Shown here one piece after another: positions 1 through 64,000 of a stretch of DNA of 64,000 nucleotides. Under the pieces are notes generated by a model. The model was not told the DNA's origin. It was given only the letters and a program-made list of their open reading frames with translations, and made no database searches. The position numbers and the translations under genes were made by a program. The stretch comes from Narcine bancroftii (Eukaryota), in assembly GCF_036971445.1 (NCBI RefSeq), contig NC_091474.1:77872001-77936000 (forward strand). Direction: 5' to 3'. Positions within the stretch are counted from its first letter, which is position 1, and the number at the start of each line of letters is the position of its first letter.

Positions 1-90
1 CCAACAGCTCAATTAACCTACTGTAGGTAGGTAAATCAACAAAGATAGGAGACAGAACGTGCAAACTCCTTATGGACAGCACCGGATGTA
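1..90 (-). mobile_element. tRNA-derived V-SINE-like fragment
   Basis: agaacgtgcaaactccttatggacagc resembles the SINE body repeated at 22.8, 44.2, 51.4, 59.2 and 60.1 kb. Confidence 0.5.
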
Positions 91-117
91 GCAGTTAGCG
101 TGTCGATATATATACAC

Positions 118-215
118 AAATACATCTGCAGAAATTTACCAGGGTTTCCAATGTCATATCAAACCTCCACAAACTCCTGACGAAGTAGAGGCGTCAACGC
201 GCTTTCTTCACAATA
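118..215 (-). mobile_element. Rex1/Babar-like LINE fragment (RT C-terminal part)
   Basis: Reverse strand reads IVKKAR*RLYFVRSLWRFDMTLETLVNFCRC, homologous to 7025-7120 and 34260-34340. Confidence 0.6.
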
Positions 216-1004
216 TACACTGTTTGTCGGTACATGTCTTCATGTATTGCATTGGGGACCAGAAAATGCTGTTTTGTCAGGTTGGACTGCTACAATAGGT
301 TGATAAGTGAACTTGAACTCTCGGTGCTCTAGTTTCCTTTGTCATCCCAAAGATGTGGTGTCCTAAATAGTTACTGGAAATGACCCTTTATCATAGGTTA
401 ATGGAAAAAGAATAAAAGACATAGAAATGTGCATTCAACCTTGAATAGCACACTGCTTTAGTTTATGAAGTCCAAAAGTTTAGGTTACATGTCTGAATGG
501 CTCTTACAGTTTACTTTTTCACATGTCTCCAAGTTACCAAATTTTCAAATCTAAGCCTTTAGATATTTAATTCAGTAGAGTTCTGTCCTGCATGTTTGGC
601 ATTTGTACTGAATTTTGTTTACATTTACATGTTTTTGCTCTATCATTTTTGATATTTGCCTTTTGCGAAGCAATTTTAACTGCAACAAACCAGATGGGAA
701 CTTCTATGAAAGTAATGTCGCAGCAGGAAGGAGATAGGAAAGTTGACATCTTCAACCAGCTGAGGTATCTAACCATAAAAACATTTCCTAGTTTGTAAGG
801 ATCAGCTTTGAGTACCAATACTCATCAGGATAGCAGCTGATGTTTTACCTGATTCATTCACAGAATGAATATGTGCACTGCTTCCAAGTAAGCTTATGGT
901 CATTTGTGTCCTCAACGATGCCCAAGGAATGTTACCGATTACCATCATGAACTGGTTACATTTCCTTGTGGTAGATGTTCATTGCCTGCTGCATATTGCA
1001 TATA

Positions 1005-1330
1005 TTGCTCTGTTCTCGCTGCTACCATCAGGATAGAGGCATCGGTGCCACAAGACTCGCACCATCAGGTTCAGGAACAGCTGCTCCCCCTCCTCCATCA
1101 GACTCCTCAACGACAAACTCTTACTTTTGCACTTTATTGATTTTTAAAAAATTCTTTGTATTGCACAGTCAGTTTGTTGACATTCATTATCTGTTTACAG
1201 TTCTTTATTTGTTCATTGGTAGTGCAAACAAAAACTGTATACAATCAGTAGTAAATCTGTGTCGCCTGCAGGAAAAAGAATCTCAGGGTTGTATGTGATG
1301 TCGTGTATAAACTCTGACAATATATTAGAA
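1005..1330 (+). mobile_element. Rex1/Babar-like LINE 3' end (subfamily A)
   Basis: ggttcaggaacagctgctccccc...ctctgacaata shared with 7020-7622 and 50620-50972. Confidence 0.75.
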
Positions 1331-1436
1331 ATGTTATTGAGGTCAATCATCCCAATCATACACCATTATGGCTGATGAAATGCAAATGAAATGGAATGTT
1401 ATGCAATTGTTCACAGACCCCCACCAGACCCCGGAC

Positions 1437-1548
1437 CTTGTGATGAAGTGAATTAATGATGATGAAGCTGAAGATGTTTGGTTTGAGGACTCTGCCTTGT
1501 AAATGCCAGTGCAGTCTGATGTGAGGGGAATAATCTGCATTGGGTAGA
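1437..1548 (-). CDS. possible internal exon of divergent minus-strand gene
   Basis: Acceptor ccatttttcaag; open in phase 1 (VYPMQIIPLTSDCTGIYKAESSNQTSSASSSLIHFIT), compatible with the 2510-2457 exon; donor gtccgg is weak. Confidence 0.25.
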
Positions 1549-2456
1549 CTTGAAAAATGGAGTCAAGTGAAAGAAATATCTCTATTATATCCAATTCACT
1601 TGATATTGAAAATAATATTCCAGTTGACTGCTTTAAATAGCAAGACCAGTGAATTGGATGGTGTATGAAAAACATACATGCATTGATAAAATTATTAAAT
1701 GAATGAGCCATATAATTCATAGTTTTCCCCCGAAAACTTCACTAAAAGTGATGTAAATTAGGGAGATTAATTTAGGATTGTTCTCATGATATAATAGGAA
1801 AGTTAACAATATTATATTGCAAATTTGCTGAGTTGAATATTGTACTAAGCAAAGCTTCCAAAATTTGTACATATTCACCTCTGAGAGAGGGTTAAAATGA
1901 GCTGGTGGCTATTCTTTTTGAAACATGAAAGTGATGGATATTCATCTTTACACTTGCTATTTTCTTTGTTTTTGTTTAATTTTATCATTTTGGCTTGTTA
2001 ACTATCCCTGAATTAGCCAACTCAATTCTATCTCCTTTAATCTCAGAAATAGTGCATCTGTGTGTTAGAGATCAATATGTGCACATCCGATTGGAACAAA
2101 CTTACCATCATAATGTCCATGATCTCTTTTTCTTTTGGAATTGCAGTTCCTGATTTTATGAATTTTTCTATTTTTAAAAAAATAACTACATATTAAAGAA
2201 CAAAAATCAATTTGGGATCACAGTTAAAACATTTCTGTTACAAACTCTGTTACATAATTCTTTGCTTCAAGGCTGAATCTGAATCCTAATTCTTACGCAT
2301 GTCTTAAATGGCACCAGAACATGGTGATATTTTGAGAGCTGCTCCTCTCAGATGCTCTTCTTATATCCCACTATTATCATTCTACTCTTTAATATCTCTA
2401 CTCCAACACTGTTAGAGATACTAGAAATGCTCCATGAAACCTACTTTTAGGTTTAC

Positions 2457-2510
2457 CTGTCCTTAGCCCATCAGAAGATGATGCCTTGCATTGTTTAATT
2501 GCACTTTTCC
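2457..2510 (-). CDS. candidate 54-nt phase 1-1 exon of unidentified divergent gene
   Basis: Minus strand ggttttttaaag|GGAAAAGT...GGACAG|gtaaac; phase-1 frame open (KSAIKQCKASSSDGLRT). Confidence 0.45.
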
Positions 2511-2627
2511 CTTTAAAAAACCACACTCTGTACTTTGTCTTAAATGACAGTATACCCTAGTTTGTTCTAATGCTGTTTTCACTCTTGCACTGTCTACTGT
2601 ACTTACTACCTGCTGACTTGCCTTGAT

Positions 2628-3325
2628 AGAATCAGAATTTATTGTCATGAACAAGTCATGAAATTTAGTGTTTTATGGCTGTATCATAGTGTAGAGCACA
2701 TCGAAAAAACCAAAGACTTGTTGATCCAAACCAAGGCTTTTATTAACTAAAAGACTGGAGCGTATCAGATGTAGGTCGACCAGTCCAGAATGACCTAGTC
2801 TGGCTAGGAGGAACACTTTAAGACCTGCCAGTAGGTGTGGCTACATTCTCAGCCAATCACAGTCATCCTACACTACAATCTGTACATATACACATTGGTG
2901 ATAGAATCTGTACTGTCACACATAGTGCAAACATTTATATTATAACCATCTTACAACACTATAAAAAATAAAATTAATAGTGCACGAAAAGTAAAGTATT
3001 GTTCAGGAATCTGACGGCAGCGGGAAAGAAGCTGTCCTTGTGCCACTGAGTGCTCATCTTTAGGCTCCTGTACCTTTTTCCCAATGGTAGTAGAGGGAAG
3101 AGGGCGTGGCTTGGGTGGTGGTGGGGTCTTTGAGGATAGAGGCTGCTTTTAAAAGACACCGCCTCGTGTAGATGTCCTCGATGGAGTGAAGTCTGGTGCC
3201 TGTGATGTCATAGGCCGAGTTAACAACCCTCTAGAGTTTATTCTTGTCCTGAGATTTGATGCTTCCATACCAGGCAGTGATGCCAGAATGCTCTCTACAA
3301 TTTTTGAAAATTTTCAGTGACAAAC
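2628..3325 (-). mobile_element. Rex1/Babar-like LINE 3' portion (subfamily B), interrupted by solo LTR
   Basis: LPLGKRYRSLKMSTQWHKDSFFPAAVRFLN and tail cttgttcatgacaataaa, as at 34560-34812. Confidence 0.8.
2690..2920 (-). mobile_element. solo LTR (231 bp)
   Basis: TG...CA termini; 5-bp TSD CATAG at 2685-2689 and 2921-2925; AATAAA on minus strand; removing it restores the LINE 3' UTR. Confidence 0.85.
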
Positions 3326-4549
3326 CGAGTATAGCCTCTAGCGAGCCTTCTTTGTGATTGCATGCAAAAGAAAGCTTTTCAGTGTATTTCGATGCACGAG
3401 GCAATAAATAATTCAATTCAAAATTCAATTCATTGAAATCACTACAGGGATTTAAGGAAGAACACATGAAAAATCTAAATGTAATAAAGGTTTCACACAA
3501 AAGCTAACATTGATCATTTGAACATGAAAAATTAATGAGTCGTTACAGGAAGTATTCTCGAGTACTCTAATGGTCTTAGAGTGAAACAAATTGAGCATTA
3601 ATCAAGACTATAACAGCACCTGAAAATATAGGGGAAAGATTTATTTTCAGACACTGAGCCTCATTTTCAAAAGCATAATTAAAAAAAAATCTCATATTCA
3701 CAGCCATAACTTTGATCAGCTGCCTGAACTATCTCAAACAAGATTTTAATTTGCACTTTCAACTCTCACCACTCATCAACCAGTCCCTATATTCCATGAT
3801 GGTTTGCATCTTGTGATGGAAACATATTCACTGACATATCCATCAGGTATTCATTTCTACACTTATGCTTTGACATTGCATAATGTTTCTGGTGCTTTGA
3901 AGTATGCCACAAGGTGGTGCCCTAACTACAGAATGAATGATTTTAATACATACAGAAGTCAAATCCTATCAGATCATTTCTGAATCACTGCATTGACAAA
4001 ATTGGTCTTCTTAATAAAATGTCTTTGTTTCTTAATATCGTTATTTTTTTGCCCCTTTTTTTGAGATCTTATCCTTCCGTATACTTCTCAATTATTTGTC
4101 ACAAAGAAGACATAAGTATGGCACCTCAATCAACAACAAATTCATGACGGTTGATCAACATCATTGAAAAATGCTAGTCACAAGACTTTCTGAGACCTGT
4201 TGTGATTGATATGTTAATGTCAATGGAAAACACAACTTTTCCCTTTTGGATATATGAATTTGTATGTGTCAACAGTTAGTTAGGACATGACTTTGCAAAT
4301 GCCTTAATGCTATTCCATGATTTCAATATTCTCATTATTTTAAACCAGCTTCAGGGTTTACTTTGAAGATGTTTTTCATCTTGGCAGAATATTGAACAGT
4401 GAACCACTGGCAATCTTCCCTTAGTTATTTATCTTGCATGTGCGTCAGAACAGATCTTTCATTCAGTGAGAGAGAAATTGCTGGATTTATAATCTCCTAT
4501 ACAATTAAAATTATGCCTATGGATGGCACTGATATGAGTGCATTATAGG

Positions 4550-4900
4550 ATATGTGGAGGTCATAAAGAGGGCACAGAGAAAATTCACTGGGATGTTGCT
4601 AGCATAAGAAATATTTGGCCAAAAGAGATTGGACAAAGTTGGATTTTTTTCCGGAGCACTAGACGAGAAACCTGATCAGTCTATAACATTTTGAGAGACA
4701 TAGATGTCATAGTTCGTCACTCATTTTCCTTGAGTGGAAATGTCAAATTCTAGAGGGCATAGCTATTCAGATGAGGAGGGGATATTTAAATGAGATATTC
4801 AAGGCAAGTTTTTGGTTTTTGGAATGGCTGCTGGGGGTGGGAGGGGTAGTGGAAGCAGATAACATGGTGCTAGTTAAGACAGATTTGGACAAGCACATGA
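4550..4900 (+). mobile_element. degraded CR1 LINE 3' fragment
   Basis: agagggcacagagaaaattcactgggatgttgc... resembles the clearer CR1 copy at 62395-62881. Confidence 0.5.
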
Positions 4901-4907
4901 ATACAGT

Positions 4908-5390
4908 GAAACACAAAAGTCTGCAGACACTGTGCTTGTAATTAAAAAAAACCCACTGAAAAGCTGGTGGAACTCAGCCATTCTTTCAGAGTCCTTAGGA
5001 AACAAAGATACATTGGCAATATTTTGGGCCTTCAAGGAATAAGCAAAGAATAAGCAGCATGATGCAAAAAAAAAAACCCCAGGAAATCTCAGAATAGAGA
5101 TAATGTTGGCTAGAGGAGGAATCCAGACCAACAAAAGGTATTCACTGGATATGATCAAGGTAAAAAATGATTATGTCAGTGTGAAAGGAGACAGAGAAAA
5201 GGGAGAGAGACAGAGCTGGGGGAAGGTGACAGGGGAAAGAAGTGAGGGGGAGGTGGTTAATGAAAGCCAGAGAAGTCAATATTAATGCCATCCAGTTGGA
5301 AGATGGGGATGTTGATCCTCCAATTTATAGGTAGTCTCAGTCTGGCAGTGCATGAGACCATGGGCGGACATGTCTGCAAGGGAATGGGGC
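4908..5390 (-). mobile_element. Penelope-like element fragment
   Basis: Minus strand reads ETTYKLEDQH...QLDGINIDFSGF, like the C-terminus of Penelope GIY-YIG ORFs; related pieces at 17875-17950, 54290-54430, 59600-59700, 61705-61905. Confidence 0.55.
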
Positions 5391-6017
5391 ACATGAATAT
5401 GCGGGACTGCATGGATAGGGAGCATGTGGGATTGGTTTAAATTGGCATCATGGGCAGCACAGACCTTGTGATCTGAAGGGCCTGTTTAGTTGCTGCACTG
5501 TCGATCATTTTTCTCATTTCGTTAGGAGTGCCTGATCTGCTGAACACTTTCTGTTTTTATTTTAGATTTGTAGCATCTGAAAGTTTTTGATTTTCAGAGG
5601 TACATATCGAGTTCAAGGACACATTGCATTAACACCCTTGTATTAGGCCTGGGTGAAAGTGAGCACACGATCCAAAAGGCAGAACAAGCTATTCCCATCG
5701 GCACAGGTGCATGAGGTCTTTAGCAAATCTGCAGGGTATACTGGAAGTGTGGAAGAAGGACTGCAAAGTTTGAAGCCTAAAAAGAATGTTCAAAGTTCAG
5801 ATTTATTGTCAGAGTACATACATAACATCCCTTAGTTTCTATTTCAGGCTTCAGGAATACCATATTCATCTGGAGTACTTGTGAGTGACAATGTTTCAGG
5901 GCTTTGAAATGTTATATTCTAGTAATTAAGATCCCCTAGCAGTTCCAGTTAATTAATATTAGACTTGTGAGTCCATGTATATTTTTATGTAGAAATAGCC
6001 CGATGCCCAACATTCAC

Positions 6018-6149
6018 CTTGTACTATACAAGATCCATTAATGTGAAGGCAATCCCTTTGGCATATTTGTACAGAATCTCTCTTTTCGCTGAATACAAGC
6101 ATGTCAGTGATTCTTGACTGATACCCTTTTGTGGAAATATCTCCAGTAT
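6018..6149 (-). CDS. candidate 132-nt phase 1-1 exon of unidentified divergent gene
   Basis: Minus strand ttttgtatatttttcag|ATACTG...TACAAG|gtgaatg; only the phase-1 frame is open (TGDISTKGYQSRITDMLVFSEKRDSVQICQRDCLHINGSCIVQ). Confidence 0.5.
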
Positions 6150-7019
6150 CTGAAAAATATACAAAATTCATTGGTTCACTAGGTGAAGGTTGTCTTGACT
6201 GGATTAGAGTGGTGAAAATCTACAGTGATGGAAACAAAGGCAAGAGTCATTTTTCATTTAGTCTTTTTCTGCTACAATAAGTGGCAATTCTGTCTGGCCT
6301 GGAGGAAAAAGAATCTCAGGGTGTATGTGATGTCATGTCTGAACTGACAATAAACCTGAAATCTCATAATTTTCCCTTGAGTTTGAGCAAAAGTTAATAC
6401 TGAAATCTCTGTACTTCTGAACAGCTACTGATCACCCCACTCCAACCTGGCTTCCTCTCCATGCCAATGCCACTTGGTCTGCAAGCGTAGAAAGATAAAT
6501 GCATGGAAATTCCCCACGGATCTTATTTCTTGGTCAGCTATACTCCTCCCACTTAAATTGTTTCAACTACAGTTACCACAGCTGAGAAGAAATAAAACCA
6601 TGCAGCGTCTTCCCTGACCTCAGGACATTCTAAAACAACTTTCAGAAGGCTGTGAATCACCGTTGAACACTGTAATGTCCCCAATAAAACAAGGAGGTGA
6701 ATCAGCTATTGGAGAGATTCTGGATTAAAGATAAATATTGACGAGGATTAGATTATATTGTGACTACTTTAAGATTATTTCCCTGCTCAAATTGTTACCT
6801 CATTTCTCCTCGAGCATTCTGAACCCATTTGACCTGTTGCACTTGATATTGCATTCAATTTGCATAGCCAATGAGATAAAAAAAATGATGTTGGTAGAAT
6901 GGTTTAAGATGACATCCACTAGAGGTTAAAGTGAAATATATGGAAGTTGTCATGGAGAGGAGGAGTTAAGTTCTTGTGAGTCACTAATTCAGAGGAGCTT
7001 TCCTGGACCTAATGCACTC

Positions 7020-7622
7020 GTGGCATTGTGAAGAAAGCAGGTTAGCACCTCCACTTTCTCAGGAGTTTGCGAAGATTTGGCATGACATCAGAAACCCTGG
7101 CAAATTTCTGCAGATGTGTGGTGGGAAGTGTGCTTACCGGCTGCATCGCGGTCTGGTATGAGGACACCAATACCTCTGCGCATAAAACCCTGCAAAAGGT
7201 GGTGGACACAGTCTAGGACATTACATGCAAAACCTTTCCCATCATTGAGAACATCTACGGGGAATACTGCCATCAGAGAGCAATAGCAATCATCAAGGAT
7301 GCACACGATCCAGCACATGCTCTGTGCTTATCAGGAAAGAGGTGTCGGTGCCACAAGACTCACTCCACCAGGTTCAGGAACAGCTCCCACCCCTCCACCA
7401 TCAGACTCCTCAACAACCAACTCAATCAGGGACTCATTTACTTTTGCACTTCATTGAGTTTTGTTTCCCTCTGAAATTCAGTTTGTTTCCATTTCTTTAT
7501 TTATTTACATGTGTACATTTTTTTCTTTGCACTACATAAGTGGTGATTCTGCTTCACCTGCAAGAAAACGAACCTCAGGTTTGTATGTAATGCCATGTAT
7601 ATTGTCAATAAATCTGAAATCT
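7020..7622 (+). mobile_element. Rex1/Babar-like LINE, 5'-truncated (subfamily A)
   Basis: Decayed RT C-terminus (GCIAVWY, LQKVV) and tail gtcaataaatctgaaatct. Confidence 0.85.
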
Positions 7623-8400
7623 CCAAGAGAAACTGCTTGACATACTTAGGTGGGGCTGAATATTGATGTAAATAGATTTCAGTGCATGATTATAAAACGA
7701 GCTTCCTAAGCCACATTCCCGCTTCTTCCAGCTCTCCTTCTGCTCACTTATTGCATTATTACCTCTGCTTTGCCCCACTGTATGCTTATTTTTCACTGAA
7801 CTTCAGAATAATGCAGTGGGACCACACAGAAATTCCTCACTGATCAATCCAAAGAGCCACAATGAGACACAAGTTTGCAATAGTCTGCAGTTTGCAGTTT
7901 ATTAATTGGGCTACATGGTGTGTTTGCAGAGGGTACATCTGGTCTTCCGACAGCTATTCAATAACACTGGACAACAAATTTTTTTTAACAGGTTTGCTTC
8001 CTGAAAACAAAAATTGGGGATTATGATCGACAACTTCAAGCTGAGTACGTAGATAATTTCAGATTTGCTATATCACGTAGGAAATTGGAAAAATATTAAC
8101 TTTTTTTGAATTAAGCACGTTTAATCGCATGATGTACCTCTGAACCAAGCTCTCAGGTTGACTGCATATGTTGCACTACCCATATGAGGAGCCCAGGGTT
8201 TGTCTAGTCACCAATTTTACAACTGAAATAGAGCTCATAGGCTTTCTTAATAAGTGCAGTCATACTTAAATGTATACTTGTCATAAATTTTCGAGACATT
8301 TCTGCTGTACTGAATCTTCCTGAAGACAATACATGCTATTGTAAGTGCACTCACTGTGCTATTACCAGAAGAACATGTGCATCAACATGTGTTTAATCTT

Positions 8401-8439
8401 CTTTTCTTTGGCTTGGCTTCGCGGACGAAGATTTATGTA
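8401..8439 (-). mobile_element. ultra-short RTE LINE 3'-end insertion
   Basis: tctttggcttggcttcgcggacgaagatttatg is the reverse complement of the RTE 3' terminus at 53254-53286; flanked by TAATCTT direct repeats (8394-8400, 8440-8446). Confidence 0.75.
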
Positions 8440-8662
8440 TAATCTTTATTATTGTTATGTTTAATCTATAATCAATGTAATACACAGCATCTGTGTATGT
8501 GAACTGCTTTTATAGCCTGTCGGTATTTATCCTGCCTAAGCATGCCCAGGCTTAAGACAACATTTGCATAGCACCAGCATTGAGTGCATGCTCAGGCATG
8601 CTTGGACTGACCAATATACTAGTAGACTTAGAATATGTTGGGAAATGACAATAAATATGTAA

Positions 8663-9288
8663 TATCTAAAAAAAGATACGTGATAGGAACATTTTAAGGT
8701 GATTTTCGTGATCAGTAGCCAAACATCCATAAAAAACACCCCAAAGTGTTCATGAAACAAAATCTTCATTGTCCAGAGTAATTCTCATTAAAAAAAGTGA
8801 ATATCTGGACTGACAGCACCATGAAAATAAGCATTTATCTATATTATGAATGGATGCTATTTTTATTGCTAGGGAGATTGAGGATGATATGAGGAAAATA
8901 TTCATGTATTCTGCTGTATGAGGCAGGAAAGTGGTCTCATGGGCCAAGAATGCTGTGGCCTCAGTCTTTTTGATTTTCCAATAGGTATGAGGTACATTCA
9001 GCTTGTTTGGATGATAATGGATTCAGGGTGAATGGACAGTTAATTGGAAAGATGGCTTGTCTTTGTGGTTCAGGAAACAATTTAAGCGAACATAAATGAA
9101 AGGATAGTAGGATTAGTATTTTCATGGTGCTGTCAGTCCAGATACTCACTTTTTAAAAAAATGAGAATTACTCTGGACAATGAAGATTTTGTTTCATGAA
9201 CACTTTGGGGTTTTTTTTTAATGGATGTTTGGCTGTTGATCATGAAAATCACCTTAAAATGTTCCTATCATGTTCCTTTTTTTAGATA
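8663..9288. repeat. long inverted repeat (arms ~8663-8828 and ~9117-9288, spacer ~290 bp)
   Basis: e.g. ccaaagtgttcatgaaacaaaatcttcattgtccagagtaattctcatt is the exact reverse complement of aatgagaattactctggacaatgaagattttgtttcatgaacactttgg. Confidence 0.9.
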
Positions 9289-10573
9289 GTAGGATTGACA
9301 TTGTTCTCTGGCAAAAATGGAAGAGTCAGGAATGCTGTGTTGTCTGCTCAATGCCAGGATAATTGAAACTAAATTTGATTTCCAGAAAGTATTTGAAAAG
9401 ATATGGGATCAAACGTTCAACTTTTTACAGATTATAAAAATAACTTTGATGAACAGATCATTGTGGTATAGTTGCCGACAACAGAAAAAGACAGGTAACT
9501 ATGAAGAGACATCAGATGGATGCATTTGGACTTGAGTTAAGTGAGGATTCAAAGATCTAGCAAATGGAGTGTAATATCAGAAAAATGCAAAATTGTTCAT
9601 TGCTATAATGTGGAAAAATATAGATGAGTCAGTTGTCCAAATGGTGAAATTGCACAGCTTTGCATTGCAGAGGGGGGAATCAATGCATGTTAATGCATAA
9701 TTTTCAAAAAGTAAACGTGTGGTAAAAGTAGGTAATAGGAAAGCTAAACCTTCCCTTTTAATACAAAAGTAGACAAGTTATGTGTCAGTTATGAAACACT
9801 GCTGCTGGAGACAAGATGTCAAGTGTCCTGACAAACTCTGGGAGGACAGTCTGCTAGAGATATATGTAGATAGGAGATTGAGACAGATAGAGAGAAAGAG
9901 ATAGAAAGAGGACAGACACAGTGTAGAAAGATCACATGACCAACAGCTGGTCAGCATTCACTTGAGGAAGAAGAATTACTTTGACAGTTCTGTGATCTGA
10001 TCTTGGGACATAAAATGATCAGATAGGGTGTTTGAGAACTGACATCCTGTGAAAGGGACGGCCTGATGAATTGCAAAAGGCTAACAAGCATCCTTTCAAC
10101 TAATGAACCCTCTGCTCTGGAGGGTGAAACAGATGTGTCTTGTTTGCCAAGTCCTTGAATGAAGGACAACTTGTATGATAGACTTTGGAGTCGAAAGGGT
10201 CCTGGGCAGGTGCAAGAACAAAGAGAGTACAGTAAAATCCCCAGTCTCCAGCACCTACTGCTGATGCCAGATATGTGAAATTTTCTGGTTGCTTGAGACA
10301 TACTCTTACAATGCCAAAGTAATACAACTGCATTAAGAATAAACAGTTTAAAAGACAAAAGAAAATCCGAAAAGTAAGTTGAAACATATCAGTATTGTAT
10401 CCCCTAATTATGTAAAGTTCACTTCAATCAGATAATTCCCCTAACTGATAAGATTTAAATTTGAACCCCAGTCGCTGGCTCTGTAACAGTACTGTTCTAT
10501 CTGCTAGCGTTAACCGTTTACACTGAACAAACTTAACTTGCTACTTGAAAGTAATAAACATTTAAAAAAACAA

Positions 10574-12316
10574 TTAGCTTGAATAAAAATAAAGATCACC
10601 AGCAACAACTGAAAGGTCATCAAGGTTAGCAGATGATGTGGATGGCTGTGGTCCTGCAGCAGATGATGTGGATGGCTGCGGTCCTGCAGCAGATGATGTG
10701 GATGGCTGCGGTCTTGCAGCAGATGATGTGAATGGCTGTGGTCCTGCAGCAGATGATGTGGATGGCTGTGGTCCTGCAGCAGTTGATGTGGATGGCTGCG
10801 GTCCTGCAGCAGATGATGTGGATGGCTGTGGTCCTGCAGCAGATGATGTGGATGGCTGCGGTCCTGCAGCAGATGATGTGGATGGCTGCGGATCAGGATT
10901 AGTGGATGCACTGGCAGCCTTTTGGGTTGCCTTCTTCAATAATTTCTGACCAGCTTGTTTGAAGGCCCTTCTCCTTTCATGCAAAGTCAGGTTTTGCATG
11001 ACGTACAGCTGCATAACATGTTGAGAAGTTAAGAAAGGTTGCTGTTCTGCAAAGGCAAAGATGGTTTTAAATGCTGCAGTAGCATTTTTCCAGGAGATTT
11101 TTCCCACCTCTTCGACCTCTTCATCACTTTCCTCCTCTGCTTGGTTTTCTTTTCCATGATTCTCAACCGCTTGTATTATCTCTTCCGTATTTAGTGTATG
11201 AGTAACGGGAGCATCTTGATCCACATTAAGCCATTCATCAAGGTCAAAGCGTGACAAAGGCATCTTATCACGAGCAGAGTCAACCAACTCACGCACCTCA
11301 TCATAAACTTTCTTTCTCATCCCGTGTGTTGAAAACTCCTTAAACTCGTCTTCGGATCCTTCCTCAAACATTACAAGTGGCCACAACTTTTGCCAGCATC
11401 TCCTTAATGTTTCACGCTTCACAGAATCCCAAGCGCAACTAACATTGTAAATAGCATCCTTGAGTGAATATTTCTTCTGAAATTCCAGTATTGTGCCGTC
11501 AAAGTTTGTCATTTTTCGCATGAAATCACGTCGATACAACATTTTCACATTTTGGATAACCCCTTGATCCATGGGTTGAATCAGGCTTGTCACATTTGGA
11601 GGGAGATAACATACAAAAATGTTACCATTCATAAGTTCCTCAGCAGGAGGATGAGCATGACAGCTATCTAAAAGCAACATAATTTTACTGTTTTCTTTCA
11701 TACCCTTCCTACGTAAATTCACTTTGACACTGGGGACAAAGATGTGATGAAACCACCTGGTAAAGATGTCAACATCCATCCAAGCATTGCTCTGTGACTG
11801 ATAACCAACAGGAAGGTGAGCAATGCCTTTAAAGCACCTTGGCTTAGCACATTTTCCAACCACAGTCAGTTTCACTCTGTGGCTGCCAGATGCATTTGCA
11901 CAAAGAAGCACAGTTATTCTTTCTTTATTCCGCTTGGAACCTCGAGTAACTTTATCATCAACACTAGCCAAAGTAGTGTTAGGCAGACATTTCCACATTA
12001 ACCCCGTCTCAACAGCATTGTAAATTTGGTCTGGGGTTAAGCCTTTGTTGGCAACTAGCTCTTGAAAAACACTGCAAAACTTATCCACTGCCTCATGATC
12101 TGCTGATTTCTGCTCACCAGACAAGTCTGATGTACGGATACCATGGCGAATCTTGAATCTGCTAAGCCAGCCATTTGAAAAAGAACATTCGGACTCAATA
12201 TTCATCTTCTTGTGGAACTCCTTTCCTTTTTCTTGCAACATGGGTCCTGTTATGCAACCACCTTCCGACTTTTTCAAAGTAAACCATTCAAAAAGAGCCT
12301 GGTCAAGTAAGTCCAT
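10574..12316 (-). CDS. Tigger/Jerky-like transposase-derived ORF, 580 aa (CENP-B HTH + DDE_1 domain + repeat tail); first catalytic Asp replaced by Val
   Basis: Motifs LDQALFEWF, FSNGWLSRFKIRHGI, IYNAVETGL (consensus NADETGL), LLLD-32aa-D (QPMDQG); no internal stops; expression unproven. Confidence 0.8.
   Translation of the reverse strand: MDLLDQALFEWFTLKKSEGGCITGPMLQEKGKEFHKKMNIESECSFSNGWLSRFKIRHGIRTSDLSGEQKSADHEAVDKFCSVFQELVANKGLTPDQIYNAVETGLMWKCLPNTTLASVDDKVTRGSKRNKERITVLLCANASGSHRVKLTVVGKCAKPRCFKGIAHLPVGYQSQSNAWMDVDIFTRWFHHIFVPSVKVNLRRKGMKENSKIMLLLDSCHAHPPAEELMNGNIFVCYLPPNVTSLIQPMDQGVIQNVKMLYRRDFMRKMTNFDGTILEFQKKYSLKDAIYNVSCAWDSVKRETLRRCWQKLWPLVMFEEGSEDEFKEFSTHGMRKKVYDEVRELVDSARDKMPLSRFDLDEWLNVDQDAPVTHTLNTEEIIQAVENHGKENQAEEESDEEVEEVGKISWKNATAAFKTIFAFAEQQPFLTSQHVMQLYVMQNLTLHERRRAFKQAGQKLLKKATQKAASASTNPDPQPSTSSAAGPQPSTSSAAGPQPSTSSAAGPQPSTSTAAGPQPSTSSAAGPQPFTSSAARPQPSTSSAAGPQPSTSSAAGPQPSTSSANLDDLSVVAGDLYFYSS
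10628..10891. repeat. 30-bp coding minisatellite, ~8.8 units (agcagatgatgtggatggctgYggtcctgc)
   Basis: Directly visible tandem array; encodes PQPSTSSAAG on minus strand. Confidence 0.95.
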
Positions 12317-12626
12317 CTTGGAGGATGTCCTGTGAAAAGGAATCTTTGTTTGTTTACCTCGGTCACAAGGTGGATTGCAGGTGTCTCCTGGTGCGTGAGT
12401 GGTAGATTGGCAAAATACTGGTGAGGCGCCCCAATTTTAAACTTGCATATTTTTGACCGATTATTTTATTCTTATTTATTTAAATTTTTTAAAACATATT
12501 TATTTCTGTGATTTATTTTGCTGGTTTCTTGAAGTTGCCAGTTGCTTGAATTCCAGATAATGGGGATTTTACTGTATTTAGAAGAAAAATCATATAAAAA
12601 AAGGCTGTCAAAGCCATCATAAGCAT

Positions 12627-13211
12627 TGTGAGAAACAGAAGTACCTTCACAGAATTTGCTCGAGACAAAAATTGAGAACAAAGAACATTTATTATACAAC
12701 AATGCAAAGTTGGGTGCTTCCCCTTACCCTGGGAATACACACACACACACACTGGGGCTCACCCAACTTTTATACAGTTCATTTCAGTATAGAAGTACCC
12801 TCCCCCTTACATTCTTCTGCCTCCTGGATGAGTTTGGCATTAGGCAATCCTATCTGCCTACATGCTGTTTCTGTGAACTTGGAGGACCAGGGGGTATCCT
12901 GTCGGTGTCCCATCATGTCATTGTCCTTTTTGACAAACCTGCCTTTGTCCTTATTCACACCTTCCCAACCCTCAGGGCTTACTAACTCTTATATGCAGAA
13001 CTTGCTAATTCTGTCTAAGGCTTACTAATTACATATGCGGAACTTGCTGACTCTGTCTAAGGCTAGAAGACCCTTAACTTATTCAGACTAACTTTACTTC
13101 CTACATTCTATTATCTATCCTTATCCTATTCATACTGGCTTTATTCATTACACATATATCCATACTAGCTTTCTTCATCTCTCATATTTTCATATCAGTT
13201 TTACTCACACA
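12627..13211 (-). mobile_element. solo LTR (585 bp)
   Basis: TG...CA termini; 4-bp TSD GCAT (12623-12626, 13212-13215); minus-strand TATAAAAA ~12770 and AATAAA ~12690; ~43-bp tandem duplication at ~12976-13064. Confidence 0.85.
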
Positions 13212-13398
13212 GCATTAACTCAGGAAGAAGTGTTGCAGTAGAAAGTTTGCACCTCAGAGATTATAACCCCTACTAGAGTGGTCATGGCCAGTTGATAAAG
13301 GTAGCATTTAAATCAAAATCACTAGTCTTGTGAATTAGTAAAACAAAAAGCGACAAGTTAGAACAGTAAATCAAAATGTTAGTTAATTGTAGACTATA

Positions 13399-13590
13399 TC
13401 TTTGGCTTTGCTTCACGGACGAAGATTTATGGAGGGGGTAAATGTCCACGTTAGCTGCAGGCTCGTTTGTGGCTGACAAGTCCGATGCGGGACAGGCAGA
13501 CACGGTTGCAGTGGTTGCAGGGGAAAATTGGTTGGTTGGGGTTGGGTATTGGGTTTTTCCTCCTTTGTCTTTTGTCAGTGAGGTGGGCTC
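13399..13590 (-). mobile_element. RTE LINE 3' fragment
   Basis: Reverse complement of the 3' end of 60688-61647. Confidence 0.9.
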
Positions 13591-15650
13591 ATGTTGAGAC
13601 CCTCACTGTCCAATCGCTCACCAAACATTTCTTTTGTTGATGCTCCTTAATTCAACCTTGCTGAATTATTCGAGCTGATAGGGTCAAGACCTCATTGGGA
13701 ATGCTTAGATGAATTTCAGATTAAGTATGCCATATTAATATCTTGAAAGGGGCAGCTTGTCTTCGCAGGAAAAGGTGATCAGACCAGAGTGGTATCAACT
13801 GGGGTTTAGAAAAGATTCAGATTTATTGTCAGAGTACATACATGACATCACACAACCCTCTCAGGGAGTGGAGACTTGATTGAAACATGTGCAATGTTTC
13901 CTCTTATGGAGAATCTGGAACTAAGGGTTACTATTCATCAGTTTGAATCATGGGATCAAGTAGGATTGAATTGTCCTGCATGATAAGATTAAGCAGATTG
14001 GGCTTTTGGGGTTAATACATGAGTGTTGATTTATTAAATGGCAGAACAAGTCTAATGGACTTATCTGATTTAATTTATGTTAAACTAAGACCCTCACAGC
14101 ATTATTTTGAAGAAGAGCAGGAACATAGTTTTCTTTATATCTTAATTAATTCTTAATTCAACACTCAATATTACTCAAAACACATTAAAGCTGTTTCCTC
14201 TCCATTGTTTCTACCTGAATACTTCCGGAATATTCTGCTTTTAAGTGGGAATGTGACTAGTAATGAGGATATACAGAAATTTCAAGGTTGAATTAAGGAG
14301 CATCAACAAAAGAAATTTTTGGTGAGAGATTGGGTAATGTTGATCTCCAGTGACCTGAGCGTCTTTGCAACCAATAGTTGAGATGGCATTTTGGCCTTGA
14401 ATGTTAGAGGATTTGAGCATAGAAGTGAAGGGGGCTTATTATTATGTAGGGCCATTGGTAAGAACATATGTAGAGTATTTTATACAACTTACTTAACACT
14501 GTCTTGACCTAAATAAAAAGTACAATAGAATTTTCATCAGCCTATTTCCTATGAAGAGGTCATTCATTTAAGGGCAATTTGAGTAGGTTAGGTGTTTATA
14601 GTTTAGAACAATAGGTGACCTCAGTGAAAAGAAAATTAATTTTGGAGGGGTGAACAGAGGGGATTTGTTTCCCTCAGTTGAGGAGTCTTTAAAGACAGTG
14701 TCAAAAAAAAGTAGAAGACATATGGCTTAGAAGGTTACATTTGTCACATAGATGTATTTGGACAATGAGGGCTTGTGGGCTGGAAGAACCTGTAACTGCC
14801 ATGTATCTCTAAATGAAAAAAAAGACAGAAATAAGAAATTTCTCCATGGTGAATATTTGGGATTCTCTATTCTGAAAGGATGTGGAAGCTCAGCCATTGC
14901 CTTCATCAAGAAATCAGATGATCAAATTTTGGATGTCATTCAGAATCAAAATATAGGAGGACAAGAAGGGAAAACAATTTTTAATGATGAAATAGTCCAA
15001 TTCTGCCCTTGTTTCTCAGACTTAGTTCAACTTTGTAGCATTTTAGTGAAACGATTACATTCATTCAGCATATTGCACGCTGTATACAAATCGTCTGCTG
15101 TGTTCCCTCCCTTTAAAGAAAATGTATCAAACTTCAACAAGTACTTAAATTTGTCTGGAAAGTAATTTATAGTTCTATTTGTGACAGGCAAGGCAAAGTT
15201 TTGATATCCACCTCTCCCTCCAGCACATACGATCAATCTTACTGCAAAAAATACTGCTACATTACCAAATGCAAAAAAAAAACCCAACCGCAGTCATTTT
15301 CATTGAAATATTTTCCTAAGTGGTAAACAGCAAGAAGTAAAATAGCTTTGGGGTTCGATAACAATTAATTGTTACGTGAGGAATCTGGCTTGGCATTCTA
15401 TTTGGTTTATCAAGAGTGAAAAATATGTATAAATGATGCAGTGCTCCGAACTGTATTGGTCCTCAGCCAAGATTAATCTTTGGCAAGTACTAAACAGCTT
15501 GCAAACGGGCCAAGCAGACCCATTTTGAACCGCTTTCGCAGTTTTGATGATATAATCTCGATAAATTGACCAGATAGAGCATGCATAAGATCCATCAGTA
15601 CCAGAAAACGAAAAAAAATTTACAGTGGTCATAATAAGTTAAGCGCTTAC

Positions 15651-15700
15651 TCTTCACATCGGTCCTCTCGCCGGTGAAACGACCATCAATCTGTCAACCA
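15651..15700 (-). other. candidate non-coding first exon of divergent gene (5' end approximate)
   Basis: Minus-strand donor GA|GTAAGC at 15650 on the left edge of the CpG island. Confidence 0.35.
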
Positions 15701-16300
15701 CCTCAGCGCGCATGCGCAGAAGGGAGACTCGATTGACCGGGCATGCGCAGTGACGGACTTTGAGTGCTGCTCCCCACCAATCAGTTGCTCATTGTGGAGG
15801 CGAGGGAAGGCGGTTGCAGTCCGCGAGCGGTTCGGTGGTGCTGGCTGCGCGCAAGCGCGGTGGGGAGCTGCGTCGGGCTCGCTGGCTCCAGCCCGCGCGC
15901 ATGCGCCCGGAGTTGGCGTCACGCAGTGGCCGAGCGGAGAGAAGCAGGGCGCCCTCGGAGCGGGAATGGGGTCAAGGAGCGGCCTCTGGTACCGGTACCG
16001 AGCAGCGCCGGCTCCCCGCCGTCCGAGCTCGCTGCGGAGCAGATAACAGAGGATCGGTGCGGGTCGGCCGCTGGGGGAAAGCTGAGGTGAGAGGGGAGCT
16101 GTGGCAGGGAGTGTCCGGGGAAGCAATGGCCCACCCGCGGGGTGGGTGGGCGGGCGCTGTGTCTCCCCGAGCTCCCACAGCTCATCGCTGCCTCCAGCTC
16201 CCACCCTGGCTAGCAACACCCGCCGTGCCGTGCAGCACCTTCCCTGGCCGGTAGTGCCTACTGTGCCCACCTTACCCAGAAGCTCTCCCCGCAGCACCCC
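15660..16300. promoter_or_regulatory. CpG-island promoter, probably bidirectional
   Basis: Only strongly CpG-rich island in the window; NRF1-type GCGCATGCGC at ~15708 and ~15897, variant GGGCATGCGC ~15739, CCAAT ~15777; splice donors pointing outward on both strands. Confidence 0.85.
15900..16086 (+). other. DLG5: non-coding first exon of DLG5-family gene (start approximate)
   Basis: Donor GAG|GTGAGA at 16087 within CpG island; linkage to downstream exons inferred. Confidence 0.55.
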
Positions 16301-18729
16301 TTATACCAACCCCCATTACATCTTCCCCACTTGTCAACTCCCATAACACTTCAACCCCCTTTGCATTTACCCCATCCTTCATCAATTCCCTCCTCAACCC
16401 CAGCACACCCAACTCTCCTCTCTCTAACACCCTTTATATAAAAGAACTTTGACATCTTCTTTTCTTCCCCCCCACCACCTTTGGTGACACCCCGCTGTTT
16501 TTTCCACTCGCCAAATCATCATCCCTTTAATTTTACCTCTTCTCTGGTCAGCCCCTTTTGTTGCCCCACACCGGCCATTCCCCTGTCCTCACAGATCACC
16601 CCCTGCTCCAAACATCCACCTCTTCCCCTAATGCCCACCAGTTTCCACAACATACCAATCTCACCCATTTGCTTCCACTCCAAATCCTTGCTTTCCCCTC
16701 ATCTGCCACTCATTTAGTACATGCAGGAGCTTTGATGGAGGCATCTATTGACCTGAGAAATTCTGCCACTCTTCTGTTGAACCTTATTGTGTAAGGGAGC
16801 ATTCTGATTATAATTGAGAGTCTTAATTTTTTTTATTTGTGTGACAAAACTCAAACTAGTCTGTGAGATTGTGTAGTTGTTTACAAATCTGATTTGATTT
16901 TGAGGATTTTTGCCTGTGATCGGTCTCCACGGGGTGTGAATTTGTCTGTTTATTTGTAACTTTCTCCATGAATGTTTTAGCATTAGAGAAGTTGAATCCA
17001 TCTATATCAGTGTACAGCTCAATGAGACTAGAAGGGCTGAAGGGCCTGTTTGTGTGCTGTAATATTCTGTGGTCTGTGTAGTAGAATGAAACAGTGCATT
17101 TTAACCATTATTGATTTCTGAGAATAAAACTGGAACTTGTATATGTTTGTTTTTGTGACCACCTCTGGGAGGCTGGTACAGTGTTTGCATGTTGGTATGG
17201 TAAAACACCTGCTTACTTGAAGATACTGAAGTAAAAATGAAATTATTAAAAATGATGTTATTTATTGGCCTTTGAAATTCTAAATTGGGGCGTGAGATTT
17301 TAAAAGTATATTACTCGCGGGGTAATATACACTGTTAATTTTGGCCAAGTTAGTCTCACCGTCAGACTAGCTATATGGGTAATTCTGCCAGACGTTTGAA
17401 TACTCATGACTCAACCTGCTGCGAAGTTGTGTGTACCTGTAGAAGAATTTGTGCACTTCTGTTTGCTTGAGAAAGTCTACATGCGAGTGCAGGAACTTTG
17501 CACTTTCCTGTATGTGTGTCAAAGGTTATGTATCCATCTGTTTCTAAATGGAAGTGAAAGAGTGAGTTAACATCCAGTTTTCCATACCTGATCTACTTCT
17601 ATGAGCACAGTGCTGTTGTGATCAGATGTCGACGGAAGAATAATTCTTTGAATGAAAGAAAAATTTTCATGTATGTATATATTTTTGTTTGAATGTTTTT
17701 GCTCATAAAGGTGAGGATGCAGCTACCAGTGAATTTGAGTGGATGATGTATCATTTGTGGCTGCCTGTGAGACATTGAAGTCAGGAACATGTTTTCCTGT
17801 GAACATCTGAATGCAATTAAAACTAAAGCATGTATTTTACATTTGTGTGTTACAAATGATTGCTAATTTGCTGAATGAAACATTAGTCTGCAGATGTTGT
17901 GATTGTAGTAAAAACACACCAAAATGCCGGAGGAACTCAGCCAGTCTTGCAAGATAATTTTCTGATCAGATCTCCTGTGATTTGTTTAAAATTTGCTTGT
18001 TGAAAGAGGGTACATTGTACAATTTTACTTCCTACAGGAATTTACGAGGTGTCAACCAAAATGAAGGATTGAGTCAACAACCTATTCCTTGGCATTGAAA
18101 TTAAAGGATGATTTAGTAGAAACGTTTTGAGTAATAAAAAACAAGTAAATAAATGGTTCTCTAGTTGAGAAGTGGTTCTATGTTTATAGCACCAGAGAGA
18201 CGTTTATTTATCGTTGATTCTGTTATCCTGTCAGTAACTGATCTGGGGGAAAAAAAATTCTGGAAGAATGTGTGATGTGGTGGAAGGTTGTTGATGCAGA
18301 ATCAATGCATTTTTTTTTAAAAAGTGGATATTACTTTGGAATTGAGAGGAAATTGAAAGAATGTGAAGACTAATCAAATAACAGATCTGTCTCTCTGGAG
18401 TACTTTTTTAATGTTATTGCTTTATCTTCCTCAGTATGCAAAATTCCTTTGTTCTTTTCATTTTTCTTTCCCCAATTTCTGAATTACTATCAAAAATATC
18501 AGTGAAGCACGGCTCACAATTAATGCTGAGTCACTTGTTATTCAAGCAATGTAGCATTCAGTTAGTGCGCTGCAAATTCCCAAAAGCAACAATGTGATTA
18601 GAACTTTATTTGTACATCTTTCTTTACACTTACTGTTCTATTAATTTAGTACATTCTACAGTGCATCAAATCTTCATGTTTTCTTCATAAATAATACATG
18701 GGAGAAGTGTTTTGAGAGGTTAATACTCA

Positions 18730-20530
18730 GGGCTCGTCCCCTCAATATCCAGGTGTCGCAGGACTTGTCTGTGGTCCCTTAGAGTCTTTGTGACCACATT
18801 GAGATTCAGTGTGTTCTTCGGCACATACTCCTGCACCTTAGAATGTACTAATTGCCTGCCTTTGCTTGCAGACATCATCTATTACTTGAACATCAATATG
18901 TTTTGCTCATCATAAGTGCGCCTTCTGCCATGTTGTTGATCCAACAGCAGCAGGTGATGTTTTTCTGAGTATGTAGCCTGTAGATCAAAATGTGCAACAT
19001 CTTGGTGAGTCTCGACAAGGACCATCACATTCTTTCCCAGACCTTCTTTCCAGCGCACAGTCTGCAAGGACTGAGAGGTGTGGATAAGAGGTCTCATCTA
19101 TACTTTAGCCATTCAAGGGCACAGTGTGGCAAGAGTGAGACTCCGACTGTGTGGAAATGATTTGATGGGGAAGACCTATTTTGCCGACAACCACCTGAGA
19201 CCTAGTTTGTGAGTTCTCGTGATGAAGCATTCTGCCAAATGGCTGCTAGTCAGCTTGGGCAACCATTCCCCCTTGTCCTCCCACAGGGCTGTGCTGAACA
19301 CTGCCTGATGGACATGTGAAAGTGTTTAGATTAGATTCAACTTTATTGTCCTTGTGCCAAGTATATTACAAAACCAATGAAATGCAACCAGCATCTAACC
19401 AGAAGAGCAAAGAAAAGTGCTATTTTCAAATCACTGAATAAAAACAACTGCTCCAGCAAACAGCCAAGTATAAAGTGTTGAAACCTTTACGAAGGAGAGA
19501 TAGTATGTTAAGGTTCGGTTGAATGAAGTGTTGCACATCAACTAGACCAAGTCCATCTTCACGACAGGGGTAAGTAGAAACTTGACACAGGCAGATATTT
19601 TGAATTTGTGTGCTCAAGTCTGTATACTTTAATGCAGCAATCATGAAAGGTAGACATCAGGATGAGGGCTATTTTGAGTCTCCTTTTCTCTGGAGACTTC
19701 ACAAGCTGAAGAACTTGTTTCATTCACATCTCCAAATGAAATGAAAGCATGGCACAGAGGTAAGGTATGGAGTAAGGCAAGGGTGCTACTCTTGTTGGTG
19801 AAACATCAACATGGATAATAGATTACAAACATCCTTGGTGGCTCTTATGAATACAAGAACTTTTTTTTTTGCCCGGAGGCAAAAAAAAAGTCATTTCTAA
19901 AACAAAAAGAATCCCTTCAGAAATATTAAATAGCTGCAGATCTTGCATATCTTACTTACTGATCAAGTTTTTGCCTGCCATTGAGAGATAGAGCAGCTCC
20001 CATGTTCCCAATTTCTGTTCGATCTGTTTCAGTGTTTCAGCCTCTTCCAGACATGTCCTAGCCCTTCTGGACCACATTGCCAGTACCTTCAAGTTGTTTG
20101 ATTTGATGGTAAAGAGTTCAGAGCATCAATCAGGCCAATCTTTAAAGAATGTGGCCTTGTTATTGCTGCAGTTGACTTTCGTCCCTGAGACCTGTTGAAA
20201 CTAGTTGAAAATACTGATCAATCAGTGGGTCTGAGCAGAAGGCAGTGATGTCATCCATGTACAGGGAGGCTTTGATTTGAGTTCCCCATGGCTTGGCATT
20301 GTAATTCCTATTATGCCAGTGTTTTTGATAGATTCAACAAAAGACTAGACACAAACCACAAATAAGACAGGCGAGTGAGTAGCCGTGACATGATTTTATT
20401 TGATTCAGATTGGATTGTTCTATTAATGTCTGTGTAAAGCGTTCAATTTCCACCCTTCCAACCAACCCCAGCCCATTTTGGAGATCATGTTCATCATCTG
20501 TGTGGAGTATTCAATCCGGCGCTTTCTCCT
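18730..20530 (-). mobile_element. decayed Tx1/L1-clade LINE ORF2 fragments (interrupted by other repeats)
   Basis: Minus strand gcctccctgtacatggatgacatc = ASLYMDDI (RT catalytic motif) at ~20247-20270. Confidence 0.55.
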
Positions 20531-20569
20531 GATCCAAACAGCAGGACTCAACTCCAGATTTGGTCACCC

Positions 20570-21255
20570 AGCTTGAAGGCCTTCTCTCCTTTCTGGCAGA
20601 AATGCAGCTGCTTCTGGCAAGAACCATGGAGGAGGGCTGTGCATCTACATAAATAAAGACTGGTGTACAAATGTCTCCATAGTAAAGACCACTGATTCTT
20701 AATGGTGAGGTGCAGGCCTTTCTACCGACCCAGGGATTTCACAGCCATTCTGATCACAGCGGTTTTTCTCTCTCCTGAGAAGCAATGAAAGAGCTTTAGA
20801 GGGCCATCTGTGAAGTCCAAGCAACACACCTGGATAACTGTATGATTATTGCTGGTGACTTCAACCATGCTAAGCTGAAAACAGCTGTGCCAAAATTTCA
20901 ACAGCATTTCAACATTCTAACCAGAGTACAGAACATCTTGGATAGGGTGTATACAAGCATCCCTGGAGCCTACAAGGCTGTTTCCCCCCCCCCCCCCCCC
21001 CATCCCCCCAAAACTGTGTGGACCAGCTGGCTGAGGTCCTAACAGACATCTTTGGTACCCCACTACAACAGTCAATGATCCCCCACAGCCACCATCATCC
21101 CCATGCCCGAGAGAGCGATGGTAGTTGGACGAAGTGACTACCATCCAGTTGCACTGACCTCCATGATCATGAAGTGCTTTGAGTGACTGGTAATGGAGCA
21201 CATCAAAGTTCATCTACCAGTGACTATGAACCATTTCCAGTTTGCTTATCTGCTA
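20570..21255 (+). mobile_element. Rex1/Babar-like LINE endonuclease/RT fragment with internal deletion
   Basis: GGGLCIYINKDWC, IIAGDFNHA, DYHPVALTSMIMKCFE, FQFAY motifs. Confidence 0.75.
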
Positions 21256-22724
21256 AATTGACCAATTGTTATTGATATATTTTACTGCATGTGGCTACTG
21301 AGTAGAAATCTGCTTTTTGGCTATACACAAGTGATGTGTGACCTTTGTTCTGTAATTGGGTGGACCAGATTGACAAACCAAATTGCCTTGAGTGTCATTT
21401 GTACAAAATCCACTTCTTCACTTAAGATCCTTACCACTGTTATTCTGACTGAGTCCAGACAATGGTATCCTCATGGAATCCAGTGATGGAATGCCAACAT
21501 CTGATCATTTGTCATTAATAATGTTGGAAATTTGCCTGCTGAATGAATCAACATCATGTTAGACATTAAGTTTCAATTTTTTTTTCCATAAATGAGTTAA
21601 TGTTAAATTCAATTCTTGTGGTTAATTTTATTTGATTTGAGTTTGGCATCAAAATTATTAATTTTTAATAGTTGAATATTTGTCATTATTTGCATATAAG
21701 GTCATTTAAAAAGATTAGAAATTCTGATTCTTAGACATGTCTCATGTCAAAATTTATATTAAAATTATGGGAATGGGGCTTTTATAGCAGTAAGGTTTAA
21801 ATGGATTGAATGAAAATGTTGTATGGGGGGCTGCATTGTATTCAACACTGATATACATGTTTATCTTCATTCTTGTAAAACAACAATTTGGTTTTAATTT
21901 CTAAATATTTTTAGAAACTTTGTAAGCTTATTGGATGGTGAATTTTAGATTTGTGCTGCTATCTGCATAATTTTTCTTGTTTTCATCTATTTCAAAATAA
22001 TTATATGATAGCCCTGGCTAAGTGCTGTTTATGGCAGGTCCCAGCTTGGGATCAGTAGCTCCTTTTCTACTGCAGAATTCCCATAGATATGACCCGTATT
22101 AGGAAGCTGACTTGCGTGTTCATACAGAACCAAAATAAAAGTCGGCTCCTTGAGTAAATATGCTCCATGACTGAGACAACCCCCCCAGAGGATTGAAGAC
22201 AGGCAAGTCTGGAACACTTAATTCACCCTTGACTTTTTTTTCCCCTACGGAGCTCGAAAGGCGGATAAAACCCGGCTTTACGGCTCTGTGTAAAATGGGC
22301 TAGTGGCTGGAGGCCTCTCGCCAGGCCACAAACTGTCAATGACTGGCTTCTGGCAACCAATAGGATTCAAGTAAATACTCTGATAAGCCAGGTCCCTGAA
22401 AGACCTCTGGCGCTGACGGCTTCATAATGCTTTGGGGATTTAGGACTGAGGGTCAAGAACATGTGATCTTAATTTGGAGCCTTGAGTTCAGATTCACTGC
22501 TGAACAACATGCTGTTTGGTTACAGGATGTGATGGAGGTGGCAGCAAGATCTGCAGCTATTTAATATTTCTGAAGGGACTTTTCTCTTTGTTTTAGAAAT
22601 GACTTTTTTTTTCCCTCTAAAAAAAATAGTTTTTGTGTTCAAAAGTAAAGAGCCACCAAGGATGTTTGTAATCTATTATCCATGATGATGTTTGAGTGGG
22701 TAGCACCCTTGCCTCTGAATACAG

Positions 22725-22935
22725 ACATTATGGTAACAGACCATTTTGGCCCATGCTGCCCAGTTACACTCAATTAACCTACAATCCTCGGTACATTTTG
22801 AGCAGTGGGAAGAAACCAGAGCCCCTGGAAGAAACCCACACAGACACTGGGAGAATGTAGAAACTCCTCACAGACAGGATTTGAATCCGGGTTCCAATCG
22901 CTGGCACAGTAACAGCGTTGCACTAACCATGCTGT
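22725..22935 (-). mobile_element. tRNA-derived V-SINE-like element
   Basis: Minus-strand head tggttagtgcaacgctgttac...ggattcaaatcc (A/B-box-like) and shared core. Confidence 0.7.
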
Positions 22936-24017
22936 TATTGATAGTTTAATTTCAGTCATTGCAATCTGAGCAAAAATTTAAACTGATTCATTAATTGAGT
23001 TCCAAGGATGCGATGCTCTGTCAATTGTCTTATGAATAAGATAGTAAAAGAAGGCCACATCCATGAAGATTCCATGTAACTGCATTAAAGCAGAAGTGGA
23101 GGTTTATTCCCTCAATTACATATCACTGAACCGTTATCTGGACTTGGTTACGTGCTTTGTTTCTTAAACACTACAGATTAATTGCTATGTTTCTTATTTG
23201 GGAATATTGACTGCATTTTCTTTTGTAAAGTGCTGTGGTGGAGAAGGACACTTCATTCATTCAAGAAATTTTCACATCATATTTCAAATTAAATTGAATG
23301 AACATTTTTTTAAAAACATTTCAGTCTTGGACTAAAAACTAATGCAGAAAATGCTTTGAAAATATTATGGATCCCTGTGCTCCAAAGCTGGCTATACTTT
23401 TAGGATATCTACTTTGGAAGTATTAGTTAAGTTTAATTAATGAATTATGAATCTGAAGCATATGTTTAATGTGTAATTTAGGCTGGCATTTTGTTGCACT
23501 GTTCGGGGGAAAAAAACATACTGAAGTACAGTATTTTCATTGAAATGGTGAAGTAAGATCCTCTGCATGTTTTAATTGGATTAACTGGTCATTAATTTCA
23601 TTGTGGAATTTTGGTCATGTTGAATGGCTGCCTCATTTGTCCACAGATAATAACACTAAATTATCTCATTATTGAAGTATTGTGAAAGATTTCTCTTGGA
23701 TAAGGTAAATGAAAGTATGATTACAATAGCAGAGTGCTTTTTTTGATCTCTTTGCAGCTGTCAAGGTTAAGTGTAGCTAGGGTAGAGTTTGTCAGTGTTC
23801 CAGAGGGTACCTAGCTTTGTGGAATTAAATCCAACCAATGAATCAACTACTTTAGGAGGAAAAGAGGACTAAAAGTGAAAAGAGAATCCATAGTGAAGTA
23901 TACACAAAAATGAGGGAGAAATTTAATAAGTCATGCAGCATTCTTTATGTAGCAGAGATGCTGAAATAGTTTGCAATCAGATAGACAAGAAACAAAACTG
24001 CTGGATGCATTTCCTAT

Positions 24018-24536
24018 CAAGTAGAAGTCCAGAAATCTGGTCTACCTGAGAATCCGGACTTTTCAAAACCCTCAAACTTGTTAAATTTCACAAGCATTTG
24101 CATGCATACATGTGTAAGGGCCACAGATGCCCAGCAACAACAAGCGACCGTATTTAATACAGGTAATCTTATCACATTCATTTGTATACTGCATTTTTCT
24201 TTTACAATGTTCATTTTTAAACATAATTTCAAGCATTACCACTTCAGTTGTGGAAACAATTGTTTGTTTACAATGCTCGTTTTTATAAATGAAGCATGCT
24301 GTATGTGTTAATGAATAAACTATCATTCTAAACTAGGACTGGAGAACGCTGCTTTATCGGGGTTCACTCATGCAATCATGACAATAAATATGACTTGACT
24401 ATCAAACTTTACTTGTTCATCTCTTCTTTATTCTTCCTGAAATTTGAATTTTAAAAGTACTGCCCAAGAATTTGGAAAATTTGAAAATCTGGACCGAATC
24501 AATCCCTGAGCAGTCCTGATTTTAGGACTTTTACTG
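24018..24536. mobile_element. Tigger-like MITE
   Basis: Imperfect TIRs agtagaagtccagaaatc / gattttaggacttttactg followed by TA. Confidence 0.6.
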
Positions 24537-26628
24537 TAATTCTTTTCCAAATTGAGATCTAGGACTTGATATTGTCTAGATTGCATGGGAAAAGATTTTA
24601 TTCAGCCAGTATCTTTTTATAAGTGTCTATTTATGAAAAAAAATGTACATGCAGAACTGAAACCAACAGGCTTGTACTGTTGGAAATTTTTGTTCTGTTG
24701 TAACTTGCAATGCTTTGTGGAATTTGGAATTAGAATTGAAGCTGAGTAATTTGTGTATCCAAGATCTCTCATTGTTTATAATGGAATCCCTAAGGGGCAA
24801 GAAATCTGCCTATTTTAATCCAGTGCACTGTATAGTGAAGCTAGTATATAATTCATGGATTTGGAAAAGGTCGATGTAAATGTATTGCAGTTATTAATAC
24901 AAATAGATTGCAACAGCATGTATCAATTTTATAAATGACTGGACTACAATCTTGACATTTGTGAAGGTGAAAGAATGGAGTATATTTGCTTCTGAATGTC
25001 GGTGGTGTAAAAGAAAAATCATTGAGGATTTTGAACATAGATTAGTTGACTATAATAAAATACTGGTTAGACCATGATAGATTAAATGCTATATGATTTT
25101 AATTTTAAATGACTAATTGACCTCATCTACTGATTTACAATATTTTCTTCAAAACTTCATCATTTCATTTCTTGAAAACTGTAAGATTGTGCAACCAAAG
25201 CTCAATATTCCAGTCTGCTCTCTACTGTGCTTGAGTGTTGATTTCCAAATGTGAAGAACAATAATGGGCGAATATGCTCTTCGATTATATAGGACTGTGT
25301 GGTTTGCTTGAGTCAGGTCACAGAGTGTCCACGGCTTTTGTGGTACAAATGACTTTCTGTTTGTTTGAAGGGTTGCAAAGATTTATTTTTTCTCCCATTA
25401 TGAGTACATTTTTTGACATGGGTGCAAGCTGGTAGAAATCTGCCTTTCTTCCCCTGATCTGCTCACAGGAATAATCCAGTTCAACCACTCTCCAGATCCT
25501 GCTCCAAAATGTGAAGCTAACAAATTACCTACAGGCTTCTCAAATTGATTCATTATAACATTAAAAACTTGAGTACCTTCAATGAAGTACTTCAATTTGT
25601 GATGAACTTTCATCTCCCTTCATTGCTAATTTTAAATATCAATTGAAATAACCACTGAGATGCAAGTCTGTTTTCAAAATATAGTGAGCTCGTGTTAAAA
25701 TTCATAGGGCATTTACAGATTAACATATCTCAAGCTGCTTTGAGTTTGTAGTGAATTTTTCAAATCCTTGAGAACCCTAATTTTTGGGAAGTAACTTGGG
25801 CCATAAATGACCAATTGTGACATTTTTCCCCCTTTACAGTTTGAGAAATGTACATTTGGCAGAGAATACACAATTTGTGCAAAGAACTTGCCAAATAATA
25901 TTTTTAGTTGTAAGTGGAGAATGTGTTTGTCTCACTTGGAGATCTGAGGGGTAAGTTTTTCACACAGAGGATAGCTGCCGGAGGAGATGGCTGAAAAATA
26001 TACAGTTACAATATTTAAAAGGTATTTGGACAGGTACTTGAATAGGAAACTCACTTAATGCAGGCAAATATGATTAGTAGAGGTAGGCATCATGGTCAAT
26101 GAGGTGGGCCAAGAGGACTAATGCCTGAGCAGTATATTTCTATATTCATTGGTTCTATTATTTTTGTTAAAACTGTAAAAAGTTTTAGAATTGAAATTTA
26201 ATATGCCTTTTCATGAGCATTTGTATGCTGTCATTGTATATGCATTCATATTGTATATACAATATGCACATTGTATATGTACAGTGTACATTTCCTTCTG
26301 ATAGTTTCTCTGCATGTATTAATGATTTTAGATAACCTTTTTAATATGATCAAAATGCTCAGAGCTGTTTCTGGATCATGGATTGACATGGAACTCATAT
26401 TTTAATCATTTTATCCATTGGAATAATATGTTGCATGAGCTTAGGAAAATTGAAGCTTGTTTATTAAAATATTTTGTAAAGATTTAAGAATCTTTAAGAA
26501 AAAAAGAGGTTGTGGTTTTCAATGGAAGAGGTAAGTTGTGAATTTAAAAGTTTACTGATGATGGTACTCATTTGTCCAGCACTGAAAAGCTGAAGTAGCT
26601 TTTTTTTTTGTTGGAATGAATTGAACTA

Positions 26629-27138
26629 CTGTATATTTTGGCGAAAAAATTAATTTGTAAATCCCTCAAAAAATTGGGGTTGACTTGTATGCCAGATATA
26701 CTTTTGAGACCTTTAATTCACTGAATAAATCAGATCGATGTTGATGCTCACCGCCCCACCGCCAGCGCTGCCACTCCCCGACACCTCCCCACTGCTGGGC
26801 GCCGCCATAACTGCTCCTACCTGGGACCCTAATATTGCCGTCATCACTTCTGCCTGGTCGGCTGAGGTTTCTGCTCGCGCCAGGAGCACGATGTCGCTGC
26901 TCCAGCTCCATGAGCTGTCACTGGTCCTGAGGTTATTTTTTTTACTTGCTTAATTTACAGCTTTGTCACTTTCAATTGGGGTGTTTTAAGAAATGTTGGG
27001 TTGTTCCTGGGAGTCCTGGACAGCCCCAAAAAATGGGGGTTGACTTAGATGCCAGATATAACATAAAGCCATTAAAATAAGGCTAAAGATGTGGCTTCAA
27101 CCTATCTGCCGGAAGACTTAATATGCTGAAATATCTGG
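26629..27138. mobile_element. pogo-like non-autonomous element
   Basis: TA-flanked degenerate TIRs ctgtatattttggcg / tgctgaaatatctgg; internal repeat ggggttgactt...atgccagatata twice. Confidence 0.5.
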
Positions 27139-27600
27139 TATTTCTGGTTGACAAAAAAAGGAGAGCGAAGATCTAATCCCTTTTTCCACTGGCATCCCAG
27201 TTAATTGGCTGTGCAGTGTTTCGGTTAAAGAAGTCGTTTTTGCTGTTTCCACTGGGCCACTTTTAACCAGGATACTACCTACTTTCCCACTGAAGATGTC
27301 ACCCCCAGGATCGGAGAGTCTACCTTCGACTGGAAATGTCCTGTGTGACGAAACACACAATAGCAGAAAATGACATCATAATTCTTCAGAACAATGGCAG
27401 ACACCCAACAGGTCACTTTAGATGCCCTGAAATTGTGTGACTCTGTCTTCATATAGTTAGGTCTTATCAGTCTCCTTATCTGCAAATCGATGCAAACAAT
27501 GGGGGAAGCCTAATTAAGCCTGTGTATGAGGTCTTGGGTGGAAGAATCCGTCGAAATATTGCAGATAACCTGGGAGGGATTTGAGGAGGAGAGTTGAGCA

Positions 27601-28930
27601 GTGGTGAGAAGCCACCAGAGAAAATGCCTGGTTATAATGCAGTATTTTGAAAAGGTGCATAGTAGCAGAAGAATGTGGAAGAGGGAGAGACTTCAAGGAC
27701 TCGTGTTCTGGAACGCAGTCATGGATCAATATGATGATAAGCAGTGGCGTGAGAATCTTAGAATGTGTCTTGGAACCTTTGATTTCATTGCAGGAATCCT
27801 TGAGCCACAGCTGAAGCATAAGATCACCAACTAGGGGAAGGAAGCCTCTGGATCCTCTGCTCAGATTTGCAATAGCTTTGTGGTGGTATGCCACCCCTTG
27901 TGAGTATCATTCCATCAGTCTTCTGTTTGGTGTGGGTGGAGCCACTCTATTTAAGGTGGTGAGGCAAGTGAGAATTGCAGTGAAATGCTCCTCACGAAAG
28001 GTTTCATTGAGCTGCCGAATGGAGAGCTGCTTCAGGAGATGATTGCTGCATTTGAAAGAAGGGGTGAATTGTGCAATGGGTGCAGATGCCATCGGTGGCA
28101 CACACACATTTCCCATTATCACCCCACATGAAGATCCATCTTCCTACTACAATCACAAAGGTTGGCACTCAACTATTCTGCAAGCTGTTGTCAACCACAA
28201 CTGCTGGTAAGGATGATGTGGCTATTAATGTCGATTGTGTCACTTAATAATTCAGGCCTTGTGTCACTCCATACATGGTCCTTTTGTGTTTCCTGCTTCA
28301 CAGAGGTGTATGGGGAGGCATGGTCGCATCCATGATGCTCGAGTTCTTATCAACTCTCCCATTTACTGAATGGCTGAGGATGCAGACGGCTATCTAGGTA
28401 AATATAACTTTGTAAGGTGAAGCTTGTAACATGCACATATAATCATCTCGAGTGTCATGTAAAGGCCTCAAGTTCTTTTTTGTGTGCCTTGTACTTATGA
28501 GCATCCCGTGACTTCTCATTGCTCTGCTCACAGGTTTCCAAAAATGTTGATGGATTGGAAGTCCCTGCACATTTGATCGTGGACCCATCCTACCTCTTCA
28601 GAAAATGGCTGATGAAGGGGTTCACGCAGTATCATATCATCAATTGGCATAATCGCAAATTAAACTATGCACTGAGCTCTGCACGAATAGTTGTGGAAAA
28701 TGCATTTGGATGTCTCAAAGGCTGCTGGAGATGCCTGCCTAAAAGAATGGACATTAATACTGCCTTCATGCCAGAGGTTGTTGTTGCTTGCTGTCTTGCA
28801 TAACATTTGAGATTAACAAAGAACGCTTCCTGGGAGAGTGGAGGACTGTTGAAGCGGATCTCCCTCTGCCAAAAAGGGTTCCCTACAAGGGTCCAACAAG
28901 CTGGAATCACCAGGCCATACGTGAGGCTAT
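27601..28930 (+). pseudogene. Harbinger transposase (HARBI1-like), two probable introns
   Basis: WRENLRM, AIGGTH (consensus AIDGTH), YYNHKGWHSTILQAVV, HDARV, WLMKGF, ARIVVENAFG; in-frame stops; donors gtaagg 28207 and gtaaat 28398. Confidence 0.8.
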
Positions 28931-29375
28931 TATGTCCGTCTTGTGCTGATGTGAAGAAGACAGCTGAGGCATGTCATGTAAATGTCACTAAGATTTATTG
29001 TGCATCTTAGAACGTAATGCAACATCAACTTCTTAAAGTGTAAGAATATAGTTCTGAACGATCATAGGAAAGTCATGTATAACATTTGTAAACATCGACT
29101 TAAAATCTAATTAAAAGCAGTGCATTTCTGAAATCAACATTTAACATAACAGTCAGGTAAACAGTGTTTGCATCTTGCAATTCCTTAAGGTCTTCACGAA
29201 CATTTATCTCATAAACATTATCGCAAAATAGCGCAACTGTAAATTCTAAAAGTTTGTAATCCACATTTGAAATCACATTTGTAACTCAACAATAAATAAA
29301 TGTAACGTATTGCACTGCTCATCTATGATTACAACTATGAACAATTGGAAGCATTCCGACTTTGGAGAGAAACAT

Positions 29376-30650
29376 CTAATTTTCTGTGGGATCATGTGCA
29401 CTTGCTTGCTTGGCATTCTCATCACTCTTCCTCCAGAAACTGGATGTAAGAGGAGTGGAAAGGGTAAATGAGGGAGTCATCTGTAGAAACTTCATCACCA
29501 CACTGTGACAGGCATACCATTCTTGAGGGGGGTTATGGTAGTGGGCATGTAGGTGGGGTTCACAGGTGCAGGAAGATGGCAGTGGGAAGAGGAAGGAATT
29601 TGGAAGGGCCAGGCAGTGGAAGGTGGTAGGATGGAGGAGAATTGTATGGGAATGACTGCTGGTGGTGAGATGATGGAGGGCTATTGAATGGGGCATGTGG
29701 CTGCAGGGTAGAGGCAGCTGGTTGGAGGGAGGATGCAGTAGGCTGGCTAATGGTGGTCGGAGACTGGATGGTGGAGGGCCAAGGCTGGACACAGTGAATC
29801 ACATTGATCGATGCTGCCAGGTTCCTTATCACTCCCATCTGGGCCTGCATCTCCTGCTGAATCTCAGTGATCAGGTGCTATAATCCTTTGTTATTTGCCT
29901 GGCGCTTCTGCTCGTCAGTGTTACGTTCCAGACTCTCCTGCAGGTATGCCTCCACCAGCCCCTGCATCATCTCTGACTGCCTCTTCCTATGCTCCTGTAC
30001 TCATTCCTGGTCCATCAGATCTAGTTCACATAGGAACCCTTGGAGTTCGGTTGTTGCCTTCTGCCTTCTTGTGGGCTTCCTGCACTACTTCCTCCCTTCA
30101 GTTCCTGGATGACAAGTGTAACACATGAGATTTACATGCCATGTCAAGACCATGAACTCATAAGCAAATAATTGACAATGAACAGATGAAATATGATTCT
30201 TACCAATCTCTGGTGCAGCAGCAGAGAAGGTCCCTCTTTTCTGGGCATTTTCAGTCTGCTGGGAGAAGGTTCAGTATGGGTTGGAGGAGGAGGGGGTGGA
30301 AAGAGAAGACCACTGGGGGGAGTTGAGGCAGGTGAGGTACAAGGGGCATCTGGTCCTCAAATCCCTCTGGTCTGTCTTCCTCCTCCAGTTGCAAACTGAT
30401 CAGGAGATGATGCAGCAGCCCTCTCACTAGGCTGCATGTTGGCTACGAGGGAGAGGGACTCAGCTTGCTTGCTGGTACCCCAGATATGATATGCATGCTT
30501 GAAATAAGACCAGTCTAAATGGCCCTTCCCACTCCTCCTGTCGTGGACCATCACCTGATGAAACCTCTGAAGTGTCTTGACCTGGGACCTATTTAACCCT
30601 ATCCTAAAACTAATAGTGCCCATCAAATCATTCCCTACAGCCTTCTCCAA
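29376..30650 (-). pseudogene. Harbinger Myb/SANT-like DNA-binding gene remnant
   Basis: QVKTLQRFHQVMVHDRRSGKGHLDWSYF resembles the end of trihelix Myb/SANT domains; followed by coiled-coil-like and P/S/Q-rich segments with stops. Confidence 0.6.
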
Positions 30651-31919
30651 GCTCAGCGAGAGTAGCTTTTGTATTTCCCTATCCCTTCTGTTTGCAGGCA
30701 GAATTTATTTTGTTATTCTGTATCTGATCTTTTAATACTGTACACTAAATTTTATAATACTCGCTTTTTAAAATGCACACTTGATTTATAAACTACAATC
30801 ATTTGGATTGCACTTCTAATTGAGGAGAGGAAGAGTATCAATCAGCACGTGGTAGAACGTGGTCACGTGAAAAATGTGGTAATTTCTGTACCAATATACA
30901 AGTTATCCTTTTTCCACTGGTTTAATCGACATGCATGCATCAGCTGAGTAGGGGTCGAGGCTGTCAATCCCTGGTATGATTTGATGTTATTTAATACTGA
31001 CCCTTCAATTCCTGGGTGGGACAAGGTGCCAGTGGAAAAAGGGCTAGATCTCGGCAGATGCCAGAGGATGAGAACCAAGAGCACAAAGGTTACTAGTGCT
31101 TTCATACAAGTGTCTGCATATGGATAATGATTCTTTATTTGTAAAAAAATAATATACCTGGTATTTTTGTATTGTACTTGAAGAAATCCTGACAGTTTTG
31201 TGTTCTCTGTTCTACATGCAAGATATTGGGGATATCCTGTCAGTTTACTGAATGGGAGATGGGATCTTTTACATTGACATAAAAACACACTTGGATGACG
31301 AGATAAATGGGTCACCTGAATGACAGCAACTCTGGTGGTCACTTGTTAGCCTCAAATGTTACTTTTGATTATACTGAATGTCCAGTGGCAGCTAAACTTG
31401 TAACCTACATGTTCAGGCATGAATGATGTTAAAGACTGGCAGCAGTTCTAATTATCTTCAAATGAAGAAGAGTTTTACATTCCCAAGGCTGCTGAACTAC
31501 GGTTGGCATTTGTGAATTTGAAGTCAACGTGTGAGTTTATCAGTGAAATAATAACTGCAGTACCTTCTGGCAAATGTGCTAATATGCATCTTTTGTCATT
31601 GTAATCTTCAGAAATAAGACTCGAATGATTCCTAGAATAAACCTTGAAAATTTTGCACTTTGCAAGCAGTAAGAGGTTTTCATGGTATGCTAAACCAGGC
31701 CCAGTGTTTTCCAACTGAAGACCAAATAAATCAGGTTCTTTTAGAGAAGACTATGTTAAGAGGTTTAATAATTTTTGTAAGTTTCAATTTCAACTTCTAC
31801 ATTAAATTGGTCTTCCACTCTTCATTCTACACAATATAAAATCTTTTTTAGCCAATTTAATTGTACTTCTTGTTTTTGTTTTGGAGAACTCTTCCTTTTG
31901 CCTGCCTACTTGGCCACTT

Positions 31920-32790
31920 CACTTTTTTTTTGCACTATTTTATTTAAATATTTTAAGGAAAAAAAACCCCCACAGTACATTCAATTAATAAAAGATTATA
32001 CAAAAAAAGCATACATGTGGTATATCCACTCTCCCTCCGGACCATCCCCCAACACCCCAAAGAAAGAAAAGAGATTATCAATGAAAATATAAATTCTTAT
32101 TTTCTGCCGTGGAGCCAAGTACCATCCAGGGCGAGTCATGAGAGTCTAGATTTTTAAGCCTATTTGTAAATATGGGCTCCATATTTTCAAAAAGAAATGA
32201 TACTCATCACGTAAATTATGTTATTGTTTTTCAAGAGAGGTACAAGACCTCATTTCAATATGCTATCTTTGTATCCCAAAATCTGTATCAGATTTCCCAT
32301 GTAATGGCTACGCATTTCCTTGCATCAGCCAACACCAGTCATAAAAATTCAATTTGATACATAGTTAACCTTAATTTTAAACTATACATTTTAATGTTTC
32401 CTAATAAAAATATCATTGGATCTAATGAAAATTTAACCTTTAACACTTTTTCTAAAAATAATGTAATTTGTATCCAAAAAGACCTAACTTTAATACACTG
32501 CCAAGTTGAAAAAAAGAACCTATTTCTTGATGACATCTAAAAAATAAATATGAAGAAATAAAATTTAATCTTTGAGGTGCTAAATATAACTGATGTAGAA
32601 AGTTATATTGTACCAATCTATATCTTGGCCTCTTCACTAATGAATATTGCAAATTTCTTTGTAACTGATGGTGAGAAAGATGAAAAATCCACATTATTGC
32701 AAATACCATCTTGTAGTTGCAATGTAATTTCCAACCCCCCCCACCCCAAATTATGACAGTTTGTGTCAAATAATTCACAAATCACAGCCA
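31920..32790 (-). mobile_element. L1-clade LINE 3' fragment
   Basis: RYRLVQYNFLHQLYLAPQRL; poly(A) remnant at ~31923. Confidence 0.7.
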
Positions 32791-33679
32791 AAAAATTTGA
32801 GATACAGAATAAAAATTCATTCAGACAGAATTTGTGAAGCAAAATTAAATGCAAAATATTATCAACGGCAAAGATCACTTAAGGAATTTGCTTCGGAAAT
32901 TGATGAGTCAGTCTTTTCAATTGATGTTCTTATAATGAAACTTTATCAAACCTTTTTACTCAATCAGTACAACTCTTTCTCCCCTGCCAATATAATCAGA
33001 ATGCTCTTGCCTTTAGACCACAAATCCATAGGGGCATTATTGCTGAGAGTAAACTTTTGATTGGAGCACATGCTCACTGGTAACATAGGATTCAATGGTA
33101 CTAAAAGCTTCTTATTGCAGAGAATCAAAATAAGGATGGTTTTATAAGATAGTTAACACCTCTGCCTGCCATAGTCTGAGGTTTGAAGCGGCCCTCATCT
33201 TTCGAGGTTACGTGGTTTTGCATTACGGTGTAGTACTGTGGGCCGAATAATCCTGTGCAGCTAAGAGCAATGCTGTGAAACTAATTCCAATATTCTTGCA
33301 CATTATGTATTGTCTGTAGCTAAATTTCATGATGAAACTTGATGCCAAATTATCCATTGAAGTGTATTGAATAGATTTGATTATAGAATTGAAGCTAAGG
33401 TAATCCACAACACACTATTTATTGTCTTGTGCACACAAGACTCTGTCGATCTCCTTCAAATTTCATTGATCCTGATTCTGAATTGATATTGATTCTGAAT
33501 AGCAATATAGTTGATAAACTATTTATCAGTAAGCTACATTACTATTCAGAACCATTATTTTTCATGTTCAAAGGAAATATTGATGGAATTTAAAAAGAAA
33601 TAATTGATTATTAATTTTTACATGTGACAGTAGAAACTGAAGTAAAAATCTGGACCCACTTTATCTATTGTTAGAATCG

Positions 33680-34812
33680 CTCCTTGGTAGATGCAATATC
33701 GCTGGCTCGTCACTCAGCTCTGGATCATCTTGAAAACAGCAATTCGTACATACAGCTGCCCTTCATAAACCATTCTTCCCTCAGTGCTAGTCAAGAAGCT
33801 ACAAACTCCAGACCTCTGTACCCCCTTCTGCAAGTGGATCCTTGACTTTCTAATCGGAAGAAACCAGTCAGTAAGAATTGGAAACAATGTCTCCTCACTG
33901 ATCATCAACACAGGCGCATCCCAAGGATGTGTGCTCTACTCGTTACACACCCACGTATGGTGGCCAGGCATAATTCTAATGCCATCTACGTTTGTCTGTG
34001 ACACCATAAGATTCACAAACGGCAAAGAGTAAGTGTACTGGGCAGTGATAGATCAGCTCGTTTCATGGTGTAATGACAACAACTTTGCGTCCAGCGTCCG
34101 AAAAACCAAGGAGATAATTGTGGACTTCAGGAGGAAGCCAGGGGAATATAACCCATTCTTCATCAAGGACTCAGTAGTGGAGAGGGTCAAGAACTTCAAA
34201 TCCTTGGGTGTCAACATCTCCGAGGATCTGTCGTGGAGCCTCCACATTGATGCAATCTCAAAGAAGGCTGGCCAGCGGCTATACTTTGTGAGTTATCTGA
34301 GGAGGTTCATTATGTCACTGAAGACTCAAACCTCTGCAGGTGTACTGTGGAGAGGAATCTGGCTGGTTGCATCACTGCCTGGTATGGAGGCACCAACTCT
34401 CAGGACAAGAATAAATTTCAAATGGTTGTTGACTTGACCTGTGACATTACAAGCGTCAGACTTCACTCCACTGAGGTCATCTACATGAGGCGGTGCCTTA
34501 AAAAAGCAGCTTCTATCCTCAAAGACCTCCAGCAACCAGGCCATGGCCCCTTCACTCTATCATTGGGAAAAAGGTGCAGGAGCCTAAAGACGAGCACCCA
34601 GTGGCACAAGGACAGCTTCTTCCCCACTGCCATCAGATTCCTGAATGATCAATGAACCAAAGACGCTGCCTCACTCTTTGTGCACGATTATTGTTATTTA
34701 TTATTTTTTGTAGTAATGTTGTAAGGTGGTTATAGTATGAACGTTTGCCCTGTGACGCTGCTGCCAAATTCTGAATTTCAGGACTTGTTCATGACAATAA
34801 ATCTTGATTTTG
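33680..34812 (+). mobile_element. Rex1/Babar-like LINE, 5'-truncated (subfamily B)
   Basis: WILDFL, NTGASQGCVL, KTKEIIVDFRR, QRLYF, DSFFPTAIRFLN; frameshifted. Confidence 0.85.
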
Positions 34813-35184
34813 AAATGACTTCCGTGCCATTGATGCCTGCTAAATTATAAATTTTCCATCAAATGTTCAGACCTTTTCTATTAATCTGAACATGTTTATA
34901 TGTTACTAGTACCTTCAGATTTTGGGGCCACTTTCCTGAGAAACAAATGATATAAATGTTCTTCAATTCTTTTAGTTGTCCTTCCTTGCCTGTTATCTTT
35001 TAACAATTCATTTAGTGTGTGAATTGAGCAGATGAGTTTATCCCTATTCAAAACCCATGATCAAAAATGGTTTGACCTCTGATTTACAAAATGTCATGTG
35101 CAAATTTCCTACTGTTCTACTTGGTTGCACAAACCGTTTTTTAGCTCAGGAATAAATGGTAATTTTTATAGACTCCTGGTTCAC

Positions 35185-35805
35185 TTTTTCTCTTTCAATA
35201 TTTTATTTTAACATTGAAATTTAATATCCAAAAATACAGAGTACATATGGATATATCTTAAAATTCAAGAGATACATTAGACTTAATTCATATCATTTCA
35301 TCCAAGGTACTCCCCATTTTAATCAAACATATATATATATATAAGAGAAAAATGTAAACCCACAACCAAGAAAGAAGCTGTTTGGCCAAAAAAAGAAAGA
35401 CTGAATTCTTATCAGAATGATAAATTACGTCATTAGTCAACATTTCCACCTTTCAAGAAATCAAAGATTATAAAAGTAATTCAGAAAGGTTCCCCACAGT
35501 GTTTGAAAATTTACATTCAAATCGGGAATTGAGCATCTAATCTTCTCTAAATTTAAACATGTCACTTAGCCATTGAGCAGGGTTAGGTGGGGTAACATCC
35601 CTCCATCTGAGCAACTCTACCCATCGAGCCATAAGGGAAATAAAAAGCTAATACATGCACAGATATCGTTAATGTTATGTCACTCTCTCCAACGATACTA
35701 AATTAATCAGTTAAGGGATTTGGTTTAAAATTAACTTTAAAAAAGTGCAGAGAAAGTTTGAAATGCTTTGATCCAATATTTCTCAAGAGTCTGTCATGTC
35801 AAATG
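35185..35805 (-). mobile_element. L1-clade LINE 3' fragment
   Basis: A-rich tail on minus strand and decayed ORF2 C-terminal sequence. Confidence 0.5.
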
Positions 35806-35809
35806 GAAT

Positions 35810-36465
35810 GAATGGTCTGGATGGGGAAGTACACCCAAATTTATAATAAAAATGTACTCTGCTCTCCAGAACAAAAGTGCAAAACTGAGTTACAGAAGAA
35901 AGATGGGAATTGGACTTCGATTATGGTGATTTCATAAAGAAGCTGGGTCATAATTGGTGTAAGGACAGCATGACATCAATTATAAAAGCAAGATATGGAT
36001 TGGTTCAGTATAATTTTTTTTACACCAATTATATCTTACCCCACAGATGTTACATAGATCAAAAGCCGAAATATCAGAGACTTGTTTCAGATGTGGGACT
36101 GAGACAGGAACTTTTTTTACATACTACATGGTCGTGCATGAGGGTGGGGCCGTTTTGGCAAGATATCACAGAAAAATTAACCAAGACAACAGGAGTGGAC
36201 TTCATGGGTGACCCAGAGTTATAGCTACTAGGTAATTTTGTGGAAATAAGGAACAAATCTCATTTATAAAAATAGCACGGGCGGAAGCAAAAAAAAAACA
36301 ATGTATTGCGATCACTTGGAAGTCCAACTCCCCTCTACTTACAGCATGATGGACTGGAGAAATGAACAACTGTATAAAGAACCACAATTTAAAGAATAAA
36401 TAAGACCTTTTTGTCTGGCAGCCATACCTGGACCATATAGAGGCCCAGAGACATTAATAAAAAAG
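35810..36465 (+). mobile_element. L1-clade LINE ORF2 C-terminal fragment
   Basis: ARYGLVQYNF, LHTTWSC..V.PFW motifs. Confidence 0.7.
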
Positions 36466-36529
36466 GGTTATAAATGTTACTATTCTGCAACCCAAATGCG
36501 ATTTCCCCAATCTCGAGGAATTGAATTTA

Positions 36530-36760
36530 TTCAGTGAGTGCTACATTATTTCAACAACAGCATCGTGGGTTTCAATCCAGCGCTCTTTGTAAAGAGTTTG
36601 TACGTTCTGTCTGCATGGGTTCCCTTCGGGTGCTTCAGTTTCCTCTCATCCTTCAAAAACGTACCAGGATTGTAGTTTAATTGGTCAATTTTGGGGGCAG
36701 GGGCATGGGTTCACGGGCCAGAGAGACCTGTTCCCGTGGTATATGTCTAAATTTAAATTT
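36530..36760 (+). mobile_element. tRNA-derived V-SINE-like element
   Basis: gggtttcaatcc B-box-like, gagtttgtacgttct core, ctaaatttaaattt tail. Confidence 0.7.
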
Positions 36761-38224
36761 GTCCCTGAGAGATTCAAATACATGCTTTTTCAGTCTGAGT
36801 TAATTGTAGTCTAGCCTTGGCCAAATTATTTGCAGGGGAATGTATTTGATTGTTAATTTTTTGGCTATATTATGGTGTTTCACACACTCCTTTGCAGTGT
36901 GGTAATTTAATATCAGTTTGTTCATTACTTCCTAAGGTTGTAGTGTCTTGTGCTTGAGTTCTCAGCCATAGTGGAACAACTGGTTTCGCCACTGAAGCAA
37001 TGGGAGACATTTTTAAACTTCAGATACGAAACTGTATTCAAGGGTTGAGTGGCCCATTGTGAAAATACACAGTACTCAAGAACTAGTGTTAGTTTGGTGC
37101 ATGAAAGGGAACAAATAGAAGATTCTAATTGCTTTCATTCACTCAAAAATTGAATGGTCACAGTTATACTGACTTATGTATTTTGATATTCTAATTTTAT
37201 GTACATTCTGAAATTCCAAATCCATATTCAAAATTCTACCAATTACTATATGATTAGTTCTTGTGGATTATTTTACAAGTAGTTCCATTGTCCAATAATG
37301 TGGCAACTACTTCACTTTCAATTATTATTCCCTATAGTTCAGATAACTTGATTGGCATTGCATCTACTGCATTGGTACCGGGAGAAGAAATGAAGCCATT
37401 GTGCACTTGTTCTCTTTGTCATCTGGAAGCAGTGGTAACCATGGCAAGCAGCCTAATTACTCTCAATGTAATTTCTGCAGTTCTAGTGCTACAATAAAAT
37501 CTTGTTCATTGCAGCTGACACAACATACTGTTTGTATACCCTGATGGTGGTTTCACGTTGCTGAGCATCTCCCATATCACCGTGACAACTAGTTTCTGCT
37601 ATGCAACCCAAGACTCAACACTCAAAATATGTCAATGAAACTTTTTTTAAATTTATCTTCCTAATGTGGACATTAAAGGCAATTCCTGTATTCATGGCTT
37701 ATACTCAGATTCCATGGGAAGGTAGGAGGTAAACAGCCTCAAATTGATGCAATGTTGGGTGAAAGTGCTTCTATAGAACATTGGGTTGAAAATTTGAGGA
37801 GTTATACCCAGCAATATAAAGGAATGGCAATATAATTTTCAGTTAAAATGGTGTATGACGTGGAGGATGATGCTATTCTTATTGGTCTACTGCCCTTGCA
37901 GGTATGAAATTAACTCAAGATCTTATTGCTACTGAGCAATTTATGTGATATGTGTTGGTAATGGATGTTAATAGAGAGTAGCACAGGCCAAATGCATTTA
38001 GTGCAGCAGGATGATGTTAATTGTGTGCTCATTTGCCTAGAATATATTACTCTTGCTCTTGAGTTCTGGCTCTGATCTGCAGTAATTAAAAGAGGTGAAA
38101 TTATACAATTACACAAAAGACATTTTCTGTAGCCAGTAATGAGAAGGAATGTTTTAATGAACCAGTCAATTCCATTTTTATTACACCTAGAGTAATAGAA
38201 TAAGGCAAAAAAAAAATTCTGTAT

Positions 38225-41200
38225 TGTAGTGGGCTGAACTGTGTGAAACAATGAACAGGCTCTTGGAGGTTTGAGTTGGCAAGAACAGAAAGCCCTGGAA
38301 TACCGGGCTTGCTGCCAATCATCAGAGATGATATAATTTCCGGGCCAAGCATTCGCAAAGGCCGGAGCACAGGTGTTTTAAAGCATGCATCAGAGTTAGT
38401 AAGGCAGTTGGTCTTAACTCAATTACGACGACTGGTGAGTTTAGTTCATCACTAAATGACCACAGTGGTGTCCCCAATGGCGCCCAATTGGCGATTTGGA
38501 CCCAAGTTGACTGTAGCACTCAAACTGCCTACCTTTTGGACCTCGCAGCCTGTAGTCTGGTTTCAGCAGGTAGAAGCCCAGTTTCACATTCATAAAATCA
38601 CAATGGACTCCACCAAGTACTATTACATTGTTGGTTCATTGGACCAGGACACTGAAAGAAGAATTGTTGATTTCCTGAATCAACCCCCTGAGAATAACAG
38701 GTATGATGCCATTAAGGCATGACTGATTCGCATAGGCTGTTACGAATGGATGGCGTGGGTGACTGAACACGGTCTGCCCTAATGAATGAAATGCTGGAGC
38801 TGATGGGAAGCCACAGGCCCTATCTGCTTTTTGAGCAGTTGTTCCTGGAGCAGATGCCTGGGGATATTCACCTGCTCCTGGCAAATGACAACTGGCAGGC
38901 TGCACGGATATCCTCTGGCATGCACAACAACATGGAGGAGCGACCGTAGATTTATTTGCTGCACCACACCAGAGCACTTGATGGGTCAATGCTCCAGGAT
39001 GTATGGCAGTGACAACAACTGTGGACGACAGTCCAAATAAAGACCACTAGTGTTACTGTCATCAAGCTTGAGGTTCTGTGGCCCGTGCTGTTCGCCTTCT
39101 TCATACCAGTGAAACACCCGGGCAGGTCGTCGCTAGTGTTTGCGGCAGCTGGCCATCGAGACATCTTCCTCTACCTATGGGACCAGCATTCAAGTCATCG
39201 TTTCCTGTTAGATGCAGGAGTGGAGGTCAGTTTTTTGCCTCCTATTGGCTGGGACACCTGTAATGGAAAGTCTGGACCATCCCTTACAGTTGCTATCAAA
39301 AGCAATATTAGAACATATGTTGTGCAGACTATTGCACTTGATTTTGCCTCTCGCCAGTTTGTATGGACATTCACATTGGCTGATGTATCACAACCTCTGC
39401 TAGGTGCAGATTTCCTATGAGCTAACTCTCTGTTAGTGGACCTGAAAGGAAAGCGATAGGTTTACTCCAAAACATTTGAATTTCTCGCCTTGCATCAGGC
39501 CACTCTGCTGGTGTGTCATTTGGGCTTGGTTACATTCTCCTCGAACAAGTATGCCAAGATCTTGGAGAATTTACAGCCATAGTCACTCTGCTGTCGTGCC
39601 CAAGCACAGAGTCCAGCATTATATCCCCACGAGAGGAGCTCTGCTGCACTCCAGGATGCGCAGACTACCTCTGGACAAGCTACGAATCGTGAAAGAGGAG
39701 TTCAGTAAAATGGAGGACATGGGCATAATGCGTCGTTCGGTCAGTTCATCGGCATCTTCCTTGCACATGGTGCCGAAAGCTACCAGAGGATAGAGATCAT
39801 GTGGAGATTATTGCTGATTAAACGACTTCAACAGCTGACCGGTACCCTGTCCTGCTCATCCAGGATTTCACCGTAAACCTGGACAGCGCCAAGATATTCT
39901 CCAAAATCGTCCTGGTGAGGGGATATCATCAAATTATGGTCCACCCTGATGACGCCCCGAAGACGATGATCATCGCAATGTTTGGCCTTTTTGAATTTCT
40001 GCATATGCCTTTCACTGACCTATGGACTCTGTGGGTCATGGCCTCGATTTTGTATTTATTTACCTTGATGATATACTGATCGCCACCCACTCTCGTCAAG
40101 AGCATAGCCATCACACATCAACTATGCCAAGAACTATCAATCCAGCTAAATACCAGTTTGGCCTGTCCTCCATTGATTTCCTCGCCCATCAGATTGATCG
40201 GCATGGAGTGGTGCTTCTCCCCACTAAGGTGGAGGCAAAAAGAAAGTTCTCCAGGCCAAACACGGTTAAAGTACTGCAAGAGTAAATTTTTGCCATTGGC
40301 AGCCTGATGTTTTTCTGGGCAACCCAGAGACCTGAACTAGGATGAGGAAATAAGCTGCTTTCGACAAAGCCAGGGAAGCACTGGCCAACATGACCATGTT
40401 GGTGCACCCTTGACCCAATGTGCCCACAGCTCTCACAGTTGTTGTATCCATCATGGCCATCTGCCATTTCAGGTACTTTCTCAAAGGAAGAAATTTTTCA
40501 GTATTCGCAGACCACAAGCCCCTGTAGTTTTTCTTTGCTAAGGTTTCAGACCTATGGTTGGCAAGGCAACAGAAGCGTCCGTGAAGCCAAGCCAAAGATA
40601 TCAACATATACCACATCCATTTACCATATTGTGGGGAAAAAGAATCACATAGCAGATGTGCTATCTCACACACCAGTCCATTCAGGCATGGCCTCCATGT
40701 TTAAACTATTCAGCTCTCACAGTAGCATAGCAGGAGGAGGATGACATCGCTGCCTACCATACTGCAGTATACAGTCTTAAGCCGGAGGATTTGAGATTCA
40801 GACCTTCAACGGCTACAATCCTTATGTGATGTGTCCACAGGGCAGTGCCGACCAATTATGCCTTTAGCTTGGAGATGCCAAGTATTTGACACGATACATA
40901 GCCCCTGGTGCATCCTTTTATACAAGCCACCATGCACTAGTAGCAGGAAAATTTGTATGGCACGGCCTAAGGAAATAGGTTGCACACTGGGCCAGAACTT
41001 GTGTACAATGTCAGACCTCATAATCACGGCGGCATATAAAAACACCACTCCAATCTTTTCCCCTCGTACACAAGCATTTTGACCACGTACATATAAGATG
41101 TCATGGAATCATTACCACCATTGTGAGGGGCCAGGTACCCTCTGATAATGATTGATAGGTTTACAAGGTGGCTGCAAGCTGTCCCACTCACTCACAGACA

Positions 41201-42033
41201 CCTCCTTTGTGTGGTGTGTGCCAGAGTATTTATTGCAAACTAGGTGGCTTGTTTTGGGTTACCTGTGGACATAGGTGGGGGGGCCGGCGCACAATTCACA
41301 TCAACCTTGTGGACAGCACTAGCCGGCTACTTGACACAAAGTTGCATCATACCAAGGTGTACCATCCACAATCCACCGCCATTTGAAGTTGGCCCTCATG
41401 GCACGCCTTAAAGACCCTGATTGGATAAATGAGTTGCCTTGGGTGATGCTGGGCATTCATTTGGAACCAGAAGAGGATCTGGCCATGTCTTCTGCTGAGC
41501 TAGTGTATGACATGTCACTCACTGTTTCGGGGAGTTCACGCCAGTGGCAAGAGGATAGATGGATTTTCCCTCGGCACTCCTAACAAGGTTTTGGGAGAAA
41601 GTCAGCATGTCAGCACCTGTTCGTACCTCAAGGCATGGTGCAACCACTCATATATCCCAAAGGACTCAAGGACTGTGAATATGAGGAAAGTGACACGCAT
41701 TATGCCTCTCGACGAGGGCCCATTCAGAATGATTCGGCATGACAGCATAACTTGTGTAGTGGACATGCAAGAGACCACCATGATTGACCGCCTCAAGCCA
41801 GCACACATGGAATGGCAGCAACCAGTGACAGTTGCATGGCCGCCAAGGAGAGGTCTCCCACCTAAGGAGGCATCGGGGTATATACAATGGGAAATGACAT
41901 CATTTCTAGGCTGAGCATCGTGAAGGCTGTTGGGAGCGCGGGTGTTTTAAAAATGCACATGAGTTGAGTAAGGCAGTTGGTTTTAACTCAATTACAGTGA
42001 CTGGTGAGTTTAGTTCGTCACTAAATGACCACA
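38225..42033 (+). mobile_element. decayed Gypsy/Ty3 LTR retrotransposon (CsRn1-like)
   Basis: 5' LTR 38225-38464 and partial 3' LTR ~41891-42033 share ...ctaaatgaccaca; PBS-like tggtgtcccc; gag KLPTFW..PVVWFQQVEAQF, protease FLLDAGVEVS, RT FIYLDDILIA, integrase YHPQS; many stops. Confidence 0.85.
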
Positions 42034-42379
42034 GAATCAAATAGTTTACAAAATGGACTCTGAATATTCATCTGTGAACCTGTGGTCCCCCACTCCACAT
42101 TTTTATTCAGATGTCCTCCTGATTTTTGGTGTACCTTAGGAAGGACCCAGGCCTGTGATGTTGACTGCCCTTTGCTTTTCACGATTACTGACTAAATCTC
42201 AGCATATGCAAATTTCGTGTTTACCTGAATTTTGCTTCATTTATTTTCTTTTGAACCAAGTGAACAAAGAGTCATGCTCAATTTAAACCTGATTCGATCG
42301 TTTTAAATCTTGACAGCCCCAAATACAGTGGCAAGTATGGGGATATTTACTTTCTGTTGTATTTTTGATTGCTCTCTAC

Positions 42380-42660
42380 ACTGTCCACAGCTGTACCAAT
42401 CTTTGGTTCATTTGAAAACAACAGAGGACCCAATGCTAAACCCTGCAGAATACCACCTGTCATGGATCTCAAGCCAAAATGTCTCCCTTCCACCACTACC
42501 TGCTGTCTTTTACAGGCAAGACCATTCCAAATCCAAACTATCAATTCACCATGGATCCCATGCACCTGTACCTTCTGACGATATCCACTGCCCTACCACA
42601 ATCAAGCCATTTTTATCACTTCCTCAATAAAAGCTTTTTCAAATTTGTAAGACATGATAG
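42380..42660 (-). mobile_element. CR1 LINE RT fragment
   Basis: HGIHGELIVWIWNGL..RQQVVVEG, GGILQGLALGPLLF. Confidence 0.6.
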
Positions 42661-43914
42661 TTGATAGGACCCTGATAAATATACACACAAGGGTATCCTA
42701 GTTTTCATTTTCCTCCTGATACAAGCTTGGACTAATCTCGTAAAAAAAAACACCGCCAGCTTCCAGATTGCAACAATCACTGACACTTAAACATTGTCAA
42801 AAACAAACTAGTACTGGCCCTTCCAGGATTATGATTGAATGTTTCCCATATCTGGAAGTAACAGATTGTCATACAAACATTGACTTAGTTTTTCCATTAT
42901 GAAATCATCCCAACCTGCTGGGCATGTCTTGCAGATATACATTTTGGACTTTTCAAATTCTCCTTGAATTTTCACTCTCTTAACTGATCTCATTGCTTTT
43001 ATTCCATATTTTATTCTCTCTACCTGCTCCATTGACTAGATGACATCTACTACTTACCCAATGGGAACCCTGGCCTTGCTCTATTGGAGATTGCCAAATC
43101 AATCCTTCCCCTACATTTCTGATTTCTACCTTGTTTTCTCTCTTTCCCAGTTCTGTCCAAGGGTCCCTTATTCTGAACCACAGTGAATAGTGAACCACAG
43201 ACACTGCCTTGCTTTGACTTTATCATGCATTATTTTTTATTTATTTTGGAAGGTGGTTTATATAAATGTTTTGCTCCGTGATGCTGCTGCAATACAACAA
43301 ATTTTGTGACCTGTTCATGACAATAAATTAACCCTGTTTTTTTTTTCCCATTTACACAGTCTGACCTGTTGAATGATTCCAATATTTTCTTTTTTTTATT
43401 TCAGATTTTCTGTTTTAATTTCATTTTAATGTTCACATTAATATAATTGTTTATTTAAATAGCTTGATTTTGGCATCAAGATTTTCAGGCTTCTAAATAA
43501 AACTTGCATCATTATCAAGATCTAATATTTTGCCTGTAGTTGGCTCTTTTGGTTGGATTTGGAGGTCATTTGAAAGTTTGACAAAATAACATATTTCCTC
43601 TTTACTCCTTTTTATTTTCTGCAATTGACCGTTCAGAGTCCTGGGATAGGAATGTGGGTTTGCCTTTTCACACTTGACCACCCTTAACTGGGACACTGAA
43701 TGATTTCACACTTGCAAGGAGTCATCCCCAGGGTTAGGACTGTTCTACCTTCTACCAGTGATGTCATGACGCATCAAACGATAGTGGACCTGCCCTAAAT
43801 CTTATATTTGAGCAAAATTAATCATGCCTAATTATAACATAATTAAGCTTTATGTACAGCACAGAATGAGCCCTTCAGCCCCTGTTGTTGTTGTGCTGAC
43901 CTTTATAAACCTCT

Positions 43915-44230
43915 ATAAGGGACTGTGGTAAAGTACTAGCAATAAATAGCAATAGTGGACAATTATTAGACAGTGTGGGAACGTTGGTAGCACTATAAGT
44001 GCTCAATTTATATAGAGTGAGAAAGTTTATAGCACTATAGCGTACAATTTGTATAGCATGGGAACGTTGGTAGCGCTATTGTGTACAATTTATAAACAGT
44101 GTATAAAGCGATGGCGGACTTGCCCTCCCAGAGAAAGGGCTGTGTGCCCGGCTGCATGAACGGATCATTCATGGCGGGGTCTCTCTGCTGGACAGCATTC
44201 TGAGAAGTCAGGTCTGCCATTGCTTTCTCC
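43915..44230. repeat. unclassified insert: degenerate tandem repeats plus 122-nt hairpin
   Basis: tgggaacgttggtagc twice; inverted arms 44105-44122 / 44209-44226. Confidence 0.6.
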
Positions 44231-44235
44231 CATAA

Positions 44236-44344
44236 TCAGGGAGAACGTACAAACTTCTTGCAGACAGCGTGGGACTTGAACCCTGATCCCGATCGCTGGT
44301 GCGTAAAGGCATTGAGCTAACCACTGTGACAACCATGCCGCCCA
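44236..44344 (-). mobile_element. V-SINE-like head fragment
   Basis: gggagaacgtacaaac...ttgaaccc...gctaaccac. Confidence 0.65.
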
Positions 44345-44499
44345 AACACTGGCTCATTCTTCCTGTGACCAACCATGGATCCAAGCAGACATTATGTACA
44401 GAGAGGCTTCAGTATGTGTGTCTCTGCTACCTAGCATCATCAATATAATGCCCACTTTCTTCCTGATGGATTTGACAAATAATTCTATTCAATACATAA

Positions 44500-45190
44500 A
44501 TCATTTGACATTCTAAGCAAGTTCTATTTGCCTGCACTTGGTCCAAATCCTTCTTATGAACATACTTATCTAAAGGTTTTTTAAATGTTGTAATTGGACC
44601 TGCTTCTATAGTTTCCTTTGGCAATTTGTTCCAGATACTGACTATCCTTGGTGAAAAATAGTTGCCCCTTAAGTTCCTCTCAAATTTTCCCCCTTTTGCC
44701 CTCTCATTCTAGAATCACCTGGAACCACTCGGCCAGGTTTGTCGCATTATTTTAATGTTCACGAGGATGCTCATAAGTGCTAGGGGTTATTTTGAAGAAG
44801 AGCTTGTGATTTCATCCTCCTTTCCACTAACACATGGCAAAAAAGGGCAGACTGTCACCTGTGTTACACAAGAACATACGAAGTTGGAGCAGGAGTCGGC
44901 TCTCTGGCCCATTAAGACTTCTCTGCCATCTCATGAGATTGTGGCTGATCTGATGGTCAGCTCATCCCCATCTACTGATCTTTACCTCATATCCCTTAAT
45001 TCCCTTACTATGTAAATATCTATCCAACTCTGTCTTTAATGTTGTTACTGAGGACGCCTCCACTGCCTCAATGGGCAGCAAATTGCACAGATTCACCATC
45101 CTCTGGTTAAAAAAAATCCTTTCTTATCTCTGTCCTAAATCTACTACCCTGAATCTTGAGGCTATCTCCCCTACCAATGGAAACAACTTG
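44500..45190 (-). mobile_element. CR1 LINE 3' fragments (two pieces)
   Basis: LPKETIEAGPITTFKKPLDKY and tail cctgctccaacttcgtatgttctt on minus strand. Confidence 0.6.
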
Positions 45191-45310
45191 CTCTATTCTG
45201 TATTTATTTTAGTTTAATTAAACTTTAGCTCTTTATATTTCCATACATTTGGCTCTTAACTTGATCTCCAAAATCAATACCACAACATTGTTTTAGAATA
45301 TATTACCTTG

Positions 45311-45840
45311 GAAAGCAATTCAACTGTTTTTGGAACATTTGTATAAGATTAAAATATTTTAGACCCGACAATATTTTTGTTGGGTAAGTTGAAACCTTTG
45401 AAAGATTTGGGACTAGATAAATTTCAGATTGCTTTTGTATATTTAGCTTTATCTGTAGCAAAAAAATGTATAGCAAGAACATGGAAAAATGCTAATGTGA
45501 TTGATATTAACAGATGGCAATAATGAGATGAAAACTTGTTTGGTAATGGAAAAAATTACGTATGTTTTAATTATTCTTTTTTTCTTAATAAGTGGTCTTT
45601 ATATTCAGAATATTTACATTTAAATTTATTTTGATTAGATTTTAGTGAATATCTTTTAGTTTATATTTTAGTTTTTTTTTCTTTTTGGCTCTCCTAAAGA
45701 GAGCTGGCTGAGAGAGGGAGGGGGGGGGTTTCTTTTTTCCTTTTTATTAATTTTTTTTTATTGTTCACAATATGTATCTTTTTCCCACTGTATGTAATGA
45801 CCTTGTTGAATTAATAAATAAAGTTGTGAAAAAAAAAAAG
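45311..45840 (+). mobile_element. 5'-truncated L1 insertion with TSD
   Basis: AATAAA + poly(A); 10-bp TSD TATTACCTTG at 45301-45310 and 45841-45850. Confidence 0.85.
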
Positions 45841-46412
45841 TATTACCTTGCACATGCTAACTCTTCAAAACACCCAAAGCTATAGTAACATTTTGTTGCT
45901 TTGGAAGTCATTACAGGTCCTCCATGGGTTATGAATATATAACATATGGAGATACATGTGTTTGGGAGACTGGCAGGATAGATGGAGTTGGACTTGCTGG
46001 CTGCAGCAAGCACCGACTGGTAGGTGGGAACAGGGCATGCCAACATGCTGGGAGGGTTGAGGAGACGCGCTGAGTCAGCGGCCACTCGTCCCCCACCTGC
46101 GTGCTCTTTCATTGCAACTGTTTCTGTGATCCTCTCCCACATACTGTTCAGTTCCGACTTGTGAAACATTCTCAGAAATTGAACCCAGTCATTCTGCACC
46201 TCATATGACACACGTTAGATCTCCTGACACGTGTAAGATCTTGTGATGAGTCCTGTCACAACAGATTTCAAACTCTTTTGGTCTGTTGTGTCTCAGATTA
46301 TTATAAATCACTTGACAAAAATGATGAAGTAGTTAAAGTCGTTCTTTTTTGCTTGGTTTCATATATTGATTAGCAGTTTTTCCTGTAACTAAATTCTTTG
46401 ATTCCATTGCAG

Positions 46413-46504
46413 GAAGAAGCATGAATGGCCCTACTCTTGCATTAAGAAATTCAAAAGTTGCAAGCTGAATCATTCTAAACCAAGCAGAATGTGGTAAAAG
46501 AAAC
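46413..46504 (+). other. DLG5: 5' UTR part of DLG5-family exon 46413-46523, containing 15-codon uORF (46421-46468)
   Basis: Acceptor ttctttgattccattgcag; all three frames closed across the exon. Confidence 0.55.
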
Positions 46505-46523
46505 ATGGCTGAGGATTGTGTTG
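46505..46523 (+). CDS. DLG5: predicted first coding segment MAEDCV(G) of DLG5-family gene
   Basis: Strong Kozak AAACATGG; donor TTG|GTGAGT; phase 1 joins in frame to the 62013 exon. Confidence 0.6.
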
Positions 46524-48329
46524 GTGAGTTTGCTGTTACTGGTTGTTTTGAATATTAATTATGGCCACAGTAGGGTTAACAATAAGTTACCTACAAATTA
46601 GCAGTTAACAAAAAATGATGGCTGATGTCAGTGTATTTAAATGCACATAACTTCAGTTTTAAAGATATGAATTCAATTCAGGGTTTGTATTTTTTACTTC
46701 CAGAAGTTAACTAACTGGCAGTGCTGTGTAATAAAGCAGAATCTGTAGAAAATAATCGAGCAGCAATTATGGATAGAGAATCAATTAAAATTTCAATGAC
46801 CTCTTTATGGAGAACATGTCATAGTTACATTTTTATTTTTAAGCTATATCACTGTGTAGCTTGCTCAATTGTTTCAGATTCTGACTATATTTCTTTGATT
46901 TTTATTTCCTTCTCTACAGAATTAGTTAAACCAGTGGATCTTGCCACTAGAAAGTCTGCAGTTTTTTTTTTAGTCTACATTTTTTTTTACTAACTTCATT
47001 CTTCATTTCCCTTGTGTGATTTCAATAAACACTGCTTGAGTGGGAGAAAGAAAATCTGTTTTTTTTTAAAGTATAGTACCAGTTCTTGTTGAGGTAATAT
47101 TTCAGATAAAAACATATAGGAAGTTGATGCAATTTTTATGTCAGGCAAGACAATTATCTAAACATTTTTATCGTGAAATTGGCGAAGTTAATTCAATAGT
47201 TAAATGAGATCAATGGCAGTTTAGTGAGTACTTTCAGATTTGTGTTCATTTTTTAAAATCACATTCAAAAGAATTTGAGAGGAGTTAGGCAAAGCTGAAT
47301 CAAGTAGAGTGTATGCAAGATTAAGTTTGCTTTTGAGTAAATCCAGTGGGGCTTTCACAGTCTGCTGTGATGAAGAACTGAGTTTGTATATTTACTGTGA
47401 ACATTCAGTGTATTAAAGCACTTCACAGCCTCTATAACTTTTGAGGTCATTTGGTGTTGTAATGCAGACAAATATGCCATTCAGTTTGTGCACAGGATCC
47501 CACAAGAAGGAATACGATGATCAGATGATCTCTTTTAGTTGTTGCTTCAGGAATATTAAAAAACCCAACTTTCTTCTTTAGAATAGTGCCATGGATACAT
47601 ACATCTTAAAGCAACTCTAAGATATCAGCATATCCTCCACAGCATTCATGTCTACATTATTAGTTATTGGTATCAAACTTTTAACTTGTTGATGCTACAA
47701 CAAAATAAGTAATAGAAAGAAAATAAATTTGGAAGCCCTTCTGAATTTTGGCTTTGTTCAGAAAAAAAATGTTGATCAAAGGTTATTGTGCAAAAAGATT
47801 AACTGTGTTGCAAAGATAGTGTCTGACCTCTTGAGCAATTAAAATACTCTTGAACAGATTAAAAATCTTATCTTTCTTGGGTTGACTGTCAGTTTTGATG
47901 GGAAAGCACTAATTTCCCATGCTCCCAGCTATTTACATACGAGGTACCTTGCGGTTGCCAATTAACCAATAGCCACCAGACATGGAAAGGGAGACAAACA
48001 GAAGCACCTGGGGGAAGAGCTTTCAATCCATTGGGAGAAAGTGCACACTCTAGTCGGACAATGATGCAGGTCTGGAACAAGCTCTATTTGCAGGAGCTGT
48101 CAGACGTTTGCAATACCTGCAATGGTATTGTGCTGCATTTGTGAGACCACATCTGAACATTTTAGTGCTTATTTAAGAAGGGTGTTAACGTTTGAAGTGA
48201 TTCAGGTTAAACAAATAGATGGAATGAACTAGTTGTTTTGGTTGTTAGACATATTGAGTCAGATTCACGATGATATTGAATGGTGGGGCAGGATGGCTGA
48301 GTGGCTTACTCCCACTCCTAAATCACATA

Positions 48330-48968
48330 CAGTAAAACCCCAATATCCAGCACCTACGGGGATTGGTAAGATGATGGATAAGTGAATTTTCTGGTTGCCT
48401 GAGGCTTTTTATTACAATGCATAACTAATATACCTGCATTAAGAATGAACAGTTTAAAAAAACAAAAATACTATACTTGCACTGAATAAACTTGCATGAA
48501 TATATAAGCCTTAAAACATTTTACTTTATTTTCAGTTACATTTTTTTAAAAATATTTAGCCGTCGCGCATCTGCAAGTTCCTCCCCTCCACGAAGTTACC
48601 CAAAAGACAAACAATAACATCACAGATAATTAACTCCGCCCCCTTCCTGAGTTTACAGATAAAGCCTCTGACTGGGGCAACTTGTACTAAGTGGGGTAAG
48701 GAGATCTTTAAGAGAGTCACCCCAATAGCAAGAGGCATCAACCAGCTCTTCATCCTGGGCAACGTCATTTTATTCAAATAGCTGATACGAGCAAAGCAGA
48801 CCGCTGGCTGAATATTTGCTCCCATCTTCACCAAAGGTTTATGTGTTACTTTTACAATTTCAAATTTGCTTTTTTTTTTAAAGCCTATTATTTCTGATTT
48901 ATTTTAATTTTTAAAATTTATTTTCCTCATATTTTTTTGCCAGTTGCTTTAATTCTGCATACCAGGGG
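48330..48968. mobile_element. non-autonomous deletion derivative related to the 10230-12574 Tigger
   Basis: ta|cagtaaaaccccaatatccagcacctac and ttgccagttgctt-aattc match the two ends of the Tigger. Confidence 0.7.
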
Positions 48969-49785
48969 TCATATAGATCCCAACACTCTCTTTGATATAA
49001 ATTTTAATGATGCGTGATCCTCTGAGAGAAAAATTCTCCTCATACCTGTCTCAATGTGACAAACTTTTTCTGACACTGCGTCCTTGTTTGATGCTCTCTT
49101 CCGAAGTTGTTACAAGGCTTCCCAACTTCAAAACCATTCAACCACTTTGTAATGAAGATCAGTACTCTACCTTCCTAATTGAGGTTATGCACACTGTGGT
49201 TAATACATGAAGAAACTCAGATCCTACAGTACTTCCAGCATTCAAATAATCTGCTTTTCCAAAGAAGATGAGTAAATTGGTATTTCCGCACATTCAATCC
49301 ACTGCCAGATTTTTATCCACTTCCGTATTATAGATTCTCTCCCACCTATCTTTATATCATTAAATTGGTTGCAATAAATGCTGTTATCCAATTCATTAAT
49401 ATAGATTGTAAATAGTCATGTCTTCACCATTGATTCTTGTGTATCCCACTGTTTACAGCCTGACAATCTGAATGCGATCCATTTATTTAACTGATTAGTT
49501 AATCCTCCTTCCAGGTGAACATGCCACAAGAACTTCTGGTTTACTTTGTGAGTAACCTCCTTTGTACCACTTGCAAAAATACTTCTGGGAATTGATGTTC
49601 AGTATATACATTTTCCCATTTATCCATCTTGCTCATCAAATTCTCAAACAAAAATGTGATCAACTTGTCGAACAGCATTTCACTTCAATAAAAGGATGCT
49701 GACAATGGGGTATTATCCTAAATACAGTAAAAGCTCTGTTAACCAGAATTCAAGTAACTGGCAGAAAAATTGTGGAAAACAAATA

Positions 49786-50527
49786 CCGTATTTGTTGCCA
49801 TAGAAGTAATTGGATGTATAAGGTGACGCCTCTTTACCCCCCCCCCCCACCCCAATTTCCATTTAAAATATAGGTTTTGAACTATACTCGCTCGATGAGA
49901 CTATTGCAAATCTGGCACTGTTGCTGAGCCAACAGTCCTTTACCAAACAAATTCATAGGTGTTACATCCATGTTTCTGATGTTGCTTCATAGACAATTAT
50001 GTTTCTTACTTGTTTGACATAATGATGGAAAGTAGTAATTTTAACGTCAAGATCTGCTGGTAATTTCTGCATATTTTAGTTTACTGCCTCGTTACTAGAT
50101 AATTTATTTTCATAAAATGACTATACCATGAAGCAGTGGCTTTGAAATCTGTTGTGCCCTTAAGCCCCTTTAACATTTACAAACCACTAAATTGGTGGGT
50201 GAATGAACTATTTAGAAAAACCAGTAGCGTTGTTCACACTGGACCAACCTAGTAGCACAGAACAAAGGAACACCTATCTTCCAGTGATGACGTCCTGAGT
50301 GACCCATTGAGCGATAGCGGACCTGTCCTCCGTGCAGCAGAAAACCTTTACGTGAGTGCTCTGGGCATACAGCCCTTATAATAAGGCACACTGCGACTTT
50401 AAAGGAAAAGGCAACTAGTTCCTTGCTTGCCCGCAGTCTCTCTCGCACTGTCACCCCCCCCCCCCCACCTAGTTTTGGGATGACGCTTTTAAGGTCAAAG
50501 TACCTTCTTATACACCAACATATACAG
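49786..50527 (-). mobile_element. internally deleted pogo-family transposon nested in a Tigger end (49725-~50560)
   Basis: TA-flanked degenerate TIRs ccgtatttgttg / caacatatacag; minus-strand remnants FKATASWYSHFM and NMDVTPMN. Confidence 0.65.
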
Positions 50528-50619
50528 TAGGTAAAAAATACAGAATTTTAAATTTTGTGTGCCTTGTTGTTAGTTCACTAATCATGCAGCAAGCAATCAG
50601 AAACTTCAGTACTAATCTC

Positions 50620-50972
50620 CATAGGTACCAGATACAGCATTCATCAAGGATCCACACCACCCAGCACACTCTGTTCTTGCAGCTACCATCAGGAAAGAGG
50701 TCTAGGTGCCACAAGTCTCACACCACCAGGTTCAGGAACAGCTGCTCCCCCTCCACCATCAGACACCTCAACAACAAATTCAATCAGGGACTCATTTAAG
50801 GACTTTGTCTCTTTGTATTGCATAGTCAGTTTATTTGTTTACATGTACACGTTGAGCCAGTTTTTTTTTCGTTCTGCCAATGTGTTAATTCTGCCCGCCC
50901 GCAGGAAAATGAATCTCAGTGTTGTATGTAATGTCATGTATGTACTCTGACAATAAATCTGAATCTGAAATC
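50620..50972 (+). mobile_element. Rex1/Babar-like LINE 3' end (subfamily A)
   Basis: LPSGKRSRCHKSHTTRFRNS; tail ctctgacaataaatctgaatctgaaatct. Confidence 0.8.
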
Positions 50973-51299
50973 TACTGATTGTAGAATTTTGATTGCCATT
51001 TGAAAATTCAAGAATTCTTCCAACATAAACGTAATCTGTTGATTTTTTTAAAGTCAGCTCTATGCTTATGTATTTTCAGAAGTAAATAATCTAATAGTCA
51101 ACCTTTTTGCTTCTTAGCACCATAGCCTTCCATGGTAATTGGGTTTCTTTCTGTTATCATAATTACAGCTCTGAATGCACCACGAGTTCTGATTTTTGTC
51201 TTATCCTGAGATTGATGTATTCAATGGGCCACTGGCTGTCAAATTTGTAATTAAGCAAGTGATGGGAATTTGACCAAAATTCAACTCTATTTTTCTTTT

Positions 51300-51533
51300 A
51301 ATTTTAATTTAAATGTTAACATCTAGCAAGGTAACTGGCCCTTTTGGCCCACAGCTCCATGCTGCCCAATTACACCCAATTGACTTATACTGTCAGTAGA
51401 TTTTTTTGAAAAATAGGAGGAAACTGGAGCAGTCTCAAGTAGAATGTACAAACTCCTTACAGACAACATGGGATTTGAAACCCCAGTCCCAGTCGCTGGC
51501 GCTGTAACAGCGTAATGCTAACCACCACCACCA
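51300..51533 (-). mobile_element. tRNA-derived V-SINE-like element
   Basis: Head tggttagcattacgctgttacagcgccagcg...gggtttcaaatccc on minus strand. Confidence 0.75.
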
Positions 51534-52187
51534 CTATTGTTCTTATTTTCAACTAATAAAAATCTTAAAATCTCATGTAAACTGATAGAAAAGGATGTTT
51601 CTAGCATTAGTCAAAAAAAAATCAAACATAGGCGAAACAAAACAAAGTGTTGGCGACAGAAATATAATAAAACTAGCCATAATTTTTTGTGCTGTTTGCC
51701 ATTGCCACTCTAATCAAAATTACCCACAAACTATTCTGTAGTCAAAAATAACTAGTCTTCCTGAGCCAACTTTCTCTTTATGTAAACAATAGCGTTCAAG
51801 TCCTTTTGATGATTGTGCATTTGTTAACGTATTACTGGAGTGAGGCCGAATCCCTTAAAGCAAACTTTGAATAATGGGAGATATTTATTTGTTGTCCTTG
51901 AAGAGTATGTTCAGCTGGGCAAAAATGCCTGTGCTATTTAGTAAAGCATACACAATTTATGTTTGTCATCTTTATGATGAGACATACTTGTTCTAACTTG
52001 AATATTTTTACTTTAGGCTTTTTGATATTAGTCTTAGTTTTTATCAGTTTTACAATAATCGAGCCTCATTTTAAAAAGCTAATCAACTATTGTATAATTA
52101 AATGTAAATTTTGCACATCTATATTTTTTTAGTAGAAAACATGTTCACCTTGAGGTCAGCCATGATGGATAGTAGAATTGTATTTAG

Positions 52188-53293
52188 CCATGAAAGACCT
52201 CAACAATGAAGACGCTGTTTACATCCGGTACCGCACGGACGGCAGTCTCTTCAATCTGAGGCGCCTGCAAACTCACACCAGACACAAGAGCAACTTGTCC
52301 GTGAACTACTCTTTGCAGACGATGCCGCTTTAGCTGCCCTTTCAGAGCCAGCTCTTCAGCGTTTGATGTCCTGTTTTGCGGAAACTGCCAAAATGTTTGG
52401 CCTGGAAGTCAGCCTGAAGAAAACTGAGGTCCTCCGTCAGCCAGCTCCCCACCATGACTACCAGCCCCCCCACATCTCCATCGGGGACACAAAACTCAAA
52501 ACGGTCAACCAGTTTGCCTATCTTGGCTGCACCATTTCATCAGATGCAAGGATCGACAACGAGATAGACAACAGACTCGCCAAGGCAAATAGCGCCTTTG
52601 GAAGACTACACAAAAGAGTCTGGAAAAACAACCAACTGAAAAACCTCTCAAAGATAAGCATATACAGAGCCATTGTCATACCCACACTCCTGTTCGCATC
52701 CGAATCATGGGTCCTCTACCGGCATCACATACGGCTCCTAGAACGCTTCCACCAGCGTTGTCTCCGCTCCATCCTCAACATTCATTGGAACGACTTCATC
52801 CCTAACATCGAAGTACTCGAGATGACAGAGGCCGACAGCATCGAATCCTCGCTGTTGAAGATCCAACTGCGCTGGGTAGGTCACGTCTCCAGAATGGAGG
52901 ACCATCGCCTCCCCAAGATCGTGTTATATGGCGAGCTCTCCACTGGCCATCGTGTCAGAGGTGCACCAAAGAAGAGGAACAAGGACTGCCTAAAGAAATC
53001 TCTTGGTGCCTGCCACATTGACCACCGCCAGTGGGCGGATTTCGCCTCAAACCGTGCATCTTGGCGCCTCACAGTTTGGCGGGCAGCAACCTCCTTTGAA
53101 GAAGACTGCAGAGCCCACCTCACTGACAAAAGACAAAGGAGGAAAAACCCAACACCCAACCCCAACCAACCAATTTTCCCCTGCAACCGTGTCTGCCTGT
53201 CCCGCATCGGACTTGTCAGCCACAAACGAGCCTGCAGCTGACATTTACCCATCCATAAATCTTCGTCCGCGAAGCCAAGCCAAAGAAAGAAAG
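52188..53293 (+). mobile_element. RTE-clade LINE, 5'-truncated
   Basis: LLFADD, LRWVGHVSRM, RLPKIVLYGEL; one frameshift ~52280; (aaag)n tail; ATTTAG flanking repeats. Confidence 0.95.
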
Positions 53294-53365
53294 ATTTAGT
53301 CAGGTAGTTAGTACACCAAAGATTTAAACTAACTGAAATTTTTAAAGAGACGTAGTTTGCATATA

Positions 53366-54127
53366 CGGTAAAACTCCAGTTATCCAAAATGTTCGGATAA
53401 ATGTTTTTTTCAGTGAACTGGCCATTTTTAAAAAACAGCCCAGTAGCAACAGCTAGTATCAATGTTTAAACAACAACAAACTACAAGGGAAGACTTCTTA
53501 AGCATTAAAATAATGTTTAATTCTTATCAGAAAAAATGCTGGCCGCCACCAACCCCGACATGTCCCTATCGCCACTGCTGATCATCGAGACCTCCCAGCC
53601 GCCACTGCGATCCCTGCTGCTGATCCCCAGGAAAGTTTCCCGGGCCAGTGGAAGACTCACCGGCGAAGTGGCGGGTTCCCGCCTCTCCAGTCATTGGAGC
53701 TCCTGATGCCTGAATCCGAATCTCCATTCAGCCTACTACACACGTGCACTGGGGAGAGGAGGGAATGCCACTGAGCCCAAGGTCCCGCTTCTGCCCGGGA
53801 TGACGCCGGGACAGGGGATTCTTCTGACTGCTTGCGGCTGGGAGACAGTGGCATGCAGATTGAGAGGGAGAGTTGGAGAGAAAAGTCAGTTGGGGAAGGT
53901 AAAGAAGAAATGGAAAGAGAGAGGGGAGGAAGTTTCCTGAAACGAGGACAACCGTCATTCTAATTTTGTATCGGATGAATTTTTTTTTCAACTGGTAAGG
54001 TCAGTTCGGGTCTGAAAAATTTTTAGATAAATAAGGATTTCTGATTTGTTTCGGATATCCTCATTGATCTGAAATTTAAAAAAAAATCTGGATATATGAG
54101 GATTTCAGATAATCAGAGTTGTAAATG
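53366..54127. mobile_element. Tigger-like MITE
   Basis: ta|cggtaaaactccagttatcc with degenerate inverse gataatcagagttgtaaatg|ta; repeated cggata/gata subterminal motifs. Confidence 0.5.
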
Positions 54128-55438
54128 TAGTTGAGTGTTAGTTCATTTGATTTGATACTGTTCTTGATAACATTTGTTGCTTCTTCCATGGCACACTCGG
54201 TGCATGCTATTTCATTTAAGATGAGTGTAATATTCCTTGTAATAGCTCACTGTGTGCAGTCCTGTGTATTGAACTTTATTATTGAACATAAAGTGAATAC
54301 AGAAAATGCTCAGCAGCTCAGAACACATCTGTGCAGACAAAGTTAATGTTATTTGATGTTGTCGGATTGTTGGGTATTTCCAGTGATTTTTGTTTTTCTT
54401 TTAGATGTTCACTATCTGCAGTTTTTCTGATTTTTTTTTACTTTGTTATTAAGAAGTTCATTTGAACTATTTTGGTACACAGCTATTATTCACTTTTAGT
54501 CACTAAATTACATTAAACTGTGAATACTCATGATTAAAACGTGGATATATATCTTTAGAGAAAATTACAATTCCGTAACTCCTAAGGCCAGATTTGATGC
54601 AATTTGAAAACTTGTCTCCAATTTGTTATTATGATGAAAAATTGTTTATTATTTCTCAGGAATTATCATTTGAGTTTGAAGTGTTTTGTCCTTGATATAA
54701 GTGGGAAATGTTGTGGTTTGGAAATTCACTGTATTTAAAACTTTTAAAGTGTGGATCTCGAATGAATCAAAGTAACTCTCAAGATAGAGGGATTAATGTC
54801 TTTGTATGCCCCCAGCCAAAGCACAAATGGTGCTAATAACATCTAATTCATGAAAAATTTACACCCAAGGAGGCAGCCATTTACTTTGCTGTATTGATGC
54901 CAATTGAGAAAGAACTGTCTTGCCAAATCCCATTGTCCAGCATATTATCAGTGATGGCTCTCTAATATACCCAATTACTTTTGCATGTCTCCACAACCAG
55001 GAGGAATTCTATTCCATCATTGCCCTCTGGATGAAAAGATTTTAATTTCCTCCAGTTCTCTTATCAATTGCTTTTAATAATGATTCCACTTGTGAAGAAA
55101 AAAGTGCTTCATACTTTTCTCCTCACCTCCCCTCTTCCAGTTTCCATTCAGCCTCCACTGTTCTCACTTGATCTTGCTTGAACTACAGTTTTCCAGTACC
55201 GATTACCATTTCATAAATTACTCTTGCACTCTCTCCAGTGGTTCATATTTTATGCTGTTTTGAAGTGACCAGAACTGTCTGCAGTACTCAAACATGGCCT
55301 AACATTAACCTCTGCTTTCATATTATATACCTCAAGCATGATCACATCACAGGCATATAGATATATTCATTTCAAATCTATATTTTCCATAAAAATGTTT
55401 GGCTAATTATGCTTCTAAGCAGTATCAATATTAATGAT

Positions 55439-55522
55439 TCTTTGGCTTGGCTTCGCGGACGAAGATTTATGGATGGGTAAATGTCCACGTCAGCTGCAGG
55501 CTCGTTTGTGGCTGACAAGTCC
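55439..55522 (-). mobile_element. short RTE LINE 3' fragment
   Basis: Reverse complement of RTE 3' end. Confidence 0.9.
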
Positions 55523-57008
55523 ATGTCAGATGTCACTGTTACTCTTCAATTTTATTCATTATTACATGACATGATAAATATGCCATTTATTTTGGAATAC
55601 AGAGTTGAAAGATTTGTGTTTTTTGGAAAAAAAATCATGTTTTAAAAGATCCAGGAGGGAAGTTGTTAGCTTCTGAAATTCATACAATTCTTCTCGTAAG
55701 GTATTACTTTGTGAGGCCTAATGTTCAAGTTTTTTATGCGTCAAGCATTTCAATTTACTGTATGTTGCTGAAGCTGTAATGAATCCGAAGAGTTGGCGGC
55801 AGACCAACTTGGTGTGGGGTACCAGTGCACTGAAATTGGAAGAGACCCAGCTTATAAAATCCTTTCACATTTCATCATTGAAAACAATGCAGCAGAAAAC
55901 TGAAGGCATCACGTGGGCATACCACACGGAACCTCAGTGGCTTTCTTTCTCAAAGATCTGTGTGACCAAGAACTGTCAGAAGGCAGCATACATAATCACT
56001 ACTCCAGTAAGTCACATGATCAAATGCATTAAATACAAAGAAGGTTAAAGCTTACAAAACAGAAAACTTGCCGATGCAACAATCCACTGCACTACTGTGT
56101 TTCTTTCACAATATTGTGCATTGAAACCAGACAAAGTATTTTCACCTTGAATGCTCAGACACTACTGATTCATGAATAAATTGGAAATCTGTTTTAAAAT
56201 CAGTCCTACAATGTGGCACCCTAAGAAAGTTACACTCCACCAGATTTGATCGCATATAAGACCCACGGGGATATTAAGATTTTTTTTTAGTTTATTTATG
56301 GATAAGCATTTAATGTTATTGAAATATGTAGCTCCAGTATAGCAGAAAAAAAAACTTGGACAAAACATGCAACTAGGAAAATCTTTTTAATAATAACACT
56401 GCTGTCAAACCACATGAATTGCTTAAGGTACATTTTTGGGGGTAAATAAAATCACATAAACAATGGTAATGAAATGAGTTTATTATCATACATGCAGTGT
56501 ATATGTGCAGTGAAATTCTTGCTTGCTGCAGCTAAAAAGGTACTTTTGTTAAAAAAAAGTGCTTTCTAGATTCCCAATTCGTTGGGCCTGAGCCCTTCAT
56601 TGGTTACTACCTTTTACTTCCTATGGATTGCGAGTGTCTTGTTGAGTTGCTCCACCACTTTTATGCATTGCGCTCGACTCCAGCAGCTGCAGATTTTCTT
56701 GTTTAACTATAATGGCATACACTAAATTCTCCAGTACAGAAAGAGATGTGTCAGTAGGATGTTTTCGGGCGGGCAGCATGAATTTCATGGGCTGGAGAAG
56801 CCTTCTATCATGCTGTATTGTTAAAATTAAAAACATAAATGATAGATTAATAAATATTTCCAGTGTGTGCAAGGAAAGTGGTGTTTCAATTGTGCATGCA
56901 GGTCTTTTTTGAGGTCCTGAAATGATTTATGGTTAAGGTGGTAAGGGGAAGTTCAAGAGCCTGATCATGTTTGGATAAAAATTGTTCTTGAGCCTTGAGG
57001 TGCTGAAC

Positions 57009-57865
57009 TATTATGAGCTCCCATTTTAGTAAAATGGGATTATCACTATAATGGATAGTACAAACAGGAGGAACTGAATGGTCACAGTTAACATTTAATA
57101 TTTCACACAAGTCACAGCCCAGCGATAATTCGATACATTGGAAGAGCTGAGGGAAGGTTTGTCACAGTCTGTTCCAGATTTGAAACATTTCCAAAGACAT
57201 TTTGCAAGAGAGAACCATTCTGACTGCTGAAGAGAAAACAGCTTTTTCAAGCAGCTCTTGTGGCCAGCCATTTTTGTGGAATTCAGAGCCTTTTTGGGGG
57301 ATTGACCTGTGCCAGGAGGGTTTTTTGGGAAGCAAAGTGCTTCATTTCGATTATGACTAACAGTGAAGGTCACTTGGAGAGACCACTTCATTTTGTGCGT
57401 GACTTAACAGTGACAGTCACTTGTCGAGACTGGTGCCAGGATCTTGGAAGCTTTGTGGAAGCCGCCCAGTTCAAGTCTCGCCTACAAATGGAACAGGAGT
57501 GTGGATGGACATTTCTTCAAAGGCAACACAAGGAGAATTCGTGAGCCTGTAGCAGCGACAACTCCAGTCTTCCCATCAGTTCATCATTAATTCTTGGCAT
57601 CAAATTTCAAAAGCTTACACTTCAATGTTGAATTTGAAAGACTGAAGTTTGAAGTAATGTTCTAGATTTTGGCCTGGACTGTAATGTTTTGGGTATATCA
57701 CACACATACACTAGGACACCTGCGCATAGTTGGGGATATATTTAGGGTTATGGATAGTTTGAGTTAAGACTATAGTTTAAGAGTATGCAATAAAATTAGT
57801 GTTTTAAAATTAAACACTGTCAGGTTCATTGTCTATTGCTGCTCATTACCTCACGGTTCATAACA
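57009..57865 (+). mobile_element. solo LTR (857 bp)
   Basis: Termini tattatga...tcataaca; 4-bp TSD GAAC (57005-57008, 57866-57869); AATAAA ~57789; splits a minus-strand Rex1-like fragment. Confidence 0.8.
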
Positions 57866-57939
57866 GAACCTTCTCCGCAAAGGTAGCAGCGAGGAAAAAG
57901 TTGCAACCAGGGTGATAAGGATCCTTTAATGTTGTTGGC

Positions 57940-58387
57940 CGTGGAGAGCATTTGGGCTGGTTGCATCACCGTCTGGCATTGAGGTGCCAATGCTCAGGAC
58001 AAGGAAAAAAAAACCCAGGGGGTTGTTAACTCAGCCTGCGGCATCACAGGCACCAGTCTTAACTCCTATAAGAGGCGGTGTGTTACGAAAGCAGCCTCTA
58101 TCCTCAAAGTCCCTCTCCACCCAGGTCATTTCCTCTTCACTTTGCAACCATCAGGAAAAAGGTACAGGAACTTAAAGATGAGCACTCAGCGACACAAGGA
58201 AATCCCCATCTGTCATCATATGCCTGAATGAACAATGAATCACAGACACTGCCTTAATTTTGATTTTTTTTTGCACAATTTTTCTTGATTTTGTAATGTG
58301 GTTTATGTAATGTTTGCATTGTGATGCTTCCACAAAACAACAAATTTTGTGGCATGTTTGTGACAATTAATTTTGATTCTGATTCTG
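57940..58387 (+). mobile_element. Rex1/Babar-like LINE 3' end (subfamily B)
   Basis: Aligns by eye to 34345-34812. Confidence 0.75.
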
Positions 58388-59127
58388 GCACCTTCTTGAG
58401 CTACCAGAAGAGACTGACCATCAGAGCACAACTCTTAAGTTAAAATACATATGGGGAGATTTATGAATGGGAAAGGATTACAAGCATTTGGACCACTTGC
58501 AGGCAAGTGGGACTAACCCAGAATGCCAACTTGGCTGGCATGGGACATTAGCTGGAGGACCTGTCTCCATTTCTGTCCAAATCCAGAACTCCTTAGTAAT
58601 CAGCACTGTGGGAGTGCCTCTACTAGAGGATCACAGCAGTAGAAGTCATCATGTGTGAACAGTCAGTAAATGATAATCCAGCACATGATGCTTCAAAATC
58701 TCAGCAAATGAATAAATAATTTTAAAAATGTCTTGTTCTCTGATTCATAAAGAATTCTGATACGCCAATGGATATCCAAGCTACTTCATCCTGCTTTTAT
58801 GCTTATGTTATTAAAATATACACGAGATTTAAAACATTTCAACAAGCTGTGACCTTTTGCATTAAGCTTTATGACAGACAGTATTCTGGTCAGAATGTGC
58901 ACCTCTACATTTTGTGTGTGATTCTGGAAAAGCTTCGTACTCCAACCATGGTAAAATTGCAATAAAAAGAAACTGAAACTAATCATATGCCAGTGGAGGG
59001 AAGAGTAATTTCCAAAGGAAGTTCCTGCCTGCAATGCAGCATTACCCAGAATTGTTGAATGTTTATATTCATTGCTTGGGGATCTATATTCTGTAGGTAC
59101 AAGCTATAAAAGACAGATTTTAAAAAA

Positions 59128-59335
59128 AATTAGACATATACATGGTAACAGGCCTACGCTCTCACGCTGCCCAATTACATCCAATTATCTGACAACCCCT
59201 GGTAATTTTTTTGAATGGTGGGAAGAAACTCACACAGACACGGCGAGAATGTACAATCTCCTTTCAGCGCCAGATTCAAACCCCAGGCCCGATCGCTGGT
59301 GCTGCAAGTGTTACGTTAACCACTACACTAACAGT
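59128..59335 (-). mobile_element. tRNA-derived V-SINE-like element (another copy ~59985-60150)
   Basis: Shares body and head with 51300-51533. Confidence 0.7.
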
Positions 59336-59494
59336 GCAACTCAAATGTTTTAAGGTTTTAGGATCAACCTTTAAAGGGAGGGCACATATGCTAATGAAGG
59401 AAAATGCTTTGTGTTCAAGATGTAAAAGATTATTTTCTTTAAAGTTTTCACGTGGTTTATGATAATTTATGGTTTATGATAATATGATAATTTA

Positions 59495-59580
59495 ACATAA
59501 CCAACATTTTGTGCTTGAGCTTCGCTACACAAAGTACACTGTTTGACCTGTTGAATTATTTCAGTGTTGTGTTTTAACTT
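59495..59580 (+). repeat. 86-bp direct repeat of 61817-61902
   Basis: Two mismatches in 86 bp. Confidence 0.9.
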
Positions 59581-60687
59581 AAAGATTTGTAATGATTTGT
59601 AATGTTTAATAAACTGAAAAGACCAGCTGAGTTCCTCCAACATTTTGGTGTGTTTTCTACAATCACAGTGTACACTGTCTGCAGTGTCTTGTGTTTCATT
59701 CAGCTCATTGTCAAGTTATCTTGGTTGTAAGTAGTGGTTTCTTTTTGAAGATAGGATGATGTCTTTTCTTATCATAGTTGGGTACTTATGCATTTTATTG
59801 CCTTAAGAGTCTCTATGCTTCTCCCATTTGCTTGCATCTTAAATGAATGCAACCAATTGGTTCATGTGAAGCCAAGCCTGTGAAAAAAACACAGCATTGT
59901 TTTTCTGTCCCTATAATTATGGTTTTACCTCAGAAGTTAATCTCTGAATTCTCTTAAAGTAATGATTTTTTTAAAAATTACATTTTAAATTAAATTTGGA
60001 CATACAGCACAGTAACAGGCCCTTCTCGTGCCCATGCCACCCAAACTTGCATGTATTTGAAAGGTGGAACTGGAGCAACTGGATGAAACCGACACAGACA
60101 CTTGGAGAACGTACAAACTCCGTGTAGATGGAGCCAGATTCAAATCTGGTTTGCTCATGTTTTAAAGTGTGGCGTTATAGCAGTAAGTCATGCTTTAGTT
60201 GGAAACTTAAGGCCAAGAGATGGAAGACTGTTTTTTGCACTGTCTATATCAATTTGAAGAGAGGTAACAATATAAAATTCTGACAGTTCACGCTGATCTC
60301 CTTCGGAGAAAGTGATGGCACAATTAAAATGATTAATGAGTTTTAAAATTGACTATTTGTATCAATTAAAAATATTTCAAACAAACTAGCATAATGAATG
60401 TCAGTAGTTAATGTTAAAAGTATTCAGTCACAGCTTTCTTCATCTATAATATTGTGGTCTTTTGTCACTAGTATTTATGAAGGGGGAAGCTGAGGAAAAA
60501 GATTGTAGGAAATAAACTTGATTAACTGGAGCATCAATATTTCATGAACTTTTTTTCATTGTTCTCTCTCATCACTAAATTTGCTGATAATGAACATTAT
60601 TTTTGATTCAGAAAAATAAGGCGGCAACCAGAGACTGTTGAGATGTCTCGGCTCATAAATGTGCTGTTAAATGTATATTATATGACT

Positions 60688-61647
60688 CTTCAGCGCATGA
60701 CGTCCTGCTTTGCGGAAACTGCCAAAATGTTTGGCCTGGAAGTCAGCCTGAAGAAAACTGAGGTCCTCCATCAGCCAGCTCCCCACCATGACTACCAGCC
60801 CCCCCCACATCTCCATCGGGCACACAAAACTCAAAACGGTCAACCAGTTTACCTATCTCGGCTGCACCATTTCATCAGATGCAAGGATCGACAACGAGAT
60901 AGACAACAGACTCGCCAAGGCAAATAGCGCCTTTGGAAGACTACACAAAAGAGTCTGGAAAAACAACCAACTGAAAAACCTCACAAAGATAAGCGTATAC
61001 AGAGCCGTTGTCATACCCACACTCCTGTTCGGCTCCAAATCATGGGTCCTCTACCGGCATCACCTACGGTTCCTAGAACGCTTCCACCAGCGTTGTCTCC
61101 GCTCCATCCTCAACATCCATTGGAGCGCTTTCATCCCTAACGTCAAAGTACTCGAGATGGCAGAGGTCGACAGCATCGAGTCCACGCTGCTGAAGATCCA
61201 GCTGCGCTGGGTGGGTCACGTCTCCAGAATGGAGGACCACCGCCTTCCCAAGATCGTGTTATATGGCGTGCTCTCCACTGGCCACCGTGACAGAGGTGCA
61301 CCAAAGAAAAGGTACAAGGACTGCCTAAAGAAATCTCTTGGTGCCTGCCACATTGACCACCGCCAGTGGGCTGATATCGCCTCAAACCGTGCATCTTGGC
61401 GCCTCACAGTTTGGCGGGCAGCAACCTCCTTTGAAGAAGACCGCAGAGCCCACCTCACTGACAAAAGGCAAAGGAGGAAAAACCCAACACCCAACCCTAA
61501 CCAACCAATTTTCCCCTGCAGCCGCTGCAACCGTGTCTGCCTGTCCCGCATCGGACTTGTCAGCCACAAACGAGCCTGCAGCTGACGTGGACTTTTACCC
61601 CCTCCATAAATCTTCGTCCGCGAAGCCAAGCCAAAGAAAAAAAAAGA
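60688..61647 (+). mobile_element. RTE-clade LINE, 5'-truncated
   Basis: Close relative of 52188-53293; C-terminal FPCSRCNRVCLSRIGLVSH zinc-finger-like motif; TSD ATATGACT (60680-60687, 61648-61655); +1 frameshift in poly-C ~60800. Confidence 0.95.
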
Positions 61648-62012
61648 ATATGACTTGTGCTTAGCTTGGGGCATTACTGAGTATTGTTATTTCATCTTAA
61701 AACAGATGAAAGTAAAACACTAAAGTCTGAAAGCACCGTGGTTGAAGTAAAAACGGAATGGTGGAGAAACTCAGTAGATCAAACAGTGTCCTTTATACAA
61801 CAAAGATAAGATACATACATAACCAACGTTTTGTGCTTGAGCTTCGCTACACAAAGTACACTGTTTGACCTGTTGAATTATTTCAGTGCTGTGTTTTAAC
61901 TTGAAACAGTTGAGTTGAGTTCAGACCCACTCCGTAAGCTTGATTTTGAAATATGGACTCTTTTTGAAGATTAAGAATTCTATTAATATCCTGCCTAAAA
62001 TTTATTTTTCAG

Positions 62013-62081
62013 GATCTACCTATAGCGTGTTGTCAACAATGCCTTCTGACTCAGAAAGTAGCAGTTCCCTCAGCAGTATTG
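62013..62081 (+). CDS. DLG5: discs large MAGUK scaffold protein 5 (or paralog), 69-nt phase 1-1 exon
   Basis: tttatttttcag|GATCT...TATTG|gtaagt; encodes GSTYSVLSTMPSDSESSSSLSSI, matching the post-CARD segment of human DLG5 (GSTYSVLSTMPSDSESSSSLSSV) as recalled from memory. Confidence 0.88.
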
Positions 62082-62394
62082 GTAAGTTTTCAACTTTATC
62101 AGTGATCGATCCCAAACTCATTGTTGCTGTGTCTTTGACATATATGAGCCAAAGTGTGAATGTATAAAAGGGTATGCGTAGATTCATCCAAACGTGCCAC
62201 TGTCATCTCATGCCTAACGATCCATATTCTCAATCCAAGATCCAAAAATCCCTCTTCAACAACTCGAAAGCAACTAAATGTGACGATGGTTGCTTTTAAT
62301 GCATCTCAATGCAAACCACCTTAGCCCAATAACTGGCAGATATCCTCATCTCCCTATCACTTTGTTGCAACTAAGGTATATTTTGGAATCTCAT

Positions 62395-62881
62395 TCATTT
62401 ACAAGGATGTTGCCTGGCTTACAACATCTAGATTATGGAGAAAGATTAAGGAGACAGGGACTTTATTCATTGGAATGTAGATGGCTGAGAGGGGATTTGA
62501 TAGAGTTATTTAAAATTATGAAGGGAATAGATAGAGTAGACGTAAGTAGACTCTTTCCCCTGAGGGCAGAGGAGGTTGGAACAAGAGGGCCTAAGTTAAG
62601 GGTAAAGGGGCAAAACTTTAGGTGAAATATTAAAGGATGCTTTTTCACTCAGAGAGTGGTGGCAGAATGGAATGATCTTCCAAAAGAGATAGTTGCGGCA
62701 GGGTCCCTTCTGTCATTTAAGAGAAGGTTGGTTGTGTACATGGATGTGAGAGGTTGGAGGGTTATGGGCGGAGAGCAGGAGGGGGAAGCTAGTGGAGTTG
62801 TTCAAGTGAACCGGCGTGGACTTGAAGGGCCGACGTGGCCTGTTTCCATGCCGTAAACAGTTATATGGCTATGGTTATATG
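62395..62881 (+). mobile_element. CR1 LINE 3' end
   Basis: FTRMLPGL..LDYGERL, LRGDLIELFKIMKG, FFTQRVVAEWNDLP; (tatgg)n-like tail. Confidence 0.85.
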
Positions 62882-64000
62882 AGGGCAAGAGTGAAATAAA
62901 ACATACATTTTATGGTACTTAGTCTAGCTGTTTCAATAGGTGAATTATTCTAGGTATGACTGGTGTCCTTAATAACTTACCTAACCTATTACTCAGGAAG
63001 GACTAAAGGCTTTGGCAAGGTGACAGAGGAGATTTACTCAAATTGAACCAGAAATAAGGGATTACAGTTATAACAGCTAGACAGGATAAATTGGGTTCCG
63101 TTTAGATCAGTCAAGATTGAAGAGATTTGATGGATAAAATATTTCCAATGGCAGAAGGGAACTGAAGGAAGTTGAAGGGAAATGACAAAAGACAAGAGCA
63201 TCAAGAAACTTTCCTCCAAAATTAATGGTGAGCATTTGGAATGCCTGAGTGAGTGGTGCAGTTTGATTCAGTTAATAACTTTCAAAGGGAAATAAATGGA
63301 TGAGCAGAAATTGCAGGATTATGAGAAAGTGTGATTAAGGATGAAATATGGGGTTGAGTGACTTTCATTTTATATATGAATCCATAACTGCACAGTTTTG
63401 TTTCCAAAATCTCACTCCATCCATTTAAATCTAATTCAACAATCTAGTACAAAATGCTAAAACAAATTATTACAACCACAGAATTCCTTATACATCTTTC
63501 AGGGAGCTTACATTTCAAAGAATGTCAAGGTTATAAACGTGGGGCAAAATAGTTTCATATGTTTTATCTTGGGTTTATATAAAAAAATAAGATCAGTAAA
63601 GATGACCAAGATATTAAAATTAATATCTAGACACTAGATGAATCATTAAAATTCATGTAGTAAACCCAGAAAGTAAATTATTCTCCAAACAAGAAACTGT
63701 GATTGAAAGAATTTCACCGACACTGAAGGTGATTTGGAAAAAGCACGGGGTACATGCAAATAAAAGTGAAAATCTGCATTTTTCTGCATAGATTTTGTAG
63801 GCCATTGAACATTTATATGTTGAAAGTTGTTTTTATTGAGAAAGGAAAGATTTGTTTTAAAATGTTTCACAGTGCCCATTTGTTTTCCAGCATTTTATAA
63901 AAACCCTTGAAACTGATTAATCATTTTTAAAGTATAAGGTGCAATAGGACAATCATGATTGTTTTTTAAAAATTAAGAAAAGGTTTCTACTTTTATTCTG

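What the first reader, a model, noticed from the sequence alone, without database searches (positions are those of the whole stretch)
10574..12340. Catalytically dead but fully open Tigger transposase with its own splice acceptor: candidate domestication in progress
Seen: a 580-codon ORF with no stops, whereas the Harbinger, the Gypsy and both long RTE copies here are broken. The first catalytic Asp is Val (V102, GTT at 12013-12011). The N-terminal HTH is absent, but the CENP-B HTH and the D-32-D pair remain. An acceptor ttccttttcacag| lies 13 nt before an ATG in strong Kozak context (AAGATGG). The ORF is co-oriented with the minus-strand donor at 15650. Known: pogo/Tigger transposases have been domesticated repeatedly (CENP-B, JRK, JRKL, TIGD genes), often losing DDD residues. 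Inference: it could be expressed from the DLG5 bidirectional promoter as a DNA-binding protein or dominant-negative repressor. Caveat: intact TIRs and TSD also fit a simply young copy.
Basis: partly seen in the sequence, partly recalled or inferred. Interest (0 to 1): 0.7.

Follow-up and report, generated by a model that had tools for sequence, protein, structure and literature searches.

The report
Disarmed transposase kept as ray gene
An old jumping-gene copy in an electric ray has kept an unbroken protein code while nearly all its sister copies decayed, has lost a cutting residue and its first DNA-gripping part, and shows up in likely-RNA data of two species, so it is likely a young host gene, predicted to be read from the promoter of the neighbouring DLG5 gene and to act through protein contacts.

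Summary
The sequence observations are confirmed. The 'young copy' caveat is refuted.

- Age: the copy's non-coding parts are 13.7% diverged from the family consensus, like dead copies, but its ORF only 5.7%.
- Frame: it has 0 stops or frameshifts where about 12-15 are expected. Of 15 examined DDE-bearing siblings, 14 are shattered.
- Losses: a private deletion of about 260 nt removed the native start and the first HTH, leaving ancestral Met81 as start. The first catalytic Asp became Val.
- Second species: contigs from likely-RNA runs of another organism carry the same deletion, likely the same Val, and no indels across the ORF core.
- Context: the element faces away from dlg5a across a CpG island, like TIGD1-EIF4E2.

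Against: dN/dS is only mildly reduced (0.47-0.72 of the dead-copy baseline, p 0.03-0.11) and looks neutral between the two species. Contigs read through the proposed acceptor with no junction seen. Strand, translation and function are untested.

A second sibling (662 aa) is also open and lost the same Asp independently. Verdict: likely a young, weakly constrained domesticated Tigger gene; a new member of a known kind.

The parts
10230..12574 (-). Tigger (pogo) DNA transposon copy, TIR to TIR, with TA at 12575-12576 and 10228-10229
12553..12574 (-). 5' terminal inverted repeat (~22 nt), decayed; 18 of 22 match to the 3' TIR
10230..10251 (+). 3' terminal inverted repeat (~22 nt), decayed
10574..12316 (-). 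580-codon open frame, identical to database protein P0001 held by NCBI and UniRef; starts at the family's internal Met81
12324..12325 (-). Junction of a ~260-nt deletion that removed the native ATG and the CENP-B_N (psq-type) HTH; one match in the genome at up to 2 mismatches; also bridged by an organism B contig
   Evidence: (X4 record 32)
12330..12342 (-). Acceptor-like site, ancestral to the family's 5' UTR; use not seen in contigs
12131..12313 (-). HTH_Tnp_Tc5 (PF03221), residues 2-62, the remaining half of the two-part DNA-binding domain
12011..12013 (-). First catalytic position, Asp to Val (ancestral GAC/GAT; GTT here; likely GTC in organism B)
11393..11926 (-). DDE_1 (PF03184), residues 131-308, with D217 (11668-11666) and D250 (11569-11567); fewest amino-acid changes of the four regions compared
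10628..10891 (-). 30-nt tandem repeat (8.8 copies) coding a low-complexity Pro/Ser/Thr/Ala tail; sister copies carry related arrays
7654..10227 (.). Flank downstream of the element, tiled by identical contigs of likely-RNA runs; candidate 3' UTR, strand unknown
   Evidence: X1 records 3-6, X3 records 17-21
15649..15650 (-). GT donor (AGA|GTAAGC) of a candidate non-coding first exon; use not shown
15677..16176 (.). CpG island (53 CpG in 500 nt, GC 0.69, o/e 0.93); the only one between the element and the dlg5a start codon; plus-strand donor at 16087
46505..46523 (+). First coding piece of dlg5a (MAEDCV), preceded by an acceptor, so a non-coding exon lies further upstream

Best explanation
This is an old, immobile Tigger transposon copy with an unbroken 580-codon frame that selection has likely kept open, making it a likely young host gene that is predicted to be read from the dlg5a CpG promoter in the opposite direction and to act through protein contacts rather than by cutting DNA. 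Shown: old age, open frame, D102V, loss of the first HTH by deletion, and presence in likely-RNA contigs. Likely: the same copy is open in a second species. Inferred: the deletion left the ancestral Met81 next to the 5' UTR so a shortened protein can still be made; that protein cannot cleave and binds transposon ends poorly; its conserved DDE fold and C-terminal helices let it pair with transposase-like partners. The mechanism I favour (about 0.4 on its own) is a dominant-negative subunit first kept as a brake on its family and now under weak constraint.
For: Frame: 18 dead copies carry 293 stops or frameshifts in 20,961 aligned nt. Scaled to this copy's synonymous changes 15.2 are expected and 0 seen (P 2.5e-7); about 12 if scaled to all substitutions (from figures). 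The family is small: 18 of 18 DDE-region candidates scored, 18 loci, of which 14 examined are broken, 2 are open and 2 short hits were not examined. Internal control: non-coding 87 of 637 nt differ versus coding 77 of 1,356 (p 7.5e-9); dead copies differ by 11.1% in coding sequence. DDE_1 has 8 amino-acid changes against 32 expected at the dead rate. Contigs of X1-X3 identical to the window cover ORF pieces and bridge the 3' TIR-flank junction, while 14020-14420 and 6401-6801 have depth 0-2. X4 (organism B) contigs cover 10901 to ~12327 at 93% or more with no indels, bridge the private deletion, and share about 11 non-CpG derived sites with the window against 1 of 37 sites specific to L002. 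The protein is in NCBI and UniRef as such. Precedent: TIGD1-EIF4E2 (PMC2777200).
Against: dN/dS is only 0.47-0.72 of the dead-copy baseline, Fisher p 0.034-0.114 over three consensus thresholds. The 25 listed window-versus-B differences outside one ambiguous contig are 17 non-synonymous to 8 synonymous, no different from dead copies (p 0.66). Changes shared by both species are also 13 to 6. B contigs show D250N, E278K, T303I and H191N inside the DDE fold (two may come from merged paralogue contigs). Synonymous changes in DDE_1 are also halved (6 versus 11.7), and the difference between domains is not significant (p 0.10-0.18). No junction or loose end at 12329 in X1, X2 or X4. 23 of 63 B differences were not displayed, so a stop in B cannot be excluded. 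The unspliced 5' region has three upstream ATGs. Strand and translation are unknown, and the runs are only guessed to be RNA. TIRs and TSD remain.
Confidence: 0.65

Rival explanations
1. Fading relic: the frame was selected while the family was active (as a repressor) and is now decaying slowly with no current function.
For: Window-versus-B differences look neutral (17 to 8). Conserved positions have eroded (R16K, A77V, E121D, N218S). No active family member was found.
Against: No indel in B across ~1.4 kb, where about 3-4 frameshifts would be expected from ~40 differences at the dead-copy rate (estimate). Changes shared by both species are not richer in synonymous sites than later ones, so no earlier phase of stronger selection is visible.
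Confidence: 0.18
2. DNA-binding factor through the remaining HTH_Tnp_Tc5, as in POGZ, which keeps only this HTH.
For: The HTH is intact by Pfam (E 1.4e-14), with 7 changes against 12.8 expected. POGZ precedent in PMC7386202. Many short family copies offer potential sites.
Against: The solved CENP-B DNA-binding fragment (1hlv) spans both HTHs, family residues 11-137, and this copy lacks 1-80. It is the only one of 81 aligned relatives with nothing upstream of this HTH. HTH constraint is not significant (P 0.06).
Confidence: 0.1
3. The RNA matters, not the protein (a divergent dlg5a-promoter transcript or small-RNA source); the open frame only keeps it stable.
For: Synonymous sites are also somewhat conserved (27 against about 41 at the dead rate). 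Contigs tile the element and ~2.6 kb of flank. Upstream ATGs would lower translation.
Against: Non-coding parts of the same transcribed element are fully diverged and carry 9 indel events, while the deficit falls mainly on amino-acid changes.
Confidence: 0.05
4. A young or simply lucky neutral copy.
For: TA and both TIRs are recognisable. Coding divergence is lower than in dead copies.
Against: The closest long sibling is only 83% identical. Non-coding divergence equals that of dead copies. P(no disabling change) is about 1e-5 to 1e-7 with only 18 loci to draw from; halving the event rate for alignment noise still gives about 1e-3 per locus. It predates the split from organism B.
Confidence: 0.02

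Closest known systems
TIGD1-EIF4E2 in primates (Kalitsis and Saffery 2009, PMC2777200; passages read)
   Same: Recently co-opted Tigger transposase, lineage-restricted, head-to-head with a host gene across a CpG island, still bearing transposon ends.
   Different: TIGD1 keeps the catalytic core and lost one TIR. This copy keeps both decayed TIRs, lost the first Asp and the first HTH, and lies 3 kb from the island; its start site is unmapped.
JRK, JRKL, TIGD2/5/7, CENPBD1 (Gao et al. 2020, PMC7386202; passages read)
   Same: Tigger-derived, DDE_1 retained with an altered triad; 39-43% identical to mammalian jerky homologs.
   Different: Those genes have Ka/Ks 0.06-0.21, both HTHs, no TIRs and many orthologues. 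This one groups with its sibling and with amphibian proteins, not with mammalian JRK.
LOC26532114 of the Drosophila obscura group (PMC13548663; abstract and section 9 read)
   Same: Recent lineage-restricted domestication with mild constraint (dN/dS 0.7) and a shared bidirectional promoter.
   Different: It kept the HTH and lost the DDE domain, and its 5' UTR intron is confirmed by reads; the opposite domain was kept here and splicing is unconfirmed.
Host-transposase fusions using a transposon's own acceptor (Cosby et al., bioRxiv 10.1101/2020.05.07.082677; passages read)
   Same: The acceptor upstream of the ORF is ancestral to the element; the caecilian relative P0004 carries a KRAB domain.
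   Different: No host coding exon is fused here and use of the acceptor was not seen.

Membership tests
Tigger (pogo) transposon | TA target duplication and short (~20 nt) TIRs | tested here: met
   definition in PMC9219625
Tigger (pogo) transposon | DD29-36D spacing between second and third Asp | tested here: met
   D217 and D250, spacing 32; range from PMC7386202
Autonomous Tigger transposase | Complete DDD triad | tested here: not met
   V102
Autonomous Tigger transposase | CENP-B_N plus HTH_Tnp_Tc5 | tested here: not met
   CENP-B_N deleted; present in sibling P0002
Domesticated pogo gene (criteria of Gao et al. 2020) | No TIR or TSD in the flanks | tested here: not met
   Both remain, decayed; by that rule it would be filed as a transposon
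Domesticated pogo gene (criteria of Gao et al. 2020) | Significant purifying selection (Ka/Ks below 1) | tested here: inconclusive
   Frame retention highly significant; relative omega 0.47-0.72, p 0.03-0.11; neutral-like between species
Domesticated pogo gene (criteria of Gao et al. 2020) | Open orthologue at the same locus in other species | tested here: inconclusive
   One other organism, contigs only: shared deletion and derived sites, no indels, flank covered; no listed contig bridges an insertion junction by 31 nt; 23 of 63 differences unseen
Domesticated pogo gene | Immobile and single-copy | tested here: met
   Deletion junction occurs once in G000
TE gene in a bidirectional CpG pair (TIGD1 type) | Start sites of both genes within 1 kb on a shared CpG island | not testable with these tools
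   Island, opposing donors and gene order fit; contigs cannot show starts or strand
TE gene in a bidirectional CpG pair (TIGD1 type) | Spliced upstream exon joined to the transposon | tested here: inconclusive
   No junction at 12329; contigs read through, but contigs drop rare forms
JRK orthologue | Groups with mammalian JRK in a protein tree | tested here: not met
   Quick tree of 32 rows: window plus L002 (99) sister to Geotrypetes and Hyperolius proteins (99); mammalian jerky homologs lie elsewhere

The most novel reading that the evidence does not exclude
One small Tigger invasion of electric rays left a set of independently disarmed, separately kept pieces: a full-length 662-aa protein (first Asp to Ala, third to Asn), this HTH-less 580-aa protein, and a 160-aa two-HTH protein. 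They would act together as a multi-subunit repressor or chromatin complex, like the Paramecium PiggyMac-like set but young enough that the ancestral transposase is still readable from dead copies.
Probability: 0.12. Interest if true: 0.75.

Novelty: new member of a known kind. Interest (0 to 1): 0.5.

Why it matters
Most Tigger-derived genes are old, and their source transposons are gone. Here the dead sisters still give the ancestral state, so the steps of domestication can be read: insertion near a CpG promoter, loss of the first HTH, loss of catalysis, with ends not yet erased. Two or three copies of one small family were kept in parallel with different domains, which allows a direct test of whether early domestication selects for DNA binding, for the catalytic fold, or only for a brake on the family.

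Tried and rejected
No RNA holder listed: none of the 5 runs is on record as RNA. Four of the five were laid; X5 was not.

Splice junction 15651 to 12329: not among the 15 of 327 joints or the 24 of 3,158 loose ends displayed, and none in the narrow lay. Contigs cannot show absence.

Predicted complex of the C-terminal helices of P0001 and P0002: no verdict (0.30, mark 0.34; alignments not used).

AlphaFold model was poor (mean pLDDT 50). Its fold search gave only weak Mos1/SETMAR hits (best E 1.7e-3). A recalled resemblance of the C-terminal helices to the CENP-B dimerisation domain was not supported by the profile search of solved structures.

No protein above 76% identity other than the window's own in the near-length search, and none above 65% in the shorter-length search, so no orthologue protein from another ray was found.

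RNA-polymerase large-subunit exons on this contig lie 3.5 Mb away, so a POLR3A-like 3' UTR does not explain the flank cover.

Descent of this copy from L002 was rejected: they share 3 of 61 and 65 derived sites, like random pairs of dead copies.

An apparent gene-conversion tract in B (10968-11224) was set aside as a probable merged or paralogue contig.

CpG island within 10 kb upstream: 2 of 3 open copies versus 2 of 18 dead, p 0.08, weak.

The CpG-restored consensus over-corrected; plain-majority versions were used for tests.

PMC7325037 passages gave nothing relevant.

Full report
What is there. The window lies on contig C15 of a 3.3-Gb genome. Database proteins identical to a sibling ORF and matching the neighbouring gene at 100% are named Narcine bancroftii, an electric ray. 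A Tigger element spans 10230-12574 on the minus strand with TA on both sides. Its TIRs match each other at 18 of 22 nt. It holds a 580-codon frame with HTH_Tnp_Tc5, DDE_1, V102, D217 and D250, and a tandem-repeat tail. This exact protein is held by NCBI and UniRef.

The deletion. Sister copies have 242-268 nt more between the 5' UTR and the present start codon (5 copies). That piece held the native ATG and the CENP-B_N HTH. The present ATG is the family's Met81. The acceptor-like site is ancestral. The junction occurs once in the genome, so the shortened form never spread.

The family is old and small. The best long sibling is 83% identical. A search with the DDE region scored 18 of 18 candidates and found 18 loci: this copy, L002, 14 broken copies and 2 short hits not examined. 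For statistics I used 18 dead copies (these 14 plus 4 short internally deleted ones). One group (L027) had no ORF match, and 15 loci of distant families (29-45% identity) were left out. Dead copies keep GAC/GAT at the first Asp in 9 of 11 with a base call there; this copy has GTT and L002 has GCC. The two share 3 of 61 and 65 derived sites, so they are independent insertions that lost the Asp separately.

The frame has been protected. Dead copies carry 293 stops or frameshifts in 20,961 nt. This copy has none, against 15.2 expected from its synonymous changes (P 2.5e-7); BLAST projection may overcount indels in dead copies, but halving the rate leaves P near 1e-3. Within the same element, non-coding parts differ from consensus at 87 of 637 nt with 9 indel events, coding at 77 of 1,356. 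Dead copies differ at 11.1% in coding and 10-19% in clean non-coding rows. The copy is therefore as old as its sisters.

Amino-acid constraint is modest. Non-synonymous to synonymous ratios are 1.46-1.81 against 2.52-3.12 in dead copies (p 0.034-0.114). By region, changes observed over expected are 0.55 (HTH), 0.73 (linker and first-Asp region), 0.25 (DDE_1) and 0.44 (C-terminal); heterogeneity p is 0.10-0.18 and synonymous changes in DDE_1 are also halved.

Transcription. Five runs hold the stretch, all guessed RNA; four were laid. In organism A (X1-X3), contigs identical to the window cover 11576-11880, 12158-12242, 12295-12420 and much of 7654-10657; one bridges the 3' TIR and flank. Stretches at 6401-6801 and 14020-14420 have depth 0-2, which argues for RNA. 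A deeper contig about 10% diverged is L002 (32 of 32 diagnostic bases). Contig depth cannot rank expression, and strand is unknown. Contigs in X1, X2 and X4 pass through 12329 with more than 31 nt on each side, and no junction was seen there.

Second species. In X4 (organism B), contigs cover 10901 to about 12327 with 63 differences and no indel. One bridges the private deletion and runs 9 nt into the 5' flank; B also has depth 47-53 over the 3' flank at 8807-10009. In the ranges where differences appear fully listed, B shares 19 sites where the window differs from the dead-copy majority. Seven are CpG sites that may be ancestral and one lies at a contig end, leaving about 11, against 1 of 37 L002-specific sites. 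Codon 102 in B reads GTC, Val: 12011 is listed and 12012 is not, among equally supported rows; this is an inference because 23 rows were hidden. Against strong constraint, listed differences are 17 non-synonymous to 8 synonymous and include D250N.

Context. dlg5a runs on the plus strand: start codon at 46505 after an acceptor, next exon at 62012, dbPDZ_assoc 81 kb beyond the window. The only CpG island between the element and that start codon is at about 15.7-16.2 kb, with a plus-strand donor at 16087 and a minus-strand donor at 15650. A shared promoter is inferred, not shown.

Mechanism. Cutting is ruled out by established DDE chemistry (own knowledge) given V102. End binding is likely weak, since the CENP-B DNA-binding structure spans both HTHs. 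What remains best conserved is the DDE fold and the C-terminal helices, which points to protein contacts. Truncated inhibitory transposases and overproduction inhibition are described in passages of PMC6719617, and dominant-negative complementation of mariner appears there as a cited title. I therefore favour a dominant-negative subunit kept first as a brake on the family, now weakly constrained. This step is inferred; no binding was shown.

Relatives. The nearest outside proteins are from the caecilian Geotrypetes (68% and 63%, one with KRAB) and the frog Hyperolius; other rays and sharks gave at most 57%. The quick tree groups the ray pair with these amphibian proteins and apart from mammalian JRK. 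That pattern suggests horizontal spread of the family, which was not tested.

Literature. I read passages of PMC2777200, PMC7386202, bioRxiv 10.1101/2020.05.07.082677, PMC7325037, PMC6719617 and PMC9219625, and the abstract and section 9 of PMC13548663; no supplements. Searches for Narcine with transposase gave 0 papers; electric ray with transposable elements and genome gave 7, of which 6 were listed and none by title concerns this locus. The library lacks most subscription journals. An earlier unchecked note reports another open Tigger frame head-to-head with DDX17 in this genome; I did not test it.

Verdict. Real, old and likely selected; a young domesticated Tigger gene of the TIGD1 kind, unusual in lacking the first HTH and in having independently kept siblings. 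Interest 0.5.

Noticed in passing
L002/L031, G000:C8:51785223-51787208 (+): Second open copy of the same family: 662 aa, both HTHs, first Asp to Ala and third to Asn, 0 disabling changes against 26 expected, relative omega 0.48-0.62 (p 0.005-0.024), four NCBI accessions, present in contigs of organism A and likely B; nearest CpG island 34 kb upstream. A stronger domestication candidate than the window copy.
   Followed up: partly
L021/L036, G000:C8:47219188-47219670 (-): Short internally deleted copy with an open 160-codon frame coding both HTHs only (0 disabling changes against 7 expected, but chosen as the best of many short copies); CpG island with a same-strand donor about 4.4 kb upstream.
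   Followed up: partly
L033, G000:C21:72187099-72188805 (+): Open 598-codon jerky-like frame, 45% identical to P0002; probably the older gene shared by skates and devil rays (cluster of P0047); not aligned to confirm. Several other open Tigger-like frames were listed.
   Followed up: no
P0003, P0004 (Geotrypetes seraphini), P0005 (Hyperolius riggenbachi): Closest outside relatives each altered one catalytic Asp; P0004 is a KRAB fusion. Identity of 63-68% between a ray and a caecilian suggests horizontal transfer.
   Followed up: partly
window 8660-9291: Long inverted repeat (arms about 170 nt, 90-98% complementary, 287 nt apart) inside the candidate 3' UTR; would form a long RNA hairpin if transcribed.
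   Followed up: no
window 13596-13660 and 14283-14347: 65-nt inverted repeat, 88% complementary, possibly ends of another DNA element.
   Followed up: no
window 12817-13618: Repeat with very high contig depth in organism A runs and none in organism B; possibly a lineage-specific insertion between the island and the element.
   Followed up: no
window 46505-46523: The four ray and skate dlg5a proteins inspected start with a short MAEDCV exon; the shark and ray entries listed lack the CARD (PF00619) that many bony-fish entries carry.
   Followed up: no
L011/L017/L024, G000:C24:76.42 Mb: The 30-nt tail repeat is greatly expanded in this dead copy, giving an open low-complexity frame over 600 codons.
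   Followed up: no
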